Source of the DNA: an uncultured Actinomycetes bacterium
GTDB taxonomy: Bacteria; Actinomycetota; Thermoleophilia; UBA2241
NCBI GenBank assembly: GCA_963755025.1
Contig: CAVWIH010000034.1
Coordinates: 128,001-192,000, forward strand
Reading direction: 5' to 3'
DNA: 64,000 nucleotides
The position numbers were made by a program, and so were the translations under genes. The notes beneath the pieces are model-generated. The model did no database searches. It was given only the letters and a program-made list of their open reading frames with translations, and had not been told where the DNA came from. This document shows, piece by piece, positions 1 through 64,000 of the stretch. Within the stretch, counting starts at the first letter, position 1. Every line of letters starts with the position of its first letter.

Positions 1-724
1 CGTGGCCGTGCACCATGGAGGCGATGTAGGTGCCCAGCGAGACCAGCGCGGTCTTCTCGTCGATCAGGCCGGAGCCCAGGGCCTCGGTCGCTTTGTCGTT
101 GGCGGTGGTGACCACGGGCAGCCCCGCGGGAATGTCGGTCGCCGCGGCGGCCGCGGCGGTGACGTAGCCGGCGACGTCGCCCGGCATCTGCAGCTCGACC
201 AGCATCTCGCGCGGTATGTCCCAGCGCTCGAAGGCCGCCTGGTCGTCGCTCCACTGCCAGGTGTCGGTGTCGATCGGCCACTGGCCCTCGATGTTGTTGG
301 CCGCGCTGTCGACAAAGCGCCCCGTGAAGCGGTGGGTGATGTAGCCCGACGAGGTGGTCACGTAGGCGGTCTCCGGGTTGTCGTGCGAGTAGGGGCGGTA
401 GGCGCGCGTGTCCATCCAGCTCATCACCGGCGACGAGAGCGTGCCGTCGCGCTTGAGAAAGGCGCGTTCGCAGCGGATGGTGCACAGGCCGAGCCCGATG
501 ATGTCGGCGGGGTCGCCGGGGAAGGCCGCCATGGCGTGCCGGCTGGCCGCGGTGATGGTGTCCCAGAGGTCGTCGTCGGGGTGCTCGACGACGCCGTTGC
601 GCGGGCGGCTCATGGGGCGCAGGACCTGCCGGCCCTGACAGACGACGTTACCTTCGAGGTCGAAGACGACGACTTTCGCGCTCTGCGAGCCTGCGTCGAC
701 TCCGATGATGTACTTGCCCGACAT
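1..724 (-). CDS. FGGY-family carbohydrate kinase (YgcE-like), runs off window start
   Basis: Minus strand from ATG 724 reads MSGKYIIGVDAGSQSAKVVVFDLEG...EHPDDDLW...SLGTYIA, closely resembling E. coli YgcE; not in the ORF track because it has no stop in the window. Confidence 0.85.
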   Translation of the reverse strand, partial: MSGKYIIGVDAGSQSAKVVVFDLEGNVVCQGRQVLRPMSRPRNGVVEHPDDDLWDTITAASRHAMAAFPGDPADIIGLGLCTIRCERAFLKRDGTLSSPVMSWMDTRAYRPYSHDNPETAYVTTSSGYITHRFTGRFVDSAANNIEGQWPIDTDTWQWSDDQAAFERWDIPREMLVELQMPGDVAGYVTAAAAAATDIPAGLPVVTTANDKATEALGSGLIDEKTALVSLGTYIASMVHGH

Positions 725-810
725 CGTTGATCTTCGCTCCCTGGTCATGAGTTGCTTGCGAGCCGGCCCGACGGGCCTTGACCTGCGACCGTTCCCAGCG
801 CCGCGTCAGA

Positions 811-1587
811 CTAGCGGACCAGGTAGCCGCCATCCACCAGCAGGACGTGGCCGTTGACGTAGTCAGAGGCGCGGCTGGCCAGAAAGACGACGGCGCCCAT
901 GAGGTCGGCGGGGTCGCCCCAGCGGCCGGTGGCGATGTGGTCGAGGACGCGCTTGTTGGTCTCGGGGTTGCTGCGCGTCTGGGTGGTGATCTCGGTGGCG
1001 TAGTAGCCCGGCGCGATGCCGTTGACCTGGATGTTGTGCTGAGCGAGCTCGTCGCAGTAGGCCTTGGTGAGCCCGGCGATGCCGTGCTTGCTGGCGGCGT
1101 AGGCCGACGACCACTGTCCGCCCAGGTAGGTGAAGACGGAGCAGATGTTGATGATCTTGCCGCTGCGCTGCGGCACCATGAGCTTGGCGGCCTCGTAGCT
1201 CATCTCGAAGGCGGCCGTGAGGTTGACCGCGATGGTGGCGTCCCACTGCGCGCGCCCGAACTCGAGGACCTCGGCCAGCGGGCACACGCCGGCGCTGTTG
1301 ATAAGGATGTCGAGCGAGCCGAAGCGTTCGACGCAGGCCGCGACCACCTGCGCGGGGGCGCCGGGGGCCGTGATGTCGGCCTTCATGAACTCGTAGCGGC
1401 CGCCGGCGGCGGTGATGAGCGGTCCGGTGGTGCCGTCGTCGTCGACGATGCTCGGCACCAGCACGTTGGCGCCGCCCTTGGCGAGCGCCAGGGCGAAGGC
1501 CTGGCCGAGACCGGTGTTGCCGCCGGTCACGACGGCGTTCTTGCCCTTCAGCGAGAAGAACTCCATCGTGAAATCGCTGATCTCCAT
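811..1587 (-). CDS. SDR oxidoreductase, YgcW/KduD-like
   Basis: TGGNTGLG Rossmann motif, YAASK catalytic motif, ends VDGGYLVR-TAG; AAAGGAGA RBS before ATG 1587. Confidence 0.9.
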   Translation of the reverse strand: MEISDFTMEFFSLKGKNAVVTGGNTGLGQAFALALAKGGANVLVPSIVDDDGTTGPLITAAGGRYEFMKADITAPGAPAQVVAACVERFGSLDILINSAGVCPLAEVLEFGRAQWDATIAVNLTAAFEMSYEAAKLMVPQRSGKIINICSVFTYLGGQWSSAYAASKHGIAGLTKAYCDELAQHNIQVNGIAPGYYATEITTQTRSNPETNKRVLDHIATGRWGDPADLMGAVVFLASRASDYVNGHVLLVDGGYLVR

Positions 1588-1814
1588 GGCGGCTGTCTCC
1601 TTTACCGGCGCTGGCGGTGTCGTGCTCGATTGTGGGGCGTTCACGCGCTGGCGACCGCGTGTCGCGAGAACCTGAGTATTCGGCGGAAAGTTCGTCGAGT
1701 CAAGCCGTCAAAAGAACCTTCTGCCGTTGCAGACGGTGACGACGGCATTGTGCGCGCGCCAAGCGGCGTTTGGCGCGTGCCTTGCGTTGGCCACCGTCGC
1801 CTTGACGCGTGCCT

Positions 1815-1857
1815 GCGGCCGGCGGGCGGGGCGCGGAGCGCCCCGCCCGCCGGCCGC
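1815..1857 (-). terminator. Perfect 20-bp GC hairpin downstream of the dehydrogenase gene
   Basis: GCGGCCGGCGGGCGGGGCGC-GGA-GCGCCCCGCCCGCCGGCCGC; no U-tract. Confidence 0.6.
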
Positions 1858-1877
1858 GACGGTCGCGGCTCGAGGGC

Positions 1878-2792
1878 TCACTCGGGCTCGAGCTCGGCGG
1901 GGAACCCGGGGGCGCGCAGGTCGGTGCCCACGGCGTCTTCGAGCATCTTGACGACCATGGGCGACTGGGCGTCGCCGCCGTACAGGGCGCGGGCCCGCGC
2001 GAAGATCTGCTCGGTGAGGCCGGCGAGCTCGAGCGGCACGCCGAACTCGCGCCCCATCTGATGGGCGAAGTAGAGGTCCTTGCGCGCCAGGTCCATGGTG
2101 AAGTTGATGTTGTAGCTGCCGTTCAGGATGAGCTGGCCCTCGGTCTCGTGCACGAAGCTGTTGCCCGAGCTCGCTTTGATCACGTCCCAGGCCGTCTTCA
2201 GGTCGACGCCGCTGCGTTTGGCCAGCATGAGCGCCTCGCCGTCGGCTACGAGGTGGATGAAGGCGAGCATGTTGGTGATCACCTTGATGGCCGAGGCGCG
2301 GCCCAGCTCGCCGATGTAGAAGACGCGGTCGCCCATCGCCTGCAGGGCGGGCAGGTGGCGCTCGTAGACGGCCTGGTCGCCGCCCACCAGCACGGTGATC
2401 ATGCCGGCCGCGGCGCGGTGCACGCCGCCGGTCACCGGCGACTCGAGCACGGAGACCCCCTTCTCGGCCGCGAGGGCGGCGAGGCGCTGCAGCTCGTGGG
2501 GATCGTTGGTGCTCATGTCGACCCACGTGCCGCCGCCGGCCAGGCCTTCGAACACGCCCTGCGGGCCGGCGGTCACCGCGGTCACGACCTCGGGTGAGGG
2601 CAGGCAGGTGATGACCGTGTCGGAGAGGCGCGCGACGGCGGCGGGCGAGTCGGCCCAGGCGGCGCCCGCCTTGAGCAGATCGTGCGCGGCCTTGGGGTCG
2701 ATGTCGTTGACGGTCACCGTAAAGCCGGCGCGCAGCAGGCTGCCGGCCAGGTGGCGGCCCAGACTGCCCAGACCGATATAGCCGATCTTCAT
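1878..2792 (-). CDS. NAD(P)-dependent beta-hydroxyacid dehydrogenase (3-hydroxyisobutyrate dehydrogenase family)
   Basis: MKIGYIGLG Rossmann motif, VDMST, SPVTGG, catalytic K in AIKVITNML; GGAGG RBS. Confidence 0.85.
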   Translation of the reverse strand: MKIGYIGLGSLGRHLAGSLLRAGFTVTVNDIDPKAAHDLLKAGAAWADSPAAVARLSDTVITCLPSPEVVTAVTAGPQGVFEGLAGGGTWVDMSTNDPHELQRLAALAAEKGVSVLESPVTGGVHRAAAGMITVLVGGDQAVYERHLPALQAMGDRVFYIGELGRASAIKVITNMLAFIHLVADGEALMLAKRSGVDLKTAWDVIKASSGNSFVHETEGQLILNGSYNINFTMDLARKDLYFAHQMGREFGVPLELAGLTEQIFARARALYGGDAQSPMVVKMLEDAVGTDLRAPGFPAELEPE

Positions 2793-2858
2793 GTACGTCG
2801 CCTCCGTTGTTCGTGGGGTGCCGGGTCGCGGGCGCGGCGCTCTCCGCGCTCTCCCGCT

Positions 2859-4319
2859 CTATTCGTGACGCGCGCGACGGATGTCGCTGGCGCTCGCCTG
2901 GCAGATGGCGGCCAGGCCGTCGATCTGGTCGTCGCTCAGGCAGGGCTCTTTGGCGGCGTGCGCGGCCAGCAGGCGCTCGACCGTGTCGCAGGCCACGTCG
3001 TTCTCGGTGCGGCCTTCTTCGAGCCACTTGTCGTACGACAGGCGGTTCGACACGCCCGGCTGCAGGTGTTCGCCCGCGCGCACGCGGCGCGCCGTGTCTT
3101 TCTCGCCGAGAAAGCCGCCGCCCGGCCCGACCCGGGCGATCGACTCGGCGGCCAAGGTGGCGTCGGAGACCTCGACGTCGCCGTGAAGGCGGCGCACCAT
3201 GGCGGCGATCTCGTCGTCGACGACCGACTGCGGCAGGTACATGGTGTTGTGCGAATCGATCAGGCCCCAGCCCGTGACGATGTCGGGGTTGGCGCTGCAC
3301 ACGCCGGCCACCTTGAGGGCCTTCTCGTAGCCGGTCTGCAGGCCGGCGTGCTTGCTGTCGGTCGACAGTCCCGGGCTCAGCGTGGGCACGCCCACGTAGT
3401 GGCCGACCTCGGTGGCCATGGCCGCCATGAGGGCGCTCTCGACGCAGCCCAGCGAGAAGGTCGTGCGCAGCATGTCGAGCACGCCGGAGCCGAAGCAGAA
3501 GATGAGCCGCGCCCCGGGCGCGGCGACCTGCAGGGCGGTGGCGACGCCTAGGAACTCGGCGAGCCCCTGCACGACCGAGCCCGCCAGCGTGACCGGCGAG
3601 GTCGCCCCGGCGATCGTCATGGAGTAGACCTCGATCGGTATGCCCAGGGCGGCCAGCGCGACGTGGACGTCGAGCACCGGCCCCTCGACCTGGAGCGGCG
3701 AGGCGGCCGTGCAGACTGTCGAGAAGCGCGGCCGCTCGCGGAACGCCTCGAGGCTGCCCGAGAGCACTTCGCAGATGCGCACGACGGCGTCGACCTCGTT
3801 GGGGCAGTCGACGAAGGTCACGTGCTGCGAGGTCTCGGTGAGCATGGTGAAGTACTCGATGAGCTCGCGCCGGTCGAGCGCGACGTCGGTGGCGCTGACC
3901 TGGGTCCACATGAGGTCGAGCTGCGGCAGTTCGTCCATGAGCGCGGTGCACTCGCGCAGGTCCTGCAGCGTGCTGGGGCGGCGCGCGCCCGTGCGAAAGT
4001 CGAGCGTCTTGGCGACGCAGCCGCTCGGCGCAAAGCGGAACCGCTGGTCGGCGCCGAGCAGGGCGTCGTCGGCCGGCGTGGCGCCGGCCATGGTGAAGGA
4101 GCGCGGGCACTGGGAGATGGCCCACTCGACGAGCTCGCGGGGCAGGCGGACGATGCCGGTAGCCTCGTCGACCTGGGCGCCGCGGGCGGCCAGCAGGGGC
4201 AGCGTGCGCGAGCCGGCCAAGCGTATGCCGACCGTCGCCAGCAGGTCGATGGCCTGGTCTGCGATGCGGCTCTTCTCGTGCTCTGAGAGCCACGCGGTCC
4301 GTGCCTTCACAAGCCTCAC
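2859..4319 (-). CDS. Non-pyrrolysine MttB-superfamily methyltransferase
   Basis: AGATSPVTLAGS and GLSTDSKHAGLQTGYEK motifs, GPGGGFL C-terminal motif; Ser at the Pyl-equivalent position. Confidence 0.85.
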   Translation of the reverse strand: MRLVKARTAWLSEHEKSRIADQAIDLLATVGIRLAGSRTLPLLAARGAQVDEATGIVRLPRELVEWAISQCPRSFTMAGATPADDALLGADQRFRFAPSGCVAKTLDFRTGARRPSTLQDLRECTALMDELPQLDLMWTQVSATDVALDRRELIEYFTMLTETSQHVTFVDCPNEVDAVVRICEVLSGSLEAFRERPRFSTVCTAASPLQVEGPVLDVHVALAALGIPIEVYSMTIAGATSPVTLAGSVVQGLAEFLGVATALQVAAPGARLIFCFGSGVLDMLRTTFSLGCVESALMAAMATEVGHYVGVPTLSPGLSTDSKHAGLQTGYEKALKVAGVCSANPDIVTGWGLIDSHNTMYLPQSVVDDEIAAMVRRLHGDVEVSDATLAAESIARVGPGGGFLGEKDTARRVRAGEHLQPGVSNRLSYDKWLEEGRTENDVACDTVERLLAAHAAKEPCLSDDQIDGLAAICQASASDIRRARHE

Positions 4320-4563
4320 ACACCTTCCCCTGGGCCGCTGTCCGCGCGCTGGTGCGCGGGCTTGGCGGCGGTCCCCGGCAGCCTGCCGCGAGACCGTTCG
4401 CAGGGCACGATGTCACCAGCCCCGAGCGGTGTCAAGCCGAAGCGTTTCGTTCCAACGGAAAACGGCAGAACTACTTGTCTTTACAACGCACATGCTTGAA
4501 CTGTCGCCGCGAAAGCGCAAAGATTGCGTATTCGCTGTGAGTATCGGCAGGGAGGAGCATCGC

Positions 4564-5100
4564 ATGATCAGAGCGGGGCAGGCCCCCTTCGGCACGGTCG
4601 CCATGGACGAGCTCGACCGCGGCATCGTGCAGCTGCTGCGCCCTAACGCGCGGCGCTCGTACGCCAGCGTCGCGCGCGCCCTCGGCGTCTCCGAGCCCAC
4701 GGTGCGCAACCGCGTCGACCGCCTCATCGCCAAGGGCGCCGTCTTTCAGCGGGCCAGCGTCAACCCCGCGGCCATCGGTCTACCCGTCGACGCCATGGTC
4801 GGCATCCGCGTGAACCGCGGCTACTCAAAGGGGGTTGGGGCGCGCCTCGCCGCCATGGAGAACGTAGCCTACGTGGGCTACACCACCGGCTCGTTCGACA
4901 TCCTGATCGAGGCGCACCTGCCCGACAACGAGGGCCTCTACAAGTTCTTGAACGAAGACCTCGAAGAGATCGAGGGCGTGGCCTACACCGAGACCTGGCA
5001 CATCCTGCGCACCGACAAGACCAACATCGAGTGGGAGGGCGAGATGGTCGGGCACGCTCCCCTCGAGGTCGTCGACGACCTCGAGGGCGCCGACGCTTGA
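4564..5100 (+). CDS. Lrp/AsnC family transcriptional regulator
   Basis: MDELDRGIVQLL...ARRSYASVARALGVSEPTVRNRV HTH, TTGSFDIL ligand-domain motif; GGAGGAG RBS. Confidence 0.9.
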   Translation: MIRAGQAPFGTVAMDELDRGIVQLLRPNARRSYASVARALGVSEPTVRNRVDRLIAKGAVFQRASVNPAAIGLPVDAMVGIRVNRGYSKGVGARLAAMENVAYVGYTTGSFDILIEAHLPDNEGLYKFLNEDLEEIEGVAYTETWHILRTDKTNIEWEGEMVGHAPLEVVDDLEGADA

Positions 5101-5132
5101 CAAGCCCCGGCGGGCAGTGTCTGATGAGCTAC

Positions 5133-5150
5133 TAATTGACCGGTCGATTA
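5133..5150. promoter_or_regulatory. Near-perfect 18-bp palindrome (candidate repressor operator) upstream of mtbB
   Basis: TAATTGACCGGTCGATTA, AT-rich in a GC-rich background; TTGACA at 5097-5102 upstream. Confidence 0.55.
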
Positions 5151-5186
5151 GCACGACCGCCATGGCGTGATCTGGGGAGGGCAAGC

Positions 5187-6596
5187 GTGACGACAGAAGA
5201 CCGGGTGCCGACCCGAATGGCCGACGGCACCTTCGTGCGCCTGACGCGCAGCGAGATCAAGGCCGATCTCGTGGCCGGGTCAGAGGCGGCGGCCAAACGC
5301 GCCAAGGTGGCGCCGCTGACCGACGACGAGATCGACCACCTGCTCGACATCTACGCCTCGCCGGCGCGCTTTACCGGGGTCGACGTGGGCGACGAGATCG
5401 TCCTTTCCTGCGACGGCACCGGCATGAAGACCCACGCCACGCGCATCCAGGACCTGCAGACCTACGAGCAGTGGATGGGCGCCGACCTGCTCGAGCTGTG
5501 CGTGGGCGACTACTCGCTCAAGGTCGTGCGCACCATCCTCGCCTACGAGGCGCAGTACATGCACGACGCCCAGCTCTGCACGGTGGCGCCGCTGCAGTAC
5601 GGCGTCATGCCCAACCTGGGCCTCTATTCCAAGCCCGACGGCCCCTGCGACAACTGGAACGAGCTCCTGCCGCTGGGCCGCATCGACGAAGCGCGGGCGT
5701 CTGAAGAAGAGGCCGTCGAGATGGCCGTGGTCGACATGGTGCGCCTGGCCGACACGCAGTACGAGGCCGGCGCCGACGCCATCGACTGGGACACGACGGG
5801 CGCCTCGGGCGACCCCGAGTTCCTGGCCGCGCTGCGCGCCACCGCCATCATCCGCAAGAAGTACCCCGACTTCGGCGTGCAGCTGGGCATGGCCGGCGAG
5901 TTCGTGCTGGGCATGCACGGCCGGCTCGAGTACGAGGGCGTGCGCCTCGCCGGCCTGTGGCCTAAAGACCAGCTGCTGCTCGCCCAGCAGGCCGGCGCCA
6001 CCATGTTCGGGCCGGTCGTCAACGTGAACACCGGCAAGAGTTGCGCCTGGAACATCGCCCGGGCGATCGCCCTGGTCAAGCCGTGCATGGACGTAGCCAC
6101 CATCCCCGTCCACATGAACGCCGGCATGGGCGTGGGCGCCGTGCCCATGTTCGTGCACCCGCCGGCCGACGCCGTGTGCCGGGCGGCCAAGTCGTGCGTC
6201 GACATCCTGCACCTCGACGGCTTATAGGTTGGTTCCGGCGACCCGCATGGCATGCACAGTGCGCATGCGCAGGCGGCGGGCATGGGCGGAATGCGAGCAG
6301 CCGGAGACCTGGTTGCTCGCCTGCAGATGACCCGCGGTATGCGTCTGGCGCAAGCAAAAGACTATGTGGCCGGCAAGCTCGGCGTGACGCCGTTCGACCT
6401 GTCCGACCCCGTCGTCATGACCGACGTGCGCAACGACTTCGGCTTTGGCCGCATCCACAGCTACGCCATCAGTCAGCCGGCGCAGGCCAACCAGATCGAG
6501 GCCAAGGTGAACATCGCGCGCGTGCTCGACATACCCATCAACTGTGTGGAGCGCTTCAGGGAACGTACGACGCCGGTCGCCGGCGGCGTGCGCTGA
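5187..6596 (+). CDS. mtbB: Dimethylamine:corrinoid methyltransferase, pyrrolysine-containing (in-frame TAG 6225-6227, codon 347 of 469)
   Basis: ORFs 5136-6227 and 6252-6596 share a frame; readthrough gives LDGL-O-VGSGDPHGM...GMGGMRAAGDLVARLQ, matching Methanosarcina MtbB DGI-O-IGVGDPLGM...RAAGDLVARMQ; GTG start with GGGGAGG RBS. Confidence 0.92.
6235..6373 (+). promoter_or_regulatory. Long imperfect stem-loop immediately 3' of the mtbB amber codon (PYLIS-like candidate)
   Basis: Nested helices 6235-39/6369-73, 6244-50/6362-68, 6261-68/6337-44, 6276-83/6327-35, 6293-6302/6311-20; local excess of A/T-ending codons. Confidence 0.6.
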
Positions 6597-6621
6597 CGCG
6601 GCGACCGAGGGAGGGCGACTG

Positions 6622-8097
6622 ATGATCCGCAACCCGCGCGCCGGCGCGCGCAAGAGCGGCGGCTTTCGGCTCGAGGTGTTCACCGACGACGAGCTGCGCG
6701 AGATCCACCTGGCGACGCTCGAGGTGCTGTCGCGCACCGGCGTCTTCGTCGAAGACGACGAGGCGCTCGAGCTGTTCGCCCAGGCGGGCGCCGACATCGA
6801 CCGCGAGCGCCGCGTCGTGCGCCTGCCGGCGCACCTGGTCGAAGACGCCGTCGACGCGGCGCCCTCCACGGTCGTGCTCTGCGGGCGCGACCCGGCGAAC
6901 GACGTGGTCTTAGAAGACGGCCGCGTCGGCTTCACCAACTTCGGCGAGGGCATCCAGGTCGTCGATCCCTACACGGGCGAGCTGCGCGAGTCGCACAAGG
7001 CCGACGTGGCCGACTGCACGCGCCTGATCGACGCCCTGCCCGAGATCGACGTCGTCGAGCGCCCCCTCGGGGCGCACGACGTGCCGCCCGACACGGCGGC
7101 CCTGCACAACGCCGAAGCGATCTTCTCGAACACCACCAAGCACGCCACCATCGGCCCGCTCTCGGGCTTCTGCGCGGTGAAGATGATCGACATGGCGGCC
7201 GCCATCGCCGGCGGCCGAGACCGCTTGCGCAGGCGGCCCATCCTCTCGTTCCTCACCTGCCCGGTGAGCCCCCTCAAGCTCGTCGCCGACGCCTGTCGCA
7301 TCATCATCGAGGGGGCTCGTGCCGGGGTGCCGGTCAACGTGCTCTCCATGGCCATGGCCGGCGGCTCGTCGCCGGTGAACCTGGCCGGCACGCTGGTCAC
7401 CCACAACGCCGAGGTGCTCGCCGGCATCACGCTGGCACAACTCACCGTGCGCGGCGCGCCCGTCATTTACGGCTCGTCGACGACCGCCATGGACCTGCGC
7501 TACGCGAGCGCCTCGGTGGGCAGCCCGGAGTGCGGCATGATCGGCGCCGGGGTGGCCTGCCTGGCGCGCTTCTACTTGCTGCCCAGCTGGGTCGCCGGTG
7601 CGTAGGGCGACTCCAAGGTGGCCGACGCCCAATCCGGTCACGAGAAGACACTCACCAGCCTGCTACCGGCGTTGGCAGGGGCCAACCTGATCTATGGGCT
7701 GGGGATGTTGGAATCGGGCGTCACCATCGACTACGCGCAGCTCGTCATGGACGCCGAGTTCGCGCGCATGGTCAAGTTCTGCGTGCCGGGCATCGCCGTG
7801 AACGACGAGACCCTGTCGGTCGACGTCATCGCCGAGATCGGCCCGTTCAGCGACTTTCTCTCACACGACGACACCTACCGCGGCATGCGCGGCCAGTCGC
7901 GCTCGAAGTTGATCGACCGGCGGGTCCGCGAGGAGTGGGTCGCCGCCGGCTCGACGACGCTCTACGAACGCTCGCGCGCCGAAGCCTGCCGCCTGCTCGA
8001 GAGCCACGTGCCGCAGCCGTTGCCGCCCGAGGTGGCCGCCGAGCTTGCCGCCATCATCGCGGCGGCAGAGCTGGAGCTCGGCGTGGGGCCGGCCTGA
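6622..8097 (+). CDS. mttB: Trimethylamine:corrinoid methyltransferase, pyrrolysine-containing (in-frame TAG 7603-7605, codon 328 of 491)
   Basis: ORFs ending 7605 and 7618-8097 share a frame; [45 protein letters not shown] matches the Pyl site of Methanosarcina MttB; GGAGGG RBS. Confidence 0.93.
7617..7725 (+). promoter_or_regulatory. Long imperfect stem-loop just 3' of the mttB amber codon (PYLIS-like candidate)
   Basis: Nested helices GACGCCC 7624-30/GGGCGTC 7716-22, TCCGG/TTGGA, CCAGCCTG 7655-62/TGGGCTGG 7695-7702, GTTGGC-AGGG-GCCAAC 7671-86. Confidence 0.55.
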
Positions 8098-8177
8098 GAG
8101 AGCCGCGCGCGGTAAGGCAGAGGGCCACCGGGAACAGCGCCACCGACAGGGCGCGCACGACGCAGGCGAGGGTGTCG

Positions 8178-8993
8178 TCAGGCGACCCGATCGAACGAAG
8201 GGTCGCTCGCCGGAAAGCCGAGCGTGGTGCGCACCGTGCCGTCGCCTTCGACGATCAGCGCGCTGTAGCCGCGCAGTCCCGCCACCCGAGCCAGGGCCTT
8301 GCCGCCCGACGCCAGCAGAGCGGTGGCCAGGGCGTCGACGAAGGCCAGGTCGGGGCCTACCACGGTCGCCGCGAGCAGTTCCTGGGCGGCTTCGCCGGAG
8401 TGGGGGTCGAACACGTGCAGGCCGCGCTCGTAGTTGCCCGAGGTGGCCACCGCGCGGTCGTGGCCGCCCAGCGTGACCACGGTGAGCAGACGGTCGGCGG
8501 CCAGGGGGTGGCGTATGCCCACGCGCCACGGCTGGCCCTCTTCGGGCTCGCCGAACACGGCCACGTCGCCGCCGGCGTTGATCATGGCGCCCGCGGCGCC
8601 CGAGGCGCGCACCTCGGCCAAGGCGAGCTCGGCGGCCCAGCCCTTGACCAGGCCCGTGGGGTCGACGCCGCCCGGCAGCGCCCAGGGGTCGAACCAGCCG
8701 CCCGACGCCTCGCGCGCCCGGCGGCAGAGCTCGAGCACCTGGGCGACCTCGGGCGGCGCCTCGTCGAGCGATATCTCGCCGCGCCGCAGGCGGCTCACGG
8801 GGCTGTCTGGCTGCCAGGTGCTGAACACCTGGTCGACGTGGTGCAGCACGGCGACCGCGCGCTGCGCGGCGGCGGCCGTCGCAGAGGTCGCCGACGCCTC
8901 GCCGCCGGTCTCAGTCGCCGCCGCCGTTGTCGCCGCCGCTTCCCGGATCACCAACGACACCACCGTGCCCATTACCGCTTCCGAGAGCTGCAT
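8178..8993 (-). CDS. apbE: FAD:protein FMN transferase (ApbE family)
   Basis: VMGT, FSTWQPDSPVSRL, DPTGLVKGWA, INAGGDV, VATSGNYERG, DALATA motifs. Confidence 0.88.
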   Translation of the reverse strand: MQLSEAVMGTVVSLVIREAAATTAAATETGGEASATSATAAAAQRAVAVLHHVDQVFSTWQPDSPVSRLRRGEISLDEAPPEVAQVLELCRRAREASGGWFDPWALPGGVDPTGLVKGWAAELALAEVRASGAAGAMINAGGDVAVFGEPEEGQPWRVGIRHPLAADRLLTVVTLGGHDRAVATSGNYERGLHVFDPHSGEAAQELLAATVVGPDLAFVDALATALLASGGKALARVAGLRGYSALIVEGDGTVRTTLGFPASDPSFDRVA

Positions 8994-9160
8994 TGGTCCC
9001 TCCGGTCGTGATCTTGCCGTGCCTGGCGCTCACGCGCACCTGGATGTCGCCGAGGCCGCGCGAGATCGACTGGTCGATGCCCAACGCGCTCGTCCCGACG
9101 CCCACGCCGCCGGCACTACCGCCGCGCGCTTCACGGTCGCGGTGAGGTCGCCGTGGTCAT
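8994..9160 (-). pseudogene. Possible remnant of an FMN-binding (flavinylated) domain gene
   Basis: AAGGAGG RBS + ATG 9160 then an early stop; another frame reads GLGDIQVRVSARHGKIT, like the FMN_bind strand motif; lies between the reductase and apbE. Confidence 0.35.
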
Positions 9161-9183
9161 GCGTGACCCTCCTTGCGCGCGCA

Positions 9184-10620
9184 CTAGAACTCGAAGTCTT
9201 CGTGATGGATGCGCTCGCTGCGCACCCCGAGCCGGCGGGCCTGGGCGATGAGCTGCTTCATGAAGCCGCTGGGGCCGCAGACGTACAGGTCGCGGGCGGC
9301 GATGTCGGGCACGAGGCGCTGCAGGCGGCCGGCGTCGAGAGGCTGCTCGGCGCGCGGGCCCACGATCTCGTGCAGGCGCCCGCCGCGCACCCCGACCAGC
9401 TGCGTGATCTCGTCGCGCAGCACGAGGTCGTGGGCCGAAGAGCCGCGCAGCAGCACGACCACGTCGACGTGCCGCGGCAGGTCTTCGAGCATGGCCCGCA
9501 CCGGCGTCGCGCCGACACCGGCGGCCACCAGCAGCACCCGGTCGGTGTCGCGGGCGTAGCGCGTGAAGGCGCCGTAGGGCCCCTCGATCGCCACGGCCGT
9601 GCCCGGCTTGAGCCGGGCCAGCGCCGAGCTGTGCTCGCCGGCCGCTTTGACCGTGATGCGCATCTCGTTGCCGCCGGGCAGCGCCGAGACCGAGTAGGGG
9701 TGCGCCCGCCACCACAGGCCGCGGGTGAGAAAGCGGAAGTTCATGAACTGCCCGCCGACGATCGGCAGCCGGTCGAGATGATGGCCGCGCACCACCAGAC
9801 TGATCACGCCGGGCGACTCCTGCTCGACGCGCGCCACCCTGAGGCGGTGGCTCAGGCTGCGCACGGTCGGCAGGCCGAAGCGGTAGCAGAGCACGACGCC
9901 GGCGGTCAGCAGCCAGAGGCCGATCCAGTAGGCGCGCGCCAGCGGGTGACCGATGAACGGCGTGCCGGTGTCGATCTGGTGGCTGAAGGCGATGGCCGCG
10001 CCGAGGTACATGTACAGGTGGACCGTCCACCAGGTCTCGTAGCGCAGGTGTTTGCGCACGTTGCGGTACGAGGTCACGCCGGCCACGACGATCAGGCCCA
10101 GGCCGACGACCGCGCCGAGCATGCCGGGGAAGTGCGTGATCAGCGTGGCGAGCTCGTGCAGCAGGCCCGTCTTGACGCCTTGCGCGTAGCCCAGGGTGAT
10201 GAACAGGGCGTGGGCGACCAGCAAGATGATGACCCAGGGGCCGAGACGACGGTGCCAGCGCACGAGGGCGTCTTGACCGAGGGCCCGTTCGATCGCCGGT
10301 ATGCGCCCGACGAGCAGCACGGTGACCAGCAACAGGTAGGTGCCCAGCATGCCGGTCAGGCGGCCGATGGCCGTGGCCAGGCCGCCGGGAGCCACCAGGT
10401 CGTGCGGCGAGAGGGTGGGCAGCACGAGCCCCATGGTGACGATCGCACCGAGCAGGGTGAGGGTGCGGAAGATCCGCGTCCACATCATGTGCGGCCTCGG
10501 CAGCGCGCGGGCTCGCGTGCCGCTGCGCTCGCCGACGCGCCGCCTGCCGAGCTCGTCGGCGAGTGCGCCGGTGTCCCACTCATCACTCAAGGTCCTGTCG
10601 ACCTCCTCCGCGCGGGCCAC
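9184..10620 (-). CDS. Ferric reductase-like transmembrane / FAD-NAD(P)H-binding oxidoreductase
   Basis: TM His motifs (RWHRRLG, VAHAL, WWTVHLYMY, FSHQ), HPYSVS, IEGPYG, AAGVGATP, YVCGP, ends HHEDFEF-TAG. Confidence 0.88.
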   Translation of the reverse strand: MARAEEVDRTLSDEWDTGALADELGRRRVGERSGTRARALPRPHMMWTRIFRTLTLLGAIVTMGLVLPTLSPHDLVAPGGLATAIGRLTGMLGTYLLLVTVLLVGRIPAIERALGQDALVRWHRRLGPWVIILLVAHALFITLGYAQGVKTGLLHELATLITHFPGMLGAVVGLGLIVVAGVTSYRNVRKHLRYETWWTVHLYMYLGAAIAFSHQIDTGTPFIGHPLARAYWIGLWLLTAGVVLCYRFGLPTVRSLSHRLRVARVEQESPGVISLVVRGHHLDRLPIVGGQFMNFRFLTRGLWWRAHPYSVSALPGGNEMRITVKAAGEHSSALARLKPGTAVAIEGPYGAFTRYARDTDRVLLVAAGVGATPVRAMLEDLPRHVDVVVLLRGSSAHDLVLRDEITQLVGVRGGRLHEIVGPRAEQPLDAGRLQRLVPDIAARDLYVCGPSGFMKQLIAQARRLGVRSERIHHEDFEF

Positions 10621-10734
10621 AGCCCGCGCGACCCGTCTTGCCGGTCACTGACTTCCTCGTAGATGGCCGGTGAACATGAAGAGGTCATGAAGAACCGCTG
10701 TGGACTGCCTGAGAATCGCGCGTGAGGCGGTGCT

Positions 10735-11010
10735 TCAGAGGGCGATCAGGATGACTTCGTCGCTCAGCATCGAGACGCGCACCTTGTCTTGCACGCCCAT
10801 CGTGCGGATGGCTTTTCTCAGGGCCGAACGCACCGTCTCGGGTTTGCGCCCGATCTTGGCGACGTCAACGTCCATGGCCGGCTCGCCGGCGGCCATGAAG
10901 GCCGTGATCAGGTCGGGATAGAAGGTCGATGCCGTGCGCCCCCGGCGCCGCACCAGTGTCGCCGGGTCTCTGGGCTTCAAATAGTCACCGGGATTCATCT
11001 TCTTTGCCAT
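10735..11010 (-). CDS. Small basic hypothetical protein (91 aa), possibly nucleic-acid binding
   Basis: MAKKMNPGDYLKPRDP...; GGAGGGT RBS; host-like codon usage. Confidence 0.65.
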   Translation of the reverse strand: MAKKMNPGDYLKPRDPATLVRRRGRTASTFYPDLITAFMAAGEPAMDVDVAKIGRKPETVRSALRKAIRTMGVQDKVRVSMLSDEVILIAL

Positions 11011-11121
11011 GCGACCCTCCACCATCGGGAAACGACCGTCGCTGTTCTTACCACAGTTCCGTCTACGCTGAACCGCCACCTTGCTTTTGCAGCGCCACGC
11101 TCGCGAGGTAGCATGCCCTCC

Positions 11122-11625
11122 ATGAGTGCGACCATCAGACCCTGCTCGGCCGACGACCTCGACGACGTCCTTGCGGTCGTCAACGCAGCGGCCACCGCCT
11201 ACGCCGGCGTCATCCCGCCCGACCGATATCACGAGCCCTACATGGGCGCCGGCGAGTTGCGCGCCGAGATCGCGGCCGGCGTGCGGTTCTGGGTGACGAT
11301 CGAGGGTGGCCGGCTGATCGCCGCGATGGGAGTCCAGGACGTCGACGACGTGACCCTCATCAGGCACGCCTACGTGCTGCCCGGGCGGCAGCGCGGCGGG
11401 GTCGGGGGCGAGCTTCTGTCCCATCTGCGGGGCCTGGCGGTCATGCCGGTGCTCGTGGGCACCTGGGCCGACGCCTCGTGGGCCATCCGCTTTTACGAGC
11501 GCCACGGGTTCTGCCTCGTCGCGCCACCCGAGAAGGATCGTCTCCTGCGCCGCTACTGGGACATCCCGGAGCGCCAGGTCGAGACCTCGGTGGTGCTGCG
11601 CGCGACAGGCGAGGCGGACCGCTAA
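11122..11625 (+). CDS. GNAT family N-acetyltransferase
   Basis: IRHAYVLPGRQRGGVG acetyl-CoA motif A; AIRFYERHGF. Confidence 0.85.
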   Translation: MSATIRPCSADDLDDVLAVVNAAATAYAGVIPPDRYHEPYMGAGELRAEIAAGVRFWVTIEGGRLIAAMGVQDVDDVTLIRHAYVLPGRQRGGVGGELLSHLRGLAVMPVLVGTWADASWAIRFYERHGFCLVAPPEKDRLLRRYWDIPERQVETSVVLRATGEADR

Positions 11626-12788
11626 GGGGCGAAGCGCACCGCGACGTCGACGGCGTCGGGTGAGGCGAAGCGCGCGAGGCGCTCGCCCGAACGGGCGAGC
11701 GCCTCGCGCGCTTCGCCCGGCAGCTCGGCCAGGGGCCTGACAACCACGGTCGCCGCCCCCGGCTCGCGCTCGAGCGCCCAGGTGGCCGCCGCGAATCCGT
11801 CGAGCAGCACCGCTGGGCCTATACGCCGCTGGTTCCAGTAGATCGCGTCGTGCAGCCCCGCCGGCACGACGCGCTCGGCGTCGACGTAGGCGAGAAGGAT
11901 GTTGTCCCACGCGGGCAGGAACGTGGGAGGGGCCGGGCTGGCGGCGCGGGGCAGGGCGCCCTGGGGCAGCGCCGCTCGCTCGAGGTCGAGCAGCTCGCGA
12001 CCGCGCTCGTCGCGCAGGCGGCGCAGGCGGGGACCAAGGCCCTGCACCGCCGCGCCCAGGCGGGTCACGCCCGACCAGCGCTGCAGGTCGGCCAGCCGGG
12101 CCGGGCCGAAGGCGGCCAGGTAGCGTGTCACGAGGGCGCCCGGGCCGGCGGGTGGGAGATCGCGCTCGAGCCAGACGACGGCGTCGATCAGCGTCGGGTT
12201 GCCGGGCACCCCCCAGGGCACGCCGGCCACGGGCACCTGCAGCAGCGGCAGGTGCGCTCGCACCGCGATCGACAGGGCTTCGGCGTCGGTTCCCGGGTAG
12301 AGCTCGTGCAGCAGGTCGCGCAGCTCGCGCGCCGAGTGGGGCTCGGCGAACCACGGCCGGGCGACGGCGGCCACCTCGGCGAGCGCCACGCCGGGCGCGC
12401 GGCGGCGCAGCACGGCTTCGGCCCAAGCGGTGAGGGTGGGTTGCAGCGCCGGCCGCAGCACGAGGTAGTCGGCGGCGCTCACCACGTGCTGGGTGGCGCG
12501 CATGAGCGTGCCCTTGACCAGTACGCGCCGCAGCAGAAGGCCGGCGAGCTGCTCGCGGCGCAGGCCGGGCAGGCGCGTCCAGAGGCCGATGGCGGCGGCC
12601 CGCGAGTCTTGCGACTGCAGGCCGCCGATGCGCTCGACGGCGCGCACCACGGCGGCGTCGCGCGCCGCCCGCCGCGCCGCCTCGGGCGCCGTCGATGCGG
12701 GGTCGCGCGCCGCCGCGCGCGGCGGCAGGAGCTGCCGCGCCAGGGTCGCCCGGTTGAGCGCCTGCATCGTGAGGGTGTGGCCGGTCAT
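11622..12788 (-). CDS. AlkZ/YcaQ-like winged-helix DNA glycosylase (HTH_42)
   Basis: LNRATLARQLL, GLQSQD (QxQ), LWTRL, MRATQH, RYLAAFGPA, FLPAWDNILL. Confidence 0.85.
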   Translation of the reverse strand: MTGHTLTMQALNRATLARQLLPPRAAARDPASTAPEAARRAARDAAVVRAVERIGGLQSQDSRAAAIGLWTRLPGLRREQLAGLLLRRVLVKGTLMRATQHVVSAADYLVLRPALQPTLTAWAEAVLRRRAPGVALAEVAAVARPWFAEPHSARELRDLLHELYPGTDAEALSIAVRAHLPLLQVPVAGVPWGVPGNPTLIDAVVWLERDLPPAGPGALVTRYLAAFGPARLADLQRWSGVTRLGAAVQGLGPRLRRLRDERGRELLDLERAALPQGALPRAASPAPPTFLPAWDNILLAYVDAERVVPAGLHDAIYWNQRRIGPAVLLDGFAAATWALEREPGAATVVVRPLAELPGEAREALARSGERLARFASPDAVDVAVRFAP

Positions 12789-12832
12789 GATCGCGCCTCG
12801 TTCCTACCCGCTGCGGGCCGTCGCTGTGCCAT

Positions 12833-13657
12833 CTAGAGCGCGGCCGAGCGTTCGCTCCCCACGGCAGCCTTTCGCGCCACGATCAGCCAGGCGCAGCCGT
12901 TCATCACTTCGTGCTCGGCGGCGTCGCTCACACCCTGTGGCAGCGGCGGTACGGGTTCGACGAACCCGGGGTTTATGCGCTGCAGGGCACGTCTGCGCCA
13001 GCCGGTCGGCGCCCCGGCGCCGAAACCCTCGTCGCCCCAGGCCACCAAGGCGTCCGGCTTTGCCACCCTGACAAACTCGTCCAGGGCGCGGCCCGGCTCG
13101 CTGAAGAGCTTGACGCCACCGAAGTGAAAGACGGCGTCGAACGAGTCGTCGACGAATGGCAGGTACGACGCGTTGGCCTGAATGAGCAGCGGGTCCAACC
13201 GGTTCCGGCGGCCGCGCCGCGAACAGGCGCGCAGCATGCCGAGCGAGAGGTCGAGCTCGGCGAGGCTTCAGGATGTTCCGATGCGGTCGGCGAGCAGCTT
13301 CTGGTAGACGCCCGGACCGGGAGAGACCTCGAGCACGCGCATACCGGGCTGCAGTTCGAGACGTTCGACGATCGCGGCTCTCTCGCGCAAGGTGCGGACG
13401 CCGAAAAGGCGTCCGCCGAGCCGCTCGTTCACGTCGTAGAGGGGCGCCAGGCGATCGTAGAGGCTGTTCATGCGAGCGTCGCGACTCATCATGCGCTCGG
13501 GCCAGACCAGCCTCACGATGCCCTCGCCGGCGTCGACCGGGTGTCCGCCGCGGCAGCGCAAGCTCGTTGCGGCGCGCGAAGGGTCGCCGGCGGTGGCGCC
13601 GAGGAGCTCGCCGTCGCGGGGGCACCGCAGGATGTCGAGCCAGGCCTGTGTCGACAT
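12833..13657 (-). CDS. Class I SAM-dependent methyltransferase, frameshift near 13270
   Basis: Trm112-like LRCPRD N-terminus, VLEVSPGPG motif I, continues in another frame DLSLGML...LPFVDDSFDAVFHFGG. Confidence 0.7.
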
Positions 13658-13683
13658 GGCGCCTTCCTTTCGTCGAGACGTAT

Positions 13684-13729
13684 CTTACAGCGTAAGGCTA
13701 CCTTGCGATGCTAGAGCTTGCGCTGTAAG
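13684..13729. promoter_or_regulatory. Two TetR-type operator palindromes between the divergent methyltransferase and tetR genes
   Basis: CTTACAGCGTAAG (13684-96) and CTTGCGCTGTAAG (13717-29), near reverse complements of each other. Confidence 0.7.
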
Positions 13730-13738
13730 GTGTCAACC

Positions 13739-14419
13739 ATGGAGTCGCCCAAAGAACCGACAGCGGGTCATCGCAGCCGCTCCGCGCGTCCGCCGCTCTC
13801 CGCCGGGCGCATCGCCCAGTGCGCGATCGCTCTGGCCGACGAGGAAGGCCTTGAGACGCTCAGCATGCGCCGCCTGGCCGACAGGCTCGGCGTCGAGGCC
13901 ATGTCGCTGTACCACCACGTGCCGTCCAAAGCCGCGCTGCTCGAAGCGATGTCCGATCGGCTGGGTGACGCGCTCCCCGTGCCTGCGGCGGGGGAGTGGC
14001 GCGGATCGCTGCTCGCGGCGGCCCGCTCATGGCGCGACCTCGCCCGGCAACATCCGGGGGCGTTTCCTCTGCTGGCGACCCGCGCTACGTCCGGCAAGGC
14101 CCTGCTCGACCGCGTGACGATCCTCATCGTCGGGCTCCAGGAGGCAGGATTCACACCGGCCGCGAGCGCCCGGGCCATGTCCTCGTTCATCTGCTCGCTC
14201 AACGGCTTCCTGCTGGCCGCCGGTGCTCCGGCGCTCTTTCGCGATCTGCCCGAACCCGCGATCGACGACTATCGGTTCGACGGGGGCCGCGCCCCGCTCG
14301 GCGACATACCGCTTGAGGCGTGGGTCCTCACCAACGACGCGGCCTTTGAGTTTAACGTGACGATGCTGCTCGACGGGCTGCAAGCGGCGTTGGATCGGGG
14401 CGACCCGGCCACGGCCTGA
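13739..14419 (+). CDS. TetR/AcrR family regulator (TetR_C type)
   Basis: LSMRRLADRLGVEAMSLYHHVPSK HTH. Confidence 0.9.
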   Translation: MESPKEPTAGHRSRSARPPLSAGRIAQCAIALADEEGLETLSMRRLADRLGVEAMSLYHHVPSKAALLEAMSDRLGDALPVPAAGEWRGSLLAAARSWRDLARQHPGAFPLLATRATSGKALLDRVTILIVGLQEAGFTPAASARAMSSFICSLNGFLLAAGAPALFRDLPEPAIDDYRFDGGRAPLGDIPLEAWVLTNDAAFEFNVTMLLDGLQAALDRGDPATA

Positions 14420-14484
14420 GACGGCCGATGACGCCACTCCCTCGTCGGGCGGGCATACTCCCTTGTCATATACTGGAGGCCAGC

Positions 14485-15264
14485 GTGCTGCACCACTCCG
14501 ACATCGGCGTCTCGACGGGCGCGTTCTCCGAGCTCTCGCTCGCCGACGCCCTGCTGCGCATCGCCGCGCTGGCGCCCGCCGCCGAGGTCTTCTCGTACGG
14601 CCGGCACTCGCTGCTCGAGCCGGGCAACGCGCTCGCCGTGGCGGCCGTCGGGCTGCCGTTCAGCGTACACGGCCCCTTCACCCACGCCGAGTTCGCCACG
14701 ACCTCGGGCGTCAAGCACCGCGCCGCGCTCGACCTGCATCGCCGCCACATGGCGGTCGCGGCCGAGCTCGGCGCCTTTCTCTATATCGTCCACCCCGACC
14801 TCCACCACCGGCCGCGGCCCTGGAACCCCAAGGTGGCGGCCGCCCTGGAACGCTCGTTCGACGAGCTGCACGGCCTGCAGGAGACCTACGGCCTCGAGGT
14901 GGCGGTCGAGAACATGCCGATCGCTCGCCACTCGCACTTCACAAAGCCCGGCGACCTCGACCTGCGCGGCCTGGGGCTCGTGCTCGACACGGGCCACGCC
15001 GCTCTCACGGGTACGCTGGCCGAGTGGCTGTCGGAGCCGCAGGCCAATCTGCGCCACGTGCACCTCCACGACAACGGCGGCCGCGGCCACGGCGACCGCC
15101 ACCAGCCGCTGGGCAGCGGCGTCGTCGACGTCGCCCCGGTGCTGGCCGCGGCGCGCGCCGCCGGCGCGACCATCGCCCTCGAGCTCACCAACGAGGCCGA
15201 CGTGGTGGCGAGCCTTGCCTATCTGCGCGCCCACGATCACCTGTTGCCGCTCGCCGCAGGATAG
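14485..15264 (+). CDS. Sugar phosphate isomerase/epimerase (xylose isomerase-like TIM barrel)
   Basis: SVHGPF, IVHP, AVENMP, LDTGHA, HVHLHDN, DRHQPLGSG; GGAGG RBS. Confidence 0.8.
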   Translation: MLHHSDIGVSTGAFSELSLADALLRIAALAPAAEVFSYGRHSLLEPGNALAVAAVGLPFSVHGPFTHAEFATTSGVKHRAALDLHRRHMAVAAELGAFLYIVHPDLHHRPRPWNPKVAAALERSFDELHGLQETYGLEVAVENMPIARHSHFTKPGDLDLRGLGLVLDTGHAALTGTLAEWLSEPQANLRHVHLHDNGGRGHGDRHQPLGSGVVDVAPVLAAARAAGATIALELTNEADVVASLAYLRAHDHLLPLAAG

Positions 15265-15277
15265 ACTGAACAACGAC

Positions 15278-17131
15278 ATGGACCCACGGGACACTCCCAG
15301 CGCCACCGCGACCGCCGACGCCGAACGGCTCAGGCAGCGCATCCGGTTCCTCGAAGACATCGAGCCCTTCAACGGTCTCAGCAAGCTCGAGCTCGAACGG
15401 GTGGCGCGCTCCATCGTCGAACGCGTCGCCGAGCCCGGCGAGGCGGTGCTCGTCGAGAGCGGCGTGCCCGGCACCGAGCTCTACGTGGTCTACGAAGGCA
15501 CGCTCGAACTCGTGCACAAAGAGGCGGTCGTCGCCCTCATCACGCGCGGCGAGGTCTTTGGCCACCCCAGCCTGCTCACCGGGCTGCCGCCCGAGTTCAC
15601 CACGCGGGCCAACAGCAGAGCCGTGCTGTACTGCATCCCCAAAGACGCGGCCTTCGACCTGCTCAGCCACCCCGAGGGGCTCATGTGGCTGGCCGGCAAC
15701 CAGCGCGAACGCCTCATTCAGGCGACGCGCGCCATGCGCGCGCTGCCCGACGTGCGCAACCGGCCGGTGACCTCGCTGGTGCGCAGCGCTCCCCTGTTCT
15801 GCGACTCCGACACGCCCATTCGCGAGGCCGCCCGCATGCTCTCCGACGCCAAGCGCAGCGCCATGCTCGTGCGCCTGCGCGACGGCCTGGGGATAGTCAC
15901 CGACGTCGACTTTCGCGACAAGGTCGTGCTCCTGGGCATATCGCGCGACGAGCCGGTCACCAAGATCATGACCTCGCCGGTGCACACCATCGGCGCCGAG
16001 GTCCTGGCGCCCGAGGCGAGCATCGCCATGATGGCCTCGGGGGTCAACCACCTGCCGGTGCTCGACGCCGAGGGCGACGTGGTCGGCATCCTCTCGGCCA
16101 GCAACCTCATGACGCTCGACTCGCGCAGCCCGTTCGCGCTGCGCCGCTCGCTGCAGACGTCGGCCACGCAGGAAGACCTGGTAAAGGCCGCCGCCGACGT
16201 ACCCCACCTGTTCGTCGACTTGCTCGAAGCGCACCTCGACGCGCCGGCGGTCATGCGCGTGCTGACCGTGCTCTCCGACGCCATGACGGCGCGCCTGATC
16301 GAGCTCTCGGTCGCCGCCCACGGCCGGCCGCCGGTGCCCTTTGCCTGGCTTGCCTTCGGCAGCTGCGCGCGCAGCGAGCTCACGCTCGCCTCAGACCAGG
16401 ACAACGGCCTGGCGTACGCCGACACCGACGACCCCGCCGTCGACGAGTACTACCGGGTCATGGCCGAAGAGGTCAACGAAGGCCTCGCGCGCTGCGGCTT
16501 TGCCCTCGACCCGCACGGCGTGCTGGCGCGCTACCGGCAGTGGCGCATGACGCTGTCGCAGTGGCAGCGCGTGTTCGCCGACTGTCTCGAGGGCGGCGAC
16601 ATCGAGCGCCTGGCGCGCGCCAGCGTGGCCTTCGACTTTCGCCAGGTGGCCGGCGAGCTCTACATCGACCTGGTGCTCACCGAGACCATGCGCGAGGCGC
16701 CCGAGCACAAGGGCTTCATGCGCGGTCTGGCCCAGCTCGGCACGCGCACCCGCCTGCCGCTCGGCTTTCGGCAGCGCATCGAGGGCAGCTTCGACATCAA
16801 AAAGCACGGCCTCGTGCCCATCCAGAACCTGGCGCGCTACTACGCCTTCGGGCGCGGCATCAGCGCGCACTCCACCGTCGAGCGCCTGATCGCGGTGCGC
16901 GAGTCCGACGGCGAAGAGACGGTGGCCGAGCGCTCGCTGCGCGAGGCCTACACGAGCATGGCGCACCTGCAGCTGCGCCACCACGCCTACGCCATCCGTA
17001 ACGGCGTGCCGCTCGACAACGTCATCGACGTGAGCACGCTGCGTCCCCTCACCAAGGTCACCCTGCAAGAGGCCATGCGCGAGGTGGCCGCCGTGCAGAG
17101 CCGCTTCCCGCGCCTCGCCGCCCTGCGCTGA
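15278..17131 (+). CDS. cNMP-binding/CBS/DUF294 putative nucleotidyltransferase signalling protein
   Basis: GEVFG cNMP domain, CBS pair (GIVTDVDFR, NHLPV), AFGSCARSELTLASDQDN NTase motif, DIKKHGL. Confidence 0.88.
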   Translation: MDPRDTPSATATADAERLRQRIRFLEDIEPFNGLSKLELERVARSIVERVAEPGEAVLVESGVPGTELYVVYEGTLELVHKEAVVALITRGEVFGHPSLLTGLPPEFTTRANSRAVLYCIPKDAAFDLLSHPEGLMWLAGNQRERLIQATRAMRALPDVRNRPVTSLVRSAPLFCDSDTPIREAARMLSDAKRSAMLVRLRDGLGIVTDVDFRDKVVLLGISRDEPVTKIMTSPVHTIGAEVLAPEASIAMMASGVNHLPVLDAEGDVVGILSASNLMTLDSRSPFALRRSLQTSATQEDLVKAAADVPHLFVDLLEAHLDAPAVMRVLTVLSDAMTARLIELSVAAHGRPPVPFAWLAFGSCARSELTLASDQDNGLAYADTDDPAVDEYYRVMAEEVNEGLARCGFALDPHGVLARYRQWRMTLSQWQRVFADCLEGGDIERLARASVAFDFRQVAGELYIDLVLTETMREAPEHKGFMRGLAQLGTRTRLPLGFRQRIEGSFDIKKHGLVPIQNLARYYAFGRGISAHSTVERLIAVRESDGEETVAERSLREAYTSMAHLQLRHHAYAIRNGVPLDNVIDVSTLRPLTKVTLQEAMREVAAVQSRFPRLAALR

Positions 17132-17165
17132 CGAGCCTGCCCGCGGCAGTCGAGCGCCGGCAGTC

Positions 17166-18600
17166 GTGAGCAGGGGTCCGGGCGACGACACCCCGCCGCC
17201 GGGCGGCGACTCGCCCCCAGGTCAGGGCCCGCCCGCCGACCGCGACGACGACTTCGGCGTCTTCGACGAAGCCGGGCGCCTGGCGCCGGCGCCGCCCATA
17301 GCGCCGCGCGAGCCCGGCCGCTCGGCGCGCCTCCTGCGCCACGTCGTCCTCGACGTCGGCCCGCTGCGCCGCCACCGCGACTTTCGCCTGCTGTGGTTCG
17401 GGCGGGCGGTCTCGCTGCTGGGCTCCATGGTCACCTACGTGGCGATCCCCTATCAGGCCTACCAGATCAGTCACTCCTCGCTGATCGTCGGCCTCGTGAG
17501 CGCCGCCGCCCTGGTGCCGCTGCTGACGATGGCCCTGGTCGGCGGCGCCTTCGCCGACGCCCTCGACCGGCGCCGGCTGGTGCTGATCACCGAGGTCGCC
17601 TTTGCCGGCGCTTCGGCCCTGCTGGTCGCCAACGCGACGCTGTGGCGCCCGCACCTGTGGGTCCTGTTCGTGGTGGCGGCGCTCATGGCGGCGCTCGACG
17701 GCCTGCAGCGGCCGCCGCTCGACGCCCTGCTGCCGCGCCTCGTCGACCGCGACGAGCTCGTCGCCGCCGGCGCGCTGTCGAGTCTGCGCGGTACGGTCGG
17801 CACCATCGCCGGGCCGGCGCTCGGCGGCCTGCTGATCGCCGCCGCCGGCGTGGGGGGCGGCCTACGCCTTCGACGTCGCCACCTTCGTCGTGTCGGTCGT
17901 GGTGCTCACCCTCATGCACGCCGTACCGCCGCCCGCCGACGCCGAGCCGCCCAGCCTGCGGAGCATCCTCGGCGGCCTGCGCTACGCGGCGAGCCGCCAG
18001 GAGCTGATCGGCACCTACAGCGTCGACATCGTCGCCATGTTCTTCGGCATGCCCGAGGCGCTGTTCCCGGCGCTCGCCCAGCACCTCGGCGGCGCCTCCG
18101 CCCTGGGGCTGCTCTTCGCGGCGCCCGAGGTGGGCTCGTTGCTGGCCACCATCACGAGCGGCTGGACGGCGCGCGTGCATCGCCACGGCGTCGCGGTCTG
18201 CCTGGCGGCGGCGGGCTGGGGGGTGGGCATCACCCTGCTGGGCTTCGCGCCCGGCCTGGCGCTGGCCGTGGCCGCGCTCGTGATCGCCGGCTTCTTCGAC
18301 ATGATCAGCGGCATCTTCCGCATGGTCATCTGGAACCAGACGATCCCCGACCGCCTGCGCGGCCGCCTGGCCGGCATCGAGCAGATCTCGTACTCGAGCG
18401 GTCCGCTGCTGGGCGACGTCGAGTCGGGCGTGGTGGCGTCGCTGGCCGGCGTGCGCGCCTCGATCGCCTCGGGCGGCATCCTGTGCGTCGCCGGCGTCGC
18501 CGTGGCGGCGACCCTGCTGCGCGGCTTCTGGCGCTACGACTCGCGGCAAGCGGCGCCCGAAGCGCCGCCGCCCGCTGCGCCGGGCGGCGCCTCGCTGTGA
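17166..18600 (+). CDS. MFS transporter (EntS-like), frameshift in G-run near 17852
   Basis: DFRLLW, GAFADALDRRR, then second frame IPDRLRGRLAG. Confidence 0.8.
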
Positions 18601-18603
18601 TCT

Positions 18604-18693
18604 GGCGCTGCGCCTCGCCGTGACCCGGCGCTGCGCCTCGCCGTGACCGGCGCTGCGCCTCGCCGTGACCCGGCGCTACGCCTCGCCGTGACC
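18604..18693. repeat. Tandem repeat, 4 x 22-23 bp
   Basis: Unit GGCGCTGCGCCTCGCCGTGACC(C), no spacers; a partial copy overlaps the MFS stop codon. Confidence 0.85.
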
Positions 18694-18837
18694 TGAAGCC
18701 TGGCCCCGCTCGGCGCGCCGCGCGTGACCCGCCGCGGCGCATCGTGGACTTGCCGTCTTTCTGAACTTATTGTGTCAGTGGCGTCTGCGTCGTCGAAGCG
18801 CGGAGCCACCCCACGGTAGCGAATCAGGGGAGGACTG

Positions 18838-19470
18838 ATGTCAAAGGAACTCACGGAGGCCGTGATCGAGCTGCGCGAGCAGGACGCGCTGCAGATCACA
18901 GACCGGCTGCTGGCGGGCGGTACCGACCCGCTCACCATCGTCAACTCGTGCAAAGAGGCCATGGAGGTCATCGGGCAGCGCTTCGCCTGTGGCGAGGCCT
19001 TCATTCCCGAGCTCATCATGGCCGGCGAGATCATGAAGGGCATCACCGCTAAGGTGAAGCCCCACCTCGCTGCACAGGCCGCCTCTGAGAAGATCGGCAC
19101 CGTGATCGTGTGCACCGTGCAGGGCGACATCCACGACATCGGCAAAGACATCGTGGCGAGCATGCTCGACATCGCCGGCTTCGACGTCGTCGACCTGGGT
19201 GTCGACGTACCGGTGACCGTCGTGGTCGACAAGGTCTGCGAGGTGCACCCCGCGGTGGTCGGTCTGAGCGGCCTGCTCACCATCGCCTTCGAGACCATGA
19301 AGGCCACGGTGGCGGCCATCGACCAGGCCGGCCTGCACCAGGGCCTCAAGATCATGGTCGGCGGCGCGCCTGTCAACGAAGACGTGTGCGCATTTGCCGG
19401 CGCCGACGGCTGGGCCAAAGACGCCGTGGGCGCCGTCGACCTTGCCAAGACGTGGGTGGGAGGTGCCTGA
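18838..19470 (+). CDS. Corrinoid (B12-binding) methyl-carrier protein 1
   Basis: FIPELIMAG cap domain, GDIHDIGKDIV (DxHxxG), DLGVDVP, GLSGLL, IMVGGAP. Confidence 0.92.
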   Translation: MSKELTEAVIELREQDALQITDRLLAGGTDPLTIVNSCKEAMEVIGQRFACGEAFIPELIMAGEIMKGITAKVKPHLAAQAASEKIGTVIVCTVQGDIHDIGKDIVASMLDIAGFDVVDLGVDVPVTVVVDKVCEVHPAVVGLSGLLTIAFETMKATVAAIDQAGLHQGLKIMVGGAPVNEDVCAFAGADGWAKDAVGAVDLAKTWVGGA

Positions 19471-19472
19471 GA

Positions 19473-20816
19473 ATGTTCACTGACGACTGGAACGAGCTCA
19501 CCGCCGATCAGCGGCTCGAGACGCGCCTCGACGCCTGGCAGAACCTGCCGATCGAGTTCGCCTCGCCCGAGGTGGCCAAGGCCTATCACGACCGCGTGCA
19601 GCTTTGGCGCGATGCCATCGCCCTGAAGAAGCCGGCCCGCGTGCCGATCACGCCGTGGCTCGGTCTCTTTCCCATGCGCTACTCGGGTTTCACCGGCCAC
19701 GACGCCTACTACGACTACGACAAGCTGGGTCAGGCGTGGGACAAGTTCCACGCCGACTTCCTGCCCGACGGTTTGGCCATGACGATCGCCATGGTGCCCG
19801 GCAAGGTCTTCGACATCCTCGACTACAAGCTCTACGACTGGCCCGGTCACGGCGTCGGCAACGACGCCAGCTACCAGTACAACGAGCGCGAGTGGATGAA
19901 GGAAGACGAGTACGACCTGCTCATCAACGACCCCTCCAACTACTGGCAGCGCTTCTACGTGCCGCGCATGTTCGGCGCGCTCGATCCCTGGCAGATGCTG
20001 GCGCCCTTCACCGACCTCTGCGAGGCGCCCTTCACGGCGCCCTTCTTCGTGCCCTTCTCGCTGCCCCCGGTCAAGGCCATGCTGCAGAAGATGATGGACG
20101 CCGGCGACGCCGCCATGGCGTGGCTGCAGGCCTTCATGGCGATCGACGGTAAGCAGATGGCGACGCTCGGCATCCCGCAGATGGCGGGCAGCTCGACCAA
20201 GGCGCCCTACGACATCCTGGGTGACACCATGCGCGGCACGCGCGGTCTCATGCTCGACAAGTTCCGCCGGCCCGACAAGGTCAAGGCCGCCATGGAACGC
20301 CTGGCGCCGCTGGCCATCGACTGGGCGCTGCGCTCGGCCGACGCCACCAGGAACCCGCTGGTCTTCATCCCCATCCACAAGGGCGCCGACGGCTTCATGT
20401 CAGACGCCGACTACCGCGAGCTCTACTGGCCCACCTTCAAGACCGTGCTGCTCGGGCTGATCGAGCAGGGCCTGGTGCCGATGGTCTTCGCCGAGGGCGG
20501 CTACAACGAGCGCCTCGAGGTGATCGCCGACCCCGACATTCCCAAGGGCCGCATGGTCTGGATGTTCGACGACACCGACATGGCGCGCGCCAAGCAGATC
20601 GTCGGGGCGCGCCAGGCGATCGGCGGCAACGTGCCGGGCTCGCTGCTCACCATGGGCACGCCCGAGCGCGTCGACGCCTACGTCAAGGACCTCCTCGGCA
20701 AGACGGCCACCGACGGCGGCTTCTTCCTGGGCACCGGCATCGTGTTAGACGAAGCCGACCCGGCCTGCTTCAAGGCCTTCTGCGACGCCGGCCGCACCTA
20801 CGGCGCGACCATCTGA
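19473..20816 (+). CDS. Uroporphyrinogen decarboxylase-family (MtaA/CmuA-like) methyltransferase 1
   Basis: PARVPI, APYDILGDTMRG, FIPIHKGADGFMS, LYWPT, IGGNVP, GGFFLGTG. Confidence 0.8.
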   Translation: MFTDDWNELTADQRLETRLDAWQNLPIEFASPEVAKAYHDRVQLWRDAIALKKPARVPITPWLGLFPMRYSGFTGHDAYYDYDKLGQAWDKFHADFLPDGLAMTIAMVPGKVFDILDYKLYDWPGHGVGNDASYQYNEREWMKEDEYDLLINDPSNYWQRFYVPRMFGALDPWQMLAPFTDLCEAPFTAPFFVPFSLPPVKAMLQKMMDAGDAAMAWLQAFMAIDGKQMATLGIPQMAGSSTKAPYDILGDTMRGTRGLMLDKFRRPDKVKAAMERLAPLAIDWALRSADATRNPLVFIPIHKGADGFMSDADYRELYWPTFKTVLLGLIEQGLVPMVFAEGGYNERLEVIADPDIPKGRMVWMFDDTDMARAKQIVGARQAIGGNVPGSLLTMGTPERVDAYVKDLLGKTATDGGFFLGTGIVLDEADPACFKAFCDAGRTYGATI

Positions 20817-20832
20817 GTAAACACACGGCATG

Positions 20833-20889
20833 AACGCCGGGCGTCCGGCGGCGCGACTCATCGGTCGCGCCGCCGGCGCCGCCGGCGTT
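20833..20889 (+). terminator. GC-rich hairpin between the two corrinoid/UroD modules
   Basis: CCGGCGGCGCGAC-TCATCG-GTCGCGCCGCCGG with outer AACGCCGG/CCGGCGTT. Confidence 0.55.
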
Positions 20890-20927
20890 GACCAGTTCCA
20901 TCCTTTCATCGCCAGCAGGGAGGACTG

Positions 20928-21566
20928 ATGTCGAACGAACTGACCGACGCCATCGTCGGCATGCGCGAAGACGAGGCTCTGGCCATGGTCGCGCGCGACC
21001 TCGACGCCGGCGTCGCGCTCATTGTGGTGCTCGATCAGGCCAAAGAGGCCATGACCGAGTTGGGCCGGCGCTTCGAGTGCGGCGACGCCTTCATTCCCGA
21101 GCTCATCATGGGCGGTGAGATCATGAAGGGCATCAGCGCGCTCGTGAAGCCGCACTTGAAGAGCGCCGACGGCGAGGGTGCGCGGCGCGGCGTGGTGGTG
21201 ATCGGCACGGTGTCCGGCGACATCCACGACATCGGCAAAGACGTCGTGGTGCTCATGCTCGACGTGAACGGCTACGAGGTCCACGACCTCGGTGTCGACG
21301 TGCCGGCGGCCCGTTTTGTCGAGGCCATCGGCGAGTTCTCCCCGCAGGTGGTCGGCCTGTCGGGCCTGCTCACCCTGGCCTTCGATTCGATGAAGGCCAC
21401 GGTCGACGCCATCGCCGCCGCCGGCCTGCGCGACCGCGTGAAGATCATGGTGGGCGGCGCGCCCGCCGACCAGCAGGTGCAGGACTATACCGGCGCCGAC
21501 GGCTGGGGCAGCGACGTCTCGGCCGCCCTCAACTTGAGCGCGCGGTGGACGGGGGAGCGGTCATGA
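20928..21566 (+). CDS. Corrinoid (B12-binding) methyl-carrier protein 2
   Basis: GDIHDIGKDVV, DLGVDVP, GLSGLL, IMVGGAP; clear paralog of 18838-19470. Confidence 0.92.
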   Translation: MSNELTDAIVGMREDEALAMVARDLDAGVALIVVLDQAKEAMTELGRRFECGDAFIPELIMGGEIMKGISALVKPHLKSADGEGARRGVVVIGTVSGDIHDIGKDVVVLMLDVNGYEVHDLGVDVPAARFVEAIGEFSPQVVGLSGLLTLAFDSMKATVDAIAAAGLRDRVKIMVGGAPADQQVQDYTGADGWGSDVSAALNLSARWTGERS

Positions 21567-22823
21567 CGACTCTCACAGGCGAGGAGCTCTATCAGCAGCG
21601 CGAGCAGCGCTTCAACGACATCGTCGCCCTCAAGAAGCCCGACCACGTGCCGGTGATCGGCCACACCATCCACTACTTCGCCGACCTCTGGAAGGGCTAC
21701 TCGCACAAAGAGGCGGGCTTCAACCACCCGCAGCACTACGCCGCCATCAGAGACGCGACCGTCGAGTTCGGCTGGGAGTTCGTGCCGACCAACGCCCTGT
21801 TCGCCGCCGACGGCTACGAAGCCCTCGGCATCAAGCAGCTGCGCTGGCCGGGCGGCGACCTGCCCGACGACGTCGGCTTTCAGTTCGTCGAGGGCGAGTA
21901 CATGGCCGCCGACGAATACGACGAGTTCCTGGCCGACCCCAACGGCTTCACCCTGCGCAAGATCTTCCCGCGCATCGCGAGCAACCTGGCCGGCTTCGAG
22001 CAGGTGCCCGTGCCGCCGCTCTACTTCATGTCGAACACTTACTACCTGCTGAACGTGGGCGGGCCGCTGCTTGGGGCGCCGCCCCTGCGCAAGGCCCTCG
22101 AGAGCCTGCTCGCCATGTCCGACGCCGTGGGCGGCTACTTCGCGGCCGACGCCGTGAACGCGCAGGAGATGGCCGCCCTGGGCTGCCCGCGCACCTGGGG
22201 GGCGCCCGTCATCCCGGCCTTCGACATGGTCTCCGACATGTTCCGCTCGCTGCGCGGCAGCACGCTCGACATGTACCGCCACCCGGAGCAACTGCTGGCC
22301 ACGATCGACCTCATGCAGCAGGCGCAGGTCGCCCTGGCCCTCGATGATCATCCAGGTCACCGGCAATCCCCGGGTGTTCATTCCCATGCACCGCGGCGCC
22401 GGTGGCTTCATGAGCGAGGAGCAGTTCGAGAAGTTCTACTGGCCGTCGTTCAAGGCCCTCGTGCTGGCCATCATCGAGGCCGGCGGCGTGCCGCTGCCGC
22501 TCTTCGAGGGCGACTACACGCCGCGCCTCAAGTACCTGGCCGAGCTACCGGCCGGCAAGGTGGCCGGCCACTTCGACAAGGTCGACCGCGTCAAGTTCAA
22601 GGAGATCCTGGGCGACAAGATGTGCTTCTGGGGCAACGTGCCCGTCTCGCTGCTGTGCACCGGCACGCCGCGGCAGGTCAAAGACGACGTCAGGGAGCTC
22701 GTCGAGCTGTTCGGCGACACCGGCACGCTCATTCTCGACTCGGGGCTCGGCATTCCCGACGAGGCCCGCCCCGAGAACCTCTACGCGCTGCGCGAAGCGG
22801 CCGAGGAGTACGGCGTGTTCTAA
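21563..22823 (+). CDS. UroD-family methyltransferase 2, frameshift near 22344
   Basis: KPDHVPV, EYMAADEYD, PAFDMVSDMFRSLRG; second frame FIPMHRGAGGFMS...FYWPS...FWGNVP. Confidence 0.8.
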
Positions 22824-22826
22824 GGC

Positions 22827-23715
22827 TCAGGCGCCCGCCGCTTGCCAAGTAGCGATGTACTCCACGCGTGCGCCCGGTGCGGCCGCGTCGGCGCCGACCG
22901 ACGCGGCCGGGGGGCCGTCGAACACCCAGTCGCCGGTGAGGCCAAGCTCCCGGGCCACCAGCTCGAAGTGGCACAGGGCGATGCCCAGGTCGACGCGCTG
23001 CAGGTCGGCCAGGCGCAGCACGGCAAAGAGAGCGCTGCCCTTGCCGTAGCCTTTGGTGCGCTGCAGGTAGAAGTGCCAGTCGGCGCCGCGGCGCACCACG
23101 CGCCAGGGTTGCTTGTTCGAGGCCGAGGGCGCCATGCGCACCGCTTCGAGCGCCGCGGCGAACGGGTCGTGGGGCGCGAGCGCGAGCGGCGCGCCAAAGC
23201 GCTCGTCGAAGAACAGGGAAGAGGCGGGCAGCCTGCGGCTACCCGCCTCGCGCTCACGGATGCGCGCCGCGCCGTCGTCGGCCGGGTAGCCCAGCGAGAT
23301 CACGGCCGGCATGGTCTCGTCGTGGGCGAGGCCGCCCAGACGGGCCGCGAACCTGCCCTTGGTGAAGGTGCCGCCCAGCCAGCAGGTGCCCAAGCCGAGG
23401 CCGGTCGCCTGCAGGATGGCCCGCTCGACCAGGTAGCCGTAGTCCTCGGCGTCGTGGGGTGAGCGGCGCACGGCGCCCACCAGAAAGCCGGTCGCGCCCT
23501 TGATGAAGCCGTAGGTGCCCAGGCGCTTCAGGGCCTCGCGGTCGCCGGGCGCAGCGGCCACCAGGGCGAGGCGCACAGGCGAGCCGAACGGGCCGAGCGT
23601 GTGCGCGGCGAGCCACGTCGGCGAGCTCGCCACGCGTGTCGGCCGCGACGGGCTCGTCGCGGTAGGTGCGGCACGAGTAGCGCGCGTTGATCAGGTCGGT
23701 GGCCGAACGTTCCAT
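22827..23715 (-). CDS. Nitroreductase family protein, frameshift near 23635
   Basis: RYSCRTY start; LGLGTCWLGG; MAPSASNKQPWR; DLGIALCHFEL. Confidence 0.82.
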
Positions 23716-23880
23716 GGCGCTAGTGAATCGCGCCGGCGCGCCGGAGTCCAGCGCGAGCCATTGCGACGCGCTTCGCCCGCGCCGCGTCGTCGCCCGCCGT
23801 CGCCCGCGCCGCGCCGCCGCCGTCGCCGGCGGCGCCCGTCGCGCCGCCCGCGGCGGCCACCGCGGCTCGCTGCGATCGGC

Positions 23881-25218
23881 CTACGGCGTCATCCACACGG
23901 GAAAGAGCCCGCGCCCCAGCACGCGCGCACTCGACGGCCGTACCGGGTCGACGAGCACGATGCGCGCCTTCTTGATGTCCAACGGCTTGTCGGACATCGC
24001 CGGCGAAGCGAGCGACATGGTCAGCAGGCGACCGGTCGGCGTCCAGACGAGCCCCTCGAGGCACTGCATAGAGCCGCCCGACGGCGAGAGCAGCGACGTG
24101 AGCAGGCGGTAGCGCCTGCGCAGCGCCGCGTCGTAGACGAAGACGGCGCTCGTGCTGGAGACCGGCGTCGACGAAGCGGCGCCGAAGGCGACCCGAGCGC
24201 TGCGCGGGTCCCACTCCGGCGCTTGCCGTTGGGCGATGCTTTGGCCGGTCGCGCCTGAGAGTTGGAAATCGGTTCCGCTGACTACCGTGAGGCGCTTGCC
24301 CGGCACGGTCGCGACGGTCCAGGAGGCGCCTACGTCGGAGCCCGTGGCGATGTAGGCCAGGTAGCGGCCGTCGGACGAGAGGCGGGGACATGCCCAGGCG
24401 TCCCAGACGTCGGGCCCGTGAGGGATCGCGGACCTGAGAGCGACCGGGGCGGCGTACGGCGAGCGCTGTAGCACGAGCTGTTCGGTCAGCGTGCCGTCGC
24501 TCTCGGAGTACGTGCCCGCGAAGCGGTCGAACACGAGCTGGCCATGGGGCGCGGGCTCGACGCTCGCGCCGCGCACGCCGAGCGCCGCCACGACGCCGCT
24601 GTCGACATCGAGCCGGTAGAGCTGGTAGTTCCACTGTTCGTAGGGAGCGGCGACCGCCGCGGCTGCCACCACGATGGTCGTCGGCGACGTCCAGGCAAGC
24701 GACTGGATGTCGTGCAGGCCATAGCCCAGCGGGCGCCGCACGAGGCTGCGATCACTGAGCCGGAAGATGTCGAGCTCGGCGCCTTGATCGCCCTTGGACA
24801 CGACCAGCGCGACGCGGCGGCGGTCGGGCGACAGCTCGGCGGCGCTCACCGCCGACGGCAGACCGGCGAGCCGGGTCCACGAGCCGCTGCCCGGTGCGAA
24901 CCGCCACAGTGACTGGCCGTGGGCGGTAGCGCGCACGCAGACCAGGACGGCGCCCTTTCCGACGAGGCGCTGCAGCGCGGCGCCCGAGGGCAGCGATACG
25001 GCCGCCGGTACGACCGACGCCGTGGCGGACGGTGCGATGGACGGTGCGATGGATGGCGCGGCCGACGGCGGCGACGCGCTCGATGAGGCCGCTGGAGCAG
25101 ACGACGTTGCTTGCGCCTGGCCCGACGCTGTCGCCTGGCCGCAGGCGGCGGCGACCAGGACAAGTACGACCGGCGCCAAGACGGCGACGGCGAGCTTGAG
25201 CAGGCGTGCTGTCGGCAT
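23881..25218 (-). CDS. Putative lipoprotein with TolB-like beta-propeller repeats
   Basis: Signal/lipobox ...LVLVAAAC, Ser/Ala/Pro linker, LSPDRRRVA, LSSDGRYLAY and PEWDP repeats. Confidence 0.65.
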   Translation of the reverse strand: MPTARLLKLAVAVLAPVVLVLVAAACGQATASGQAQATSSAPAASSSASPPSAAPSIAPSIAPSATASVVPAAVSLPSGAALQRLVGKGAVLVCVRATAHGQSLWRFAPGSGSWTRLAGLPSAVSAAELSPDRRRVALVVSKGDQGAELDIFRLSDRSLVRRPLGYGLHDIQSLAWTSPTTIVVAAAAVAAPYEQWNYQLYRLDVDSGVVAALGVRGASVEPAPHGQLVFDRFAGTYSESDGTLTEQLVLQRSPYAAPVALRSAIPHGPDVWDAWACPRLSSDGRYLAYIATGSDVGASWTVATVPGKRLTVVSGTDFQLSGATGQSIAQRQAPEWDPRSARVAFGAASSTPVSSTSAVFVYDAALRRRYRLLTSLLSPSGGSMQCLEGLVWTPTGRLLTMSLASPAMSDKPLDIKKARIVLVDPVRPSSARVLGRGLFPVWMTP

Positions 25219-25451
25219 GAGGACCCCCCGGTCGGACCCGTCGGTCGACACAGCATCGCGCACTGACAAAACCTCGCGCAGACGACCTTGTGCTATCGAT
25301 AGTATGGGCCGTTGCGCAGGGGCAGTCCAGAGTCTCAGGTCCCGCCGCTGCGACCGGACGTCGACGGCGTCGAGTCGGCCGCGATCCGGGCGCCGGCGGC
25401 GCGGACGCCGGCGCGAAGACGGATCAGGCGCCGCCGCTGACCTGCGGCGCC

Positions 25452-26234
25452 TTACTGGGGCACGAACCGCGCGACCCCGGGTTCGCTGAGCGGTTCCCAG
25501 ACGCCGCGCACGCCGCGGTGCGCGGCGCCGAGCTCGACGTGCAGCTCGGCGATGCCGAAGTCGAGGGGCGCCGTCCAGTAGAGCTTGGCGGCGCGGCTGA
25601 GCACGAGGCCGTCGTCGTTGTAGCGAAAGCGCCAGGGCTGGCGATTCACGCCCGAGGGCGCCAGGCGCGCCGCCTCGACCGCGGCCCGCGCCCACGACGG
25701 CCAAGCCGGCGCGCCCGGCGCGCCGTCGATGCCGGGGGCGATCTTGTCGAGCGGCAGCCGGGCCGAGGCCCCCACGACGCGCCGCATCAGCCGTTCGCCC
25801 GCGGGCAGGCGCTTGAGCGGGTTGCCGACGGGCGTGAGCGCCATGACACGCTCGCCCGGTACAAGCTCGACCAGGCCGTCGGCGCGCTCCTTGTCGAAGC
25901 TGCCGGCTATCCAGCAGGTGCCAAGTCCCAGCGACGTCGCCTCGAGCACGAGGGCCTCGCCCAGGTAGCCGACCTCGGCCTCGGCGCCGGCGCGGCCCAC
26001 GAAGGCGACGGCCAGCGGCGCCCCGCTCACGGCCCCATAGTTGCCCAGCACGCCGGTGAACAGGCGGTCGACCTCGCTGTCGACCACCACCAGGCGGGCG
26101 CTGGGCGACGGCTGCACGGCGGCGCAGAAGGCGCGCAGATGCGCCGCGGCGTCGGCGGCCAGCGGCGTCGCCGGGTAGCGGCGCTGCGAGCTGCGTACGG
26201 CGATGGCGTCGTACCAGGTTGCGGAAAGCTCCAT
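25452..26234 (-). CDS. Nitroreductase family protein
   Basis: RSSQRRY, LGLGTCWIAG, LAPSGVNRQPWRF, DFGIAELH. Confidence 0.85.
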   Translation of the reverse strand: MELSATWYDAIAVRSSQRRYPATPLAADAAAHLRAFCAAVQPSPSARLVVVDSEVDRLFTGVLGNYGAVSGAPLAVAFVGRAGAEAEVGYLGEALVLEATSLGLGTCWIAGSFDKERADGLVELVPGERVMALTPVGNPLKRLPAGERLMRRVVGASARLPLDKIAPGIDGAPGAPAWPSWARAAVEAARLAPSGVNRQPWRFRYNDDGLVLSRAAKLYWTAPLDFGIAELHVELGAAHRGVRGVWEPLSEPGVARFVPQ

Positions 26235-26408
26235 GGGGGCCATGATAACCGCAGCCGGGGAGACGCCGTTAGCGACGGTCTCAGCCCTCGGGGAGCGCGG
26301 CGGAAACGTGCCGGCGCGGCCCCGAACAAGAACTTTTGTCCACGCCTCCGTTCGTGGAACACAAGAGGTGAAAGACGGTTCACCGCAAAGTAGGAAGGCG
26401 GTCGATTC

Positions 26409-26762
26409 ATGAGTGACGCACACGCCGCTGCAGAAGAGCGCTACGAGAGCCTGTGCCGGTCGTTTCTCGATCAGCCGGGCGTGACCCGCGAGTCAAAGGA
26501 CAGCCCGCAGCGCACGGGCTTCGGCTCGTCGGCGCTCAAGGTCGACGACAAGATCTTCGCCATGCTCGTGAAGGGCTGGCTTGTCGTGAAGCTGCCGCAG
26601 CACCGCGTGGACGCACTCGTGACGATCGGCGACGGCGAGCGCTACGACCCGGGCGGCGGCCGCCTCATGAGGGAGTGGGTGACGGTGGGCCCGCAAGCCG
26701 AGGCGCAGTGGACCGACCTGGCCCGCGAGGCCCACGACTTCGTGTCGCAGCGAGCGGCCTGA
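26409..26762 (+). CDS. TfoX-N/YjbR-like hypothetical protein
   Basis: GFGSSALKVDDKIFAML...GRLMREWV; AGGAAGG RBS. Confidence 0.7.
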   Translation: MSDAHAAAEERYESLCRSFLDQPGVTRESKDSPQRTGFGSSALKVDDKIFAMLVKGWLVVKLPQHRVDALVTIGDGERYDPGGGRLMREWVTVGPQAEAQWTDLAREAHDFVSQRAA

Positions 26763-26808
26763 GGGCGCCGCCGGCTCGCCACGGCAGTCACGAGGGGAAC
26801 GGTGGCGC

Positions 26809-27204
26809 ATGGAACTGACGACGGTCGAGAGCCCCTACACCGTGAGCGACACGACCGCGCGCCTGATGGCCGCCGTCTTTCGGCGCGGCATCACGGTCTT
26901 CGCCCGCATCAACCACGCCGCCAACGCGCGCGCCGTCGGCCTGCGCATGGCCGACGAGGAGGTGCTGATCTTCGGCGACCCGCGCGCCGGCACGGTGCTC
27001 ATGCAGGCCGACCCGCGGGTGGGGTTCGAGCTGCCGCTGCGCGTGGTGGTGTGGAGCCAGGGCGGCGTCACGCGTATCGGCTACCAAGCGCCCGAGAGCC
27101 TCGCCGGGAGCTACGAACTGGCCGACCGCACCGAGGTCCTGCGTCGCATGGCCGCCCTGCTCGCCGACCTGACTTCAGAGGCGACCATGCGCGGCGCGGC
27201 GTAG
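26809..27204 (+). CDS. DUF302 domain protein
   Basis: ITVFARINH, LIFGDPRAGT, LPLRVVVW. Confidence 0.85.
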   Translation: MELTTVESPYTVSDTTARLMAAVFRRGITVFARINHAANARAVGLRMADEEVLIFGDPRAGTVLMQADPRVGFELPLRVVVWSQGGVTRIGYQAPESLAGSYELADRTEVLRRMAALLADLTSEATMRGAA

Positions 27205-27232
27205 CCGCGCCGCGCAGGCGCCCGCGGCTCCC

Positions 27233-30200
27233 CTACTTCACGGTCAGCCGGTTGCTCGCCGCCCTGGTCTGCACGTTGCCGGCGGCGTCGGTGGCGTACA
27301 CCCAGAAGCGGTAGGCGCCGCGTGCCAGCTCGCAGCGGAAGCTGCAGATGAGGTTCTTGTTGACGCTCCGCGAGCCCCTGGTGGTCGCCCAGACCTGGCG
27401 CCCGCGGGCGTTCACGATCACGATCTTCACCGTCGCCGTCGGGCTGCCGGGGGTCGGGTCGGCGATCTCGTACCTGAGACCGCAGTAACCGCCCCGCCTC
27501 ACGGTGGCGGCGTACCGCGCCTTGGGCGTCGGCCGGCGCGTGTCGAGCTTGACCACGAACGAGCCGACGGTGGCGTTGCCGAACACGTCGCGCGAGCGCA
27601 CGCCGTAGGTCGAGACGCCCTGGCTGGTCACTTTGATGGGGGCTCCATAGGCGCGCCACAGGGCGTTCGCTGCCACGCGATACTCGGTGGCGCTCACCGA
27701 CGTGTCGTCGTGAGCGCTCAGCGTCACGCTCGGCGCCACGTGCACCCAGCCCGTCGGCACACCGCTCGTCCCCAGCGTCGGGTCCGAGGTGTCGCGCACC
27801 GTGAGCGTCACGGTGGTGGCGCCCGATAGCCAGCCGCTCAGGCCCAGGGCCTGATAGGTGAACTGGTCGGTGCCCACAAAGCCGGGGGTCGGCGCATAGG
27901 TGAAGGAGCCGTCGGCGTTGACGACGACGACGCCGTGGGCGGGTTGTGTGTTCGACCCGACGGTCAGCGCGCCGCCTTCGGGCGAACAGTCGTTGATCAG
28001 CAGGCCGCGCGAGGCGTCGACCACGAGCGGCACGTCGCGGTCGGTGACGTACGGCGAGTAGATCTCGACTCGCCCCGCGACACCGTTTGAGCGCAGCTCG
28101 CCTGGCGCCCCGACGAACAAGTCGCGCCCGGCGAGGGCCACGGCGTCGCCGTAGTAGGAGGCGGGCGTCGCGGCGGCGGGCTCCATGTCTGTGTCCTGGT
28201 ACCACACGCCGTCTTCAAGGCGGAACAGATAGGCGGACCCGCTTCGCGTGCCGGTCACCGTGATGCCCCTGTCGGGGGCGCCGACCAGCGCCTCGTCGCC
28301 CTGCAGGGCGAGCGACGCGCCGAACTGGTCGTCGGGCTGCCCGTCGGCCGCGGCGAGCCTGGCCGTTTGCGACCAGCCCGACGACGACTTCTGGAAGACG
28401 AAGGCCGCGCCCGTGTCGCCGAACTGACCCGGGTCGCCGACCAGCGCCGTGTCGCCCTGCAGGGCCAGCGCCGCGCCGTAGAGGGTCGTCGGGCCCGGAT
28501 CGCCGGCGACGAGCTGGCCGGTCTGCTGCCAGGTCGTGCCGGACCGCTCGAAGACGGCCACCGAGCCGTCCGTGCCGTCCGTGCCGCCGCGGCTCACCAG
28601 GGCGCGATCGCCGTCGAGCGCGACGTGCAGGCCGAAGGCGGCCCCGCTGCCCGTTCCCGGCGTGATCTTGGCCTGCTGCGACCAGGAGCCGTCGGCCTGG
28701 TGTACGAACACGTAGGCGGCGCCGGCTCTGGAGGACGTGTCTGAGTAGGCGTACGGTGCGCCGACGAGAAGGGTGTCGCCGCTGAGGGCGACGCTGTCGC
28801 CGAAGCCGCCGCCGTGGTCGCCGTCGTCGGGCCCAAGGTTGGCCTCGAGCGTCCAGACGCCGGCGATGCGCCGATAGACGTAGGCTCTACCCACGCCCGG
28901 GTCGTCGGCGGCGAGGCCACCCGCGACCGTGGCCACGGCGACGTCGCCGTCGACCGCGACCGCGTCGCCGGGCACGTCGAGCAGCTGGAGCTGCGCCCAG
29001 CCGGCGTCGCCGAGGCCGTAGACATAGGTGCCGCTCTGCGAGCCGGCGCCGTGGCCGCCGATCAGCGTGGTCGCGCCGTCGCTGGCGATGGCGGCCGCCT
29101 TGATGCCGAGGTGCACCGAGGGCACGGTCGTCGAGCCGTCGGGCAGGGCGCCCGTGTCGGGCGCCACGCCACGCACCGGCGTGACGTAGATGGTGGGCGT
29201 CGACTTGGAGGCGGCCGCGGTCAGCACGATCTTCGTCGCCTTGGCGAGCGTCGCCGCGTTGTCGAAGAACACGGGGAAGTAGGTGTCGCCGGGGTCGTTC
29301 ACACCCAGGTAGTAGGTGCCGTAGTCGAGGTACTTGAACAGATAGCCGTAGCTGACGGAGCCGCCCTCGTCGTTCAGGCCGTCGGAGGTGGCGAGCGGCT
29401 CGCCCCACGAGTCGTACAGGGTCACATCGACGTCACTCAGCTGGCCGTAGGGCTCGAGCGAGCTGTCGACCTGCGCGAGGATGCCGCCCCACGGCACGAG
29501 CTGCACGTTCGCGGTGACGGTGGCCGTGTCGATGCCGTCGAGGTGGATCGGCGTCGCCGCATCGAGCGTGGCGGCGCCGCCGGAGAACTGATCGTGGTAC
29601 ACGGGCAGCGCGTTGGGGTCGACGGTGCTTTGGTCGTGGTAGCCGATGCGGTAGTCGCCCGGCTGCAGGTCGGTGAACAAGTAGGCGCCGTTGCTCGGCG
29701 TGGTCTGCGTCGAGACGACGTTGTCGCCCTGGTCGTAGAGCGTCACGGCGATCTCTTTGACCGGCCCGTTCGCGTCGGTGACGACGCCGCCCACGCGGCA
29801 GCGTTTGTAGAGGCTCGAGTCGAGCGTCAGGGTCTGACCCGGGGCGAGGGGCACCCTGGTGGCGTCGGTCGCCGTGAACTTGCCGTTGTAGTACTGGGGC
29901 AGGTACGTGCCGAAGTAGTCAGTGGCGTCGAACTCGACCAGAAAGCTCGTGGCGCGCGACACGTGCAGCCCCGGAAAGTCGTAGTCGCCGCTCGCATCGC
30001 TCACCGTCTGGACGCCGTAGTTGGTAGAGGTGACGCAGCTGAGCCAGACGGGGATGCCGCCCACCGGATCGCCCTTGGCGTCGAGCGTGCGCCCTTTGAT
30101 CTCGCCGGGCGACTGGTTGTACAGGTGGGTCTCGCAGTAGTAAAGCCCGCCCAGCGTGGGCGTGACGGTCACCGCCTGAGCGAACGTGGGCGCGCCCGTC

Positions 30201-31165
30201 GACAGCGTGTTGTAGTACTGGTCGGCGAACTCGCCGCTCGGGTCGTGCTGGCAGAACTTGACCTGCTGGCCGAGCAGATCGCTCAAGTCGATCACGCAGG
30301 TGCCGTCGGCGTCCGTCGTCGCCGACCTGATCACGTGCCCGTCACTCGCCGAGAGCACTTGTATCTCGATGCCCGGCAGCCAGGCGCCGTCGATGTCCTG
30401 GGCCCAGGCGGTCAGGGTGACCGGCTCGCGGGTGAGCGTCGCGTCGACGCCGGTCTTCACGTCGCCGTCGTTCACGGCCATGAAGGTCGCGTCCGACCCG
30501 GAGGCCGCGTTCGGATAGTAGACCTCGTCGTAGCTGCCGGCGCAGTAATACCGGAGGGCGTACGTGCCCGGCGGCACCGTCAGGTCGTAGGTGCCGTCGC
30601 TCGCGGTGGTGGTGTAGTAGTCGCTCGCTACCAGGCCGTCGTCGCCGAGGGTGCAGGCGGTGACCTGGACCGTGCTCACCGGGTCGCCCGTGGTGCCGTC
30701 GAAGACGGTGCCCTGAAAGTGCGCCTGGGGTGAGCGCTGCATGACAAAGTCGACGCCGTCCACGTTGGTGTCGCCTACGGTGATCGTGTCGGCCGAGGCG
30801 AAGTCGGGCTCGTCGTTGTAGTACTGGGTCACGTGAAAGTCCGCTATGCAGCTGAGCTTGCAGTCGCCGGGGCCCATGGCCATGGCGTAGGCGCCGGTGT
30901 CGTCGGTGTAGACGTAGCCGCCCCAGACGCCGTTCGAGTCCTGAGCATGGACCGTCGCCCAGGCGATGGGGTCGCCCGTGACGGCGTCGGTCACGCGGCC
31001 CGAAACGAGTCCGGCGAGGGCGCTGCTCGGGCCGACGAGCGCCGCCAGCGCGAGCGTCGCGAACAGCGCGAGAGTCAGCAGCAGCCGCAGGTGGCGCCGG
31101 TCGGGACCGGGAGGCAGTGACCGCCTGAGATGCCGGTCGAGAACGCGCGTGCGCCGATCAGACAT
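27233..31165 (-). CDS. Large secreted/surface protein: carboxypeptidase-regulatory-like repeats, FG-GAP propeller, Ig-like domains
   Basis: Signal peptide; repeated SGRVTD/GTVFD...QYYN modules; FGDSVALSGDTLLVGAP repeats; DGSFTYAPTPGFVGTDQFTY Ig-like motif. Confidence 0.8.
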   Translation of the reverse strand: MSDRRTRVLDRHLRRSLPPGPDRRHLRLLLTLALFATLALAALVGPSSALAGLVSGRVTDAVTGDPIAWATVHAQDSNGVWGGYVYTDDTGAYAMAMGPGDCKLSCIADFHVTQYYNDEPDFASADTITVGDTNVDGVDFVMQRSPQAHFQGTVFDGTTGDPVSTVQVTACTLGDDGLVASDYYTTTASDGTYDLTVPPGTYALRYYCAGSYDEVYYPNAASGSDATFMAVNDGDVKTGVDATLTREPVTLTAWAQDIDGAWLPGIEIQVLSASDGHVIRSATTDADGTCVIDLSDLLGQQVKFCQHDPSGEFADQYYNTLSTGAPTFAQAVTVTPTLGGLYYCETHLYNQSPGEIKGRTLDAKGDPVGGIPVWLSCVTSTNYGVQTVSDASGDYDFPGLHVSRATSFLVEFDATDYFGTYLPQYYNGKFTATDATRVPLAPGQTLTLDSSLYKRCRVGGVVTDANGPVKEIAVTLYDQGDNVVSTQTTPSNGAYLFTDLQPGDYRIGYHDQSTVDPNALPVYHDQFSGGAATLDAATPIHLDGIDTATVTANVQLVPWGGILAQVDSSLEPYGQLSDVDVTLYDSWGEPLATSDGLNDEGGSVSYGYLFKYLDYGTYYLGVNDPGDTYFPVFFDNAATLAKATKIVLTAAASKSTPTIYVTPVRGVAPDTGALPDGSTTVPSVHLGIKAAAIASDGATTLIGGHGAGSQSGTYVYGLGDAGWAQLQLLDVPGDAVAVDGDVAVATVAGGLAADDPGVGRAYVYRRIAGVWTLEANLGPDDGDHGGGFGDSVALSGDTLLVGAPYAYSDTSSRAGAAYVFVHQADGSWSQQAKITPGTGSGAAFGLHVALDGDRALVSRGGTDGTDGSVAVFERSGTTWQQTGQLVAGDPGPTTLYGAALALQGDTALVGDPGQFGDTGAAFVFQKSSSGWSQTARLAAADGQPDDQFGASLALQGDEALVGAPDRGITVTGTRSGSAYLFRLEDGVWYQDTDMEPAAATPASYYGDAVALAGRDLFVGAPGELRSNGVAGRVEIYSPYVTDRDVPLVVDASRGLLINDCSPEGGALTVGSNTQPAHGVVVVNADGSFTYAPTPGFVGTDQFTYQALGLSGWLSGATTVTLTVRDTSDPTLGTSGVPTGWVHVAPSVTLSAHDDTSVSATEYRVAANALWRAYGAPIKVTSQGVSTYGVRSRDVFGNATVGSFVVKLDTRRPTPKARYAATVRRGGYCGLRYEIADPTPGSPTATVKIVIVNARGRQVWATTRGSRSVNKNLICSFRCELARGAYRFWVYATDAAGNVQTRAASNRLTVK

Positions 31166-31400
31166 GCCAACCCCCCGGTGTGCGTCAAACCCAGAACCTG
31201 ACTAGATTCAGCCATACTAGTACGTCGAGAAGCGCGCCGCCGCCTCGCTGCACGGACTCGCTTTGAGATATCGGCAGTTGGCGCCGGTCTTGCGACTTTC
31301 TCGCGGCGCGTGCCGGCCCGCTTGCCTTCCGCGCGCGCATCCGGAACTCTTCAGAGGCCTTCGGGCAAGGACAGGGTGAGGATGCAGTCGACCCTGGGAG

Positions 31401-32114
31401 GTGGGTGTGCAGGATAGCCCCGACAGCGACGCCGACGTCATGCGCGCGTCGATCGCCGACCCGGCGCGGTTCCAGACCCTGTTCGAACGGCATTTCGAGC
31501 TCATCTTCAGGTACGCGGGCCGGCGGCTCGGCCGCCAGGCGGCCGAGGACGTGTCGGCCGAGGTGTTCCTCAAGGCCTTCGAGGCTCGCGGCCGCTACGA
31601 CTTCAGCTACTCCGACGCGCGGCCCTGGCTGTTCGGCATCGCCGCGAACGTCATGCGGCGCTCGCTGCGCACCGAGGGCCGGCGCCTGCGGGCGCTGGCG
31701 CGCGAACCCAGGCGGCCGGCCGGCGCCCTTGACGAGGCGCTTGAGCGCCTCGACTCTCAGGCGACCGACCGGCGGCTCGCCGGCGCCCTCGCCGCCCTGC
31801 GCGCCGACGAGCGAGAGGCGCTGCTCCTGGTGGCCTGGGCCGACCTCACCTACGACGAGGTCGCCCGCGCCCTCGGCATTCCGGTAGGCACCGTGCGCTC
31901 GCGGCTGCACCGGGCTCGCGCGCGGATGGGCAAGGAGCTCGGCGGCAGCGAGCTGGGCGCCGGCGAGCGTGGCGGCCCAGTGGCAGCGGCGCGCCGAAGC
32001 GACCGCGGCGGCTCGCCCGCGGCCACGCGCCGCACTCACGACTACGACACGCTCATGACGGCGCCCCAGCCGGTCGCCCTGAAGGAGGACATTCCGTGGA
32101 CGACATCGATCTGA
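31401..32114 (+). CDS. ECF RNA polymerase sigma factor
   Basis: AEDVSAEVFLKAF, ARPWLFGIA, LTYDEVARALGIPVGTVRSRLHRAR. Confidence 0.9.
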   Translation: MGVQDSPDSDADVMRASIADPARFQTLFERHFELIFRYAGRRLGRQAAEDVSAEVFLKAFEARGRYDFSYSDARPWLFGIAANVMRRSLRTEGRRLRALAREPRRPAGALDEALERLDSQATDRRLAGALAALRADEREALLLVAWADLTYDEVARALGIPVGTVRSRLHRARARMGKELGGSELGAGERGGPVAAARRSDRGGSPAATRRTHDYDTLMTAPQPVALKEDIPWTTSI

Positions 32115-33190
32115 TCCGCGAGTACGGCAGCGAGTTTCGCAGCCCCGACGCCGACGAGACGGCGCGGGTGCGGGAGACGGTGATGGAGCGCGTGCAGGCG
32201 GCCGACGCAGGGCCGGCGGCCGGGCGTGCGGGCGGCGCCGCGCCCAAGCCGGCGCTGCCCCGCCGCGGCGCCCGACGGCGCTGGATCGCGGTGAGCGGCG
32301 TGGCTGCCGCGGCCGCCGCGGCCGCCTTCATCGTGCCGGCGCTGCTCGGTAACTCGCCGGTCGACGGCGTGCAGAGCGCCGCCGCGGCGGCGCTGTCGAA
32401 GGTGGCGACCGTGGCTGCACACCAGCAGTCGGCGGCGCCGGTGGCGGGCCAGTTCGTCTACACCAAGACGCAGGCGGTCTGGGAGTCGACCACCTACGGC
32501 GTCGGCGCCAAGGCGTCGGCCTCGTCGGCGAGCTCGCCCACCCCGGCGCCCTCGGAGGCGTCGTACTCGGTCCTCATGCCGGTCACCCGGCAGGCCTGGA
32601 TAGGCACCGACGGCAGCGGCCGCCTGCTCGAGACCGACGGCACGCCGACGTTCCTGACTGCGCACGACAAGGCCGTCTGGGAGGCCGCGGGGCGCCCCAG
32701 CCTCGGGGCCGGCAAGACCTACGACGAGAAGTACGGCAAGGGCGGCCTGGGCTATCTCGACTTGAGCAAGCTGCCGACCGACGTCACAACGCTGCGCACC
32801 ATGATCGTCGATCGCAAGATCGAGAGCGGTCCGGCGGGCGACGCCGAGACCTTCACCATCATCGGCGACCTGCTGCGCGAGACCTACGCGCCGCCGGCGC
32901 TGCGCGCGGCGCTCTACCAGATCGCGTCGGGGCTGCCCGGCGTCGAGCTGATCGGCACGGTCAAAGACGAGGCCGGGCGCACCGGCACCGCCGTGGCCTA
33001 CCCGACCGGCAACGGCTACCGCAACGAGCTCATCTTCGACCCCACGACGGCCGCGCTCCTCGGCGAGAAGTCGGTCGTGGTCGACTCGGCCGAGGTCAAC
33101 CCGCACCTGCCCAACGGCACGGTGATGGGCTGGTCGGTCTACCTCAGCTCGGGCGTCGTCGACTCGACCTCGCAGACGCCGCAGCAGTAG
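32096..33190 (+). CDS. CU044_5270-like membrane protein (putative anti-sigma partner)
   Basis: Overlaps the ECF sigma gene; single TM; GQFVYT, LPTD, PPALRAALY, DEAGRTG, LIFDPTT motifs. Confidence 0.75.
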   Translation: MDDIDLIREYGSEFRSPDADETARVRETVMERVQAADAGPAAGRAGGAAPKPALPRRGARRRWIAVSGVAAAAAAAAFIVPALLGNSPVDGVQSAAAAALSKVATVAAHQQSAAPVAGQFVYTKTQAVWESTTYGVGAKASASSASSPTPAPSEASYSVLMPVTRQAWIGTDGSGRLLETDGTPTFLTAHDKAVWEAAGRPSLGAGKTYDEKYGKGGLGYLDLSKLPTDVTTLRTMIVDRKIESGPAGDAETFTIIGDLLRETYAPPALRAALYQIASGLPGVELIGTVKDEAGRTGTAVAYPTGNGYRNELIFDPTTAALLGEKSVVVDSAEVNPHLPNGTVMGWSVYLSSGVVDSTSQTPQQ

Positions 33191-33197
33191 TGCGAGT

Positions 33198-33222
33198 GCG
33201 GGCGGGTCTGAGACCCGCCCGC
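33198..33222. terminator. Hairpin between convergent genes
   Basis: GCGGGCGGGTC-TGA-GACCCGCCCGC. Confidence 0.6.
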
Positions 33223-33278
33223 CCGCCTCGCGCTCTCACGGCGCCGCGCCGCGTGCCTTCCGCGCCCTTGCCCCGCAC

Positions 33279-33767
33279 TCAGGCCGCCTCGACCTCGCCC
33301 GCCTCGGTGAACAGGCCGGGCAGAAACTGGATGTAGGCCTCGGGCGCGCTCAGCTGCGGTGCGTCGCAGAAGCTGAGGACGCTCTTCAGGTGCTGCTGGG
33401 CGACGGCGGTGCCGATCTTGCCGATCGAGGCGCCGATCATGGCGGTCGGCTTGCGGGCGAACGAGTTCATGCCCCAGGGGCGGCTCGCCCAGTCGATGGC
33501 GTTCTTGAGCGCGCCGGGCAGGCTGCGGTTGTACTCGGGCGTCACGAACAACACGGCATCGACCGAGCCGAGCAGCTCTTTGAGCGCGCGCGCCTCGGGC
33601 GGGTAGTCGGGGTCGTAGTCGGGGCTGTAGAGCGGCAGGTTGCCGATGGGCACCTCGACGAACTCGAGGTCGCGCGGCGCCACCCTGATCAATGCCTTCG
33701 AGAGAACGCGGTTGATCGAGGTCGACGACAGGCTGCCGACAAGGTAGCCCACCCGGTACGTCTTCAT
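33279..33767 (-). CDS. NADPH-dependent FMN reductase (ChrR-like), C-terminus looks short
   Basis: GSLSSTSIN, TPEYNRSLPGALKNAIDWASRP, PEAYIQ; AGGAGGAG RBS. Confidence 0.85.
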   Translation of the reverse strand: MKTYRVGYLVGSLSSTSINRVLSKALIRVAPRDLEFVEVPIGNLPLYSPDYDPDYPPEARALKELLGSVDAVLFVTPEYNRSLPGALKNAIDWASRPWGMNSFARKPTAMIGASIGKIGTAVAQQHLKSVLSFCDAPQLSAPEAYIQFLPGLFTEAGEVEAA

Positions 33768-33879
33768 GACTCCTCCTGTCCTCTGATCAAGCGGCCACCG
33801 CGCGGCGACGCGCCCGAGCCGCGGCCACGCGCCGTACTGCGCTCACGCGCCCTCGCCGCGGCCACGCGCCGTACCGCGC

Positions 33880-34722
33880 TCACGCGGCCATGTCGCGGCG
33901 GGCTTCGGAGCTCGTGGGAGCCACGCGCTCGGCCAGGAACTCCTCCCACGTGCGGCGGCCCACGGCCCTGTCGGGAGCCAGGTTGGCCCCGGCGCGCAGC
34001 GCCTTGGCGGCCTCTCCCGGCACCCAGACCGGCACCATCGTGCGTTCCACGCCGCGCGCCCGCAGGTAGGCGCGCAGCAGGTCGTCGACCCCGTAGATGT
34101 GCGGGCCGGCGACGTCGGGCACGAGCCCGGCCGGCGGGGCCAGGGCGAGCTCGACGAGCCGCTCGGCGACCTCGCCGGCGTCGATCGGCTGGAACCGCAT
34201 GCCCGACGGTACCGGCAGCACCGGCAGCCTCGCCATCTGTCGGGCGACCGTCAGGAGCAGGTCGTGGAACTGCGTGGCCCGCAGGGTCGTCCACGGCAGA
34301 CCGCACTCCGCGACGACTCGCTCGGCCGCCTGCTTGACACCGAAGTAGCCGAACACGGCGCGGTCGAAGCCGCTCACCACCGGCACGCGGTCGGCGCCCA
34401 CCACCGAGATGTAGACGAGGTGGCGCACGCCGGCCCGTGAGGCGGCCTGCGCCAAGGTGCGGGTCGCGTCGTCGTCGCCCTTTCTGCCGCCGGCGCAGTG
34501 CACGATGATCTGCGCGCCGTCGACCGCGGCTTCAACCCCTGCGCCGGTCGCCAGGTCGCCGACGACGTACTCGACGCCCTTGTCAGAAGGATGGCCGCCC
34601 CGGCTGAGCACCCGCGTCGTGCGGTCGGCGTCGCGCAGGCGTGCGACCACGTGGCTGCCGAGTGTGCCGGTGCCGCCGGTAACGAGGATCGAATGGACCA
34701 GTACCCATCGCGCCACCTCCAT
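33880..34722 (-). CDS. NAD(P)H-binding SDR/NmrA-like oxidoreductase
   Basis: ILVTGGTGTLG, HLVYISVVG, LRATQFH; exact start uncertain. Confidence 0.82.
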   Translation of the reverse strand: MEVARWVLVHSILVTGGTGTLGSHVVARLRDADRTTRVLSRGGHPSDKGVEYVVGDLATGAGVEAAVDGAQIIVHCAGGRKGDDDATRTLAQAASRAGVRHLVYISVVGADRVPVVSGFDRAVFGYFGVKQAAERVVAECGLPWTTLRATQFHDLLLTVARQMARLPVLPVPSGMRFQPIDAGEVAERLVELALAPPAGLVPDVAGPHIYGVDDLLRAYLRARGVERTMVPVWVPGEAAKALRAGANLAPDRAVGRRTWEEFLAERVAPTSSEARRDMAA

Positions 34723-34821
34723 CCGTATCGAGAGTCTCCTCGGAGTCGAAGTCTCGGCGGCGGGCGGGGCGAGGGGCAAAAGCCCCTCGCCCCGCCGCCG
34801 CGTCACGCAGCGCTCAGGCCC

Positions 34822-35250
34822 TCAGGCCGCCATCGGCATCTGCATCAGGCCGATCTGCGTGAGCATCCCCATGACGTCGAGCTGGCCCCAATGCTCGGCG
34901 ATGCGGCCGTCCCGCGCATGGATGATGTCGATCGCCTCCCACGTGGCGGTCTTGCCGGTGGGCGCCATGCCCATGAAAGGCCCGGTGTTGGTGCCCGTCC
35001 AGGTGCTGCGAGCGCACACCTGGTCGCCTACGCCGAAGGCTTCGTCGATCGTGATCCGAAGATCGGGAAAGCCCGTGCGGATCATGGTGACGATGTCCTT
35101 CACGCCCTCGCGCCCCGACCGCACGCCGGGCGCCGGCTCGTGTTCCTGAAAGTCGTCGGTGAGACACTCGTCGATGACGCTCATGTCACCGTCGGCGAAC
35201 GCACCCAGAGTCACGCGCCGGAACAGCTCTACGTTTTCGCTCTCGCTCAT
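34822..35250 (-). CDS. SnoaL-like ester cyclase
   Basis: GFPDL, GTNTGPFMGMAPTGK, DGRIAEHWG; GAGGTG RBS. Confidence 0.88.
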   Translation of the reverse strand: MSESENVELFRRVTLGAFADGDMSVIDECLTDDFQEHEPAPGVRSGREGVKDIVTMIRTGFPDLRITIDEAFGVGDQVCARSTWTGTNTGPFMGMAPTGKTATWEAIDIIHARDGRIAEHWGQLDVMGMLTQIGLMQMPMAA

Positions 35251-35316
35251 GTGGGTCACCTCTGCGACCTGCCTGGTCGCCTCGTCGGTTGCCGTCAGCG
35301 ACGGCCGCATCGGACG

Positions 35317-35410
35317 GCCGCATCGCTTTACGCGGGCGTGCCGCATCGCTTTACGCGGGCGTGCCGCATCGCTTTACGCGGGCGTGCCGCACCGCTTTAC
35401 GCGGGCGTGC
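35317..35410. repeat. Tandem repeat, 4 x 23 bp
   Basis: Unit GCCGCATCGCTTTACGCGGGCGT, contiguous, one variant copy. Confidence 0.9.
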
Positions 35411-35607
35411 TCGGCCCTCAGATTCGGGGTACCCGGCCCACTGCCGCCCCCAACCGATGGGGGTCTGCTGGCGAGAGACGGGCGGCAGCGCAACGGCCGC
35501 AGTGGCCGGCCCCTGCCTGGCCTCGGCCCTTGCGGCGAGCGGGGGCGGCTAGCTTCGGGCGCGCCGGGCAGTGGCTAGCTTCGGGCGCGCCCGGGTACCT
35601 GCCAAAG

Positions 35608-37102
35608 GTGTGCGGTGTGTTCGGCATCTACGCCCCCGGCCTCGACGTCGCGCGGCTCACGTTCTTCGGCCTGTACGCGTTGCAGCACCGCGGCCAGGAG
35701 AGCGCCGGCATCGCCGTGGCCGACGACGGCCAGATCACGGCCGTCAGGGACATGGGCCTGGTGGCGCAGGTCTTCGACGAACGCACCCTCGCCAGCCTCA
35801 GCGGCCAGGCCGCCATCGGCCATGTGCGTTACTCGACGACAGGCTCGACGAGCTGGCAGAACGCGCAGCCGCTGATGGCGTCGGCCGACGGCGTGAGCGT
35901 GGCCGTCGGGCAGAACGGCAACCTGGTGAACGCCGGCGAGCTGCGCGCCGAGCTGCGCGCCGCCGGCACGCGGTTCGACGGCACGACCGACACCGAGCTG
36001 ATCGCCGCGCTGATCGTGTGCCGGGGCTCAGGGCGCGGGCGGCTTGGATCGGGGCTCGGATGGCGGCCCGGCCACCGGTGACGCCGTCGATCGCCTCCGC
36101 CGACGGCCCTGCCGCCGATGGCTTGGGCGCCGGCGGCCTCGACGCCGCCGTGCGCGCCGCGGTCCTGCAGCATGCGCGGCGCGTTCTCGGTGACGGTGCT
36201 CGCGCCGCACGCCCTGTATGCGTTCCGCGACCCGCGCGGCATCCGCCCGCTCGCCCTGGGCGACCTGGACGGCAATCCCGTTGTGGCCAGCGAGAGCTGC
36301 GCCTTCGACATCATCGGCGCCCAGTTCGTGCGCGAGGTCGAGCCGGGCGAGATCATCAAGATCGACGAGCACGGCTTGCGCAGCGAGCGCGTGGCGGTCG
36401 GCGGGCGCGCGCCCGGCCCTGGACATCTTCGAGTTCGTCTACTTCGCGCGCCCCGACTCGCGCCTGTACGGCCGCACGCTGGCCGCGGCCCGCGAGGAGA
36501 TGGGGCAGCGCCTGGCGCGCGAGGCGCCGGCCGACGACGACCTCGTCATGCCCGTGCCCGAGTCGGGCGTGCCGGCGGCCATCGGCTACGCGCGGCAGAG
36601 CGGCATCCCCTACGGCGAGGGGCTCATCAAGAACCACTACGTGCACCGCACCTTCATCCAGCCCGACCAGCACCTGCGCCAGCTCGGCATCCGCATGAAG
36701 CTGAACCCCGTGCCCGCGCTCATTCGGGGCAAGCGCCTGGTCGTGGTCGACGACTCGATCGTGCGCGGCAACACGATGGGCCGGCTCGTCGCGCTGCTCA
36801 AAGAGGCGGGCGCGGCCGAGGTGCACGTGCGGGTGAGTTCGCCGCCGGTGGTCTGCCCGTCGTTCTACGGCATCGACACGCCGAGCGCCGCCGAGCTGAT
36901 CGCCGCCGGCCGCGACGTCGACGAGGTGCGCCGGCTGCTCGGCGCCACCTCGCTGAGCTACCTCTCGCTCGAGGGACTGCAGCGCGCCATCGGCCTGCCC
37001 GCCGAGCTGTTCACTCGCGAGGGCTTTACCTGCGAGTACCCCGTGCCCGTTCCCGAACAAGCGGAGGCGGGCAAGCTGCGCTTCGAGCGCGGCGCGGCCT
37101 GA
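35608..37102 (+). CDS. purF: Amidophosphoribosyltransferase (frameshifts near 36020-36170 and 36410)
   Basis: MCGVFG, LQHRGQESAGI, GHVRYST, RDPRGIRPL, FEFVYFARPDS, VVVDDSIVRGNT. Confidence 0.9.
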
Positions 37103-37192
37103 GGGCGCTCGCGGACGGCTGCGCGATCACGACCGCGGGCACGAAGACCGCGCCACGCGACCGCCACAGGCGGCCGCGGACACCGAGAAAGG

Positions 37193-38077
37193 ATGGCAGC
37201 GACCATGGAAGCCGGATTCCTCTCAAACGAGTCGCCCGTCGACGCCGGGCGAGTGAACGCCAACGGCATCGACTACTACTACGAGATCCAGGGCGAGGGC
37301 GAGCCGCTGCTCGTGCTGCACGGCGGGCTCGGCTCGATCGACCTGTTCGGACCGAGCCCCGCCCTGCGCGCCGCCGGCCGCCAGCTGATCGCCGTCGACC
37401 TGCACGGCCACGGCCGCACGCCCCTCGGCGACCGGCCTATCAGCCTGACCGACATGGGCGACGACATGGCGGTGATCCTGCAGCAGCTCGGCTACCTCCA
37501 GGTCGACGCCATCGGCTACTCGCTGGGCGCCGGCGTCGCCTTCCGACTCGCCGTGCAGCACCCCGAGCTGGTGCGCCGCCTGGTGCTGGTCTCGGCCGGC
37601 TTCAGCCAGGACGGCTTCTTCGCCGAGATGATCGCCCAACAGGCGCAGATGAGCGGCGCCATCGCCGACCGCATGATGGAAACGCCGTTGTACACGTCGT
37701 ACGCGGCGATCGCGCCGCACCCCGAGGAGTTCCCGCAGGCTGCTCGACCGCATGGGCGAGCTCATGCGGCAGCCTTACGACTACACGAGGACGCCAAGAG
37801 CCTGCGCATGCCGGTCATGCTCGTCTACGGCGACAGCGACATGTTCCGCCCCGAGCACATGGTCGAGTTCTACCACCTGCTGGGCGGCGGGCTGCGCGAC
37901 GCCGGCTGGCTGCGCGAGAACATGGCGCAGAACCGGCTCGCCATTCTTCCCGGTCAGACGCACTACGACATTTTCACGTCGGCGGCGCTGGTGCCGACGG
38001 TGCTGCCGTTCCTGAACGGGGAGATGGGCGCGAGCGGCGCGGGGAGTGGGGCGGAGCAGGCCGAACGGGCGGCGTAG
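37193..38077 (+). CDS. Alpha/beta hydrolase (short compensated frameshift near 37740-37790)
   Basis: VLHGGLG, DLHGHGRT, GYSLG nucleophile elbow, GDSD, THY. Confidence 0.85.
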   Translation: MAATMEAGFLSNESPVDAGRVNANGIDYYYEIQGEGEPLLVLHGGLGSIDLFGPSPALRAAGRQLIAVDLHGHGRTPLGDRPISLTDMGDDMAVILQQLGYLQVDAIGYSLGAGVAFRLAVQHPELVRRLVLVSAGFSQDGFFAEMIAQQAQMSGAIADRMMETPLYTSYAAIAPHPEEFPQAARPHGRAHAAALRLHEDAKSLRMPVMLVYGDSDMFRPEHMVEFYHLLGGGLRDAGWLRENMAQNRLAILPGQTHYDIFTSAALVPTVLPFLNGEMGASGAGSGAEQAERAA

Positions 38078-38089
38078 GGGCTTTGCTCG

Positions 38090-38136
38090 GAGGTGGGGTA
38101 GAGGACGCACGCGTCGAGGAGCGCGATCCACCCCAC
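38090..38136 (-). pseudogene. Truncated N-terminus of a PIN-domain toxin
   Basis: GTG 2 nt after the excisionase stop reads MGWIALLDACVLYPT, then similarity is lost at the convergent hydrolase gene. Confidence 0.55.
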
Positions 38137-38138
38137 GG

Positions 38139-38613
38139 TCAGTAGTCCAGGCCGTACTCAGCCGATTTGTTCGTGAGGTCGCGCAGCGCCTTGCGGCGTT
38201 CGGCGTCGCGCACATCGCGGTACCTCGCGAGATCCTCGAAATAGATACGTCGGTGAGCACCCGTTTTGTGAAAAGGAATGTCGCCCGCGTCGAGGAGCTT
38301 GACCAGATGGGGCCGCGAGACGCTGAGCAGGTCGGCGGCCTGTTGCGTCGTGAGCTCGTGGTGCACGGGGATGATTGAGACCGCGTTTCCTTGCGACATG
38401 GCGGCGACCGCTTGCACGAGCACCTTGTAGATGGATGTTGGAATCTCGAGCGTCTCGCCGTTCGGCGAGACGAGCGAAGCCCGTTTGGTGGTGCTGATAC
38501 GCTGCGCCTCCATGAACGAGAACAGCTTCCGGACAGAGTCGGTCTCGCGCTTGTCGGGAGCAATCGGGGTTTGGCACTGTTCGACAGTGCTCGGCGTCAG
38601 TGCACGCTTCCAT
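38139..38613 (-). CDS. Excisionase-family HTH_17 DNA-binding protein (antitoxin-type); start uncertain
   Basis: GNAVSIIPVHHELTTQQAADLLSVSRPHLVKLLDAGDIPFHKTGAHRRI. Confidence 0.85.
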
Positions 38614-38844
38614 CTCAGTCTCCCGGTGAGAGTGCTTACGATCGGGATTCTAGCACTAAACGAAATAAACGAAACACGAAGAGGCGTCGGAACGGGGTGA
38701 CGTTTTCTTGAGCTCAGGCGGGCGCGTGAGCGTGGCCCATCGCGCGGGCTGACGTCCGAGATGCTGCCCTGCTGGCCGCGCCTCCGCAGCGTCTTGGGCA
38801 TGAGGCGGCGCCAGGCCATCTCGTGGCGCCTCCGCCACCCTTCG

Positions 38845-38880
38845 TTGTCAACTTGACCAGTTCTGGTCATACTGTGACCA
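38845..38880 (+). promoter_or_regulatory. Promoter with operator palindrome for the TA operon, predicted leaderless mRNA
   Basis: TTGTCA(38845)-17 bp-CATACT(38868); TGACCAG-TT-CTGGTCA at 38854-69; ATG 6 nt after the -10. Confidence 0.65.
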
Positions 38881-39251
38881 TGGAACGCGTGACCGTAGCC
38901 CAGCTCAAGTCCAGGCTCAGCTACTACCTGCGCGAGGTACGCGCCGGCAGGTCGTACACGGTCGTGAGTCGCGACATCCCCGTGGCGACGCTCGGGCCGC
39001 ACGGCACCGTCGACGACGACGGCCTCGTCTCCATCCCGGCCGACCCGTCGGCTCCCTCCCTTTCGGCCCCCGTGATCGGCAGGGCGGCCGACGCCCCCGA
39101 CGCCGTCGAGCTCATCCGCGAGGGACGGGCGGACAGTGCGGATCCGCCGGCCTTGTCCGGCAGGGGCGCCGGTGGCGACCGCGACCCAAGCGCCGGTCCG
39201 GGTACCGGGCAACGGACCGCTCGCGCCGACCGGGGCGACGACGCCGGGTGA
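38880..39251 (+). CDS. Phd/YefM family antitoxin
   Basis: MERVTVAQLKSRLSYYLREVRAG...RDIPVA. Confidence 0.85.
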   Translation: MERVTVAQLKSRLSYYLREVRAGRSYTVVSRDIPVATLGPHGTVDDDGLVSIPADPSAPSLSAPVIGRAADAPDAVELIREGRADSADPPALSGRGAGGDRDPSAGPGTGQRTARADRGDDAG

Positions 39252-39663
39252 TCGCCTACGTCGACTCTTCGGTGTTCTTACGCTTCGTGCTCGAGCAACC
39301 CGACCGGTTGACCAAGCTCGACGTCTACGACCGCTTGGTCACGTCGGTCCTTGCCGAGGTCGAGTGTCTACGTGCGGTCGAGAACCTGCGCCTGACGCGC
39401 CCCATGGCGGACGACGAGTATCTGGCTCGGCGCCGGGGCGTCTACGACAAGCTGCGGCGGGCCGAACGGGTCTTCATCACGCCGAGATCCTCGCGCGTGC
39501 GTCGGGGCCTTTGCCCGGCTCGCTGCGTACGCTCGACGCCATCCACCTGGCGACCGGCCTCGAATGGCGCGGCCACCGCGAGCCCTCGCTTTCGTTCGCG
39601 ACGCACGACACGAGGCTGGCCGGCGTTGCCGCGGCCTTCGGCTTCGAAGTCATCGGGGCCTGA
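39248..39663 (+). CDS. vapC: VapC PIN-domain toxin, frameshift near 39480
   Basis: YVDSSV...LAEVE; second frame LRTLDAIHLAT...ATHDTRL; GTGA overlap with the antitoxin gene. Confidence 0.82.
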
Positions 39664-39893
39664 GCTCGCACCTCTCGGGGAACAGCGTGAAAGCTATTTG
39701 CGCTTCAGCCAGGCTTGTTGCGTTCGAGTGCGCGGCCGTGGCGCTCGCGGTGCAGTCGACTGGAGGTTGGGTGGTGGACGTTTGCCTATGATCATTGACG
39801 GTTCGCCGGGCCATTCAGATACTGACGACGCGGCTTCGTTCGTCCGGTCCGACCGGCGTACAATCTCCGGCAGGCGACTGCCGGAGGCGAAAG

Positions 39894-40103
39894 GTGATCG
39901 TCATCTTCACGATAGAGACAGAGCAAGAAGTCGACGACCGCTGGCTCGCCGAAGTGCTCGAGTTGCCGGGCGTAGTCGCCTACGGATCGACCAGTGACGA
40001 AGCGGTCGCCCGCGCTCAGGCGCTGGCCCTGCGCGTCGTGGCCGACCGTCTCGAGCACAACGAAGCCGACGGCTTCATCACGATCTCCTTCAACGCGGCG
40101 TAG
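39894..40103 (+). CDS. hicB: HicB-like antitoxin
   Basis: EQEVDDRWLAEVLELPGVVAYGSTSDEA; GGAGG RBS. Confidence 0.82.
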   Translation: MIVIFTIETEQEVDDRWLAEVLELPGVVAYGSTSDEAVARAQALALRVVADRLEHNEADGFITISFNAA

Positions 40104-40105
40104 TC

Positions 40106-40318
40106 GTGACCCAGTGGCCGAGCACTCGCGCTCGGCTGGTGCTCGCGGCGTTGCTCCGCAACGGATGGTCGATCAAGCGCCAGACGGGCTCACACAAGAC
40201 CCTTTCGCGCGACGGTTGGCCGGATCTCGTATTCGCGTTCCACGACAACGACGAGATCGGTCCGCGCATGCTGGCGCGTTTGGGCAAGCACAGCGGGTTG
40301 CGGCCCGAGGACTTGTGA
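40106..40318 (+). CDS. hicA: HicA family toxin
   Basis: GWSIKRQTGSHKTL...FAFHD..EIGPRML. Confidence 0.85.
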   Translation: MTQWPSTRARLVLAALLRNGWSIKRQTGSHKTLSRDGWPDLVFAFHDNDEIGPRMLARLGKHSGLRPEDL

Positions 40319-40352
40319 GGGACCAGTCGGCTTCGTCGCGCCGGGCTCGCGC

Positions 40353-42362
40353 CTACGAGCTCAGGACCCTTACACCGCACTCCTGCAGCCACGCTGCGGT
40401 CTGGTCGAGCTGGGTCATTGGTGGCACGTAGATGATTGCGCAGTCGCGGCCACGGGTGAGTAGTACCCGGTAGGCGTTGAGCCGCAAGTTGAATGGGTCG
40501 CGAACATGAGCCGCCCGAGCGTGGCGCTTGGCCCACGCGTTCGACCAGCGTTTGTCGTCGCGCACAAGGTCGGTGCCCCAGGCGAGCAGCGCGCCGTCCA
40601 GTTCCAGGCCTTGGGCCCCGAACTCCGTGACGCAATCGCGAAGGTGGCGGCAGGAGCGGCCGCTGTCGCGTTCGCCATCGCCGTACCATGGACCGAGCTG
40701 CACGCGGCGCGTCGAGTGCCAGTCGTTGAAAACGCCCCAACCCTCAAGAGCCTTGTCTCGAGATGAAGCAACGAGTCCGAACCGGGCGTCTGGCGCTTCT
40801 GCGTAGCGATTGCGAAGGTAGGCACGCGCCGTCTCGAGGTCGCGGGTCATGCGCAGGTGGTAGGCCTGCGCTTCGAGGCGCTCGGCCAGTTCGCGACACT
40901 GAGCCGAGATGGCGTTCGCCTCGACGGTGCGCACATCATCGGGCCAGGTGCGATCATCGCTGAGCAGCCCGTCGACCCAAGCGTCGAGATCCGAGCAGAA
41001 GTGGAAGCGCAGCTCAACGCGAAGGTCGAGTTCGGCCGAGCTCTGCAACGGGCCCGGCAGGAGTGCGCCATTCTCATCGGCTCCCGCGAAGACCTCATCG
41101 AGCACATGTTGCGGGGCGTGCACTGTCCAGCCGCCGGGCTGGCTGCCCTCGATCAGCGCTCTGCGCCACTGACCCAGGCCGGCCTCCTCGCCGACGTGGA
41201 TTTCCTGGCCCGAGCCAATGAGCCCGACCAGCACGCACCACTCCGGAATGCGCTCACCGAACTCCACGAAGGCCTGGGGTTCCGACATCGGGGAGGCGAA
41301 GGCATGTTTGGCGGCTACCTGCGCCTCGTCCCAGGCTCGCTGGGCCTCGTCGTAGACGATGACGTGTTGTGGCGGCACTGCCGCTTTGTCGCCGAGGTAC
41401 TGTTTCACGTAGTTCTTGACGTCGCGCACGAAGGTCTTGCCGCCACCGCCGGCGTCGCGCAGTTCGTACTGCAGCACCTGCACGAGCGGGCCGTTCCCGG
41501 ACAGGAAGATGGCGGGCGCCGGCGGCTTGCCGCCGGCGCGCTCGACGGCCAGGTCGTCGAGCGCAGGGTTGTGGACTGCACTGAGGCCGACGAGTGTCTT
41601 TCCAGAGCCCGGCACGCCGGTGACCAGAACGAGGTGCCGCGTGTGCGTTTGCGCCGCCTCGTGGGCGATGCGGGCGATTTCGTCGATTGCCGGCTGCGTC
41701 TCCGCGTGCGCTCGGTGGATCGGGCGGATCTTGCCATCCAAAAAGAGCTCGCGCGCCGCTTGGACGAGCGTAGGGAGGGGGCAATAGGCGTCGCGCGTGA
41801 GGAACTCGTCGGCGGTGAGTGGGCCGTCGGCCCAAGGGCGCTGCATTTGCTGGATGAGCTCGTGCAGCCCGTCCGGCCCACAGATGCGGACGCCGTCGCG
41901 CGTGCCTACGTAGCCATGCGCCCGCGTCGGAACGACTACCGCGTGTACCTCGCGCTCGGCACAATGCTTGTGGTAGCAGCGCAGGTCGCGCGCGTAGGCG
42001 GCCGCCTGATCGAGGTCCGCCTGCTCCGGTTCGGCCTTGCCCTTCAACTCGAGTACGACGATCGCCCCGCTGACGAGCAAGATGACGTCTGGCCGCCGCG
42101 ACTCGAGCGGCAACTCGTACTCGAGGATGGCGGTGTAGGTGTCCGCGAGGTCGTCGACGATCACGACTTCGCCGACTTCGTGCTGCAGCTTGGGGATCGA
42201 GTCGTCCCAAGCGAAGACCTGCGACTCGCTTACGTCGGCGAGGAAGTTCTCAAGGTCGACGCGGATTATCCTCGACGCGGTCTTGGAGAAGGTGGGGAAG
42301 TCGCTCTGCCAGCCGTAGCGGGCGCGGATCGAGCCGGTTGGTTCGATCACGTCAGATGCCAT
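40353..42362 (-). CDS. DUF2075 (Schlafen group-3-like) nuclease-helicase protein
   Basis: N-terminal EYELPLESRRPDVI...ELKGK...Q...YARDL; Walker A GVPGSGKT; YDEAQR; TEFGAQGLELD; NAYRVLLTRGR. Confidence 0.85.
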   Translation of the reverse strand: MASDVIEPTGSIRARYGWQSDFPTFSKTASRIIRVDLENFLADVSESQVFAWDDSIPKLQHEVGEVVIVDDLADTYTAILEYELPLESRRPDVILLVSGAIVVLELKGKAEPEQADLDQAAAYARDLRCYHKHCAEREVHAVVVPTRAHGYVGTRDGVRICGPDGLHELIQQMQRPWADGPLTADEFLTRDAYCPLPTLVQAARELFLDGKIRPIHRAHAETQPAIDEIARIAHEAAQTHTRHLVLVTGVPGSGKTLVGLSAVHNPALDDLAVERAGGKPPAPAIFLSGNGPLVQVLQYELRDAGGGGKTFVRDVKNYVKQYLGDKAAVPPQHVIVYDEAQRAWDEAQVAAKHAFASPMSEPQAFVEFGERIPEWCVLVGLIGSGQEIHVGEEAGLGQWRRALIEGSQPGGWTVHAPQHVLDEVFAGADENGALLPGPLQSSAELDLRVELRFHFCSDLDAWVDGLLSDDRTWPDDVRTVEANAISAQCRELAERLEAQAYHLRMTRDLETARAYLRNRYAEAPDARFGLVASSRDKALEGWGVFNDWHSTRRVQLGPWYGDGERDSGRSCRHLRDCVTEFGAQGLELDGALLAWGTDLVRDDKRWSNAWAKRHARAAHVRDPFNLRLNAYRVLLTRGRDCAIIYVPPMTQLDQTAAWLQECGVRVLSS

Positions 42363-42531
42363 CGGTCTTGGGCGGGAAGTCACAGGGCGGATACTAGGTG
42401 ACGATGGTCGCATGCGCCAGGGCTTTCTGGCAGTGTTTGCGGGTCGCGGGAGCCGTGCCGTCTGCTAGAATTCACCGGTCAACAGCCCCCGCAACGTGCG
42501 CGGGCGCGAGCGTAAAAGGACCGGTGCTGCC

Positions 42532-44465
42532 ATGCCCATCCACGTCACCCTGCCCGACGGCTCCCCTCTCGAACTCCCCGATGGCGCGACCGCGCTCGAC
42601 GGCGCGCAGGCGATCGGGCCGCGGCTCGCCCGGGCGGCCGTGGCGGCCGCCGTCAACGGCGAGCCCGCCGACTTGAGCCGCGAGCTCCACGAAGGCGATC
42701 AGCTCGCCATCGTCACTCCCGACTCGCCGGCCGGCGTCGACGTGCTGCGCCACGACGCGGCGCACGTGCTCGCCCAGGCCGTCGCTGCGCCTGTGGCCCG
42801 ACACCGAGTACGCCATCGGGCCGACCATCGAGAACGGCTTCTACTACGACTTCCGCTTCGCCGAGCCGGTCTCCGACACCGAGTTCCCGCGCATCGAGGC
42901 CGAGATGGCCAAGATCGTCGCCGAGAACCTGCCGGTCGCCCGCCAGGAGCTGCCCCGCGCCGAGGCGCGCGCGCTCTTTGCCGCCAAGAACCAGCCCTTC
43001 AAGGTCGAGCTCATCGACGACCTGCCCGACGAGCAGACCATCAGCATCTACACCCAGGGCGAGTTCACCGACCTCTGCCGCGGGCCGCACCTGCCCAGCA
43101 CCGGGCGCCTCGGCAAGAACACCTACAAGCTCACCAGCCTGGCCGGCGCCTACTGGCGCGGCGACGAGCACAACGCTCAGCTCACCCGCAGTCTACGGCA
43201 CCGCCTTCGCCAAAAAGGAGGAGCTGGCCGCCCACCTCGAGGCCCTCGAGATGGCGCGCCAGCGCGACCACCGCCGCATAGGTCGCGACCTCGACCTCTT
43301 CAGCTTTCACGAGGAGGGCCCCGGCTTTCCCTTCTTCCACGCGCGCGGCATGCGCCTGTGGAACGCCATCATCGACTACTGGCGCGACGAGCACGTGAAG
43401 GCCGGTTACGAGGAGATCCGCACCCCCATGATCCTGCGCCGCGAGCTCTGGGAGCGCAGCGGCCACTGGGAGAACTACAAAGACAACATGTACTTCACCG
43501 AGATCGACGGCTCGCCGTTTGCCATCAAGCCCATGAACTGCCCCGGCGGCCTGCTCATCTACAAGAGCCGCCGCCGCAGCTACCGCGACCTGCCGCTGCG
43601 CATGGCCGAGCTCGGCCAGGTGCACCGCCACGAGATGAGCGGCGTGCTGCACGGCCTGTTCCGCGTGCGCTACTTCACCCAGGACGACGCCCACATCTAC
43701 TGCACCCCCGAGCAGCTCGAAGACGAGGTGCGCGGCGTGCTGCGCTTCATGTTGCACATGTACGCCGCCTTCGGCTTCAGCGACGTGCGCATCGAGCTCT
43801 CGACCCGGCCCGACAAGTCGATCGGCACCGACGAGATGTGGGCCGGCGCCGAGGGCGCCCTCACCAACGTGCTCAAGAGCGAGGATATCGACTACCAGCT
43901 GAACCCCGGCGACGGCGCCTTCTACGGCCCCAAGATCGACTTTCACATTCGCGACGTCATGGGCCGCACCTGGCAGTGCGGCACCATCCAGGTCGACTAC
44001 GGCATGCCCGAGCGCCTCGACATCACCTACACCGGCGCCGACAACGAGGAGCATCGCCCCGTGATGGTGCACCGCGCCCTGCTGGGCTCGATCGAGCGCT
44101 TCATGGGCATCCTGCTCGAGCACTACGGCGGCAACCTGCCGACCTGGCTCGCGCCGGTGCAGGCGCTGGTGTTGCCGGTCAGCGACCGCCACGCCGGTTA
44201 CGCCGCGGGCGTGGCCGAGGCGCTGCGCGTGGCCGGCCTGCGCGCCGAGCTCGACGACCGCTCCGAGAGCGTGGGCAAGCGCATCCGCGACGGTCAGTTG
44301 CAGAAGGTGCCGTACCTGCTGGTCGTCGGCGACCGCGAGCAGGAGGCGCGCGCGGTCGCCGTGCGCGCCCGCGGCGACGAGACCGGCGCCGTGCCCATCG
44401 AGCAGTTCATCGCCGAGGTGACCGCCGAGGTCGCCGAGCGGCGGCTGCCGGCGGCGGCCGGCTGA
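42532..44465 (+). CDS. thrS: Threonine--tRNA ligase (frameshifts near 42785 and 43190)
   Basis: TGS domain TLPDGS, DLCRGPH, GAYWRG, RDHRRIG, SGHW, KPMNCPG, GDGAFYGPKID, WLAPVQ. Confidence 0.95.
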
Positions 44466-44490
44466 GCGCCGCGCAGGGGCAGGGGACAGC

Positions 44491-45364
44491 GTGAACGACG
44501 AGCCGCGGGACGAGAGCGAGTCTCGACGGCGCGAACGCGAGCCGGCCCGAGTACGGCAACTGGGTGTCCACCCGGTTCGTCGTGGGGCCGGTGATCGGTG
44601 CGGCCCTCTTTCTCGCGCTGGCCATCGCGGCCCGCGTGTTCCGCGTCGACTGGCTGTTCTTCGTGCAGCTCGGTGCAGCCGTGCTGGTGGCGCTCATCGG
44701 CGTCTACTTCGCCTACGCGCGCCGCCTGCTCGCCGCCGACGACGGCGAGATCCAGGCGCGCGTGCAGCAGCTCGTGCTCGACCACCTCGCTTGGGACGGC
44801 CGCGCGGGCGGCGCCTCGGGCGACGTTGCCGCCGCCTCAGGCACCGATGCCCCGGGCGACGCCCTCGACATCGGCTGCGGCAACGGGCCGCTCACCATCG
44901 CCCTGGCCAAACGGTACCCCGGCGCCCACGTGACCGGCATCGACTTCTGGGGCGAAAGCTGGGAGTACTCGCAAGACGTCTGCGAGACCAACGCGGCAAG
45001 CCAGGGCGTGGGCGAGCGCACGACCTTCGAGCCGGCCAGCGCCGTCGAGCTGCCCTTCGCCGACGGCAGCTTCGCCGCGGTGGTCAGCAACCTCTGCTTT
45101 CACGAGGTGCGCGACGCCCGCGACAAGCGCGAGCTGCTACGCGAGGCGCTGCGCGTGCTCGAGCCCGGCGGCGCCTTCGCCTTTCAGGACCTCTTTCGCC
45201 TGAAGGGCCCGTTCGGCCCGGTCGACGATCTCGTGGCCACGGTGCGCGGCTGGGGCATACAATCGGTCGAATACCTCGACACCGGCGCCTCCGACTTCAT
45301 TCCAAAGGCGCTACGCCTGCCCTTCATGGTGGGCAGTATGGGAGTCCTGCATGGCACGAAATAA
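44491..45364 (+). CDS. Class I SAM-dependent methyltransferase with N-terminal TM helices (frameshift near start)
   Basis: RPEYGNWVS, LDIGCGNG, TGIDFWG, SNLCFHEV, PGGAFAFQD. Confidence 0.8.
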
Positions 45365-46796
45365 CGGCAGCTTGTGGCGCCGCGCGCAAAGTGACCAGCA
45401 TCCGCAGACGCCGCCAGTCGGCGCGCGCAGCTACTGGCTCGACGAAGCCTTGGCCGCCGACCCCGGCGCGCCCTGCCCACCGCTCACCGGGGCCGTCACG
45501 GCCGACGTCTGCATCGTCGGCGGCGGCTTCGCCGGTCTCTGGACGGCCTACGAGCTCACCGAACGCGAGCCGGGCCTCGACGTCGTGCTGCTCGAAGCCA
45601 CGGTCTGCGGCGCCGGCGGCAGCGGCGCCAACGGCGGCTTCTTCTCGTCGTCGTGGATGTTCACCGGCGAGCTTTGCCGGCGCCTCGGGGTCGACGCCGG
45701 CCTGCGCTGGGCGACGGCGCTCGGCGACCAGGTCGCCGAGCTCGGCAGCTGGTGCGAGCGCCACCACGCCGACATCGCGTTCCACCACGAAGGCATCCTC
45801 TACGGCCAGGCCGGCGAGTGGCAGACGGGCCCCGACCGCGAGGCGCTGGCCCTGCTCGAGCGCCACGGTCTGGGCGACCGGCTGCGCGCGGTCGACGCCG
45901 CCGAAGCGCGGCGAGTCGCAGACTCGCCGCGCCTGGGCGGCGGCGTCTTCACCCCCGACCTGGCCACGGTGCAGCCCGCCCGCCTGGCGCGCGAGCTGCG
46001 CCGCGTCGTGCTCGAGCGCGGCGTGCGCATCTGCGAGGGCTCGCGCATGGTGGCCCTGCGCCACGGCGCGCCGGCCATGGTCGAGACCGCCGGCGGCGCG
46101 GTGCGCGCCGCCCAGGTCGTGCTCACGCACGGCGCCTGGGCGGCCGCCGAGCGCGAGTTCGCTCGCGCCTTCGCCGTGGGCATCGAATACATGGTCGTCA
46201 CCGAGCCCATCCCCGAGCTGCTGGCGCAGATCGGCTGGACGAGCCACGCCGGCCTGGCCGATCGCCGCGAGATGCTCTACTACCTGCGCCGCACGAGCGA
46301 CGACCGCATCGCCTTGGGCGGCGGCGGCATGGGGCTGGCCTTCGGCGGCAACATCGCCGGGCGCGTGCTCGCCTCGCAGCGCCTCGCCGGAGTTGCCGCC
46401 CACGGCCTCGTCTGGCTGTTCCCGCAGCTTGCCGGCGTGCGCTTCGAGCACGCCTGGAGCGGCCCCATGGACATGACCAAGTCGGGCCTGCCGTCGTTCT
46501 TCACGCTGCCCGGGGGCAACGTGCACGCCGGCCTCGGCTTCTCGGGCCACGGCCTGAGCGCGACCAAGGTGGGCGGCAAGATCCTCGCGTCGCTCGTGCT
46601 CGAGCACGACGACGAGTGGGTCCACCTGCCGGTGGTCGGTCCGCCCACGCTGCTGCCGCCCGAGCCGCTGCGCTGGCCCATGGTGCGCATGGCCGAGTGG
46701 GCCTACGAGTCGAGCGACCGGGCGGCCGAGCGCGGCGCGGCGCAGCCGCGGGTGGCCGGCGCAGTCAGAGCGATCGTCGAACGGTACACGAGGTGA
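45351..46796 (+). CDS. FAD-dependent oxidoreductase (DAO/PuuB-like amine oxidase)
   Basis: SYWL, IVGGGFAGLWTA, GGSGANGG, HAWSGP, GFSGHG, PPEPLRW. Confidence 0.85.
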   Translation: MARNNGSLWRRAQSDQHPQTPPVGARSYWLDEALAADPGAPCPPLTGAVTADVCIVGGGFAGLWTAYELTEREPGLDVVLLEATVCGAGGSGANGGFFSSSWMFTGELCRRLGVDAGLRWATALGDQVAELGSWCERHHADIAFHHEGILYGQAGEWQTGPDREALALLERHGLGDRLRAVDAAEARRVADSPRLGGGVFTPDLATVQPARLARELRRVVLERGVRICEGSRMVALRHGAPAMVETAGGAVRAAQVVLTHGAWAAAEREFARAFAVGIEYMVVTEPIPELLAQIGWTSHAGLADRREMLYYLRRTSDDRIALGGGGMGLAFGGNIAGRVLASQRLAGVAAHGLVWLFPQLAGVRFEHAWSGPMDMTKSGLPSFFTLPGGNVHAGLGFSGHGLSATKVGGKILASLVLEHDDEWVHLPVVGPPTLLPPEPLRWPMVRMAEWAYESSDRAAERGAAQPRVAGAVRAIVERYTR

Positions 46797-47395
46797 GCAA
46801 CGGCGCCGCCAACCGCGTCTACGACAACGCGGCGCTCGGCGTGCGCTTCGAGATCGACGACTCGTTCGTCGACGGGTCGGTCGTCGAGACCGCCGTCGAC
46901 GCCCCCGGCAACGTGCAGTCCACCTATCTCGCGGCGCGCGGCCGCGAGGGCTCGCAGGCCATGCTGTCCATCTCCCGCGTCGAGGTCGGCTACGACACCT
47001 CGCCCCACGAGCTCGCCGAGCAGCTCGTCATTCACAACCGCTACGCGGCGCACACCGCCGAGCAGCACGGCTGGACCATCCACTCGCCGTGGAAGGCCAC
47101 CATGCTGAGCGGCTACCCGGCCATGCACTGCGACTACGTGGTGCCCGAGCCGGCCACTCGGCCGGAGCCGGCCGACGAGCCGGCGCTGCCCTTCGCGCCG
47201 CCCGCCGGCGAGCCCTCGGCGCCGGGTCATCTGCAGGCCTGGGTGGTCTACGCCGGGCGCACCACCTACCAGCTCACCTTCAGCGTGAACCCGCCCGGCG
47301 ACCTCACGCGCAACCGCGCCGTCGCCGAAGACGTGGTGCGCACGCTGCAGATCAGCCCCGGCACGCGCGGGGGCTCGGCCACCGTCACGCGATGA
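46793..47395 (+). CDS. Hypothetical protein
   Basis: GTGA overlap with the upstream gene; host-like codon usage (MSNGAANRVYDNAALGVRFEID...). Confidence 0.65.
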   Translation: MSNGAANRVYDNAALGVRFEIDDSFVDGSVVETAVDAPGNVQSTYLAARGREGSQAMLSISRVEVGYDTSPHELAEQLVIHNRYAAHTAEQHGWTIHSPWKATMLSGYPAMHCDYVVPEPATRPEPADEPALPFAPPAGEPSAPGHLQAWVVYAGRTTYQLTFSVNPPGDLTRNRAVAEDVVRTLQISPGTRGGSATVTR

Positions 47396-47441
47396 GCCCC
47401 GGGCTGCGCGAATTCCGTTCCGCGCCGACCTTCGGCCGGCG

Positions 47442-48221
47442 ATGAGCGCCGAGTTGCGTCGGCAGCCCATCCGCTACGAAGACGTCGGCGCCGCCTACGG
47501 ACGCACCCGGCAGCCCGATCCGCGCATCGCGCGGCGCATCCGCGCCGCGCTCGGCGACGCGCGCACTGTGGTCAACGTGGGCGCCGGCCTGGGCTCGTAC
47601 GAGCCCGCCGACCTCGAGGTCACGGCGGTCGAGCCGGCGGCGGCCATGATCGCGGCGCGGCCCCCGGGCGCCTCGCCCTGCGTGCGCGCCACCGCGCAGG
47701 CGCTGCCCTTTGCCGACGACAGCTTCGACGCCGCCATGGCCGTGCTCACCATGCAGCACTGGCCCGACGTGCCCGCCGGCCTGCGCGAGCTGGCTCGGGT
47801 CGCCCGCCGCCGCATCGTGCTGTTCACCTGGGATCCCGGCGTGACCGACCGCCTCTGGCTCACCAACGACTACATCACCACGCTGCGCGACCGCGACTGG
47901 GCGATCTTTCCGACCATGCAGACGATCGCCGCGGCGCTCGCGCCCTGGCGGGTGGCCGTGGAGACGGTGCCCGTGCCGCACGACTGCGCCGACGGCTTTC
48001 TGGGCGCCTACTGGCGGCGCCCCGCGGCCTATCTCGACCCCGTCGTGCAGCAGGGCATCTCGAGCTTTGTCGAGCTCGGCGACGCGACGCTCGCTCCGCA
48101 CCTGGCGCGCCTCGCCGCCGACCTCGAGAGCGGCGAGTGGCGGCGCCGCTACGCGCACCTGCTCGAGCTCGACGAAATGGACCTGGCCTACCGCATCGTG
48201 ACGGCCTCGCCAAGCGAGTAG
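47442..48221 (+). CDS. Class I SAM-dependent methyltransferase
   Basis: RQPDPRIA, VVNVGAGLGSYE, LPFADDSFDAAMA, DGFLGAYWRRP. Confidence 0.88.
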   Translation: MSAELRRQPIRYEDVGAAYGRTRQPDPRIARRIRAALGDARTVVNVGAGLGSYEPADLEVTAVEPAAAMIAARPPGASPCVRATAQALPFADDSFDAAMAVLTMQHWPDVPAGLRELARVARRRIVLFTWDPGVTDRLWLTNDYITTLRDRDWAIFPTMQTIAAALAPWRVAVETVPVPHDCADGFLGAYWRRPAAYLDPVVQQGISSFVELGDATLAPHLARLAADLESGEWRRRYAHLLELDEMDLAYRIVTASPSE

Positions 48222-48253
48222 GGGCGGGGAGTGCCGACGCACCTCAGAAGGGA

Positions 48254-48936
48254 ATGACCTTGCCAATGAGCGACGCCAAGCAAGCGCCAGACAGTAGCGC
48301 CAGGCAAGCGCCCGACGTCATCGAGACGGAGCGGCTCGTCGGCCGCCGCCTGACGGCGGCCGACGAGCCGCTCTTCCTGGCCTTTCACCGCGACCCGCGC
48401 GTCGTGTCGTGGCTGGGCGGCGGGGAAGAGGAGATCTCAGAAGCAGAGAACCGCGAGTGGCTCGACGAAAAGCTGGCGCACTGGGAACGCCACGGCTTTG
48501 GCCTGTACGCCTGGTTCGCGCGCGAACCGGCCGACGCCGCGCAGAGCGGTTCGCCGGCAGCCGACGCGCCGGCCCCCGGATCGCCGCCCCGACCGCCCGC
48601 GCCGGTCGCCGCCCGGCACGTCTCATCGGCCGCGCCGGCATCCACCAGGTCGACCCCGACGTCGGCGAGGTCGTGGGCGACCCGGCGGCCATCGAGCTCA
48701 TGTACGCGCTGGCCTACGACGCCTGGGGCTACGGCTACGCGTCCGAGATCTCGCGGCGCCTGCTCGAGGTGGCCGCCGACGACCTGGGCCGCACCGAGAT
48801 CATCGCCGACACGGTGCCCCACAACGTGCGGTCGCGCCGGGTGATGGAGGGTCTGGGTTTCGTCTACGAGCGCGAGTTCTGGCACGACGACCACACCATG
48901 GTGCTCTACCGAAAGGCGCTATGCCCAAGGTCGTGA
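48254..48936 (+). CDS. RimJ/RimL-like GNAT acetyltransferase, frameshift near 48615
   Basis: IETERL, HWERHGFG; second frame IGRAGI, AWGYGYASE, NVRSRRVMEGLGF. Confidence 0.78.
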
Positions 48937-49394
48937 GCGCCGGCCTGGTCATGTACCGGGTGCGCGACGAGCACCTCGAGGTCTTGCTCGCCCACCCCGG
49001 CGGGCCCTATTACGCGCACAAAGACGAAGCGGTCTGGTCCATTCCCAAAGGCGAGGTGATCGTCGGCGAAGACCTGCTGGCCGCCGCCAAGCGCGAGTTC
49101 GCCGAAGAGACCGGGCTGCAGCCCTGGGGGCCGTACCTGGCGCTGGGCGCGGTGAAGTACAAAAACCACAAGGTCGTGCACGCCTGGGCCTTCGAGGGCG
49201 ACTTCGACCCCGAGACGCTCGTCAGCAACACCTTCGAGCTCGAATGGCCGCGCCGCTCCGGCAATCTGCTGGAGATCCCCGAGATCGACCGGGCCGGCTG
49301 GTTCAGCCCCGTCGAGGCTCATCAGAAGATCGTCGCCGCGCAGCGCCGCTTTTTGTTCGACCTCGACGCCATCGTCGGCGTCGGGCGCTCCTAG
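48921..49394 (+). CDS. NUDIX hydrolase
   Basis: LLAHPGGP, WSIPKGE...AAKREFAEETG Nudix box, PEIDRAGWF. Confidence 0.88.
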   Translation: MPKVVSAGLVMYRVRDEHLEVLLAHPGGPYYAHKDEAVWSIPKGEVIVGEDLLAAAKREFAEETGLQPWGPYLALGAVKYKNHKVVHAWAFEGDFDPETLVSNTFELEWPRRSGNLLEIPEIDRAGWFSPVEAHQKIVAAQRRFLFDLDAIVGVGRS

Positions 49395-49436
49395 GGCAGT
49401 CGCGGCGCGGCCGCCTGCCCATCGCGCCTGCTCGCG

Positions 49437-50261
49437 CTAGACGTGCTGCGTGACCCGCGCGACCGGTGAGGGGTCGGGCCCGGCGGGCGGTCGCGCGACC
49501 GGCGGTGGCACGTGCGGAATGTGCGGCTTGCCGGCGATCAGGTCGAAGAACGACTGCCGCCAGGCGCGCACCATGGCGGCTTCGCGCTGGTCGCGGCGCT
49601 CGGCGCGGTCGCGCTTGCCGGGGTTGTCGCGGTAACGCCGCGACCAGGGCGAGCCGGGGCGCGCCAGGCGGACGGCGCCCACGGTGGCCACGACCGGCAC
49701 GAAGCAGCCGAACAGCCCCGTCCACAGCTTGCCTTTGAGAAAGCAGATCACGGCGAGCGTCACGTTGACCACGACGAGGATGGTGATGACCCAGCCGCCG
49801 AGCTGGCCGAGCGGGCTCGCGCCGGCCACGTTGAACGGCTGCAGGCCGCCGAGGAACATGAGCGCCGCCGTGATGGTGACGATCACGGCGTCGACCGACA
49901 CGCGGCCCTGGTCCTGCCAGTAGACGTTCTCGAGGTGCAGGATGAGGGCGAACTCGTCGAGCGTCAGCCCCACGCCGCCGCCAAAGGCGACCGCCGTGGC
50001 GATGCCCCAGAAGCCCTGCGGGTTGGTGGCGATGGTGACGAGGCCGGCGATCACCATGACCACGACGCCCACCACCATGTGGTGGATGTGCAGGCCGCCC
50101 GGCTTGATGTCGTGGAACCACCAGCGCACGTTGGCGCGGATCAGGCGGGTGTTGGCGCGGATGCCCAGGAACGTGATCAGCAGGCCGAGCGTGAAGGCGA
50201 TCAGGTGGTTGCGTCCGGAGCTCGGCTGAAACGAGCCGAACAGGCTGATCACGCTGGCCAT
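49437..50261 (-). CDS. Hypothetical integral membrane protein (actinobacterial type)
   Basis: GGLHIHHMVVG, LTLDEFALILHLENVYW, LKGK, RLARPGSPW. Confidence 0.75.
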   Translation of the reverse strand: MASVISLFGSFQPSSGRNHLIAFTLGLLITFLGIRANTRLIRANVRWWFHDIKPGGLHIHHMVVGVVVMVIAGLVTIATNPQGFWGIATAVAFGGGVGLTLDEFALILHLENVYWQDQGRVSVDAVIVTITAALMFLGGLQPFNVAGASPLGQLGGWVITILVVVNVTLAVICFLKGKLWTGLFGCFVPVVATVGAVRLARPGSPWSRRYRDNPGKRDRAERRDQREAAMVRAWRQSFFDLIAGKPHIPHVPPPVARPPAGPDPSPVARVTQHV

Positions 50262-50375
50262 GGGCGCCGCCGGTGGGGGTCGGGAAGTAACGCATCTCCC
50301 TCAGGATAGCGCACCACGGCAAGGAGGGCTCGGACCGCCGGGCGCCGACGCCGCGCCAGGGTGCGCGCCGTCCGC

Positions 50376-50450
50376 GCGAGCGTGGGCGGCCCACACTCGC
50401 GCGTGGTGGGCTGCCCACACTCGCGCGAGCGTGGGCCGCCCGCCACGCGC
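50376..50450. repeat. Three tandem ~25-bp palindromic (REP-like) units
   Basis: GCGAGCGTGGG-CGG-CCCACACTCGC and two variants. Confidence 0.55.
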
Positions 50451-50690
50451 GCCACCCGCGCGGGCGCGTGTGTCGTCCACCATACGAGCCGACCGCACCC
50501 CCGGCGGGGACATGCTGTCGCGCGCGCGGGGTCGCGCTTAGCCGCGATGGCGTCGTCGCCGAGTCTTGACTCCCCCGATCGGCACGTCATCATGTTGGTC
50601 AGGTCTCACTGGGCCGCGGCGGGGGGCGCGGCTCGGTGGGCCGTTGACCGCGCCGCAGTCGCTGGGCCGCCGTCGAGAGGGGTTTTCTTG

Positions 50691-50725
50691 GCTTGACAAT
50701 CCAGGCTGCTGTACTAGCGTCAAGC
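50691..50725 (+). promoter_or_regulatory. Candidate promoter/operator upstream of the permease gene
   Basis: TTGACA 50693-98 and TAGCGT 50715-20, inside an inverted repeat GCTTGAC...GTCAAGC. Confidence 0.45.
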
Positions 50726-50855
50726 TCGCCGCGCCCGTGCGCGGCGTTCGTGCAAGGGGGGCCTTCGACTGATCCTTCGTACGTGAATGTTCAGCCGATG
50801 GCGTGACGGTTCTGGGGTTTGAACGTCGGTGCGAGCCGGCGGAAGGGAGGGCACC

Positions 50856-52415
50856 GTGGAAACGACGTCTGTTCCGGGCACCACCACGACTGTCGCGGCG
50901 CCGCCGCCACCCGGGTCTGACGAGAGCGCCAAAGGGCTGAACTCGGGGGCCCTTGGCCTGTTCGCCAGCGTGGTCATCGGCGTCGCCTCGGTGGCGCCCG
51001 CCTACAGCCTGGCGGCTACGCTCGGCATTCTGGCCGCGATCAAGGGCATCGGCATGGGGTCGCCGTTCATCTTCATCGCCGGCTTCGTGCCCATGCTGCT
51101 CGTGGCCTCCGGCTTCTTCTACATGAACCAGCGCCGACCCGGACTGCGGCGAGACCTTCATCTGGACCTCGCGCGCCTTCGGCGCGCCGCTCGGCTGGAT
51201 CATCGGCTTTGCCGCCGTGGCTTCGTCGGTCATCGTCATGGCCAACCTCGTGCAGATCGCCGCGCAGTACATGTTCCTCATGCTCGGCATGCAGAGCGCG
51301 GCCGCGTCCACCCTCTGGAACACCGTGGGCGGCGTGGCCTGGCTCGTCATCGTCGGCATCTTCGTGGCGATCGGCATCAACGTCTCGGCCAAGGCGCAGT
51401 ACGTGCTCATGGGCCTGCAGATGATCCCGCTCCTGCTCTTCACCTTCTGGGCGCTCATCAAGGGCTACGCCACGCACCCGGCCGGCTTCTCGCCCGATCC
51501 GCTTCTCGTGGTTCTTCACGACTCACATGTCGGGCAGCGCCCTCGCCGGTGGCGTCGTGCTGGCCGTCTTCCTGTACTGGGGCTGGGACACCGTGCTGGC
51601 CGTCAACGAGGAGAGCGAGGACTCGCGCACCATGCCGGGCGTCTCGGCGGTCCTCAACACGCTCATCCTGGTCGTCATGTACGTGCTGATCACGGCCGCC
51701 ATGCAGGCCTACCACGGCGCCGGCCTTCCTGGCCAACAACCCCGGCGACGTCTTCAGCCCGCATCGCCCACGACGTCATGGGCGGCACCTGGGACAAGCT
51801 CGTCTTCCTGTGCATCTTCACCTCGGGCGCCGCGTCGGCTCTCACCACCCTGCTGCCGCTCACCCGCCAGACGCTGTCGATGGCGGCGCACAAGTCGCTG
51901 CCCAAGATCTTCGGCCGCATCCATCCCAAGTACATGACGCCCTTCTGGGGCACGGTCATCCTCGGCACGCTGTCGATCCTCTGGTACGTGCTGGCTGACC
52001 TGGTGGAACGTCAATGCCCTCTACGACGCCATCTCGGCGATCGGCATCATGGTCTGCATCGCCTACGGCGGCACCGGCCTGGCGGCCACCGTCTACTACC
52101 GCAAGGAGCTCCTCAAGAGCGCCAAGAACTTCTTCCTGATGGGCGTCGCGCCGACGGTCGGAGCGATCATGTTCGCCGCGATCCTCATCAAGGTGCTCTA
52201 CGACGACTATCCTACACGGCGGCAACGGCGCGAGCTACACCGGCATCCACGGCATCGGCGGCGTCTTCCTGATGGGCGTCGGCACCATGCTGATCGGTGT
52301 CGTGCTCATGATCGCCATGTGGATCTGGAAGCCCGAGTTCTTCAAGCGCGGGCCCGAGACCTGGCCCGGCGAAGGCCAGCCCATCCCGTACGCCGACGAG
52401 CGCGTCTCCGACTGA
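50856..52415 (+). CDS. APC family amino acid/amine permease (several frameshifts)
   Basis: VASVAPAYSLA, PDCG..F.W, FLYWGWD...NEES, FGRIHPKYMTP found across frames; GGGAGG RBS. Confidence 0.85.
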
Positions 52416-52440
52416 CGCACTCGCGCACGCACTCAGGGCA

Positions 52441-52482
52441 ACGGCGCCGGCCGCCGCTCAGCGCGGCGGCCGGCGCTGTTTG
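52441..52482 (+). terminator. Intrinsic terminator-like hairpin after the permease gene
   Basis: ACGGCGCCGGCCGCCGC-TCAGC-GCGGCGGCCGGCGCTGT followed by TTG. Confidence 0.65.
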
Positions 52483-52514
52483 CTGAGGCGGCCGCCCGGC
52501 GGCAGGCGCTCTTG

Positions 52515-52574
52515 TCGGCGGCCGGCGCTTCGGCGGTCGGCGCCTCGGCGGTCGGCGCTTCGGCGGCCGGCGCT
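52515..52574. repeat. Tandem repeat, 4 x 15 bp
   Basis: Unit TCGGCGGYCGGCGCY. Confidence 0.75.
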
Positions 52575-52699
52575 ACGCTGTACGCGTGTCGATGCCCGGC
52601 CCCGCGGGTAGCTTGTCGTCATGACGGGGGCAGGGGTTTGACTCACTTCGCAGTTGTTCGACGCTTGCAGCGTGGTCGTGTATACTGCGCTCTCGCGAT

Positions 52700-52798
52700 A
52701 TGAGCAGAAGCAGCCGCTTCTCACCCTGCGCCGTTTGGTCGACAGGGTCCACGAGTTAGGGAAGGAGACCGGTAGGGGCGCTCAGGCGACCCTTTTTC
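52700..52798 (+). ncRNA. Ribosomal protein L20 leader (infC leader) with terminator-like hairpin
   Basis: GCAGAAGCAGCCGCTTCTCACCCTG...CAGGGT matches the L20-leader core; AGGGGCGC-loop-GCGACCCT-TTTT; TATACT -10 at 52681; upstream of infC-rpmI-rplT. Confidence 0.75.
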
Positions 52799-52799
52799 T

Positions 52800-53357
52800 A
52801 TGGGAAAGCCGTTCTATCCAAGAGACAGGGACCGGCCCAAAGGGCCCGATACCCGCATTCGCATCAACGATGGCATCTACGCCGACCGTGTCAGGCTGAT
52901 CGACGACAACGGGGCGCAGCTGGGCATCAAGACCATCCGCGAGGCCCAGGACTACGCGGCGTCGAAGAACCTCGACCTGGTCGAGGTCGCCCCACAGGCC
53001 GACCCGCCCGTCTGTCGCATCATGAACTTCAGCAAGTATCGCTACGAGCTCGAGCTCAAAGCGAAGCAGGCGCGCAAGCACCAGAGCAACATCATCATCA
53101 AAGAGATCAAGTTTCGCCCGAAGATCGACGCACACGATTACGAGACCAAAAAGGGTCACGTCGTGCGCTTCCTCGAGCACCAGGACAAGGTGAAGGTGAC
53201 GATCATGTTCCGCGGCCGCGAGCTGGTTCACCCGGAGCGCGGAGAACAGCTGCTCATGCGGCTCGCCGAGGAGCTCAAGGAGCTTGCGGTCATCGAGTCC
53301 AAGCCCAACCTCGACGGTCGCAACATGATCATGATGCTCGCGCCCGTGAAGTCGTAA
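52800..53357 (+). CDS. infC: Translation initiation factor IF-3
   Basis: RINDGI...VRLID, LDLVEVAP..DPPVCRIM, KEIKFRPKID.HD, KVKVTIMFRGRE. Confidence 0.96.
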   Translation: MGKPFYPRDRDRPKGPDTRIRINDGIYADRVRLIDDNGAQLGIKTIREAQDYAASKNLDLVEVAPQADPPVCRIMNFSKYRYELELKAKQARKHQSNIIIKEIKFRPKIDAHDYETKKGHVVRFLEHQDKVKVTIMFRGRELVHPERGEQLLMRLAEELKELAVIESKPNLDGRNMIMMLAPVKS

Positions 53358-53370
53358 GGAGAGGGTGCGC

Positions 53371-53568
53371 ATGCCCAAAATGAAGACCCACAGCGCTACC
53401 AAGAAGCGCTTTCGCCTGAGTGCGAACGGCAAGATCGTCCGTCGCAAGGCCTTCAAGAGCCACATCCTCGAAAAGAAGACCTCCAAGCGCAAGCGCGGTT
53501 TTCGCAAGAACGACCTGGTCAGCCAGAGCGACCGAAGAGAAGTTCTCACGCTCCTCGGCAAACGCTGA
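53371..53568 (+). CDS. rpmI: 50S ribosomal protein L35
   Basis: MPKMKTHSATKKRF...HILEKK. Confidence 0.96.
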   Translation: MPKMKTHSATKKRFRLSANGKIVRRKAFKSHILEKKTSKRKRGFRKNDLVSQSDRREVLTLLGKR

Positions 53569-53639
53569 GGCCTGAGAGAGCGGGGCGGCAGACGACCGCC
53601 TAGGTCGCACCCCCGCTCACCGGATCAAGGAGTACAGAA

Positions 53640-54014
53640 ATGCCTCGAGTCAAGCGAAGCGTTAACGCGCGCAAGAAGCGCCGCAAGGTCCTCGAGCAGG
53701 CCAAGGGCTACCGCGGCACTAAGCACTCGAGCTATCGCCGCGCCAAAGAGCAGGTCCAGCGCAGTCTCAAGTACGCCTATCGCGACCGCCGCGTGCGCAA
53801 GCGCGAGTTCCGCAAGCTCTGGATCGTGCGCATCAACGCCGGCGCCCGCGAGAACGGCCTCTCGTACAACACCTTCATGCACGGCCTCAAGCTCGCCGAG
53901 ATCGAGCTCGACCGCAAGGTGCTGGCCGACATGGCCGTCGCCGACCCGGCTTCCTTCGCCGCGCTCGTAGAGCAGGCCAAGGTGGCGCTCGCCGACGCGG
54001 CTCAGGCCGCGTAG
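53640..54014 (+). CDS. rplT: 50S ribosomal protein L20
   Basis: MPRVKR...AKGYRG...[21 protein letters not shown]; ends in TAG. Confidence 0.97.
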
Positions 54015-54044
54015 GCCGCGCCGTCTCCGAGGCAGGTCGACCGC

Positions 54045-54925
54045 GTGGGGTTTTAGCCGCCCTTACGAGCACTGAGAACCCGCTCGTCAAGCGAGCGGCG
54101 TCGCTGCGCGTCCGCAAATACCGCCAGCGCGAGGGCGCCTTTTTAGTCGAAGGCGACGACCTCGTGGTGGCCGCCCTCGCAGGCGGCCTTTCGCCCGAAG
54201 CCGTCTTCGTGATCGGCGAGCCCGACGACATCGCCGTCAGGCTCGCCGAGTCCGGTCACCCCTTGGCCGACGCTCCGGTCTACGCGATCGACGCGCGGGT
54301 GGCCGCCCGCCTGTCTACCCTCGAAACGGCGCCCGCCACCATGGCCGTCTTCGCGCTGCCCCAGGCGGCGCCGCTCGGCGAGTCGCGGGGTACCGGCGCG
54401 GCCGACCATGCGCTCGGCCTGGTCGTGTACGCCGACCGCCTGGCCGACCCCGGCAACCTGGGCACGCTCGTGCGGGCGGCGGCGGCCTTCGCCGCCACCG
54501 CCGTGGTCGCCTCGCCGGGCTCGGTCGACCTCTTCTCGCCCAAGGTGGTGCGCGCCGGCATGGGCGCCTCGTTCGCCCTGCCCCTCTATCAGGACATGAC
54601 CCTCGAGCAGGTCGTCGCCGAGCTCGGCGCCCGTACGGTCTACGGCCTCGTCGCTCACGGCGGCGCGCCGCTCGACGGCGTGGCCCCAGCCGGCCGCGAC
54701 GCCGCGCCCACCGTGCTCGTGGTGGGCGCCGAGCGCGCCGGCCTGAGCCCCGAGACGCTCGCCTTCGTCACCGATCTGCTCACCATCCCGCTGGCCGGAG
54801 CCACCGGCGCGGGGGTAGAGTCGCTGAACGCCGGCGTAGCCGGCGCCATCGCGCTGTACGAGATCTCCCGCCATCTGGCCGGGCCGGCGCGCACGAACGA
54901 CGGCGCAGGGCCGTCGAAGGAGTGA
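54045..54925 (+). CDS. TrmH/SpoU family RNA methyltransferase (start approximate)
   Basis: TSTENPLVK...FLVEG, DPGNLGTLVR, VVGAERAGL, ESLNAGVA. Confidence 0.88.
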
Positions 54926-54927
54926 CC

Positions 54928-56121
<1,194 letters not shown>

Positions 56122-56122
<1 letters not shown>

Positions 56123-58624
56123 TGAGAGTGCCGCTTAGCTGGTTACGCGACTACGTCGCCTGGGACGGCTCCGCCGAGGAGCTCGCCGAGCTGCTCAGCA
56201 TGAGCGGCTCCGAGGTCGAGGGCATCGACTGGGTGGGCGCGCCTCACGATGCCGACAACCTGGCGCGCTTCCGCGTGGGCCGCGTGCTCACCAAGGAGCG
56301 CCACCCCAACGCCGACAAGCTCTGGCTGTGCACGGTCGACGTGGGCGAGGCGGGCGGCGGCGTGCACCAGATCGTCTGCGGCGCCCAGAACTTCGCGGCG
56401 GGCGACACCGTGGCCGTCTCGCTGGCCGGCGCCACGCTCGAGAACGGCCTCAAGCTGCGCAAGGCCAACCTGCGCGGCGTCGAGTCGAACGGCATGATGC
56501 TCTCCGAGCAGGAGCTCGGCTTCGAGCAGGCCAGCCCCGGCATCATGGTGCTGCCGGCCGACTGGCCGGTGGGCGCGCCGCTGGCCGACTACCTGCCCGT
56601 GGCCGAGCCGGTCCTCGAGATCGAGGTCACGCCCAACCGCCCCGACTGCCTGTCGATCTACGGCATGGCCCGCGAGGTGGCGGCGGCGGCCGGGCTGCCG
56701 CTGGCGCCGCCGCCCGTCGACGAGCCGCCCACCGGCGGCGCGCCGGCCGACGCAGTCGATCGCCGTCGAGATCGCCGACCCCGACCTGTGCGCGCGCTAC
56801 GGCGCGCGCGTCATGCGCGGCGTCACGGTCGGCGCCTCGCCGGTCTGGCTCAAGGCGCGGCTCACCCACGCCGGCATGCGCCCCATCAACAACGTGGTCG
56901 ACGTCACCAACTACGTGCTGCTGGCCGTCGGCGAACCGCTGCACGCCTTCGACGCCGCCAACATCCGCGGCGACAAGCTCGTCGTGCGCCGCGCCCACGC
57001 CGGCGAACGCATCGTCACCCTCGACGGCGTCGAGCGTGCCCTTGCTGCCCGACAACCTGGTGATCGCCGACACCGAGCGCGCCCTGGTCATCGCCGGCGT
57101 CTTCGGCGCCGTCGACGCCGAGGTCGACGAGCAGACCACCGACCTCGTGCTCGAGGCGGCCACCTTCAACGGCCCCAACATCATGCATACCTCCAAAGAG
57201 GTGGGCTGGCGCAGCGAAGCCAGCTCGCGCTTCGAGAAGGGGCTCGATCCCTGCTACGTGCCGCACGGCCTGGCCATGGCGAGCCGCCTGTTCCACGAGC
57301 TCTGCGGCGGCACCGTGGCGCCCGGCACGGTCGACGTGTGGGGGCAGCGGCCCGCCGCGCCGCCGCGCCTGCAGTACCACCCGAGCCTCTCCGACCGCCT
57401 GCTCGGCCTGCCCATCGCGGCGCCCGAGCAAGCCGACATCTTGCGGCGCCTGGAGTGCGAGGTCGAGGCGACCGACACGGCGGCCGCCTCCGAATCCGAC
57501 CTTTCGGTCACGCCGCCGCCGTTTCGCCGCGACCTCGAGCGCCCCGTCGACCTGGTCGAAGAGGTCGCCCGCATCCACGGCCTCGAGAACCTGCCCGAGA
57601 CCCTGCCGCTGCGCGGCGAGGCCGATCGGCCTGCTGACGACCGACCAGCAGGTGCGCCGGCGCATCGCCGACACCCTGATCGGCGCCGGGCTCGACGAGG
57701 TCGTCACCTACTCGTTCGTGGCCGCCGACGCCGTCGCGCCCGCTGGGCCTGGCAGCCGACGACCGCCGCGGCGCGCCCATCGCCCTGGCCAACCCCATGA
57801 GCGCCGAGCAGGCCGTCATGCGCACCACGCTGCTGCCCGGCCTGCTGGCCGCCGTGGCCGCCAACCTGGCGCACCAGGCCGAGCGGGTCGCCGTGTTCGA
57901 GCAGGGGCGCGTCTACCTGCCGCGGCGCGACGGCGCGCTGCCCACGCCGCGCCGGGGCCCAAGGACACCTGCCAGCCGTGGCCGACCGACGAGCCCGAGA
58001 TGCTCGGCATCGCGCTCTGCGGCGCGGTCGTGGGCGAGAGCTGGGCGGGCGACCGCGCGACCGACCGACTTCTACACGATCAAGGGCTTCGTCGAGCGCC
58101 TGCTGGCCGGCCTGCAGATCGGCGGCGCCGCGCTTCGAACGCGGCGACCGAGCCCTACCTGCACCCCGGCAAGGCGGCCGACCTTGCTGCTCGACGACGA
58201 GCGTGTCGGGGCGCTGGGGCTGCTGCGCCCCGACGTCGCCGCGCGCTACGGCATCGAGGGCCACGCGGTCTACGTCGCCGAGCTCGCCGTGGCGCCGCTG
58301 GCCGCGCGCGGCCTCACGACCAGCCTGTTCGAAGATCTGCTCACGTTCCCGCCGGCCAGTCAGGACCTCGCCGTCGTGCTCGACGCCGGCGTGCCGGCCG
58401 CCGAGGTGCTCGCCGTCGTGCGCAAAGCCGGCGGCAAGCTGTTGCGCGAGGCCCACGTGTTCGACGTCTACGAGGGCGACCAGGTGCCCGCCGGCAAGCG
58501 CTCGCTGGCCGTGCGCCTGCTCATGCGCTCGCCCGACCGCACGCTGACCGAAAAGGACATCACCGGCGTGCGCCACAAGGTGCTGAGCGCGCTCGAACGC
58601 GACCTGGGCGCCGCGCTGCGGTAG
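56122..58624 (+). CDS. pheT: Phenylalanine--tRNA ligase beta subunit (several frameshifts)
   Basis: [70 protein letters not shown]; ends in TAG. Confidence 0.95.
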
Positions 58625-58714
58625 GCGCCGCCGCGACGGCCACCAGGGCGTCTCGCCGCCATCCAGTCGCCCCGCAGGGTGTTATGAATAGTTCTCGCGC
58701 TGTTAGCGTCTGGC

Positions 58715-58743
58715 TTGCATCTTTTGCAGGCCTCGCGTAGAGT
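58715..58743 (+). promoter_or_regulatory. arg operon promoter with overlapping ARG-box-like palindrome
   Basis: TTGCAT-17 bp-TAGAGT; TGCATCTTTTGCA 58716-28; TGAATA half-site at 58685. Confidence 0.55.
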
Positions 58744-58965
58744 GCCGAGACCATGAACCGCTCCACGTCCATCACCGGTCTCTGTGCGCGCCGCCTTCGC
58801 GGCGCCCTCGACGGCCGCTTGTGGTCACGGGCCCGACGTGCACGACGCACGCCGGCCGGTGGTCGCTAGCGCCTGTCCTTTCTTCTCCGCTCCGCTCGTC
58901 AGAAAGACGGTCCGCCCCCACCGCGTCGGCTTTGCTTGTCCCGTCGTCGTCGCTCGGAGTGCCTC

Positions 58966-60270
58966 ATGACCGTCACCAGCGCCACCTTCACGTCAACCAG
59001 TCCCGGCGATCCGCTCGCGGCCTGTGCCGACGACCCACTCGTCGCCGCCGCAGGCGACCCGCGCTCCGCCTGCGTGGCCGACGCGCTTGCCCTCGCTACC
59101 TGCTCCGGCGACCAGCTCGCCGCCTGCGTGGGCGAGACGCTCGCCGTCGCCGGCGATACGCTCGGCGCCGCGGCGCGCCAATCGCGGCAGGTCACGGCCG
59201 CGGTCGTGGGCGCGTCGGGGTACACCGGCGCGCTGCTCTGCGAGCTGCTCCTGCGCCACCCCGGGGTCGCGCTCGAGCAGGTGAGCTCCGAGCAGCTCGT
59301 CGGCGGCCTGGTGGCCGATCACCTGCCGCGGCTGCGCACCAAGCTGTCGTTCCGCTCGCCGGCCGAGGTCGGCGGTACCGACGTGGCCTTCGTCTGCGCG
59401 CCGCACGGGCAGGCGGCCCACGTGGTGTCGCGCCTGCTCGACGACGGCGCCCGGGTCGTCGACCTGTCGGCCGACTTTCGCCTCGACGCCGAGACCTACG
59501 CCGCCTGGTATCGCCCGCACCCCTACCCCGAACTGCTGCCGCAGGCGGTCTACGGCCTGACCGAGCTGCAGCGTCCGGCTCTTGCCGGCGCAACGCTCGT
59601 CGCCAACCCGGGCTGCTACCCCACGGCCGCGCTGCTCGCCTTGGCGCCGCTTGCGCCGCTCGGCCTCACCGACGTCGTCATCGACGCCAAGTCGGGCGTG
59701 AGCGGCGCCGGCAAGTCGCCCAGCGAGCGCACCCACTTCTGCAGCATCGGCGACGACCTCGTGGCGTACGGGCTGGGCGGGCACCGTCACTATCCCGAGA
59801 TCGTCGGCGGCCTGGCTGCGCTGGCCGCCGCCGGGGCGGGGCCGAGCGCCGCCGGGGCGGGGCCGAGCGCCGCCGGGATGGGGCCGAGCGCCGCCGGGGC
59901 GACACCGAGCGCGCCGGGGCAGCCGACCGCGCCCACCCTCACCTTCGTGCCGCACCTCATGCCGGTCGCGCGCGGCATCGTCGAGACGATCTACGTGCGC
60001 GCCGAGCGGCTGCCCTCGGCAGCCGCCCTGCGCGCCCTCTACGACGAGGCTTACGCGGGCGAGCCGTTCGTCGCCCTGGCCGACGCGCCGCCTGAGTTGA
60101 AAGACGTGGTCGGCACCAACTGCTGCCGCCTCTTCGCCACCATCGACGAGGCGGCCCGCCGCATCGTCGTGGTCTCGGTCATCGACAACCTCATGAAAGG
60201 CGCCGCCGGTCAGGCCGTACAGAACCTGAACGTCATGGCCGGCTTTCCCGAGCATTGGGGGCTCACGTGA
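58966..60270 (+). CDS. argC: N-acetyl-gamma-glutamyl-phosphate reductase
   Basis: VVGASGYTG, DLSADFRL, ANPGCYPT, SGVSGAG, HRHYPEI, DNLMKGAAGQAVQN. Confidence 0.95.
   Translation: MTVTSATFTSTSPGDPLAACADDPLVAAAGDPRSACVADALALATCSGDQLAACVGETLAVAGDTLGAAARQSRQVTAAVVGASGYTGALLCELLLRHPGVALEQVSSEQLVGGLVADHLPRLRTKLSFRSPAEVGGTDVAFVCAPHGQAAHVVSRLLDDGARVVDLSADFRLDAETYAAWYRPHPYPELLPQAVYGLTELQRPALAGATLVANPGCYPTAALLALAPLAPLGLTDVVIDAKSGVSGAGKSPSERTHFCSIGDDLVAYGLGGHRHYPEIVGGLAALAAAGAGPSAAGAGPSAAGMGPSAAGATPSAPGQPTAPTLTFVPHLMPVARGIVETIYVRAERLPSAAALRALYDEAYAGEPFVALADAPPELKDVVGTNCCRLFATIDEAARRIVVVSVIDNLMKGAAGQAVQNLNVMAGFPEHWGLT
59827..59919 (+). repeat. In-frame 21-bp tandem repeat within argC
   Basis: GCCGCCGGGGCGGGGCCGAGC x ~4 encoding AAGAGPS. 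Confidence 0.8.
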
Positions 60271-61622
60271 ACGCACCGCGCAAGCAGGCCGCGCCGCCCC
60301 GCAAGGCCGCAGCGCCGCGCAAGGGTCCGGCGTCGGCCATGCGGCTCGCCCTCGAGGGCTGCGGCCCCTCCGAGCTGCTGCCGGCGAGCCGCTTCGTCAC
60401 CCTGCCGGACGGCGTCGAGCAGGCCGCCGGCACCGTCACGCACCCGCTCGGCTTTCGGGCCGCCGGCCTGCACGTCGGCCTCAAGCGCAGCGGCCAGCGC
60501 GACCTCGGCATCCTCATCTCCGACAAGCCCTGCTCGTCGGCGGTGCTGTTCACTACGAACGCCGCGGCGGCCGCGCCGGTGCGCCTCACGCGGGGCTCGT
60601 CGACCTGCGAGCGCCTGCGCGGCGTGGTCGTGAACTCGGGCAACGCCAACGCCTGCACCGGCAAGCGCGGCCTGGGCGACGCGGCGCGCATGCGCCTGGT
60701 CGCCGCCGACGCCCTGCGGCTGCCCCCCGAAGAGGTCGCCGTGGCCTCGACCGGGGTGATCGGCGTGCCACTGCCGATCGACCCCATCGTGAGCGGCATC
60801 GAGGCGACCGCCAAGGCGCTCGCCCCCGACGGCGGCCCCGACTTCGCCGCCGCCATCCGCACCACCGACCGCACGCCCAAGGCGGGGGCGCTCACCCTTC
60901 ACCTCGACGGCGGCGAGGTGCGCATAGGCCTGGCCGCCAAGGGCGCCGGCATGATCAGCCCGCGCATGGCGACCACGCTCTGCTTTGTGACGACCGACGC
61001 CGCCATACCGCAGCCGGCGCTCGACGACCTGCTGCGCCGCGTCGTGGCGCGCACCTTCAACTCGATCACGGTCGACGGCCAGCAGTCGACCAACGACATG
61101 GTCCTCTGCCTGGCCAACGGCGCCTCGGGCGTCTCGGTGACGGGCCCCGCGCTGACCGTCTTCGAAGCGGCGCTCGAGGCCGCCATGCTGGCGCTCGCCG
61201 TGGCCCTGGTGGGCGACGGCGAAGGCTCGACGCACACGGTGCGCCTGGCCGTGGGCGGCGCCTGGGACGACGACGAGGCCGCCCTCGTGGCGCGCTCCAT
61301 AGGCGACTCGCCGCTCGTCAAATGCGCCTTCTTCGGCGCCGACCCCAACTGGGGCCGCATCGTGCAGGCCGCCGGGCAGGTCGTAGGCTCCACGGCCGGC
61401 GCGCGCTTTCGCGTGGAGGTCGCCTACGGCGAGGTCGAGGTGGTGCGCGACGGCGAGCCGGTCGAGCTCAGCGCGGCGCGCCGCCGCGCCCTGGCCGTCG
61501 TCATGGCCAAGCCCGAGATCGACCTGCGCCTCACCCTGCATCGCGGGCCCGGCGCCGCGACCGTCTACTTCAGCGACTTGAGCCACGAGTACGTGTCCGT
61601 CAACTCCGAAAGCACGAGCTAA
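60267..61622 (+). CDS. argJ: Ornithine acetyltransferase ArgJ
   Basis: NSGNANACTG, ASTGVIG, AKGAGMISPRMAT, DGQQSTND, DGEG, DPNWGRI. Confidence 0.95.
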   Translation: MNAPRKQAAPPRKAAAPRKGPASAMRLALEGCGPSELLPASRFVTLPDGVEQAAGTVTHPLGFRAAGLHVGLKRSGQRDLGILISDKPCSSAVLFTTNAAAAAPVRLTRGSSTCERLRGVVVNSGNANACTGKRGLGDAARMRLVAADALRLPPEEVAVASTGVIGVPLPIDPIVSGIEATAKALAPDGGPDFAAAIRTTDRTPKAGALTLHLDGGEVRIGLAAKGAGMISPRMATTLCFVTTDAAIPQPALDDLLRRVVARTFNSITVDGQQSTNDMVLCLANGASGVSVTGPALTVFEAALEAAMLALAVALVGDGEGSTHTVRLAVGGAWDDDEAALVARSIGDSPLVKCAFFGADPNWGRIVQAAGQVVGSTAGARFRVEVAYGEVEVVRDGEPVELSAARRRALAVVMAKPEIDLRLTLHRGPGAATVYFSDLSHEYVSVNSESTS

Positions 61623-61634
61623 GAGGTGGCAACC

Positions 61635-62511
61635 ATGACCGCTCGCCATCAAAGGACAGTCCAGACCCTGATCGAGGCGCTGCCCTACATCCGCCGCTTC
61701 CAGGGCTCCACCATGGTCGTCAAATACGGCGGCGCCGCCATGACCAGCCCACAGCTGGCCGAGCAGTTCGCCAAAGACGTGGTGCTGCTCAAGCTGGTGG
61801 GTATGCGCCCCGTGATCGTGCACGGCGGCGGCCTCGAGATCACCCGCCAGATGAGCCGCCTCGGCATGGAGCCGGTCTTCGTCGACGGCCAGCGCGTCAC
61901 CGACGCCGCCACCCTCGAGGTGGCCGGCATGGTGCTGGTCGGCAAGGTCAACACGCGACATCGTCGGCCTCATCAACAGCCACGGGGGCACCGCCGTGGG
62001 CCTCTCGGGCCAGGACGGCAGGCTCATCCGCGCGCAGGTCAAGGAGCACCACGACCTCGAGGGCAACCTGCTCGACCTGGGCTTCGTGGGCTCGGTGAAG
62101 GGCATCGACACGACCGTGCTCGACCTGCTCACCGACGACATGATCCCCGTCGTGGCCAGCGTGGCCGCCGACGACTCGGGCCAGGTCTTCAACATCAACG
62201 CCGACACGGTGGCCGGCGAGCTGGCCGCCGCGGTCGGGGCCGAGAAGATCGTCTTTCTGACCGACGTGGGCGGCGTGCTCGAAGACGACGGTTTCGAGCA
62301 GACCGTGGTGAGCGAGTGCGACCTCGCCTACCTGGGCGCGCTGCAGGGCGCCGGCAAGATCACCGGCGGCATGCTGCCCAAGGTGGCCGCCGTGCGGCAG
62401 GCGCTGGGCGCCGGCGTGGCGAGCGCCCACATCGTCGACGGCCGCGTCGAGCACGCCGTGCTGCTCGAGGTGCTCACCGACGCCGGCTGCGGCACCAAGG
62501 TCGTCGCGTGA
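61635..62511 (+). CDS. argB: Acetylglutamate kinase (frameshift near 61955)
   Basis: [24 protein letters not shown]; second frame GLSGQDG, NINAD, GGMLPKV, GCGT. Confidence 0.93.
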
Positions 62512-62598
62512 GCGCGGTGAGCGCCATCGCCGCCGCGCAGGAATGCTCCGGCGTGGGCGCGGCGCCCGATTGCCTATGCTCAAAAGGCGCGTTCGTCT

Positions 62599-62611
62599 TG
62601 TATAGTATGCA
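62599..62611. promoter_or_regulatory. ARG-box-like palindrome overlapping a -10-like hexamer upstream of argR
   Basis: TGTATAGTATGCA containing TATAGT. Confidence 0.5.
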
Positions 62612-62675
62612 CGACATTCCTGCATCTACGGGGGGCGCCCGGCCACTGCGGACCGGGGGCGGACAGGCGGGGGAC

Positions 62676-63170
62676 ATGACGGCAGCCACTGCCAGGAACA
62701 AGCGGAAGGCCATGAGTAAAGCCGAGCGTCACAGGCTGATCCAGACGGTCATCATGCAGCGCGAGGTGGCTACCCAGCGCGAGCTGGTCACCGCCTTGGG
62801 CTCGCTGGGCTGCGCGGTCACCCAGGCGACCGTCTCGCGCGACATCCGCGAGCTCGACCTGCAGAAGGTGCGCACGCACCTGGGGCGCGCCAAGTACGTG
62901 CTCTCGAGCCGCGAGCGCCCCAAAGACCCCGAGCAAGCCGCCGGCCACGTGCTGCGCGACTTCGCGCGCTCGGCCGCCGTCGCCCAGAACCTCGTGGTGG
63001 TGCGCTGCGAGATCGGCACCGCCACCACCGTCGCCCGCCAGATCGACAACCTGAACCACTCCGACGTGGTCGGCACGCTGGCCGGCGACGACACGTTCCT
63101 GATCATCGTCAAAGACCACGCCACGGCCCTCGAGATGCAGCGCTATATCGACCGTCTCCGAGAGGCCTAG
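62676..63170 (+). CDS. argR: Arginine repressor (alternative start 62712)
   Basis: [27 protein letters not shown]; ends in TAG. Confidence 0.95.
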
Positions 63171-63355
63171 CGCGCAGGCACCTCTCTCGCGCGCACGCTA
63201 GCCGGCCGTCGGCGCACCCGTCGTGGGGCGCGGCGCCGGGCGGCGGCTCGAAAGAGCCGCCGCCCGGCGCCGCGCAGACCCCGCGGCGAGCCTTCGCCGC
63301 GGCGCTCGCCGTTTCGTTCTCGTTCGCATCTTTTCGACAGACAAGGGAGCATCAG

Positions 63356-64000
63356 TTGAGCAAGATCATCGTCCTCGCATACTCCGGCGGTCTCGACACG
63401 ACCGCCATGATCCCCTACTTGAAGGAACACCACGACGCCGACGTGGTGGCCATGCTGGTCGACGCCGGCCGCGTGACCGGCATCGACAAGCTCATGGAGC
63501 GCGCCAAGGCGGCCGGCGCCGTCGACGCCGTGGTGGTCGACGCCAAGGAGGAGTTCGCCCAGCAGTACGTGCTGCCCGCCCTCATGGCCAACGCCCTCTA
63601 CGAAGAGAAGTACCCGCTGGTGAGCGCGCTCTCGCGGCCGCTGATCGCCCGCAAGCTGGTCGAGGTCGCGCACCGCTACGGGGCCGCGGCGGTAGCCCAC
63701 GGCTGCACCGGCAAGGGCAACGACCAGGTGCGCGTCGAGATCGGCGTGCGCAGCCAGGATCCGCACCTCGAGTGCCTGGCGCCGGCCCGCGACTGGGGCA
63801 TGAGCCGCGAAGAGCTGCTCGACTACTGCGCGGCGCGCAAGCTGCCCGTGCCGCTCACCAAAAAGAGCCCCTACTCGATCGACGAGAACCTCTGGGGACG
63901 CACCAACGAGTGCGGCCTGCTCGAAGACCCCTGGGTGGCGCCTCCCGAAGACGCCTTCGAGGTCACGGTGAGCGCCGAGGCCGCGCCCGACCAGGCGCAG
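63356..64000 (+). CDS. argG: Argininosuccinate synthase, runs off window end
   Basis: TTG start with AAGGGAG RBS; VLAYSGGLDT, YPLVSALSRP, AHGCTGKGNDQVR, PYSIDENLWG. Confidence 0.95.
   Translation, partial: MSKIIVLAYSGGLDTTAMIPYLKEHHDADVVAMLVDAGRVTGIDKLMERAKAAGAVDAVVVDAKEEFAQQYVLPALMANALYEEKYPLVSALSRPLIARKLVEVAHRYGAAAVAHGCTGKGNDQVRVEIGVRSQDPHLECLAPARDWGMSREELLDYCAARKLPVPLTKKSPYSIDENLWGRTNECGLLEDPWVAPPEDAFEVTVSAEAAPDQAQ

Follow-up and report, generated by a model that had tools for sequence, protein, structure and literature searches.

Two methyltransferase genes with in-frame TAG codons

We analyzed a 64,000-nt stretch of a contig (the window, to which coordinates refer unless another contig is named) from a metagenome-assembled genome (MAG; 84% complete, 5% contaminated). 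It contains two adjacent genes on the forward strand, mtbB (dimethylamine:corrinoid methyltransferase; 5187..6596, 469 codons, TGA stop) and mttB (trimethylamine:corrinoid methyltransferase; 6622..8097, 491 codons, TGA stop). The mtbB gene starts at a GTG, with GGGGAGGG ahead of the start codon, and carries its pyrrolysine (Pyl) codon, an in-frame TAG, at 6225-6227 (residue 347). The mttB gene starts at an ATG 25 nt past the mtbB stop, with GAGGGAGGG ahead of it, and its pyrrolysine codon is the in-frame TAG at 7603-7605 (residue 328). Translation under table 11 splits both genes into two pieces (5136..6227 and 6252..6596 for mtbB; 6544..7605 and 7618..8097 for mttB), as the first-pass annotation of this DNA had expected of standard gene callers. 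The frame indicated by third-position GC is unchanged across both TAGs.

When read through the TAG, MtbB (469 aa) matches PF09505 with 547.6 bits (model positions 4-462 of 463) and TIGR02368 with 414.7 bits, above the curated equivalog cut-off of 369.1; none of the solved structures compared with it by sequence matched. MttB (491 aa) matches the whole of TIGR02369 (model 1-469 of 469; 730.9 bits, equivalog cut-off 525) and aligns over residues 4-483 with PDB chains 7xcm_A and 7xcl_A (411 bits). The mttB TAG falls opposite the X (pyrrolysine) of 7xcl_A and opposite a K in the variant 7xcm_A. We take the chains of 7XCL, 7XCM, and 7XCN to be MttB of Methanosarcina; the structures are described in PMC9842639. 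MtbB and MttB belong to different Pfam families and hence are not homologous, in agreement with the original description of two unrelated methyltransferases with one in-frame TAG each.

Both TAGs also mark the beginning of an Rfam match on the forward strand. PYLIS_2 (RF02509) matches 6225..6324 in mtbB with 63.7 bits (gathering threshold 36), and PYLIS_3 (RF02510) matches 7603..7702 in mttB with 72.6 bits (gathering threshold 38), each spanning 100 nt from the TAG and the full model (1-100 of 100), in which position 1 is the UAG. Together with the 7xcl_A alignment, this bears out the proposal that the TAGs occupy catalytic pyrrolysine sites. We do not read the matches as evidence of an RNA recoding signal: many of the model pairs are non-standard here, and the similarity is taken to be that of conserved coding sequence. 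In the first PYLIS_2 helix at mtbB, seven pairs are non-standard, so the score derives mainly from conserved coding sequence; the match sets the TAG register of mtbB but does not demonstrate an RNA signal.

Directly upstream of mtbB, on the same strand, lies a gene for an Lrp/AsnC-family transcription regulator (4564..5100; HTH_AsnC-type domain 54.5 bits, AsnC_trans_reg 48.6 bits). Its coding signal begins at approximately 4560, and the start codon at 4564 was chosen by us. From its position, this protein is a candidate regulator of the mtbB-mttB operon. Divergent from the operon is an MttB-superfamily paralog without pyrrolysine (2859..4319, reverse strand; PF06253 234.2 bits, together with the frame signal), which has ...GLSTDSK... 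at the Pyl column and whose terminal TAG is a true stop. A search for a cognate corrinoid gene beside the operon found none adjacent to it.

Conservation of the TAG codons and selection beyond them

The genome encodes six further mtbB and four further Pyl-type mttB copies with the TAG in the same alignment column, such that this column holds a TAG in 7/7 mtbB and 5/5 Pyl-type mttB genes across the whole genome, far more than chance would give. A non-Pyl paralog has V at this column. In related loci examined from other genomes, the mtbB TAG was invariant (80/80) while third codon positions nearby varied. An mttB-type TAG motif was found within the 3-kb flanks of 28 of these 80 loci, mostly ~1 kb downstream, as in the window. 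Eight of the 80 came from MAGs labelled Actinomycetota.

Sequence beyond the TAG evolves as coding sequence in both genes. Over 112 codons past the mtbB TAG, comparison with 12 orthologs gave 30-42 synonymous and 7-21 non-synonymous codon changes; over 150 codons past the mttB TAG, comparison with nine orthologs gave 27-33 synonymous and 17-28 non-synonymous changes.

When the genome was scanned for TAGs flanked on either side by coding signal, 22 candidates emerged, one of which was an mtbB. The other 21 were rejected as pyrrolysine sites, as they look like adjacent genes in the same frame with a start codon just past the TAG. The scan missed most of the known mtbB and mttB copies and was therefore insensitive, and it says nothing on the absence of further Pyl proteins. 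Selenocysteine was likewise considered and rejected for an MttB paralog (C24:57108-58541), whose single TGA lies upstream of the real start.

Pyrrolysine machinery in the genome

The first-pass annotation had proposed looking elsewhere in the genome for the pyl genes, a ramA-like activase, and Wood-Ljungdahl genes. Two RACo/RamA-type activases are encoded, and pylB, pylC, pylD, tRNA-Pyl(CUA) (pylT), pylSn, and pylSc were all located on a contig other than that of the window (C10). Scores exceeded the cut-offs for pylB (423.3 bits vs 348.2), pylD (173 bits summed vs 150), pylSn (125.7 bits vs 51.15), and pylSc (277.8 bits vs 178.15). The pylC match is divided over two frames (C10 68840-69088 and 69087-69968) with 246.2 and 64.3 bits against a cut-off of 248.3. 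The tRNA-Pyl predicted by ARAGORN (C10:71096-71168; 73 nt, CUA anticodon) has a 6-bp anticodon stem, a 3-bp D stem, and a short variable loop.

Among the PDB matches listed, PylSc was closest to 3dsq/2zni (266 bits), with the other 24 PylRS chains at 157-192 bits. The organism of 3dsq/2zni is presumably Desulfitobacterium hafniense. Like such split bacterial systems, the Pyl system found here has PylSc and PylSn encoded by two genes, and its tRNA-Pyl combines a short variable loop with an anticodon stem of 6 bp; it differs in gene order. The genes run pylB-pylC-pylD-pylT-pylSn, followed, after ~4 kb containing four genes (among them one radical-SAM and one corrinoid-protein gene), by pylSc on the opposite strand, an order shared by two relatives of the same genus. 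The usual bacterial orders are pylTScBCDSn or pylSnScBCD (PMC3941956).

Ten genes for corrinoid proteins of the TIGR02370 type were found in the genome, of which three score above the cut-off. Candidate partners of MttB and MtbB are the corrinoid proteins at C16:25474-26617 and C10:73371-73943. A search for a methylcorrinoid:tetrahydrofolate methyltransferase returned only a weak Pterin_bind candidate (C19:109746-110405, 71 bits).

Decoding of UAG and alternative explanations

TAG is a common stop in this genome, ending 578 of 1,604 crudely called genes (~36%, close to the 41% that base composition predicts), and release factor RF1 (prfA) is present (446.9 bits vs a cut-off of 423.25). Decoding is therefore ambiguous: UAG is contested between tRNA-Pyl and RF1, with no genome-wide reassignment. 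A UAG-to-Pyl reassignment system from 2025, as cited in PMC13695967, likewise reads UAG as Pyl; in the present genome, by contrast, TAG is still a frequent stop and RF1 is kept.

We consider it very probable that mtbB and mttB form an operon in which the one UAG of each gene is read as pyrrolysine by the genome's own split Pyl system, UAG acting otherwise as a stop. PylB, PylC, and PylD would make pyrrolysine, which PylSc and PylSn would load onto tRNA-Pyl(CUA), and competition of this tRNA with RF1 at UAG would yield full-length MtbB and MttB. MttB is predicted to take a methyl group from trimethylamine (TMA), and MtbB one from dimethylamine (DMA), and to pass it to corrinoid proteins whose genes lie elsewhere in the genome, with RamA-like activases holding the corrinoids reduced. 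From there, the methyl group would presumably move to tetrahydrofolate.

The divided pylC gives reason to consider a defect of the Pyl system in this strain, in which case the TAGs would terminate translation or be passed by low-level canonical read-through, and the operon would be decaying. A real frameshift in pylC would leave the strain unable to make pyrrolysine, and the break, which lies in a CCC/GGG-rich stretch, is what this explanation has in its favor. An assembly error is likelier, given that pylC occupies a single frame in two congeneric genomes whose pyl clusters are arranged identically, and that other genes of the assembly are frameshifted as well. Split matches affect MttB-family genes on C28, C22, C10, and C21, an mtbB match at C11:17976-19225, and, in the window itself, MFS ORFs (17166-18620 and 17890-18597), which points to indel errors. 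Moreover, mtbB and mttB of the window are full-length and free of frameshifts. We thus regard loss of the Pyl system as improbable.

It is still less probable that the TAGs are ordinary stops, with split or truncated genes whose downstream parts would be separate ORFs or untranslated. RF1 is encoded, and TAG does serve as a genuine stop here, including in neighboring genes (811-813 and 2859-2861). Against this, a single HMM match crosses each TAG, as does the structural alignment; the reading frame stays under purifying selection past the TAG; the codon is invariant at all 80 related loci amid variable third positions; and the genome holds decoding machinery.

Least credible of all is an origin of the TAGs in faulty sequencing or assembly. 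Indel-type frameshifts do occur in the assembly, but 12 paralogs within this genome and 80 loci from other assemblies share the TAG at this column, a pattern that error cannot produce and that upholds the earlier judgment that errors at exactly these two codons are implausible. Contigs of independent runs (X1, X2, and X16) span 7603-7605, with no differing letter there among 40 of the 213 difference rows. At 6225-6227, none of the contigs listed from four runs spans the TAG with 31 letters on either side; all four runs used for coverage consist of contigs. Contigs from RNA libraries (X15 and X16) overlap parts of mtbB and mttB, although DNA carry-over may account for them.

Comparison with known systems and previous reports

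The MtbB described here resembles that of methylotrophic methanogens (PF09505, TIGR02368, RF02509) in its full-length match above the equivalog cut-off and in the UAG at PYLIS_2 position 1, but it is found in a bacterial host with seven mtbB copies. According to Borrel et al. 2014 (PMC3941956), mtbB occurs almost exclusively in Methanosarcinales. Similarly, MttB shares with its Methanosarcina counterpart the motif around the pyrrolysine site, in addition to the TAG opposite the X of 7xcl and the TIGR02369 equivalog match. It differs in its bacterial host, which is without methanogenesis, and in having no mttC or permease gene adjoining it. Past the corrinoid, the methyl acceptor in Methanosarcina is coenzyme M, for which tetrahydrofolate would presumably substitute here.

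Expression of Pyl-encoding mttB and mtbB by Actinobacteriota MAGs was reported from a thawing permafrost mire (Ellenbogen et al. 2023, PMC10805028). These MAGs resemble the present one in phylum, in the presence of both genes, and in the truncation signature at the amber codon. Hence, Pyl-dependent mtbB and mttB have already been reported from this bacterial group, and our observation, while real, is in no part new in kind. The words pylS and pylT do not appear in the main text of that paper, beyond which the present analysis adds the whole complement of pyl genes, their arrangement and distribution across the family, and stop-codon usage. Among openly searchable main texts, we found no paper that describes a pyl cluster in Thermoleophilia or how such clusters are distributed across the family. 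Of 81 bacterial PylRS genes counted in a review, two came from Actinobacteria (PMC11764691).

Standard gene callers split these genes (12 in this genome), which leads to an undercount of methylamine use among Actinomycetota of soil and peat. In wetlands and permafrost, bacteria that demethylate TMA and DMA draw on the same substrates as methylotrophic methanogens, a competition already raised in the 2023 paper (PMC10805028). In this lineage of 70% GC, UAG commonly ends genes and also serves as a sense codon, which makes the group a natural example of ambiguous bacterial decoding. It could also supply PylRS/tRNA pairs from a phylum that has seldom been explored for them.

Host, distribution, and energy metabolism

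The host belongs to the class Thermoleophilia of the Actinomycetota, consistent with the Actinomycetota-like origin suggested from the window. It is an uncultured soil or peat actinobacterium. WhiB, whose absence from an actinobacterium would be odd, was not found in the genome, and a search for Spo0A returned only receiver-domain matches below the cut-off. A high-GC Bacillota host (Limnochordia or Symbiobacteriia) was rejected, as the genomes carrying related loci are Actinomycetota relatives from the same genus and family.

PylSc was detected in all 12 genomes of the genus, including the present one, and PylS in 72 of the 79 genomes sampled from the host family, frequencies that argue against a binning artefact. 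Outside the class Thermoleophilia, PylS was detected in 0 of 369 sampled genomes. The host is therefore unusual, as first proposed, at the level of phylum, but not within its own family, where PylS is nearly universal, and Actinobacteriota cases had already been published.

The first-pass annotation had further proposed that the organism demethylates TMA anaerobically via DMA to monomethylamine (MMA). The core of this reading, pyrrolysine codons at both TAGs, is borne out. MMA is a possible end product: the search for mtmB found no copy in the 84%-complete genome, yet a TAG-containing mtmB is present in relatives, one of them of the same genus. The anaerobic part lacks support. The genome encodes a heme-copper oxidase subunit I (525 bits), on the same contig as other mtbB and mttB copies, while the search for Wood-Ljungdahl genes gave no match to acetyl-CoA synthase (CdhC/AcsB, PF03598) at 84% completeness. 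A methylotrophic acetogen would have this enzyme feeding the Wood-Ljungdahl pathway, and we accordingly do not classify the organism as one. Given the oxidase and the lack of a synthase match, respiration is possible, and electrons from the methyl groups may be disposed of in this way.

More tentatively, the Thermoleophilia family might represent a large, possibly the largest, vertically inherited bacterial Pyl clade, one that couples Pyl-dependent demethylation of TMA and DMA to aerobic or microaerobic respiration rather than to methanogenesis or acetogenesis, with RF1 retained and UAG still in frequent use as a stop. We consider this possible but doubtful. If it were true, either pyl expression would be tightly regulated or Pyl-extended proteins would be tolerated at hundreds of genes.

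Two methyltransferase genes with in-frame TAG codons

Two adjacent genes on the forward strand, mtbB (5187-6596; GTG start behind GGGGAGGG, TGA stop) and mttB (6622-8097; ATG start behind GAGGGAGGG, TGA stop), are each broken into two by table 11 translation, with in-frame TAG codons at 6225-6227 and 7603-7605, respectively. The third-position GC signal, very strong in this 70% GC DNA, follows a single frame over 5161-6600 and another over 6601-8040, unbroken at both TAGs. When read through, MtbB (469 aa) matched PF09505 with 547.6 bits (model positions 4-462 of 463) and the NCBIfam equivalog TIGR02368 (dimethylamine:corrinoid methyltransferase) with 414.7 bits (cut-off 369.1), and MttB (491 aa) matched all 469 positions of TIGR02369 (trimethylamine:corrinoid methyltransferase; 730.9 bits, cut-off 525). 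A sequence search of the PDB returned no relative of MtbB. MttB matched 7xcm_A/7xcl_A (411 bits), and in the alignment its TAG falls at the residue given as X in 7xcl and as K in the 7xcm variant. The Rfam models PYLIS_2 (mtbB) and PYLIS_3 (mttB), in which UAG occupies model positions 1-3, matched at 6225-6324 (63.7 bits, gathering threshold 36) and 7603-7702 (72.6 bits, threshold 38), independently confirming the registers of both TAGs. As many of the modelled base pairs are non-standard in the window, we take the two matches to reflect conservation of the coding sequence; they do not prove an RNA signal. The operon is preceded by an Lrp/AsnC regulator and followed by an ApbE-family gene; a divergently oriented MttB paralog without pyrrolysine also neighbors it.

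TAG at the pyrrolysine column recurs within the genome (G000; 3.37 Mb, 39 contigs, 84% complete, 5% contaminated), in which the window occupies C34:128001-192000. Its seven mtbB genes (six intact, one in three frames) all carry TAG at an identical alignment column (DG[LY]-O-VG.GD), and five mttB genes carry it at VAG[AL]-O-.D.K; in a sixth MttB paralog, added as a comparison, the pyrrolysine column is occupied by V. MttB-family matches without an in-frame stop numbered 27 out of 34, several of the 27 being pieces of single genes. A fuller operon version on contig C16 (19982-26653; L021:1983-8654) comprises a non-pyrrolysine MttB gene, a TetR regulator, mtbB (TAG), mttB (TAG), and two corrinoid-protein genes. 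An alignment of six MtbB proteins from this genome, searched against prokaryote genomes with each species represented once, yielded 444 relatives. Among the best 80 of these 444 loci, TAG occupied the pyrrolysine column in all 80 (74 with the strict motif, 6 with A or M after the TAG), and the mttB-type TAG motif lay inside the 3-kb flanks of 28, usually about 1 kb past the end of mtbB, which is the tandem mtbB-mttB order of the window.

Codon changes downstream of the TAGs bear on whether these parts are translated. Over 112 codons 3' of the mtbB TAG, comparisons with 12 orthologs (86-92% identical) gave 30-42 synonymous and 7-21 non-synonymous changes, mainly at third positions; over 150 codons 3' of the mttB TAG, comparisons with nine orthologs gave 27-33 and 17-28, respectively. 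Hence, both downstream parts appear to be translated in the same frame as the upstream parts, and the TAGs are, on this sequence evidence, neither chance nor error. Frame, family matches, and codon register thus agree on the in-frame TAGs reported by the first-pass annotation, and its core reading, that they are pyrrolysine codons, is correct with high confidence.

Parts of the window were also present in soil, peat, and wetland sequencing runs, four of which were compared as contigs. Contigs of X1, X2, and X16 (RNA library) span 7603-7605, and the 40 of 213 differences listed include no differing letter at these positions; none of the contigs listed spans 6225-6227. These contigs add little, and transcription is not to be read from them.

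Pyrrolysine machinery

The pyl genes that the first-pass annotation proposed to seek elsewhere in the genome are present on contig C10: pylB (67664-68680), pylC (68840-69968; L004:6841-7969), pylD (70114-70989), a tRNA-Pyl with anticodon CUA (71096-71168), pylSn (71354-71617), and, on the strand opposite to the rest of the cluster, pylSc (75537-76259). Radical-SAM, MtbC-like corrinoid-protein, MarR, and YceI genes lie between pylSn and pylSc. The tRNA has the expected 6-bp anticodon stem, 3-bp D stem, and short variable loop, and PylSc scored best against PDB 3dsq/2zni (266 bits; the 24 remaining PylRS chains listed gave 157-192 bits). pylC lies in two frames, broken near a CCC/GGG-rich stretch, as would be seen in a dead gene or through an indel error in the assembly. 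In two relatives of the same genus (L103 and L104), the cluster is ordered identically and pylC occupies a single frame, and further genes are split in this assembly; an indel error is therefore likelier. The genome also encodes ten TIGR02370-type corrinoid proteins and two RamA-like activases, the latter likewise anticipated, none of them beside the window's operon.

UAG as stop and probable sense codon

Among 1604 crudely called genes, stops were TAG in 578, TGA in 880, and TAA in 146, a TAG share of 36% against 41% expected from base composition. Two genes adjoining the window's operon end in TAG, and RF1 was found above cut-off. Thus, UAG is ambiguous in this genome (stop or pyrrolysine) and not reassigned, as in other pyrrolysine-using bacteria and unlike the archaeal all-TAG code (cited in PMC13695967). 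In an insensitive scan, 21 TAGs outside mtbB were flanked on either side by coding signal; they have the appearance of adjacent-gene junctions. A tRNA-Sec (anticodon TCA, ARAGORN) at C24:14507-14604 suggests that selenocysteine may be used alongside pyrrolysine. A TGA inside an MttB-family match on C24 was rejected as a selenocysteine codon, as it lies upstream of the true start.

Host and distribution

Taxon labels of the best 80 of 444 mtbB loci were Thermoleophilia (58), Actinomycetes (12), Actinomycetota (8), Dehalococcoidales (1), and Proteobacteria (1). Identical hit coordinates place the L023 genome in the window genome's genus and the L100 genome (Thermoleophilia) in its family. WhiB (PF02467) had no match in the 84% complete genome, which is unexpected for Actinomycetota (the control matched in Corynebacterium only), and Spo0A was sought there and not found.

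PylSc is the rule in the window's family and rare across the phylum. It was above cut-off in 12/12 genomes of the genus (this one counted) and 12/13 other genomes of the family. In a class sample (n = 400), it occurred in 72/79 genomes of the window's family, 9/61 of one other family, and 0/260 of ten further families; in a phylum sample (n = 400), the sole additional holder came from the second family, with 0/369 outside the class. These counts are samples of relatives that are not independent.

Pyrrolysine-encoding mtbB and mttB are of a kind already reported for Actinomycetota, as expressed by MAGs from a thawing permafrost mire (Ellenbogen et al. 2023, PMC10805028, whose main text lacks the words pylS and pylT; its supplements may hold more). 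In a 2025 review, two of the 81 bacterial PylRS genes counted are from Actinobacteria (PMC11764691), and Borrel et al. 2014 (PMC3941956) give the usual bacterial pyl gene orders and describe mtbB as then nearly confined to Methanosarcinales. We found no paper describing the pyl cluster of Thermoleophilia or how widely the family carries it. Less described are the near-universal occurrence of PylSc in a single Thermoleophilia family, the presence of seven mtbB genes in one bacterial genome, a split cluster in which pylSc stands apart in inverted orientation, and pyrrolysine decoding alongside an oxidase, RF1, and frequent use of TAG as a stop.

Predicted methylamine metabolism

The first-pass annotation further proposed anaerobic demethylation down to monomethylamine (MMA). 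CdhC/acetyl-CoA synthase had no match in the 84% complete genome, and C14, a contig with mtbB and mttB copies, encodes subunit I of a heme-copper oxidase (525 bits). mtmB was likewise not found in this genome, yet six of the 60 family genomes sampled, one from the same genus, hold a full-length, high-scoring copy that contains one TAG. Therefore, neither "anaerobic" nor "to MMA" is established. MtmB-family matches occurred in 46/60 sampled genomes of the family; most of the remaining ones (PF05369, 215-365 bits; e.g., G201:C13:3226-4575 and G046:C1:1313222-1314571 in relatives) have no in-frame TAG and are non-pyrrolysine homologs beside a few TAG-containing mtmB genes. Methyl groups would pass from methyl-corrinoid to tetrahydrofolate, for which the only candidate seen was a weak Pterin_bind match (C19:109746-110405).

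Other features of the window

A 482-codon ORF at 9134-10579 (-) has strong coding signal and no Pfam match. Also on the reverse strand, a short-chain dehydrogenase (811-1587), a 3-hydroxyisobutyrate-dehydrogenase-like gene (1878-2792), and, next to the latter, the non-pyrrolysine MttB-superfamily gene (2859-4319) may form a module acting on a quaternary amine or some other methylated compound; the first and last end in TAG as a true stop. On the forward strand (region 17166-22820), an MFS transporter is followed by two corrinoid proteins (18838-19467 and 20928-21563), each paired with a methyltransferase of the URO-D family. Pfam matches of the transporter are spread over two overlapping ORFs (17166-18620 and 17890-18597, +), and the second URO-D match covers the C-terminal part only, both of which look like indel errors or decay.

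Follow-up and report, generated by a model that had tools for sequence, protein, structure and literature searches.

Downstream of the UAG codon that lies in frame within mtbB, a dimethylamine methyltransferase gene of a soil bacterium, the mRNA folds into a hairpin whose core (6267-6344) is very probably an RNA structure under selection, and its conservation hints, on comparative sequence grounds, at a signal for reading UAG as pyrrolysine (Pyl). There is no settled answer as to how cells distinguish UAG codons meant for pyrrolysine from those meant as stops. The hairpin and the codon flanking UAG are held by selection at synonymous sites and are absent from Pyl-free paralogs and archaeal-type genes. 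All positions are those of the window, i.e., the whole 64,000-nucleotide stretch of DNA that was analyzed. The gene and its recoded codon are as follows.

5187-6596, + strand: mtbB, encoding a dimethylamine methyltransferase and containing a single in-frame TAG (Pfam PF09505, Dimeth_Pyl)
6222-6227, + strand: rare Leu codon TTA (6222-6224), then the pyrrolysine codon TAG (6225-6227) (codon counts in relatives)

The host gene and its genome

With TAG read through, the product of mtbB matches Pfam PF09505 (Dimeth_Pyl) over residues 25-476 (547 bits, E = 3e-164). The open reading frame opens at 5136; the GTG at 5187 is the likely start codon, since the protein calls of close homologues are 346 aa long and stop at the TAG. 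The TAG at 6225-6227 is the only one in frame, and it occurs at the same motif in 72/72 usable Thermoleophilia relatives and in 73/73 usable distant loci, the latter drawn from an alignment of stored proteins. One full-length MtbB homologue, P0127, carries Trp at the Pyl position.

The genome has a G+C content of 70.7%, possesses the Pyl machinery, and decodes TAG as Pyl in roughly a dozen genes, while TAG serves as the stop codon of 579 of 1694 long open reading frames of high GC3 (~34%). Seven mtbB paralogs, 49-62% identical at the amino acid level, are present in the genome; mtmB is absent from it, and no tRNA gene lies within the 64-kb window. mtbB and the mttB gene that follows it form an apparent operon, and a gene for an AsnC/Lrp-type regulator lies directly upstream of mtbB. 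The RNA-library runs X1 to X4 are represented at the locus by assembled contigs of relatives that are 92-99% alike, from which ends, strand, and level are not readable; X1 has contig depth in 28 of 30 bins, and a single 229-nt contig covers 6206-6434. Nothing is therefore drawn from these libraries on expression, processing, or polarity.

Predicted fold and its stability

The first-pass annotation had described one long nested hairpin after the UAG, and RNAfold of 6228-6376 returned such a structure with every helix that had been listed. Its minimum free energy (MFE) is -78.1 kcal/mol, compared to -65.07 +/- 3.72 in dinucleotide shuffles (z = -3.50; 0/200 as stable). Synonymous shuffles of 6228-6377, which the annotation had named as a check, gave a divided answer: the natural sequence was more stable than sequences in which the codons were permuted (-66.96 +/- 4.50, z = -2.48, 23/1500 as stable) or chosen uniformly (z = -4.35, 0/1500 as stable), but not beyond those resampled with the gene's own G/C-rich usage (-74.05 +/- 4.89, z = -0.83, 316/1500 as stable). 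Since the latter sequences are nearly as stable, the rare codons specify this fold rather than confer added stability. A scan of 5187-8900 with 120-nt windows found z below -2.5 in 4 of 124 (starting at 5217, 6237, 7197, and 8667). Because low z values also arise in other nearby windows, free energy is not the basis of our argument, and the case beyond chance is made by the comparative data.

A conserved core supported by covariation

When pairing probabilities were averaged over 72 Thermoleophilia sequences, only the pairs of the core exceeded 0.5. The parts of the fold are listed here.

6267-6344, + strand: conserved core hairpin, ~78 nt (mean base-pair probability over 72 sequences and covariation)
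6267-6283 with 6327-6344, + strand: lower stem of the core (pair probability >0.5)
6286-6289 with 6321-6324, + strand: middle pairs of the core (pair probability >0.5)
6293-6320, + strand: apical stem of 12 bp, arms 6293-6304 with 6309-6320, 4-nt loop AGAC at 6305-6308 (fold and covariation)
6296-6317, 6299-6314, and 6302-6311, + strand: three covarying third-position pairs of the apical stem (covariation)
6235-6264, + strand: 5' arm of an outer extension, 21 pairs with 6347-6374 (MFE fold of the window)
6347-6374, + strand: 3' arm of the outer extension (MFE fold of the window)

Applied to the 72 sequences, the window fold is 73.7% paired, versus 32-38% when slid, and 153 cells carry double changes, versus 27-46. 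At the three third-position pairs of the apical stem, the 72 distinct sequences use several pair types: CG59/GC9/UG4 at pair 1, AU20/CG30/GC4/UG5/UA1 with 12 unpaired at pair 2, and GC42/AU14/CG3/GU2 with 11 unpaired at pair 3. In the bacterial set, which was delimited post hoc by a peptide motif, with L158 added for its folding, the share of paired apical-stem cells is 87.5%, with a covariation score of 0.239, compared to 0.051-0.083 when slid. The observed third-position covariation was reached by 0/500 shuffles and by no slid register. Tree-based independent contrasts, used as a pooled count only because the per-pair events are too few (2-6 each, with no single pair significant), gave 15.5 same-direction changes versus 3.5 opposite, and 11.5 versus 0.5 when coded as purine/pyrimidine (slid controls, 0.1-6.7 versus 0.8-7.0). 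Each of the genome's seven mtbB paralogs retains the apical stem but spells its third positions differently. Two G-U pairs, at columns 76-89 and 79-86, do not vary in 72/72 sequences, and thus the fold exists on the sense RNA only.

A skeptical reading would make the hairpin a functionless by-product of a quasi-palindromic peptide, RAAGDLVAR, in G+C-rich DNA, with the A/T-ending codons left by drift or by a donor of lower GC. This peptide, with CGN Arg codons, fixes 8 of the 12 apical pairs through first and second codon positions, so the protein sequence by itself accounts for part of the stem; a region with normal codon usage would be equally stable, and 4/124 nearby windows reach a similar z. 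Nonetheless, we regard this reading as highly improbable and already disfavored: the third-position pairs are complementary in 72/72, 60/72, and 61/72 sequences, their covariation exceeds that of 500 shuffles and of slid registers, and two rare codons, GGA (1.7%) and TTG (1.3%), are fixed, while the genes vary freely at their other synonymous sites. These comparisons across Thermoleophilia orthologs and paralogs, in which the core stems covary at synonymous third positions, bear out the proposal in the first-pass annotation that a selected mRNA structure follows the mtbB UAG.

The extent of that structure had been put at ~140 nt, starting ~7 nt after UAG, and here the proposal fails. Selection is seen on the ~78-nt core only, which begins 39 nt after UAG. 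The 21 outer pairs, whose foot would lie 8 nt from UAG, occur in the window (21/21) and its two nearest relatives, L018 (19) and L019 (17); the next relatives have 9-12, the mean of the rest is 10.2, at background, and the outer pairs display no compensatory changes across relatives. Separately, RNAalifold offered long-range pairs between UAG-proximal bases and columns 99-108, which were rejected, as they do not covary and clash with the supported lower stem.

Codon usage around the UAG

An excess of A/T-ending codons after the TAG had been counted by hand, and the count is exact: 2/46 codons before the mtbB TAG versus 17/46 after it. Seventeen is the highest number in any 46-codon window of mtbB, in which 10.5% of codons overall end in A or T. 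Across the 72 Thermoleophilia loci, the means are 2.3/46 before and 9.2/46 after, the latter being larger in 69/72. Among these relatives the excess peaks at codons 16-30 after the TAG (28.5%, compared to a background of 5-7%), and 70% of the A/T-ending positions lie inside the hairpin core, where a third position is A or T in 34.7% of cases when unpaired and in 19.1% when paired. The peak at codons 16-30, highest at unpaired core positions, agrees with the idea that these codons mark a selected structure; elsewhere in mtbB and mttB, synonymous sites vary freely.

Two codons stand out individually. The loop codon GGA, which supplies the invariant loop A at 6305, is the same in 71/71 loci, even though GGA makes up 1.7% of Gly codons, and it is the only codon fixed to a single form among 18 sites with invariant residues. 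Immediately ahead of the TAG stands TTG in 68 of the 72 Thermoleophilia loci and TTA in 2; among upstream Leu codons (n = 2053), TTG accounts for 1.3% and TTA for 0%. TTG also precedes the TAG in 14/15 loci of a Desulfosarcina-like clade, versus a background of 13.5%, and TTA does so in 5/7 of the genome's own mtbB paralogs.

Codons 16-30 have a C/G ratio of 0.60, versus about 1.0 elsewhere, and third-position C falls there from 54% to 37%. It is conceivable that the hairpin protects the message: ribosomes that wait or terminate at the UAG would leave the RNA past it bare, and a stable, C-poor structure there would impede Rho loading or degradation by RNases, so that mttB and genes beyond it stay expressed. 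The apparent mtbB-mttB operon, the confinement of the element to UAG-bearing paralogs, and its position tens of nucleotides downstream, out of contact with a ribosome at the UAG, all suit such a role. However, the low C/G ratio is confounded, as it stems largely from a Gly-rich peptide, and general protection needs neither an invariant loop base, nor an offset common to two gene families, nor a fixed codon before the UAG. We consider protection an unlikely explanation and keep it only as an alternative.

A companion element in mttB

The downstream gene carries a similar arrangement.

7603-7686, + strand: mttB pyrrolysine TAG (7603-7605) and downstream hairpin (Rfam PYLIS_3, 72.6 bits)
7671-7676 with 7681-7686, + strand: 6-bp hairpin of mttB with loop AGGG (fold of five own Pyl-mttB copies)

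The 5' arm of this hairpin and that of the mtbB apical stem begin at equal distances from their respective TAG codons. Codons 22-24 and 26-28 of mttB are identical at synonymous sites in 32/32 distinct relatives, and the hairpin is found in 4/4 Pyl copies with the motif versus 0/7 non-Pyl copies. In the five Pyl-mttB copies, 7, 11, 9, 7, and 8 A/T-ending codons follow the UAG, compared to 5, 4, 2, 2, and 3 before it; the same position in 16 non-Pyl MttB paralogs shows no such rise (values of 0-6, mean near 2). The difference between Pyl and non-Pyl MttB counts as a single evolutionary contrast, because one clade is compared with the rest.

Small hairpins with 4-nt loops starting with AG in both mtbB and mttB could also be binding sites for a putative trans-acting protein or small RNA that tunes the methylamine genes to substrate or Pyl supply, independently of UAG decoding. 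An invariant loop base and a conserved stem length would be expected of such a site, and the AsnC/Lrp-type gene directly upstream of mtbB provides a regulator nearby. Sites of this kind usually lie in leaders, though, not 1 kb into a coding sequence, and chance would have to explain why the hairpins go with UAG-bearing copies, which makes regulation of this sort quite unlikely.

Bacterial and archaeal genes

The Desulfosarcina-like clade retains the apical stem, through an Arg-to-Trp change. In contrast, none of 51 mtbB sequences that are archaeal-type or unassigned has the stem, and archaeal-type mtbB genes insert Pyl without it. The hairpin in the form conserved here is, in the sequences compared, bacterial and not archaeal. 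This distribution bears on the notion that translation is paced by the structure and its rare codons so that the C-terminal domain can fold or a cofactor or partner can bind, without any relation to UAG. The fold lies entirely within the coding sequence and the rare codons cluster in the 46 codons after an active-site residue, as pacing would have it. Yet the archaeal-type MtbB has nearly the same peptide without the stem, the non-Pyl MttB paralogs lack the signature, and pacing by rare codons would give no Watson-Crick covariation; we hold this account to be very doubtful.

A possible role in pyrrolysine insertion

In the explanation that we favor, selection on the mRNA keeps the hairpin in the mtbB coding sequence (core 6267-6344, apex 6293-6320), which belongs to the kind listed as PYLIS_2, having a 12-bp apical stem, an invariant loop A, and an added lower stem. 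The A/T-ending codons are the footprint of the fold, supplying A-U and G-U pairs and holding loops and bulges unpaired in a message of 70% G+C. Its most likely role, as a candidate, is that of a cis signal tied to the pyrrolysine codon, acting jointly with the rare UUR codon ahead of UAG; such a signal would increase the fraction of ribosomes inserting Pyl over those that terminate, in a genome where TAG ends about a third of genes. Taken as a whole, a selected hairpin with a putative Pyl-promoting function in cis is the best explanation we can offer, and we hold it with middling confidence, as one that could equally prove right or wrong.

Recoding stimulators that are known lie 5-9 nt away from the codon they act on; here, the core lies 39 nt and the apex 65 nt from UAG. 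Action from 39 nt downstream could take place via a factor that binds the invariant loop, or through ribosome spacing. The placement of the stems at +39 and +65 nt, roughly one and two ribosome lengths, invites a ribosome-queue reading, which we set aside as numerology and did not use as evidence.

A broader conjecture joins the two genes. Bacteria in which TAG is a common stop may carry a composite Pyl mark, consisting of a rare UUR codon in the P site and a small hairpin with its 5' arm from 66 nt after UAG and a 4-nt loop beginning with AG; the mark would be common to the non-homologous mtbB and mttB, missing from archaea, and active at a distance via a putative factor or ribosome spacing. 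We think it rather unlikely that this generalization holds in full; if true, it would put an end to the view that no cis signal is required for Pyl insertion.

The analysis provides the field with defined bases to mutate, namely, three covarying pairs, one loop base, and one codon. Should these bases shift the balance between full-length and truncated enzyme, Pyl decoding in bacteria does have a cis signal; should they have no effect, the hairpin is a new case of a conserved mRNA structure in a coding sequence, kept for another reason.

Comparison with known systems

The window matches Rfam PYLIS_2 (RF02509) at 63.7 bits (E = 5e-13; gathering score, 36), with model positions 1-100 on 6225-6324, and all seven mtbB paralogs score 57.5-73.7 bits against this family. 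In the cmscan alignment, model positions 1-3 fall on the TAG at 6225-6227 in the PF09505 gene. The 3' hairpin of the model (positions 73-92) is the apical stem at 6293-6320, which is formed in the window and in 7/7 paralogs. In contrast, the window does not form the 5' hairpin (positions 7-38): cmscan marks eight non-standard pairs in this helix, its bases pair in the outer extension instead, and a similar helix (columns 4-9 with 37-42) has a mean probability of ~0.36 over the 72 relatives. The model ends 100 nt after UAG and thus lacks the lower stem, 6267-6283/6327-6344. RF02509 is a computational prediction, whereas the apical stem described here is supported by covariation in bacteria. From the accessible text of Theil Have et al. 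(2013, BMC Bioinformatics 14:118, PMC3639795), we infer that RF02509 probably derives from the consensus predicted there.

The original PYLIS element of Methanosarcina monomethylamine methyltransferase genes, mtmB PYLIS, corresponds to Rfam RF01982 according to the portions of PMC3639795 available. It resembles the hairpin studied here in being a coding-region stem-loop 3' of a Pyl UAG and in having been proposed to favor UAG translation; its replacement lowered the full-length product, as stated in the available part of PMC2933860, and it has been reported, in sources accessible in part, as not essential. It differs in belonging to another gene family and, by the same partial sources, in being described as immediately downstream of UAG with limited covariance. 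PYLIS_2 and PYLIS_3 were the only Rfam families that matched, both in the whole window at the gathering threshold and in 5000-9200 at E <= 1, and RF01982 was not among the matches; nor did any SECIS family match in the window at the gathering threshold.

Like a bacterial SECIS, the mtbB hairpin is a coding-region structure 3' of a recoded stop, with conserved loop bases, at a codon that is also used as a stop. SECIS elements are placed no more than about 11 nt from UGA and have a dedicated reading factor, SelB; for Pyl, no dedicated elongation factor is known according to the accessible parts of reviews. The conserved core here is 39 nt from UAG, outside the placement within about a dozen nucleotides of the recoded stop that typifies SECIS, and only the window-specific outer helix comes as near as 8 nt.

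Viral stop codon readthrough employs structures such as the MuLV pseudoknot and the distal elements of plant viruses, some of which act from a distance. They share with the mtbB hairpin a structured RNA 3' of a leaky stop that shifts the balance between termination and decoding, an action that is only proposed for the hairpin; they differ in operating in eukaryotic translation with near-cognate tRNAs, while the tRNA here is a cognate suppressor.

The accessible parts of reviews describe nothing PYLIS-like in mtbB or in bacterial genes, and these, along with a 2024 preprint in its available part, list no validated mechanism for Pyl UAG codons and no common structure in bacterial genes. The first-pass annotation had called a bacterial PYLIS notable, which overstates its novelty: Rfam RF02509 already catalogues the mtbB element, matched above threshold. 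However, the covariation support in bacteria exceeds what the consulted print offers, because the reviews deny a PYLIS-like element there. What goes beyond the literature consulted is the covariation evidence, the lower stem past the 100-nt model, and the restriction of the hairpin to bacteria.

Codon usage and folding downstream of the mtbB amber codon

The analysis centers on the dimethylamine methyltransferase gene and its pyrrolysine (Pyl) codon:
5136-6596, + strand: mtbB ORF (Pfam PF09505, E 3e-164)
6225-6227, + strand: Pyl codon of mtbB, the sole in-frame TAG of the ORF

Judging from 346-aa homologues, translation likely starts at a GTG at 5187. Upstream lies a 486-aa ORF (3640-5100, + strand) whose AsnC/Lrp domain match is confined to the last ~165 residues and whose 5' part runs across a minus-strand, Pyl-free MttB-family gene (about 2916-4373); the true AsnC/Lrp regulator gene is probably short, at about 4600-5100, directly upstream of mtbB.

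The first-pass annotation described a codon-usage skew and a long nested hairpin immediately after the TAG. The skew is exact: of the 46 codons on either side of the TAG, 2 upstream and 17 downstream end in A or T (A/T3), the latter being the highest count across the entire gene, in which the A/T3 fraction is 10.5%. The hairpin at 6228-6376 does form, with a minimum free energy of -78.1 kcal/mol; relative to 200 dinucleotide shuffles, of which none was as stable, z is -3.50. Synonymous controls qualify this. The native fold is better than that of synonymous codons permuted inside the region (z -2.48; 23 of 1500 as stable), but only slightly better than that of codons redrawn from the gene's normal usage (-74.05 +/- 4.89 kcal/mol; native z only -0.83; 316 of 1500 reached its stability). 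What the rare codons contribute is therefore a particular fold, not extra stability. Of the 124 windows (120 nt each) in a scan of the neighbourhood, 4 had z below -2.5, and free energy alone would not single out 6228-6376. Other low-z windows in the mtbB-mttB region start at 5217 (z -2.93), 7197 (-3.75), and 8667 (-3.12).

Double use of TAG in the host genome

The host genome (3.37 Mb, 70.7% G+C), for which the nearest public genomes are MAGs designated Thermoleophilia or Actinomycetota, encodes a tRNA-Pyl with anticodon CTA (aragorn), PylS (277.8 bits) and PylD, both on contig C10, and also a tRNA-Sec. Since 579 of 1694 long high-GC3 ORFs (34%) end in TAG and the Pyl machinery is encoded, TAG has two meanings here. 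The genome holds 7 mtbB genes, 5 Pyl-mttB genes, and 16 Pyl-free MttB paralogs, and mtmB was not found in it. In the literature searched, pyrrolysine and Thermoleophilia were found joined in one paper, and there in incidental mention only. An mtbB copy at C11:17973-19376 (loci L007-L010 and L017) is spread over four reading frames, with TGA besides TAG, and looks like a pseudogene; the apical stem of the hairpin is still visible in it.

A conserved hairpin core in Thermoleophilia

The seven mtbB copies share 49-62% amino-acid identity and carry one TAG each. Their A/T3 counts after/before the TAG are 17/2, 11/3, 8/5, 15/3, 3/3, 13/3, and 9/3, and all seven fold with a common apical stem-loop, the third-position letters differing between copies. 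Sampling one genome per species yielded 76 related loci. Two motif hits each in L052 and L064, and the lack of any in L087 and L089, left 72 usable. Mean A/T3 in the 72 loci was 9.2 after the TAG versus 2.3 before, with after exceeding before in 69. The rise peaks in codons 16-30 (28.5%), flanked by 14.7% in codons 1-15 and 16.8% in codons 31-46; from codon 47 onward, and upstream, it is 5%.

Two elements of the fold are supported by covariation (columns are counted from the T of the TAG):
6293-6320, + strand, columns 69-96: apical stem
6267-6283 with 6327-6344, + strand, columns 43-59 with 103-120: lower stem

Three synonymous third-position pairs of the apical stem covary across 72 distinct sequences.

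Covarying third-position pairs of the apical stem (72 sequences)
Pair 1: CG 59, GC 9, UG 4; unpaired none
Pair 2: AU 20, CG 30, GC 4, UG 5, UA 1; unpaired 12
Pair 3: GC 42, AU 14, CG 3, GU 2; unpaired 11

When the fold of the window was imposed on the alignment of these sequences (A1), 73.7% of cells were paired, versus 32-38% with slid partners, and double-side changes occupied 153 cells versus 27-46. The observed covariation was reached by 0 of 500 shuffles; such a fraction is not a probability, and a structure taken from one row of the alignment is favoured. In a phylogeny-aware check (FastTree, 76 rows, 930 flanking nt), independent contrasts were pooled over the 32 core pairs because events per single pair are too few for separate tests. 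Same-direction changes amounted to 15.5 and opposite changes to 3.5; with purine/pyrimidine coding, the values were 11.5 and 0.5. Slid registers gave same/other values of 3.7/3.3, 3.4/0.9, 0.1/0.8, 5.7/1.4, 1.9/1.7, and 6.7/7.0. When base-pair probabilities are averaged over the 72 sequences, no pairs other than those of the apical and lower stems exceed 0.5; pair 55-108 of the lower stem, for example, is GC 40, AU 23, and GU 6. The loop has a pairing probability of 0.00, and RNAalifold retains chiefly the apical stem.

All 72 sequences have G-U at columns 76-89 and 79-86; the fold can therefore exist on the sense RNA only, being impossible on DNA or the antisense strand. Among 18 invariant-residue sites, the Gly site in the loop is alone in using one codon throughout: GGA, in 71 of 71 loci examined, although it accounts for only 1.7% of upstream Gly codons. 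Within the core (6267-6344), which holds 70% of the A/T3 excess, A/T3 reaches 34.7% of unpaired versus 19.1% of paired third positions, the pattern expected of a structured RNA within a G+C-rich message. In L085, a single-base insertion just 3' of the hairpin (A1 column 129) shifts the mtbB frame and may be an assembly error or mark a broken copy.

The outer extension

The initial proposal of a selected mRNA structure after the UAG is thus supported in part: for the apical and lower stems, on covariation and contrasts, but not for the outer part that comes close to the UAG. This extension comprises 21 pairs (6235-6264 with 6347-6374), its foot lying 8 nt from the UAG. It is complete only in the window (21 of 21); L018 forms 19 pairs, L019 forms 17, the next relatives 9-12, and the remainder 10.2 on average, with no compensatory changes across any of them. 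The surplus rare codons of the window (17 versus the family mean of 9.2) fall mostly inside this extension, which is either a young addition or chance. In about one-third of the Thermoleophilia loci, forming one subclade, an alternative small helix similar to the 5' hairpin of the Rfam PYLIS_2 model is predicted right after the UAG (columns 4-9 with 37-42, mean probability 0.36). In the window, the same bases serve the outer extension.

Distribution beyond Thermoleophilia

A metagenome scan with a distant MtbB protein alignment gave 80 loci, of which 73 were usable (67 distinct) after exclusion of 3 truncated loci, 2 with two motif hits, and 2 with none. All 73 carry the TAG. Pooled, these loci paired at the third positions almost as chance would have it (31, 23, and 28 of 67), and A/T3 did not rise across the TAG (16.7 before, 16.3 after). 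Grouped by peptide type, they differ; the Thermoleophilia loci are listed for comparison.

Apical and lower stems by mtbB group (apical pairs of 12; mean apical pairing probability; lower-stem probability)
Thermoleophilia, n=67: 10.7; 0.88; 0.73 (16.6 of 18 pairs)
GDLVAW-motif clade, n=14: 9.7; 0.77; 0.04
Rfam-consensus-peptide group (presumably Methanosarcina-like), n=15: 7.5; 0.10; 0.00
Remaining loci, including L158, n=38: 6.5; 0.06; 0.00

The 90% cluster of L168, a GDLVAW member, holds a protein named Desulfosarcina sp., and the remaining group takes in the cluster of protein P0130, which bears the name Candidatus Methanomethylophilaceae archaeon. Members of the GDLVAW clade retain the stem despite an Arg-to-Trp change on its 3' arm, where one pair is CG 8, UA 2, AU 1, and GC 1. 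Pair counts on two 46-nt alignments bear out the split, which was drawn after seeing the data, with L158 put with the bacteria because it folds. The bacterial alignment (A4; 89 rows, 64 distinct) was 87.5% paired, with covariation of 0.239 (shuffled 0.101, 0 of 500; slid 0.051-0.083) and with 63 double-change cells versus 1-24. The other alignment (A5; 52 rows, 51 distinct) was 56.0% paired versus 55.0% shuffled (62 of 500), with covariation of 0.039 versus 0.038 (209 of 500).

Ties to the UAG

The MttB family offers a comparison between genes with and without Pyl:
7603-7605: Pyl codon (TAG) of mttB, the MttB-family gene next after mtbB
7671-7676/7681-7686: mttB hairpin, 6 bp with a 4-nt loop (AGGG here) and rare TTG and GCA codons, a type carried by all Pyl-mttB copies

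When the 5 TAG-bearing and 16 TAG-free MttB genes of the genome were aligned at the Pyl column, A/T3 after/before it was 7/5, 11/4, 9/2, 7/2, and 8/3 in the Pyl copies, versus 3, 4, 1, 2, 1, 2, 0, 6, 2, 1, 1, 2, 1, 2, 2, and 3 after it in the Pyl-free copies, a comparison of one clade with the rest and hence a single contrast. Of the Pyl copies with an identified peptide motif, 4 of 4 carried the hairpin, as against 0 of 7 without Pyl. Among mttB relatives, A/T3 was 6.4 after versus 2.1 before (after exceeding before in 34 of 36 loci), and synonymous sites of the hairpin codons were identical in 32 of 32 distinct relatives, adjoining codons being variable. The 5' arm starts at column 69 in both the mttB hairpin and the mtbB apical stem.

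Of 72 Thermoleophilia loci, 68 use TTG and 2 use TTA for the Leu codon directly 5' of the mtbB UAG (6222-6224), whereas TTG supplies 1.3% and TTA 0% of the 2053 upstream Leu codons; in the Desulfosarcina-like GDLVAW clade, 14 of 15 loci have TTG there, for a background of 13.5%. The preference for this rare codon places a second synonymous constraint beside the UAG. A full-length (463 aa) metagenomic MtbB homologue, P0127, has Trp at the Pyl position and keeps the RAGGDLVAR motif; it would serve as a natural Pyl-free control.

Together, these data show a sense-strand RNA hairpin under selection in two bacterial clades, beside Pyl codons; a rare codon is likewise fixed immediately before the UAG. 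We infer that the hairpin would be a cis signal tied to the UAG, and our best guess is that it might favour insertion where Pyl-tRNA competes with release factor. The main rival is that it would act by protecting the mRNA. With the core 39 nt and the apex 65 nt from the UAG, a simple roadblock at the decoding ribosome is argued against; the invariant loop base and the offset common with mttB would rather point to recognition by something, or to spacing.

Relation to catalogued elements

The first-pass annotation judged that a bacterial PYLIS-like element would be notable. The element is already catalogued: Rfam PYLIS_2 (RF02509, mtbB) matches 6225-6324 with 63.7 bits (gathering score 36), and PYLIS_3 (mttB) matches 7603-7702 with 72.6 bits. 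In main texts drawn mostly from outside subscription journals, we found no report of covariation support for a bacterial mtbB hairpin. For the 100 nt after the mtbB UAG, a "relatively canonical" consensus was predicted by Theil Have et al. 2013 (PMC3639795), who warned that it need not be correct. Rother and Krzycki 2010 (PMC2933860) state that nothing PYLIS-like was seen in mtbB and describe the mtmB PYLIS as not essential, with limited covariance; Zhang and Gladyshev 2007 (PMC1976440) reported that no common structure was seen across bacterial methyltransferase genes. The 3' hairpin of the PYLIS_2 model is the apical stem of the window's mtbB; the window does not form the model's 5' hairpin, and the model stops short of the 3' arm of the lower stem. 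The mtbB element is a variant within a family that is catalogued but unvalidated, and the comparative evidence renders a long-standing question directly testable.

Follow-up and report, generated by a model that had tools for sequence, protein, structure and literature searches.

Pyrrolysine (Pyl)-type mttB genes very probably carry a selected RNA hairpin downstream of their in-frame UAG, and we tentatively favour, as the most likely of several readings, that this coding-sequence stem-loop is a cis element shifting termination to Pyl insertion. Comparison among homologs establishes that the nucleotides are under selection, that they pair and that the element is confined to Pyl-type genes, which supports the original prediction of a structure under selection 3′ of the mttB UAG; any decoding effect and any partner are what we infer from it. 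The finding touches on the open question of how bacteria with TAG as a common stop avoid misreading it when they also decode Pyl. A hairpin of rare codons in Pyl-type mttB, together with a covarying counterpart in mtbB, offers a concrete target for this question, which becomes directly testable since the hairpin is mutable by synonymous changes.

The host gene and the apical hairpin

The gene mttB (trimethylamine methyltransferase) lies at 6622–8097 on the forward strand of the window, by which we mean the whole 64,000-nt stretch of DNA analysed, and comprises 491 codons with one TAG read through (Pfam MTTB, E 1e-86). The TAG (7603–7605, +, codon 328) is the pyrrolysine position and was found at the same aligned position in 80/80 related loci. 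Components of the Pyl machinery were detected in the same genome, namely pylB, pylC, pylD, pylS (of which the C-terminal part was found) and tRNA-Pyl(CUA). The gene at 6622–8097 is a pyrrolysine-type mttB by its family (MTTB), by a TAG in the conserved position of the active site and by the presence of this machinery. TAG also terminates 328 of the 946 long coding-like ORFs of this genome, and with so common a stop it would be useful to discriminate between two kinds of UAG. Short contigs from public RNA libraries of four wetland studies, 90–99% alike, cover mttB and mtbB and bridge the TAG (record 14 corresponds to 7497–7638 and record 32 to 7565–7694); as they give no ends, strand or level, they are silent on mechanism.

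The core of the structure is an apical hairpin of 23 nt (7667–7689, +), composed of a 6-bp stem (7671–7676/7681–7686), an AGGN loop (7677–7680) and three further pairs (7667–7669/7687–7689) across a 1-nt bulge. It begins 62–66 nt 3′ of the UAG, with its apex at about 75 nt (+75 to +78). The stem is built from codons that hardly vary, TTG in 60 of 61 sequences, GCA in 61/61 and GCC in 61/61, and both TTG and GCA are rare elsewhere (3.0% of Leu and 2.8% of Ala codons). The Gly codon of the loop is unconstrained (42/9/6/4), leaving the fourth loop base free. The helix is 98.2% paired in the Thermoleophilia alignment (A2). Its fold energy is −12.2 kcal/mol, and the pair probability is 0.999 for the native codons; 150 synonymous re-codings average 0.011, and none of them (0/150) forms the hairpin. 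Among diverse post-TAG segments (44–68% GC), all six stem pairs were present in 52/85 and at least five in 69/85; the 16/85 with four or fewer count against the element, and some metagenome contigs lack the hairpin. The hairpin thus recurs in Pyl-type mttB over this range of GC content, and it does not recur in non-Pyl paralogs. In one Desulfobacterota genome, TTG GCA is kept in the TAG paralog and not in a His-for-Pyl homolog with an identical ALAGAN motif. Judged by comparison, the apical hairpin lies beyond chance.

The closing pair of the apical stem covaries (GC 45, AU 21, GU 2, AC 1). It joins two synonymous sites, with a phi of 0.90 that ranks first of 386 comparable column pairs and persists within GC3 strata; with phylogeny controlled, only 4–6 independent switches are counted and the sign test gives a median p of 0.25. 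In an all-pairs covariance scan in the style of RNAalifold (8646 column pairs), the closing pair came second when only double changes were counted, and the pair above it was read as GC bias rather than as a helix. Since purine/pyrimidine third positions and GC bias dominate all-pairs scans of this kind, they were not taken as the main test. It could be argued that there is no function here, and that the pattern comes from common descent, chance and the high conservation of the LAGAN peptide motif, given that 3–4 of the six pairs follow from the motif alone (two GCN codons and a U-A) and that independent switches are few. We find this scarcely credible, since codons of about 3% usage are fixed in 60–61 of 61 sequences where adjacent synonymous sites vary, and since paralogs and other homologs with the same LAGA motif and no TAG use common codons instead.

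Within the stem, A-C mismatches (21) outnumber G-U wobbles (11), so that wobbles do not settle the strand on which pairing takes place. The antisense strand reads A-C as G-U, and symmetric changes in two half-sites would mimic base-pair covariation; the palindrome might therefore work as DNA, as the site of a dimeric regulator, or as an antisense RNA hairpin, rather than as sense mRNA. This is very unlikely in our judgement, as an extension pair (66-86) alternates between G-U (32) and A-U (25), an invariant U-G (59-94) can pair in the sense RNA only, and the element is kept across phyla, from 44 to 68% GC, inside a coding region. The many invariant G-U pairs of the mtbB hairpin described below speak against it as well.

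Codon usage and the nested helices

The zone that follows the TAG departs from the rest of the gene in its codon usage. The original count of A/T-ending codons, 7 of 40 after the TAG versus 1 of 40 before it, was reproduced (gene-wide 5.9%), and the only 40-codon windows of mttB with at least 7 such codons are those starting at codons 319–337. Over 61 representatives, the mean A/T-ending share is 0.14–0.17 in codons 321–370 (7582–7731, +), compared with 0.035–0.06 in codons 41–310. The dip in GC3 tracks Pyl type: 5/5 TAG paralogs have 6–9 A/T-ending codons of 40, and 16 of 17 non-Pyl paralogs have 0–3 at the matched position. Similar dips in non-Pyl homologs, which had been named as evidence against a recoding signal, were thus not what we found, the dip being specific to TAG paralogs. 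The comparison proposed with the non-Pyl paralog within the window agrees, as that gene has neither a GC3 dip nor excess folding (z −0.87 and −0.92). Third codon positions would be picked for pairing, overriding the GC bias of the genome, and rare and A/T-ending codons would accumulate locally as a result.

Synonymous sites of mttB are most conserved at codons 340–365; among 477 windows of 15 codons, the 14 with the least synonymous change all begin at codons 340–355, with a minimum observed/expected ratio of 0.48. The first 12 codons after the UAG lack such constraint (ratio 1.0–1.25), which counts against a role in recoding. A second synonymous dip, at codons 214–230, consists of common codons only and was set aside.

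The hairpin had been proposed as the tip of nested helices spanning 7606–7725. The helices listed are all complementary as described, except that CGG sits at 7667–7669 and not at 7666–7668, and the minimum free energy (MFE) fold reproduces every one of them but GGT/ACC. This 120-nt fold has an MFE of −52.2 kcal/mol (z −2.09; 7/200 shuffles equally stable) and is, by energy alone, only marginally beyond chance. Equal or greater stability is reached in 39/91 120-nt windows of the same gene and in 14.7% of 300 synonymous re-codings, and a fold at least as stable occurs at the matched position in 5/17 non-Pyl paralogs. Equally stable hairpins elsewhere had been named in the original prediction as grounds for abandoning it, and with a stability that is ordinary for a GC-rich gene these grounds do hold for stability. 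The post-TAG windows of 31 homologs even fold, on average, more weakly than the gene average; the zone is a GC trough, with folding below average apart from the hairpin.

Comparative evidence is more favourable to some of the flanking helices. The middle helix CCAGCCTG/TGGGCTGG (7655–7662 with 7695–7702, +), which encloses the apical hairpin, has 79.2% paired cells in A2 and 75.3% in the wide set (A3), with 4 pairs altered on both sides, and in a cis versus trans duplex test it scores a z of −5.96 (GC-matched −4.81). The outer helix GACGCCC/GGGCGTC (7624–7630 with 7716–7722, +) is 92.7% paired in A2 and 78.3% in A3, with a cis versus trans z of −5.12 (GC-matched −3.01); its column covariation (24-118) was not above the background of GC and phylogeny. 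Complementarity of the nested helices co-evolves (GC-matched z of −6.1, −4.8 and −3.0, versus +1.8 to −1.9 in five controls), and by comparison the middle and outer helices are moderately beyond chance. Two other helices, TCCGG/TTGGA (7633–7637 with 7708–7712, +; 68.4% paired in A2 and 67.3% in A3) and GGT/ACC (7617–7619 with 7723–7725, +; 68.4% and 60.8%), are present and not conserved, and both were dropped by RNAalifold.

These data bear on the idea that the nested stem-loop as a whole, roughly 110 nt long, physically obstructs the ribosome at its mRNA entry site while the A site holds the UAG. It is the MFE structure, complementarity has co-evolved between its outer and its middle segments and its outer helix is well paired in Thermoleophilia, all of which would suit a barrier. 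Nevertheless, the helix closest to the UAG, GGT/ACC, is just 61–68% paired, the conserved outer helix does not begin until 18 nt 3′ of the UAG, and both the ordinary stability of the fold and its below-average value in the 31 homologs argue against a barrier, which we regard as quite improbable. The claim of a long hairpin starting about 7–12 nt 3′ of the UAG is not supported in that form, as the best supported element starts 62–66 nt after it.

The mtbB hairpin and known insertion elements

The idea of a post-UAG structure in two unrelated genes gains from mtbB, which has a covarying hairpin of its own. It occupies 6267–6344 (+; TAG at 6225–6227), is 78 nt long with an AGAY loop (6305–6308), and folds with −51.6 kcal/mol (z −5.72, 0/200 shuffles as stable). 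Covarying pairs were found in 30 representatives, and many G-U pairs are invariant. Two Desulfobacterota genomes retain the hairpin, in 5 distinct post-TAG segments, and so do 6/6 mtbB paralogs of the genome itself. It corresponds to the region of Rfam RF02509 (PYLIS_2) and lies in the same operon as mttB. As had been noted, the mttB and mtbB hairpins have no likeness in primary sequence. They are alike in the distance of the apex from the UAG (+81 to +84 nt in mtbB, +75 to +78 nt in mttB), in the local excess of A/T-ending codons after the TAG and in a loop that starts A-G, in which the A comes from a fixed rare codon (GCA in 61/61 mttB, GGA in 30/30 mtbB) and the fourth base is free. On the other hand, the mtbB stem is much longer and stronger, and its synonymous sites vary and covary where those of mttB are frozen. 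The synonymous-rate profile of mtbB has no suppression after the TAG (1.0–1.3), its hairpin being revealed by covariation instead.

The mttB region itself matches Rfam RF02510 (PYLIS_3) at 7603–7702 (+), scoring 72.6 bits where the gathering score is 38, and does so over the full model (1–100). This family, named "pyrrolysine insertion sequence mttB", covers the same place, the stretch of 100 nt that starts at the mttB UAG. Its consensus structure is not formed here; 3/8 model pairs are non-standard and the apical hairpin is not among the model pairs. With so few pairs, and three of the eight non-standard, the score comes from sequence, and RF02510 amounts to coding DNA aligned by its sequence. 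RF01982, the PYLIS of mtmB1, had no match in 6000–8200 at E up to 1, PYLIS_3 and PYLIS_2 being the only models reported there. In Methanosarcina barkeri mtmB1, this PYLIS is described as a coding-sequence stem-loop 3′ of the Pyl UAG that raises the yield of full-length product and is reportedly not essential (PMC3639795, PMC8211752). It is archaeal, belongs to another gene family and is said to span from the UAG to about 100 nt downstream, unlike the mttB core, which starts well downstream of the codon.

A possible role in UAG decoding

In bacteria, the SECIS is a coding-sequence hairpin 3′ of a recoded UGA and close by it, with constrained loop bases, and is bound by the dedicated factor SelB. 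The mttB element resembles it in being a hairpin that sits inside a gene downstream of a recoded stop and in having loop bases under sequence constraint, and differs in that the SECIS lies close to its UGA, whereas the mttB apex is some 75 nt away from the UAG. A SECIS-like arrangement, in the sense of a hairpin near the codon plus a dedicated apex-binding factor, was not found; the 25 ORFs around the pyl cluster include no SelB-like gene, which counts against a role in recoding. To our knowledge, there is no dedicated elongation factor for pyrrolysine. The length of the bacterial SECIS hairpin has been given as about 50 nt (PMC8318568). Zhang et al. (2007) anticipated that bacteria would have a cis element and, in their account, found no common structure (PMC1976440), and a 2021 review states that no cis element is needed (PMC8211752). 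In the main texts of freely accessible papers, we found no description of the mttB hairpin and no report of a common mttB structure.

On the evidence of these alignments, the hairpin perhaps acts on the decoding of the UAG, at chances we put somewhat short of even. The core would be the small hairpin 7667–7689 with its AGGN loop, some 66 nt downstream of the UAG; around it would nest the less constant middle and outer helices, which extend to within about 18 nt of that codon. Some part of the translation machinery would probably recognise loop and stem, with the ribosome not being blocked, and the balance would move away from termination towards pyrrolysine insertion. The position of the conserved core counts against such a role, since at 62–66 nt it is too far from the UAG to touch the ribosome decoding it.

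This distance suits an element that is reached once the UAG has been passed, and it is possible, if rather unlikely, that selection keeps this RNA element in Pyl genes for an effect on mRNA fate rather than on decoding. Such an element might shield the part of the mRNA beyond the UAG against Rho or nucleases if ribosomes terminate at that codon, or pace translation for folding or for assembly with the corrinoid protein. The GC trough with its weak folding around the hairpin and the confinement of the element to Pyl-type genes of two families are both in keeping with this. The invariant A-G of the loop in both families suggests specific recognition over mere stability, and neither a U-tract nor another terminator feature follows the stem; both points speak against it.

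The A-G tetraloop hairpins of mttB and mtbB, with apices 75–84 nt 3′ of the UAG, could be read by a trans-acting partner that marks the Pyl UAG. We consider this doubtful; if true, it would be a counterpart of the bacterial SECIS acting at a distance, in genomes where about a third of the genes end in TAG. Pairing of the element with tRNA-Pyl was considered as well and rejected, the duplex energy of −50.5 being unremarkable next to a mean of −51.8 for other mttB windows. The hairpin hints that bacteria may mark Pyl codons in the message, even though no signal is thought to be needed, and it could be used to mark Pyl genes that gene callers cut off at the TAG. In the Desulfobacterota phylum sample, a close Pyl-type mttB was present in only 2 of 251 genomes.

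Conservation of the apical hairpin after the mttB amber codon

The mttB gene of the window (6622-8097, plus strand; 491 codons; Pfam MTTB, E 1e-86) carries, in read-through translation, an in-frame TAG at codon 328 (7603-7605, plus strand). A nested stem-loop of about 110 nt after this codon had been proposed as a structure-based recoding signal, together with a local rise in codons ending in A or T. The hand counts behind that rise were exact, 7 of 40 codons after the TAG versus 1 of 40 before; over the entire gene such codons make up 5.9%, and 7 or more are reached only by 40-codon windows starting at codons 319-337.

For the codon analysis, 80 related loci, almost all of them from assemblies of Thermoleophilia or Actinomycetota, were gathered from species genomes, and TAG stands at the Pyl position in all 80. 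Once the window and its four TAG paralogs had been added, 61 representatives remained at <92% nucleotide identity, and in these synonymous change was scored as observed/expected per residue type and sequence pair. The lowest synonymous change of the whole mttB lies just downstream of the TAG, where all 14 of the lowest-scoring 15-codon windows (of 477) begin between codons 340 and 355 and the ratio reaches its minimum, 0.48, at codons 349-363; in the 12 codons directly after the TAG no synonymous constraint was detected among the 61 representatives (ratio 1.0-1.25). Ala350 is GCG and Leu351 is TTG in 60/61 representatives each, while Ala352 (GCA), Ala354 (GCC) and Gly361 (GGG) are invariant in 61/61 and Gly353 is free (GGG 42, GGT 9, GGC 6, GGA 4). 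Elsewhere in these genes TTG makes up 3.0% of Leu, GCA 2.8% of Ala and GGG 15.9% of Gly codons. The predicted apical hairpin (7667-7689; 6-bp stem 7671-7676/7681-7686) has these frozen bases as its stem and the free base at the fourth position of its loop, AGGN (7677-7680). With ordinary codons the hairpin is lost: the mean pair probability over 150 re-codings was 0.011, and none reached the native 0.999.

A wider set was obtained from metagenomes with a search pattern that comprised only the peptide motif beside the TAG and was blind to the hairpin codons. The 80 loci drawn, five loci from Desulfobacterota genomes and the window gave 85 distinct segments. All six stem pairs are formed in 52/85, at least five in 69/85, and the loop reads AGGN in 76/85; the 16 segments with four pairs or fewer belong to a small number of divergent sequence groups, and one of these resembles the consensus of Rfam RF02510 (PYLIS_3). 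At the closing pair, the third base of the Ala350 codon meets that of the Asn355 codon, both synonymous sites; this pair is G-C in 45 segments, A-U in 21, G-U in 2, A-C in 1 and other letters in 16. Among 386 comparable third-position column pairs it ranks first, with phi 0.90 (next with good counts, 0.66), and the association persists within GC3 strata (low and middle thirds: A-U 20, G-C 19, G-U 1, A-C 0). On a tree built without the two columns each site changes 6 times; of the independent contrasts, 4 are well supported (6 when all branches are counted), and the partner changes in the same direction in 3.3 on average, too few for significance (sign-test median p 0.25). A second co-change, U-A to C-G, was found in one paralog of the source genome and in 4/85 segments.

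The hairpin codons are linked to the TAG. Where non-Pyl paralogs of the source genome have the corresponding L-A-G-A motif, they show CTG, CTC or CTT for Leu and GCC or GCG for Ala. TTG GCA is retained by a 46%-identical TAG paralog in one genome of Desulfobacterota, while a 46%-identical homolog in that genome with His for Pyl (motif ALAGAN, codons CTT GCC GGG GCG) is left with only 4 stem pairs, those imposed by the peptide motif; this is a single natural contrast rather than a series. Judged from these comparisons, the apical element is a predicted RNA hairpin, conserved and specific to pyrrolysine-type mttB, that is enclosed by a looser nested fold.

It is apparently undescribed before, and our full-text literature search found no description of an mttB hairpin. 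RF02510, the Rfam family at the post-UAG region of mttB, does match here (72.6 bits), yet through sequence: 3 of the 8 pairs of its model are not standard in the window and none is the apical hairpin. In the available excerpts of an analysis of 100-nt post-UAG regions, mttB is without sign of a common structure (PMC3639795), and those of Zhang et al. 2007 describe bacterial methylamine methyltransferase genes as lacking a common structure and urge further searches (PMC1976440). Such a hairpin goes without mention in the excerpts available of PMC8318568, PMC1242214, PMC12626013 and PMC7593587.

The surrounding fold

Stability, named as a criterion in the original prediction, does not set the region apart. 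The fold of 7606-7725 is hardly unusual in energy (MFE -52.2 kcal/mol, z -2.09; 7/200 dinucleotide shuffles equally stable): 39/91 windows of 120 nt within mttB are equally stable, the lowest at -66.8, as are 5/17 non-Pyl paralogs at the matched position. When the same peptide was re-coded with the usual codons of the family, the energy was -47.9 +/- 4.0 and 14.7% of 300 re-codings were equally stable, and permuting the native codons among positions of the same residue gave z -1.96. Averaged over 31 homologs, the 90-nt post-TAG windows (-27 to -33) are weaker than most of mttB and coincide with its GC trough, 0.61. Relative to composition, the five TAG paralogs, which are close kin and not five independent cases, have z of -2.69, -3.6, -1.12, -2.56 and -2.89 (mean -2.57), against a mean of -0.70 in 17 non-Pyl paralogs, one of which lies at -3.25. 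The non-Pyl paralog of the window (2859-4319, minus strand; Pfam MTTB 2.3e-69), proposed beforehand as the comparison, gave -0.87 and -0.92 in two runs.

The helices listed around the apex are all complementary, with CGG displaced by one from its actual position at 7667-7669, and the MFE fold contains them except GGT/ACC. In the 61-sequence and wide sets respectively, pairing is kept at 98.2% and 79.7% in the apical helix, 92.7% and 78.3% in the outer helix GACGCCC/GGGCGTC (7624-7630/7716-7722), 79.2% and 75.3% in the middle helix CCAGCCTG/TGGGCTGG (7655-7662/7695-7702), 68.4% and 60.8% in GGT/ACC, and 68.4% and 67.3% in TCCGG/TTGGA; the last two are chance. Over the 61-sequence set as a whole, 84.8% of cells are paired versus 29-48% with slid partners, and 7 pairs changed on both sides versus 3.0 +/- 1.0 in shuffles (0/500). 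Using folds from the window's own sequence, windows starting at codons 326-351 are the best in mttB for keeping pairing where bases changed (27-44% versus 12-34% elsewhere). Apart from the apical hairpin, RNAalifold retains nothing but the core of the outer helix. Covariation of outer-helix columns does not rise above the background of GC and phylogeny, since alignment columns 24-118 (phi 0.47) are matched by the unpaired combination 118-84 (phi 0.60).

In a register-free test on 57 representatives of the wide set (<88% identity; 44-68% GC), pairing of 5' with 3' segments within one sequence was compared with pairing to segments of other sequences. The apical segments gave z -10.0 with all partners and -6.1 with GC-matched partners (0/2000 permutations reached the observed value in the latter), the middle segments -6.0 and -4.8 (0/2000), and the outer segments -5.1 and -3.0 (2/2000); these values are inflated by clade structure, a flaw shared by the control segments (+1.2 to -2.6, n=3, all partners; +1.8 to -1.9, n=5, GC-matched). 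Probably, therefore, a nested architecture is maintained in which the apex is fixed and the register of the flanks varies. The core of the original prediction was real, a conserved hairpin, and its form was over-read.

The mtbB hairpin and a possible function

Directly upstream of mttB, mtbB (in-frame TAG at 6225-6227; Pfam Dimeth_Pyl, E 3e-164) has a post-TAG hairpin at 6267-6344 that is far stronger than that of mttB (-51.6 kcal/mol, z -5.72, 0/200 shuffles as stable), and folding in the analysed mtbB span is strongest in the window +10 to +40 codons after the TAG. Synonymous change after the TAG is not suppressed in mtbB (ratio 1.0-1.3). The hairpin nevertheless shows real covariation among 30 representatives, at several synonymous pairs: alignment pair 75-90, two third positions, is C-G in 12, A-U in 8, G-C in 4 and U-G in 2, and pair 55-108 is G-C in 21 and A-U in 9; moreover, several invariant G-U pairs point to the sense RNA. 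The hairpin is kept in 6/6 mtbB paralogs of the source genome and in 5 distinct post-TAG segments (46-55% identity) from two Desulfobacterota genomes. The codon before the mtbB TAG is TTG in 27/30 representatives.

In both families, A/T-ending codons peak after the TAG throughout the lineage: 0.14-0.17 at codons 321-370 versus 0.035-0.06 at codons 41-310 in mttB, and 0.26-0.28 at +10 to +40 versus 0.025-0.05 in mtbB. Counted from the U of UAG, the hairpin apices lie at +75 to +78 nt in mttB and +81 to +84 nt in mtbB. Both loops begin with A-G, the A being supplied by a rare codon that does not vary (GCA 61/61 and GGA 30/30, respectively), and both leave the fourth base free. This parallel in loop and distance between two families is suggestive only.

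At the sequence level, the Pyl-type genes show the mark of selection on pairing and on loop identity. An exceptional 110-nt barrier at the ribosome entrance was not borne out, and a simple roadblock to the ribosome is argued against by the 62-66 nt between UAG and the hairpin, by the unconstrained codons next to UAG and by the ordinary stability. The same three points leave room for a role in the fate of the mRNA after termination. The frozen loop A-G, the restriction to TAG-bearing genes and the like distance in two families favour reading the hairpin as a recognised signal tied to UAG, whose effect on decoding is a proposal; a role in recoding is a good hypothesis. TAG ends 328/946 (~35%) long coding-like ORFs of the source genome, a proxy count that includes ~11 Pyl sites, so that unrestricted suppression would be costly. 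Here the same amber codon that is decoded as pyrrolysine also serves as a common stop codon. The 25 ORFs surrounding the pyl cluster include a MarR-type regulator and no SelB-like gene. Regulated expression of pyl genes is the strategy of Acetohalobium and may act here as well.

Genomic setting

The assembly containing the window (3.37 Mb, 70.7% GC, 84% complete) encodes pylB, pylC, pylD, tRNA-Pyl (anticodon CUA) and the catalytic part of PylS on a contig other than that of the window. The cluster (locus L009, G000:C10:64000-80000, G000 being the source genome) runs pylB, pylC, pylD, tRNA-Pyl, unassigned ORFs, a MarR-family regulator and, on the opposite strand, the catalytic part of PylS. There are 22 full-length MttB-family paralogs, 5/22 with TAG at the same aligned position, and 6 full mtbB genes with TAG; the TAG-bearing Pyl genes (at least 5 mttB and 6 mtbB) lie on contigs C11, C14, C16, C21, C34 and C36, and A/T-ending codons are in excess after the TAG in 10/11 of the Pyl genes. 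The MtmB family had no match in the 84%-complete assembly. Two TAG-type mttB paralogs, L006 (G000:C21:4400-6200), the copy with the compensated stem (CTG...AGC), and L008 (G000:C14:392100-393900), enter Arg-rich out-of-frame sequence near their 3' parts, which may reflect frameshift, decay or assembly error.

Just upstream of mtbB, an AsnC/Lrp-type regulator domain (~4600-5100, plus strand) lies in the C-terminal third of an ORF at 3640-5100, and just downstream of mttB an ApbE-family (flavin transferase) ORF lies on the opposite strand (8178-8993, minus). That peat Actinobacteriota express Pyl-encoding mttB and mtbB has already been published, according to the available excerpts of PMC10805028. 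In RNA libraries of four wetland studies there are short contigs (90-99% alike) that cover both genes (window 5100-8200) and bridge the mttB TAG, consistent with that published expression.
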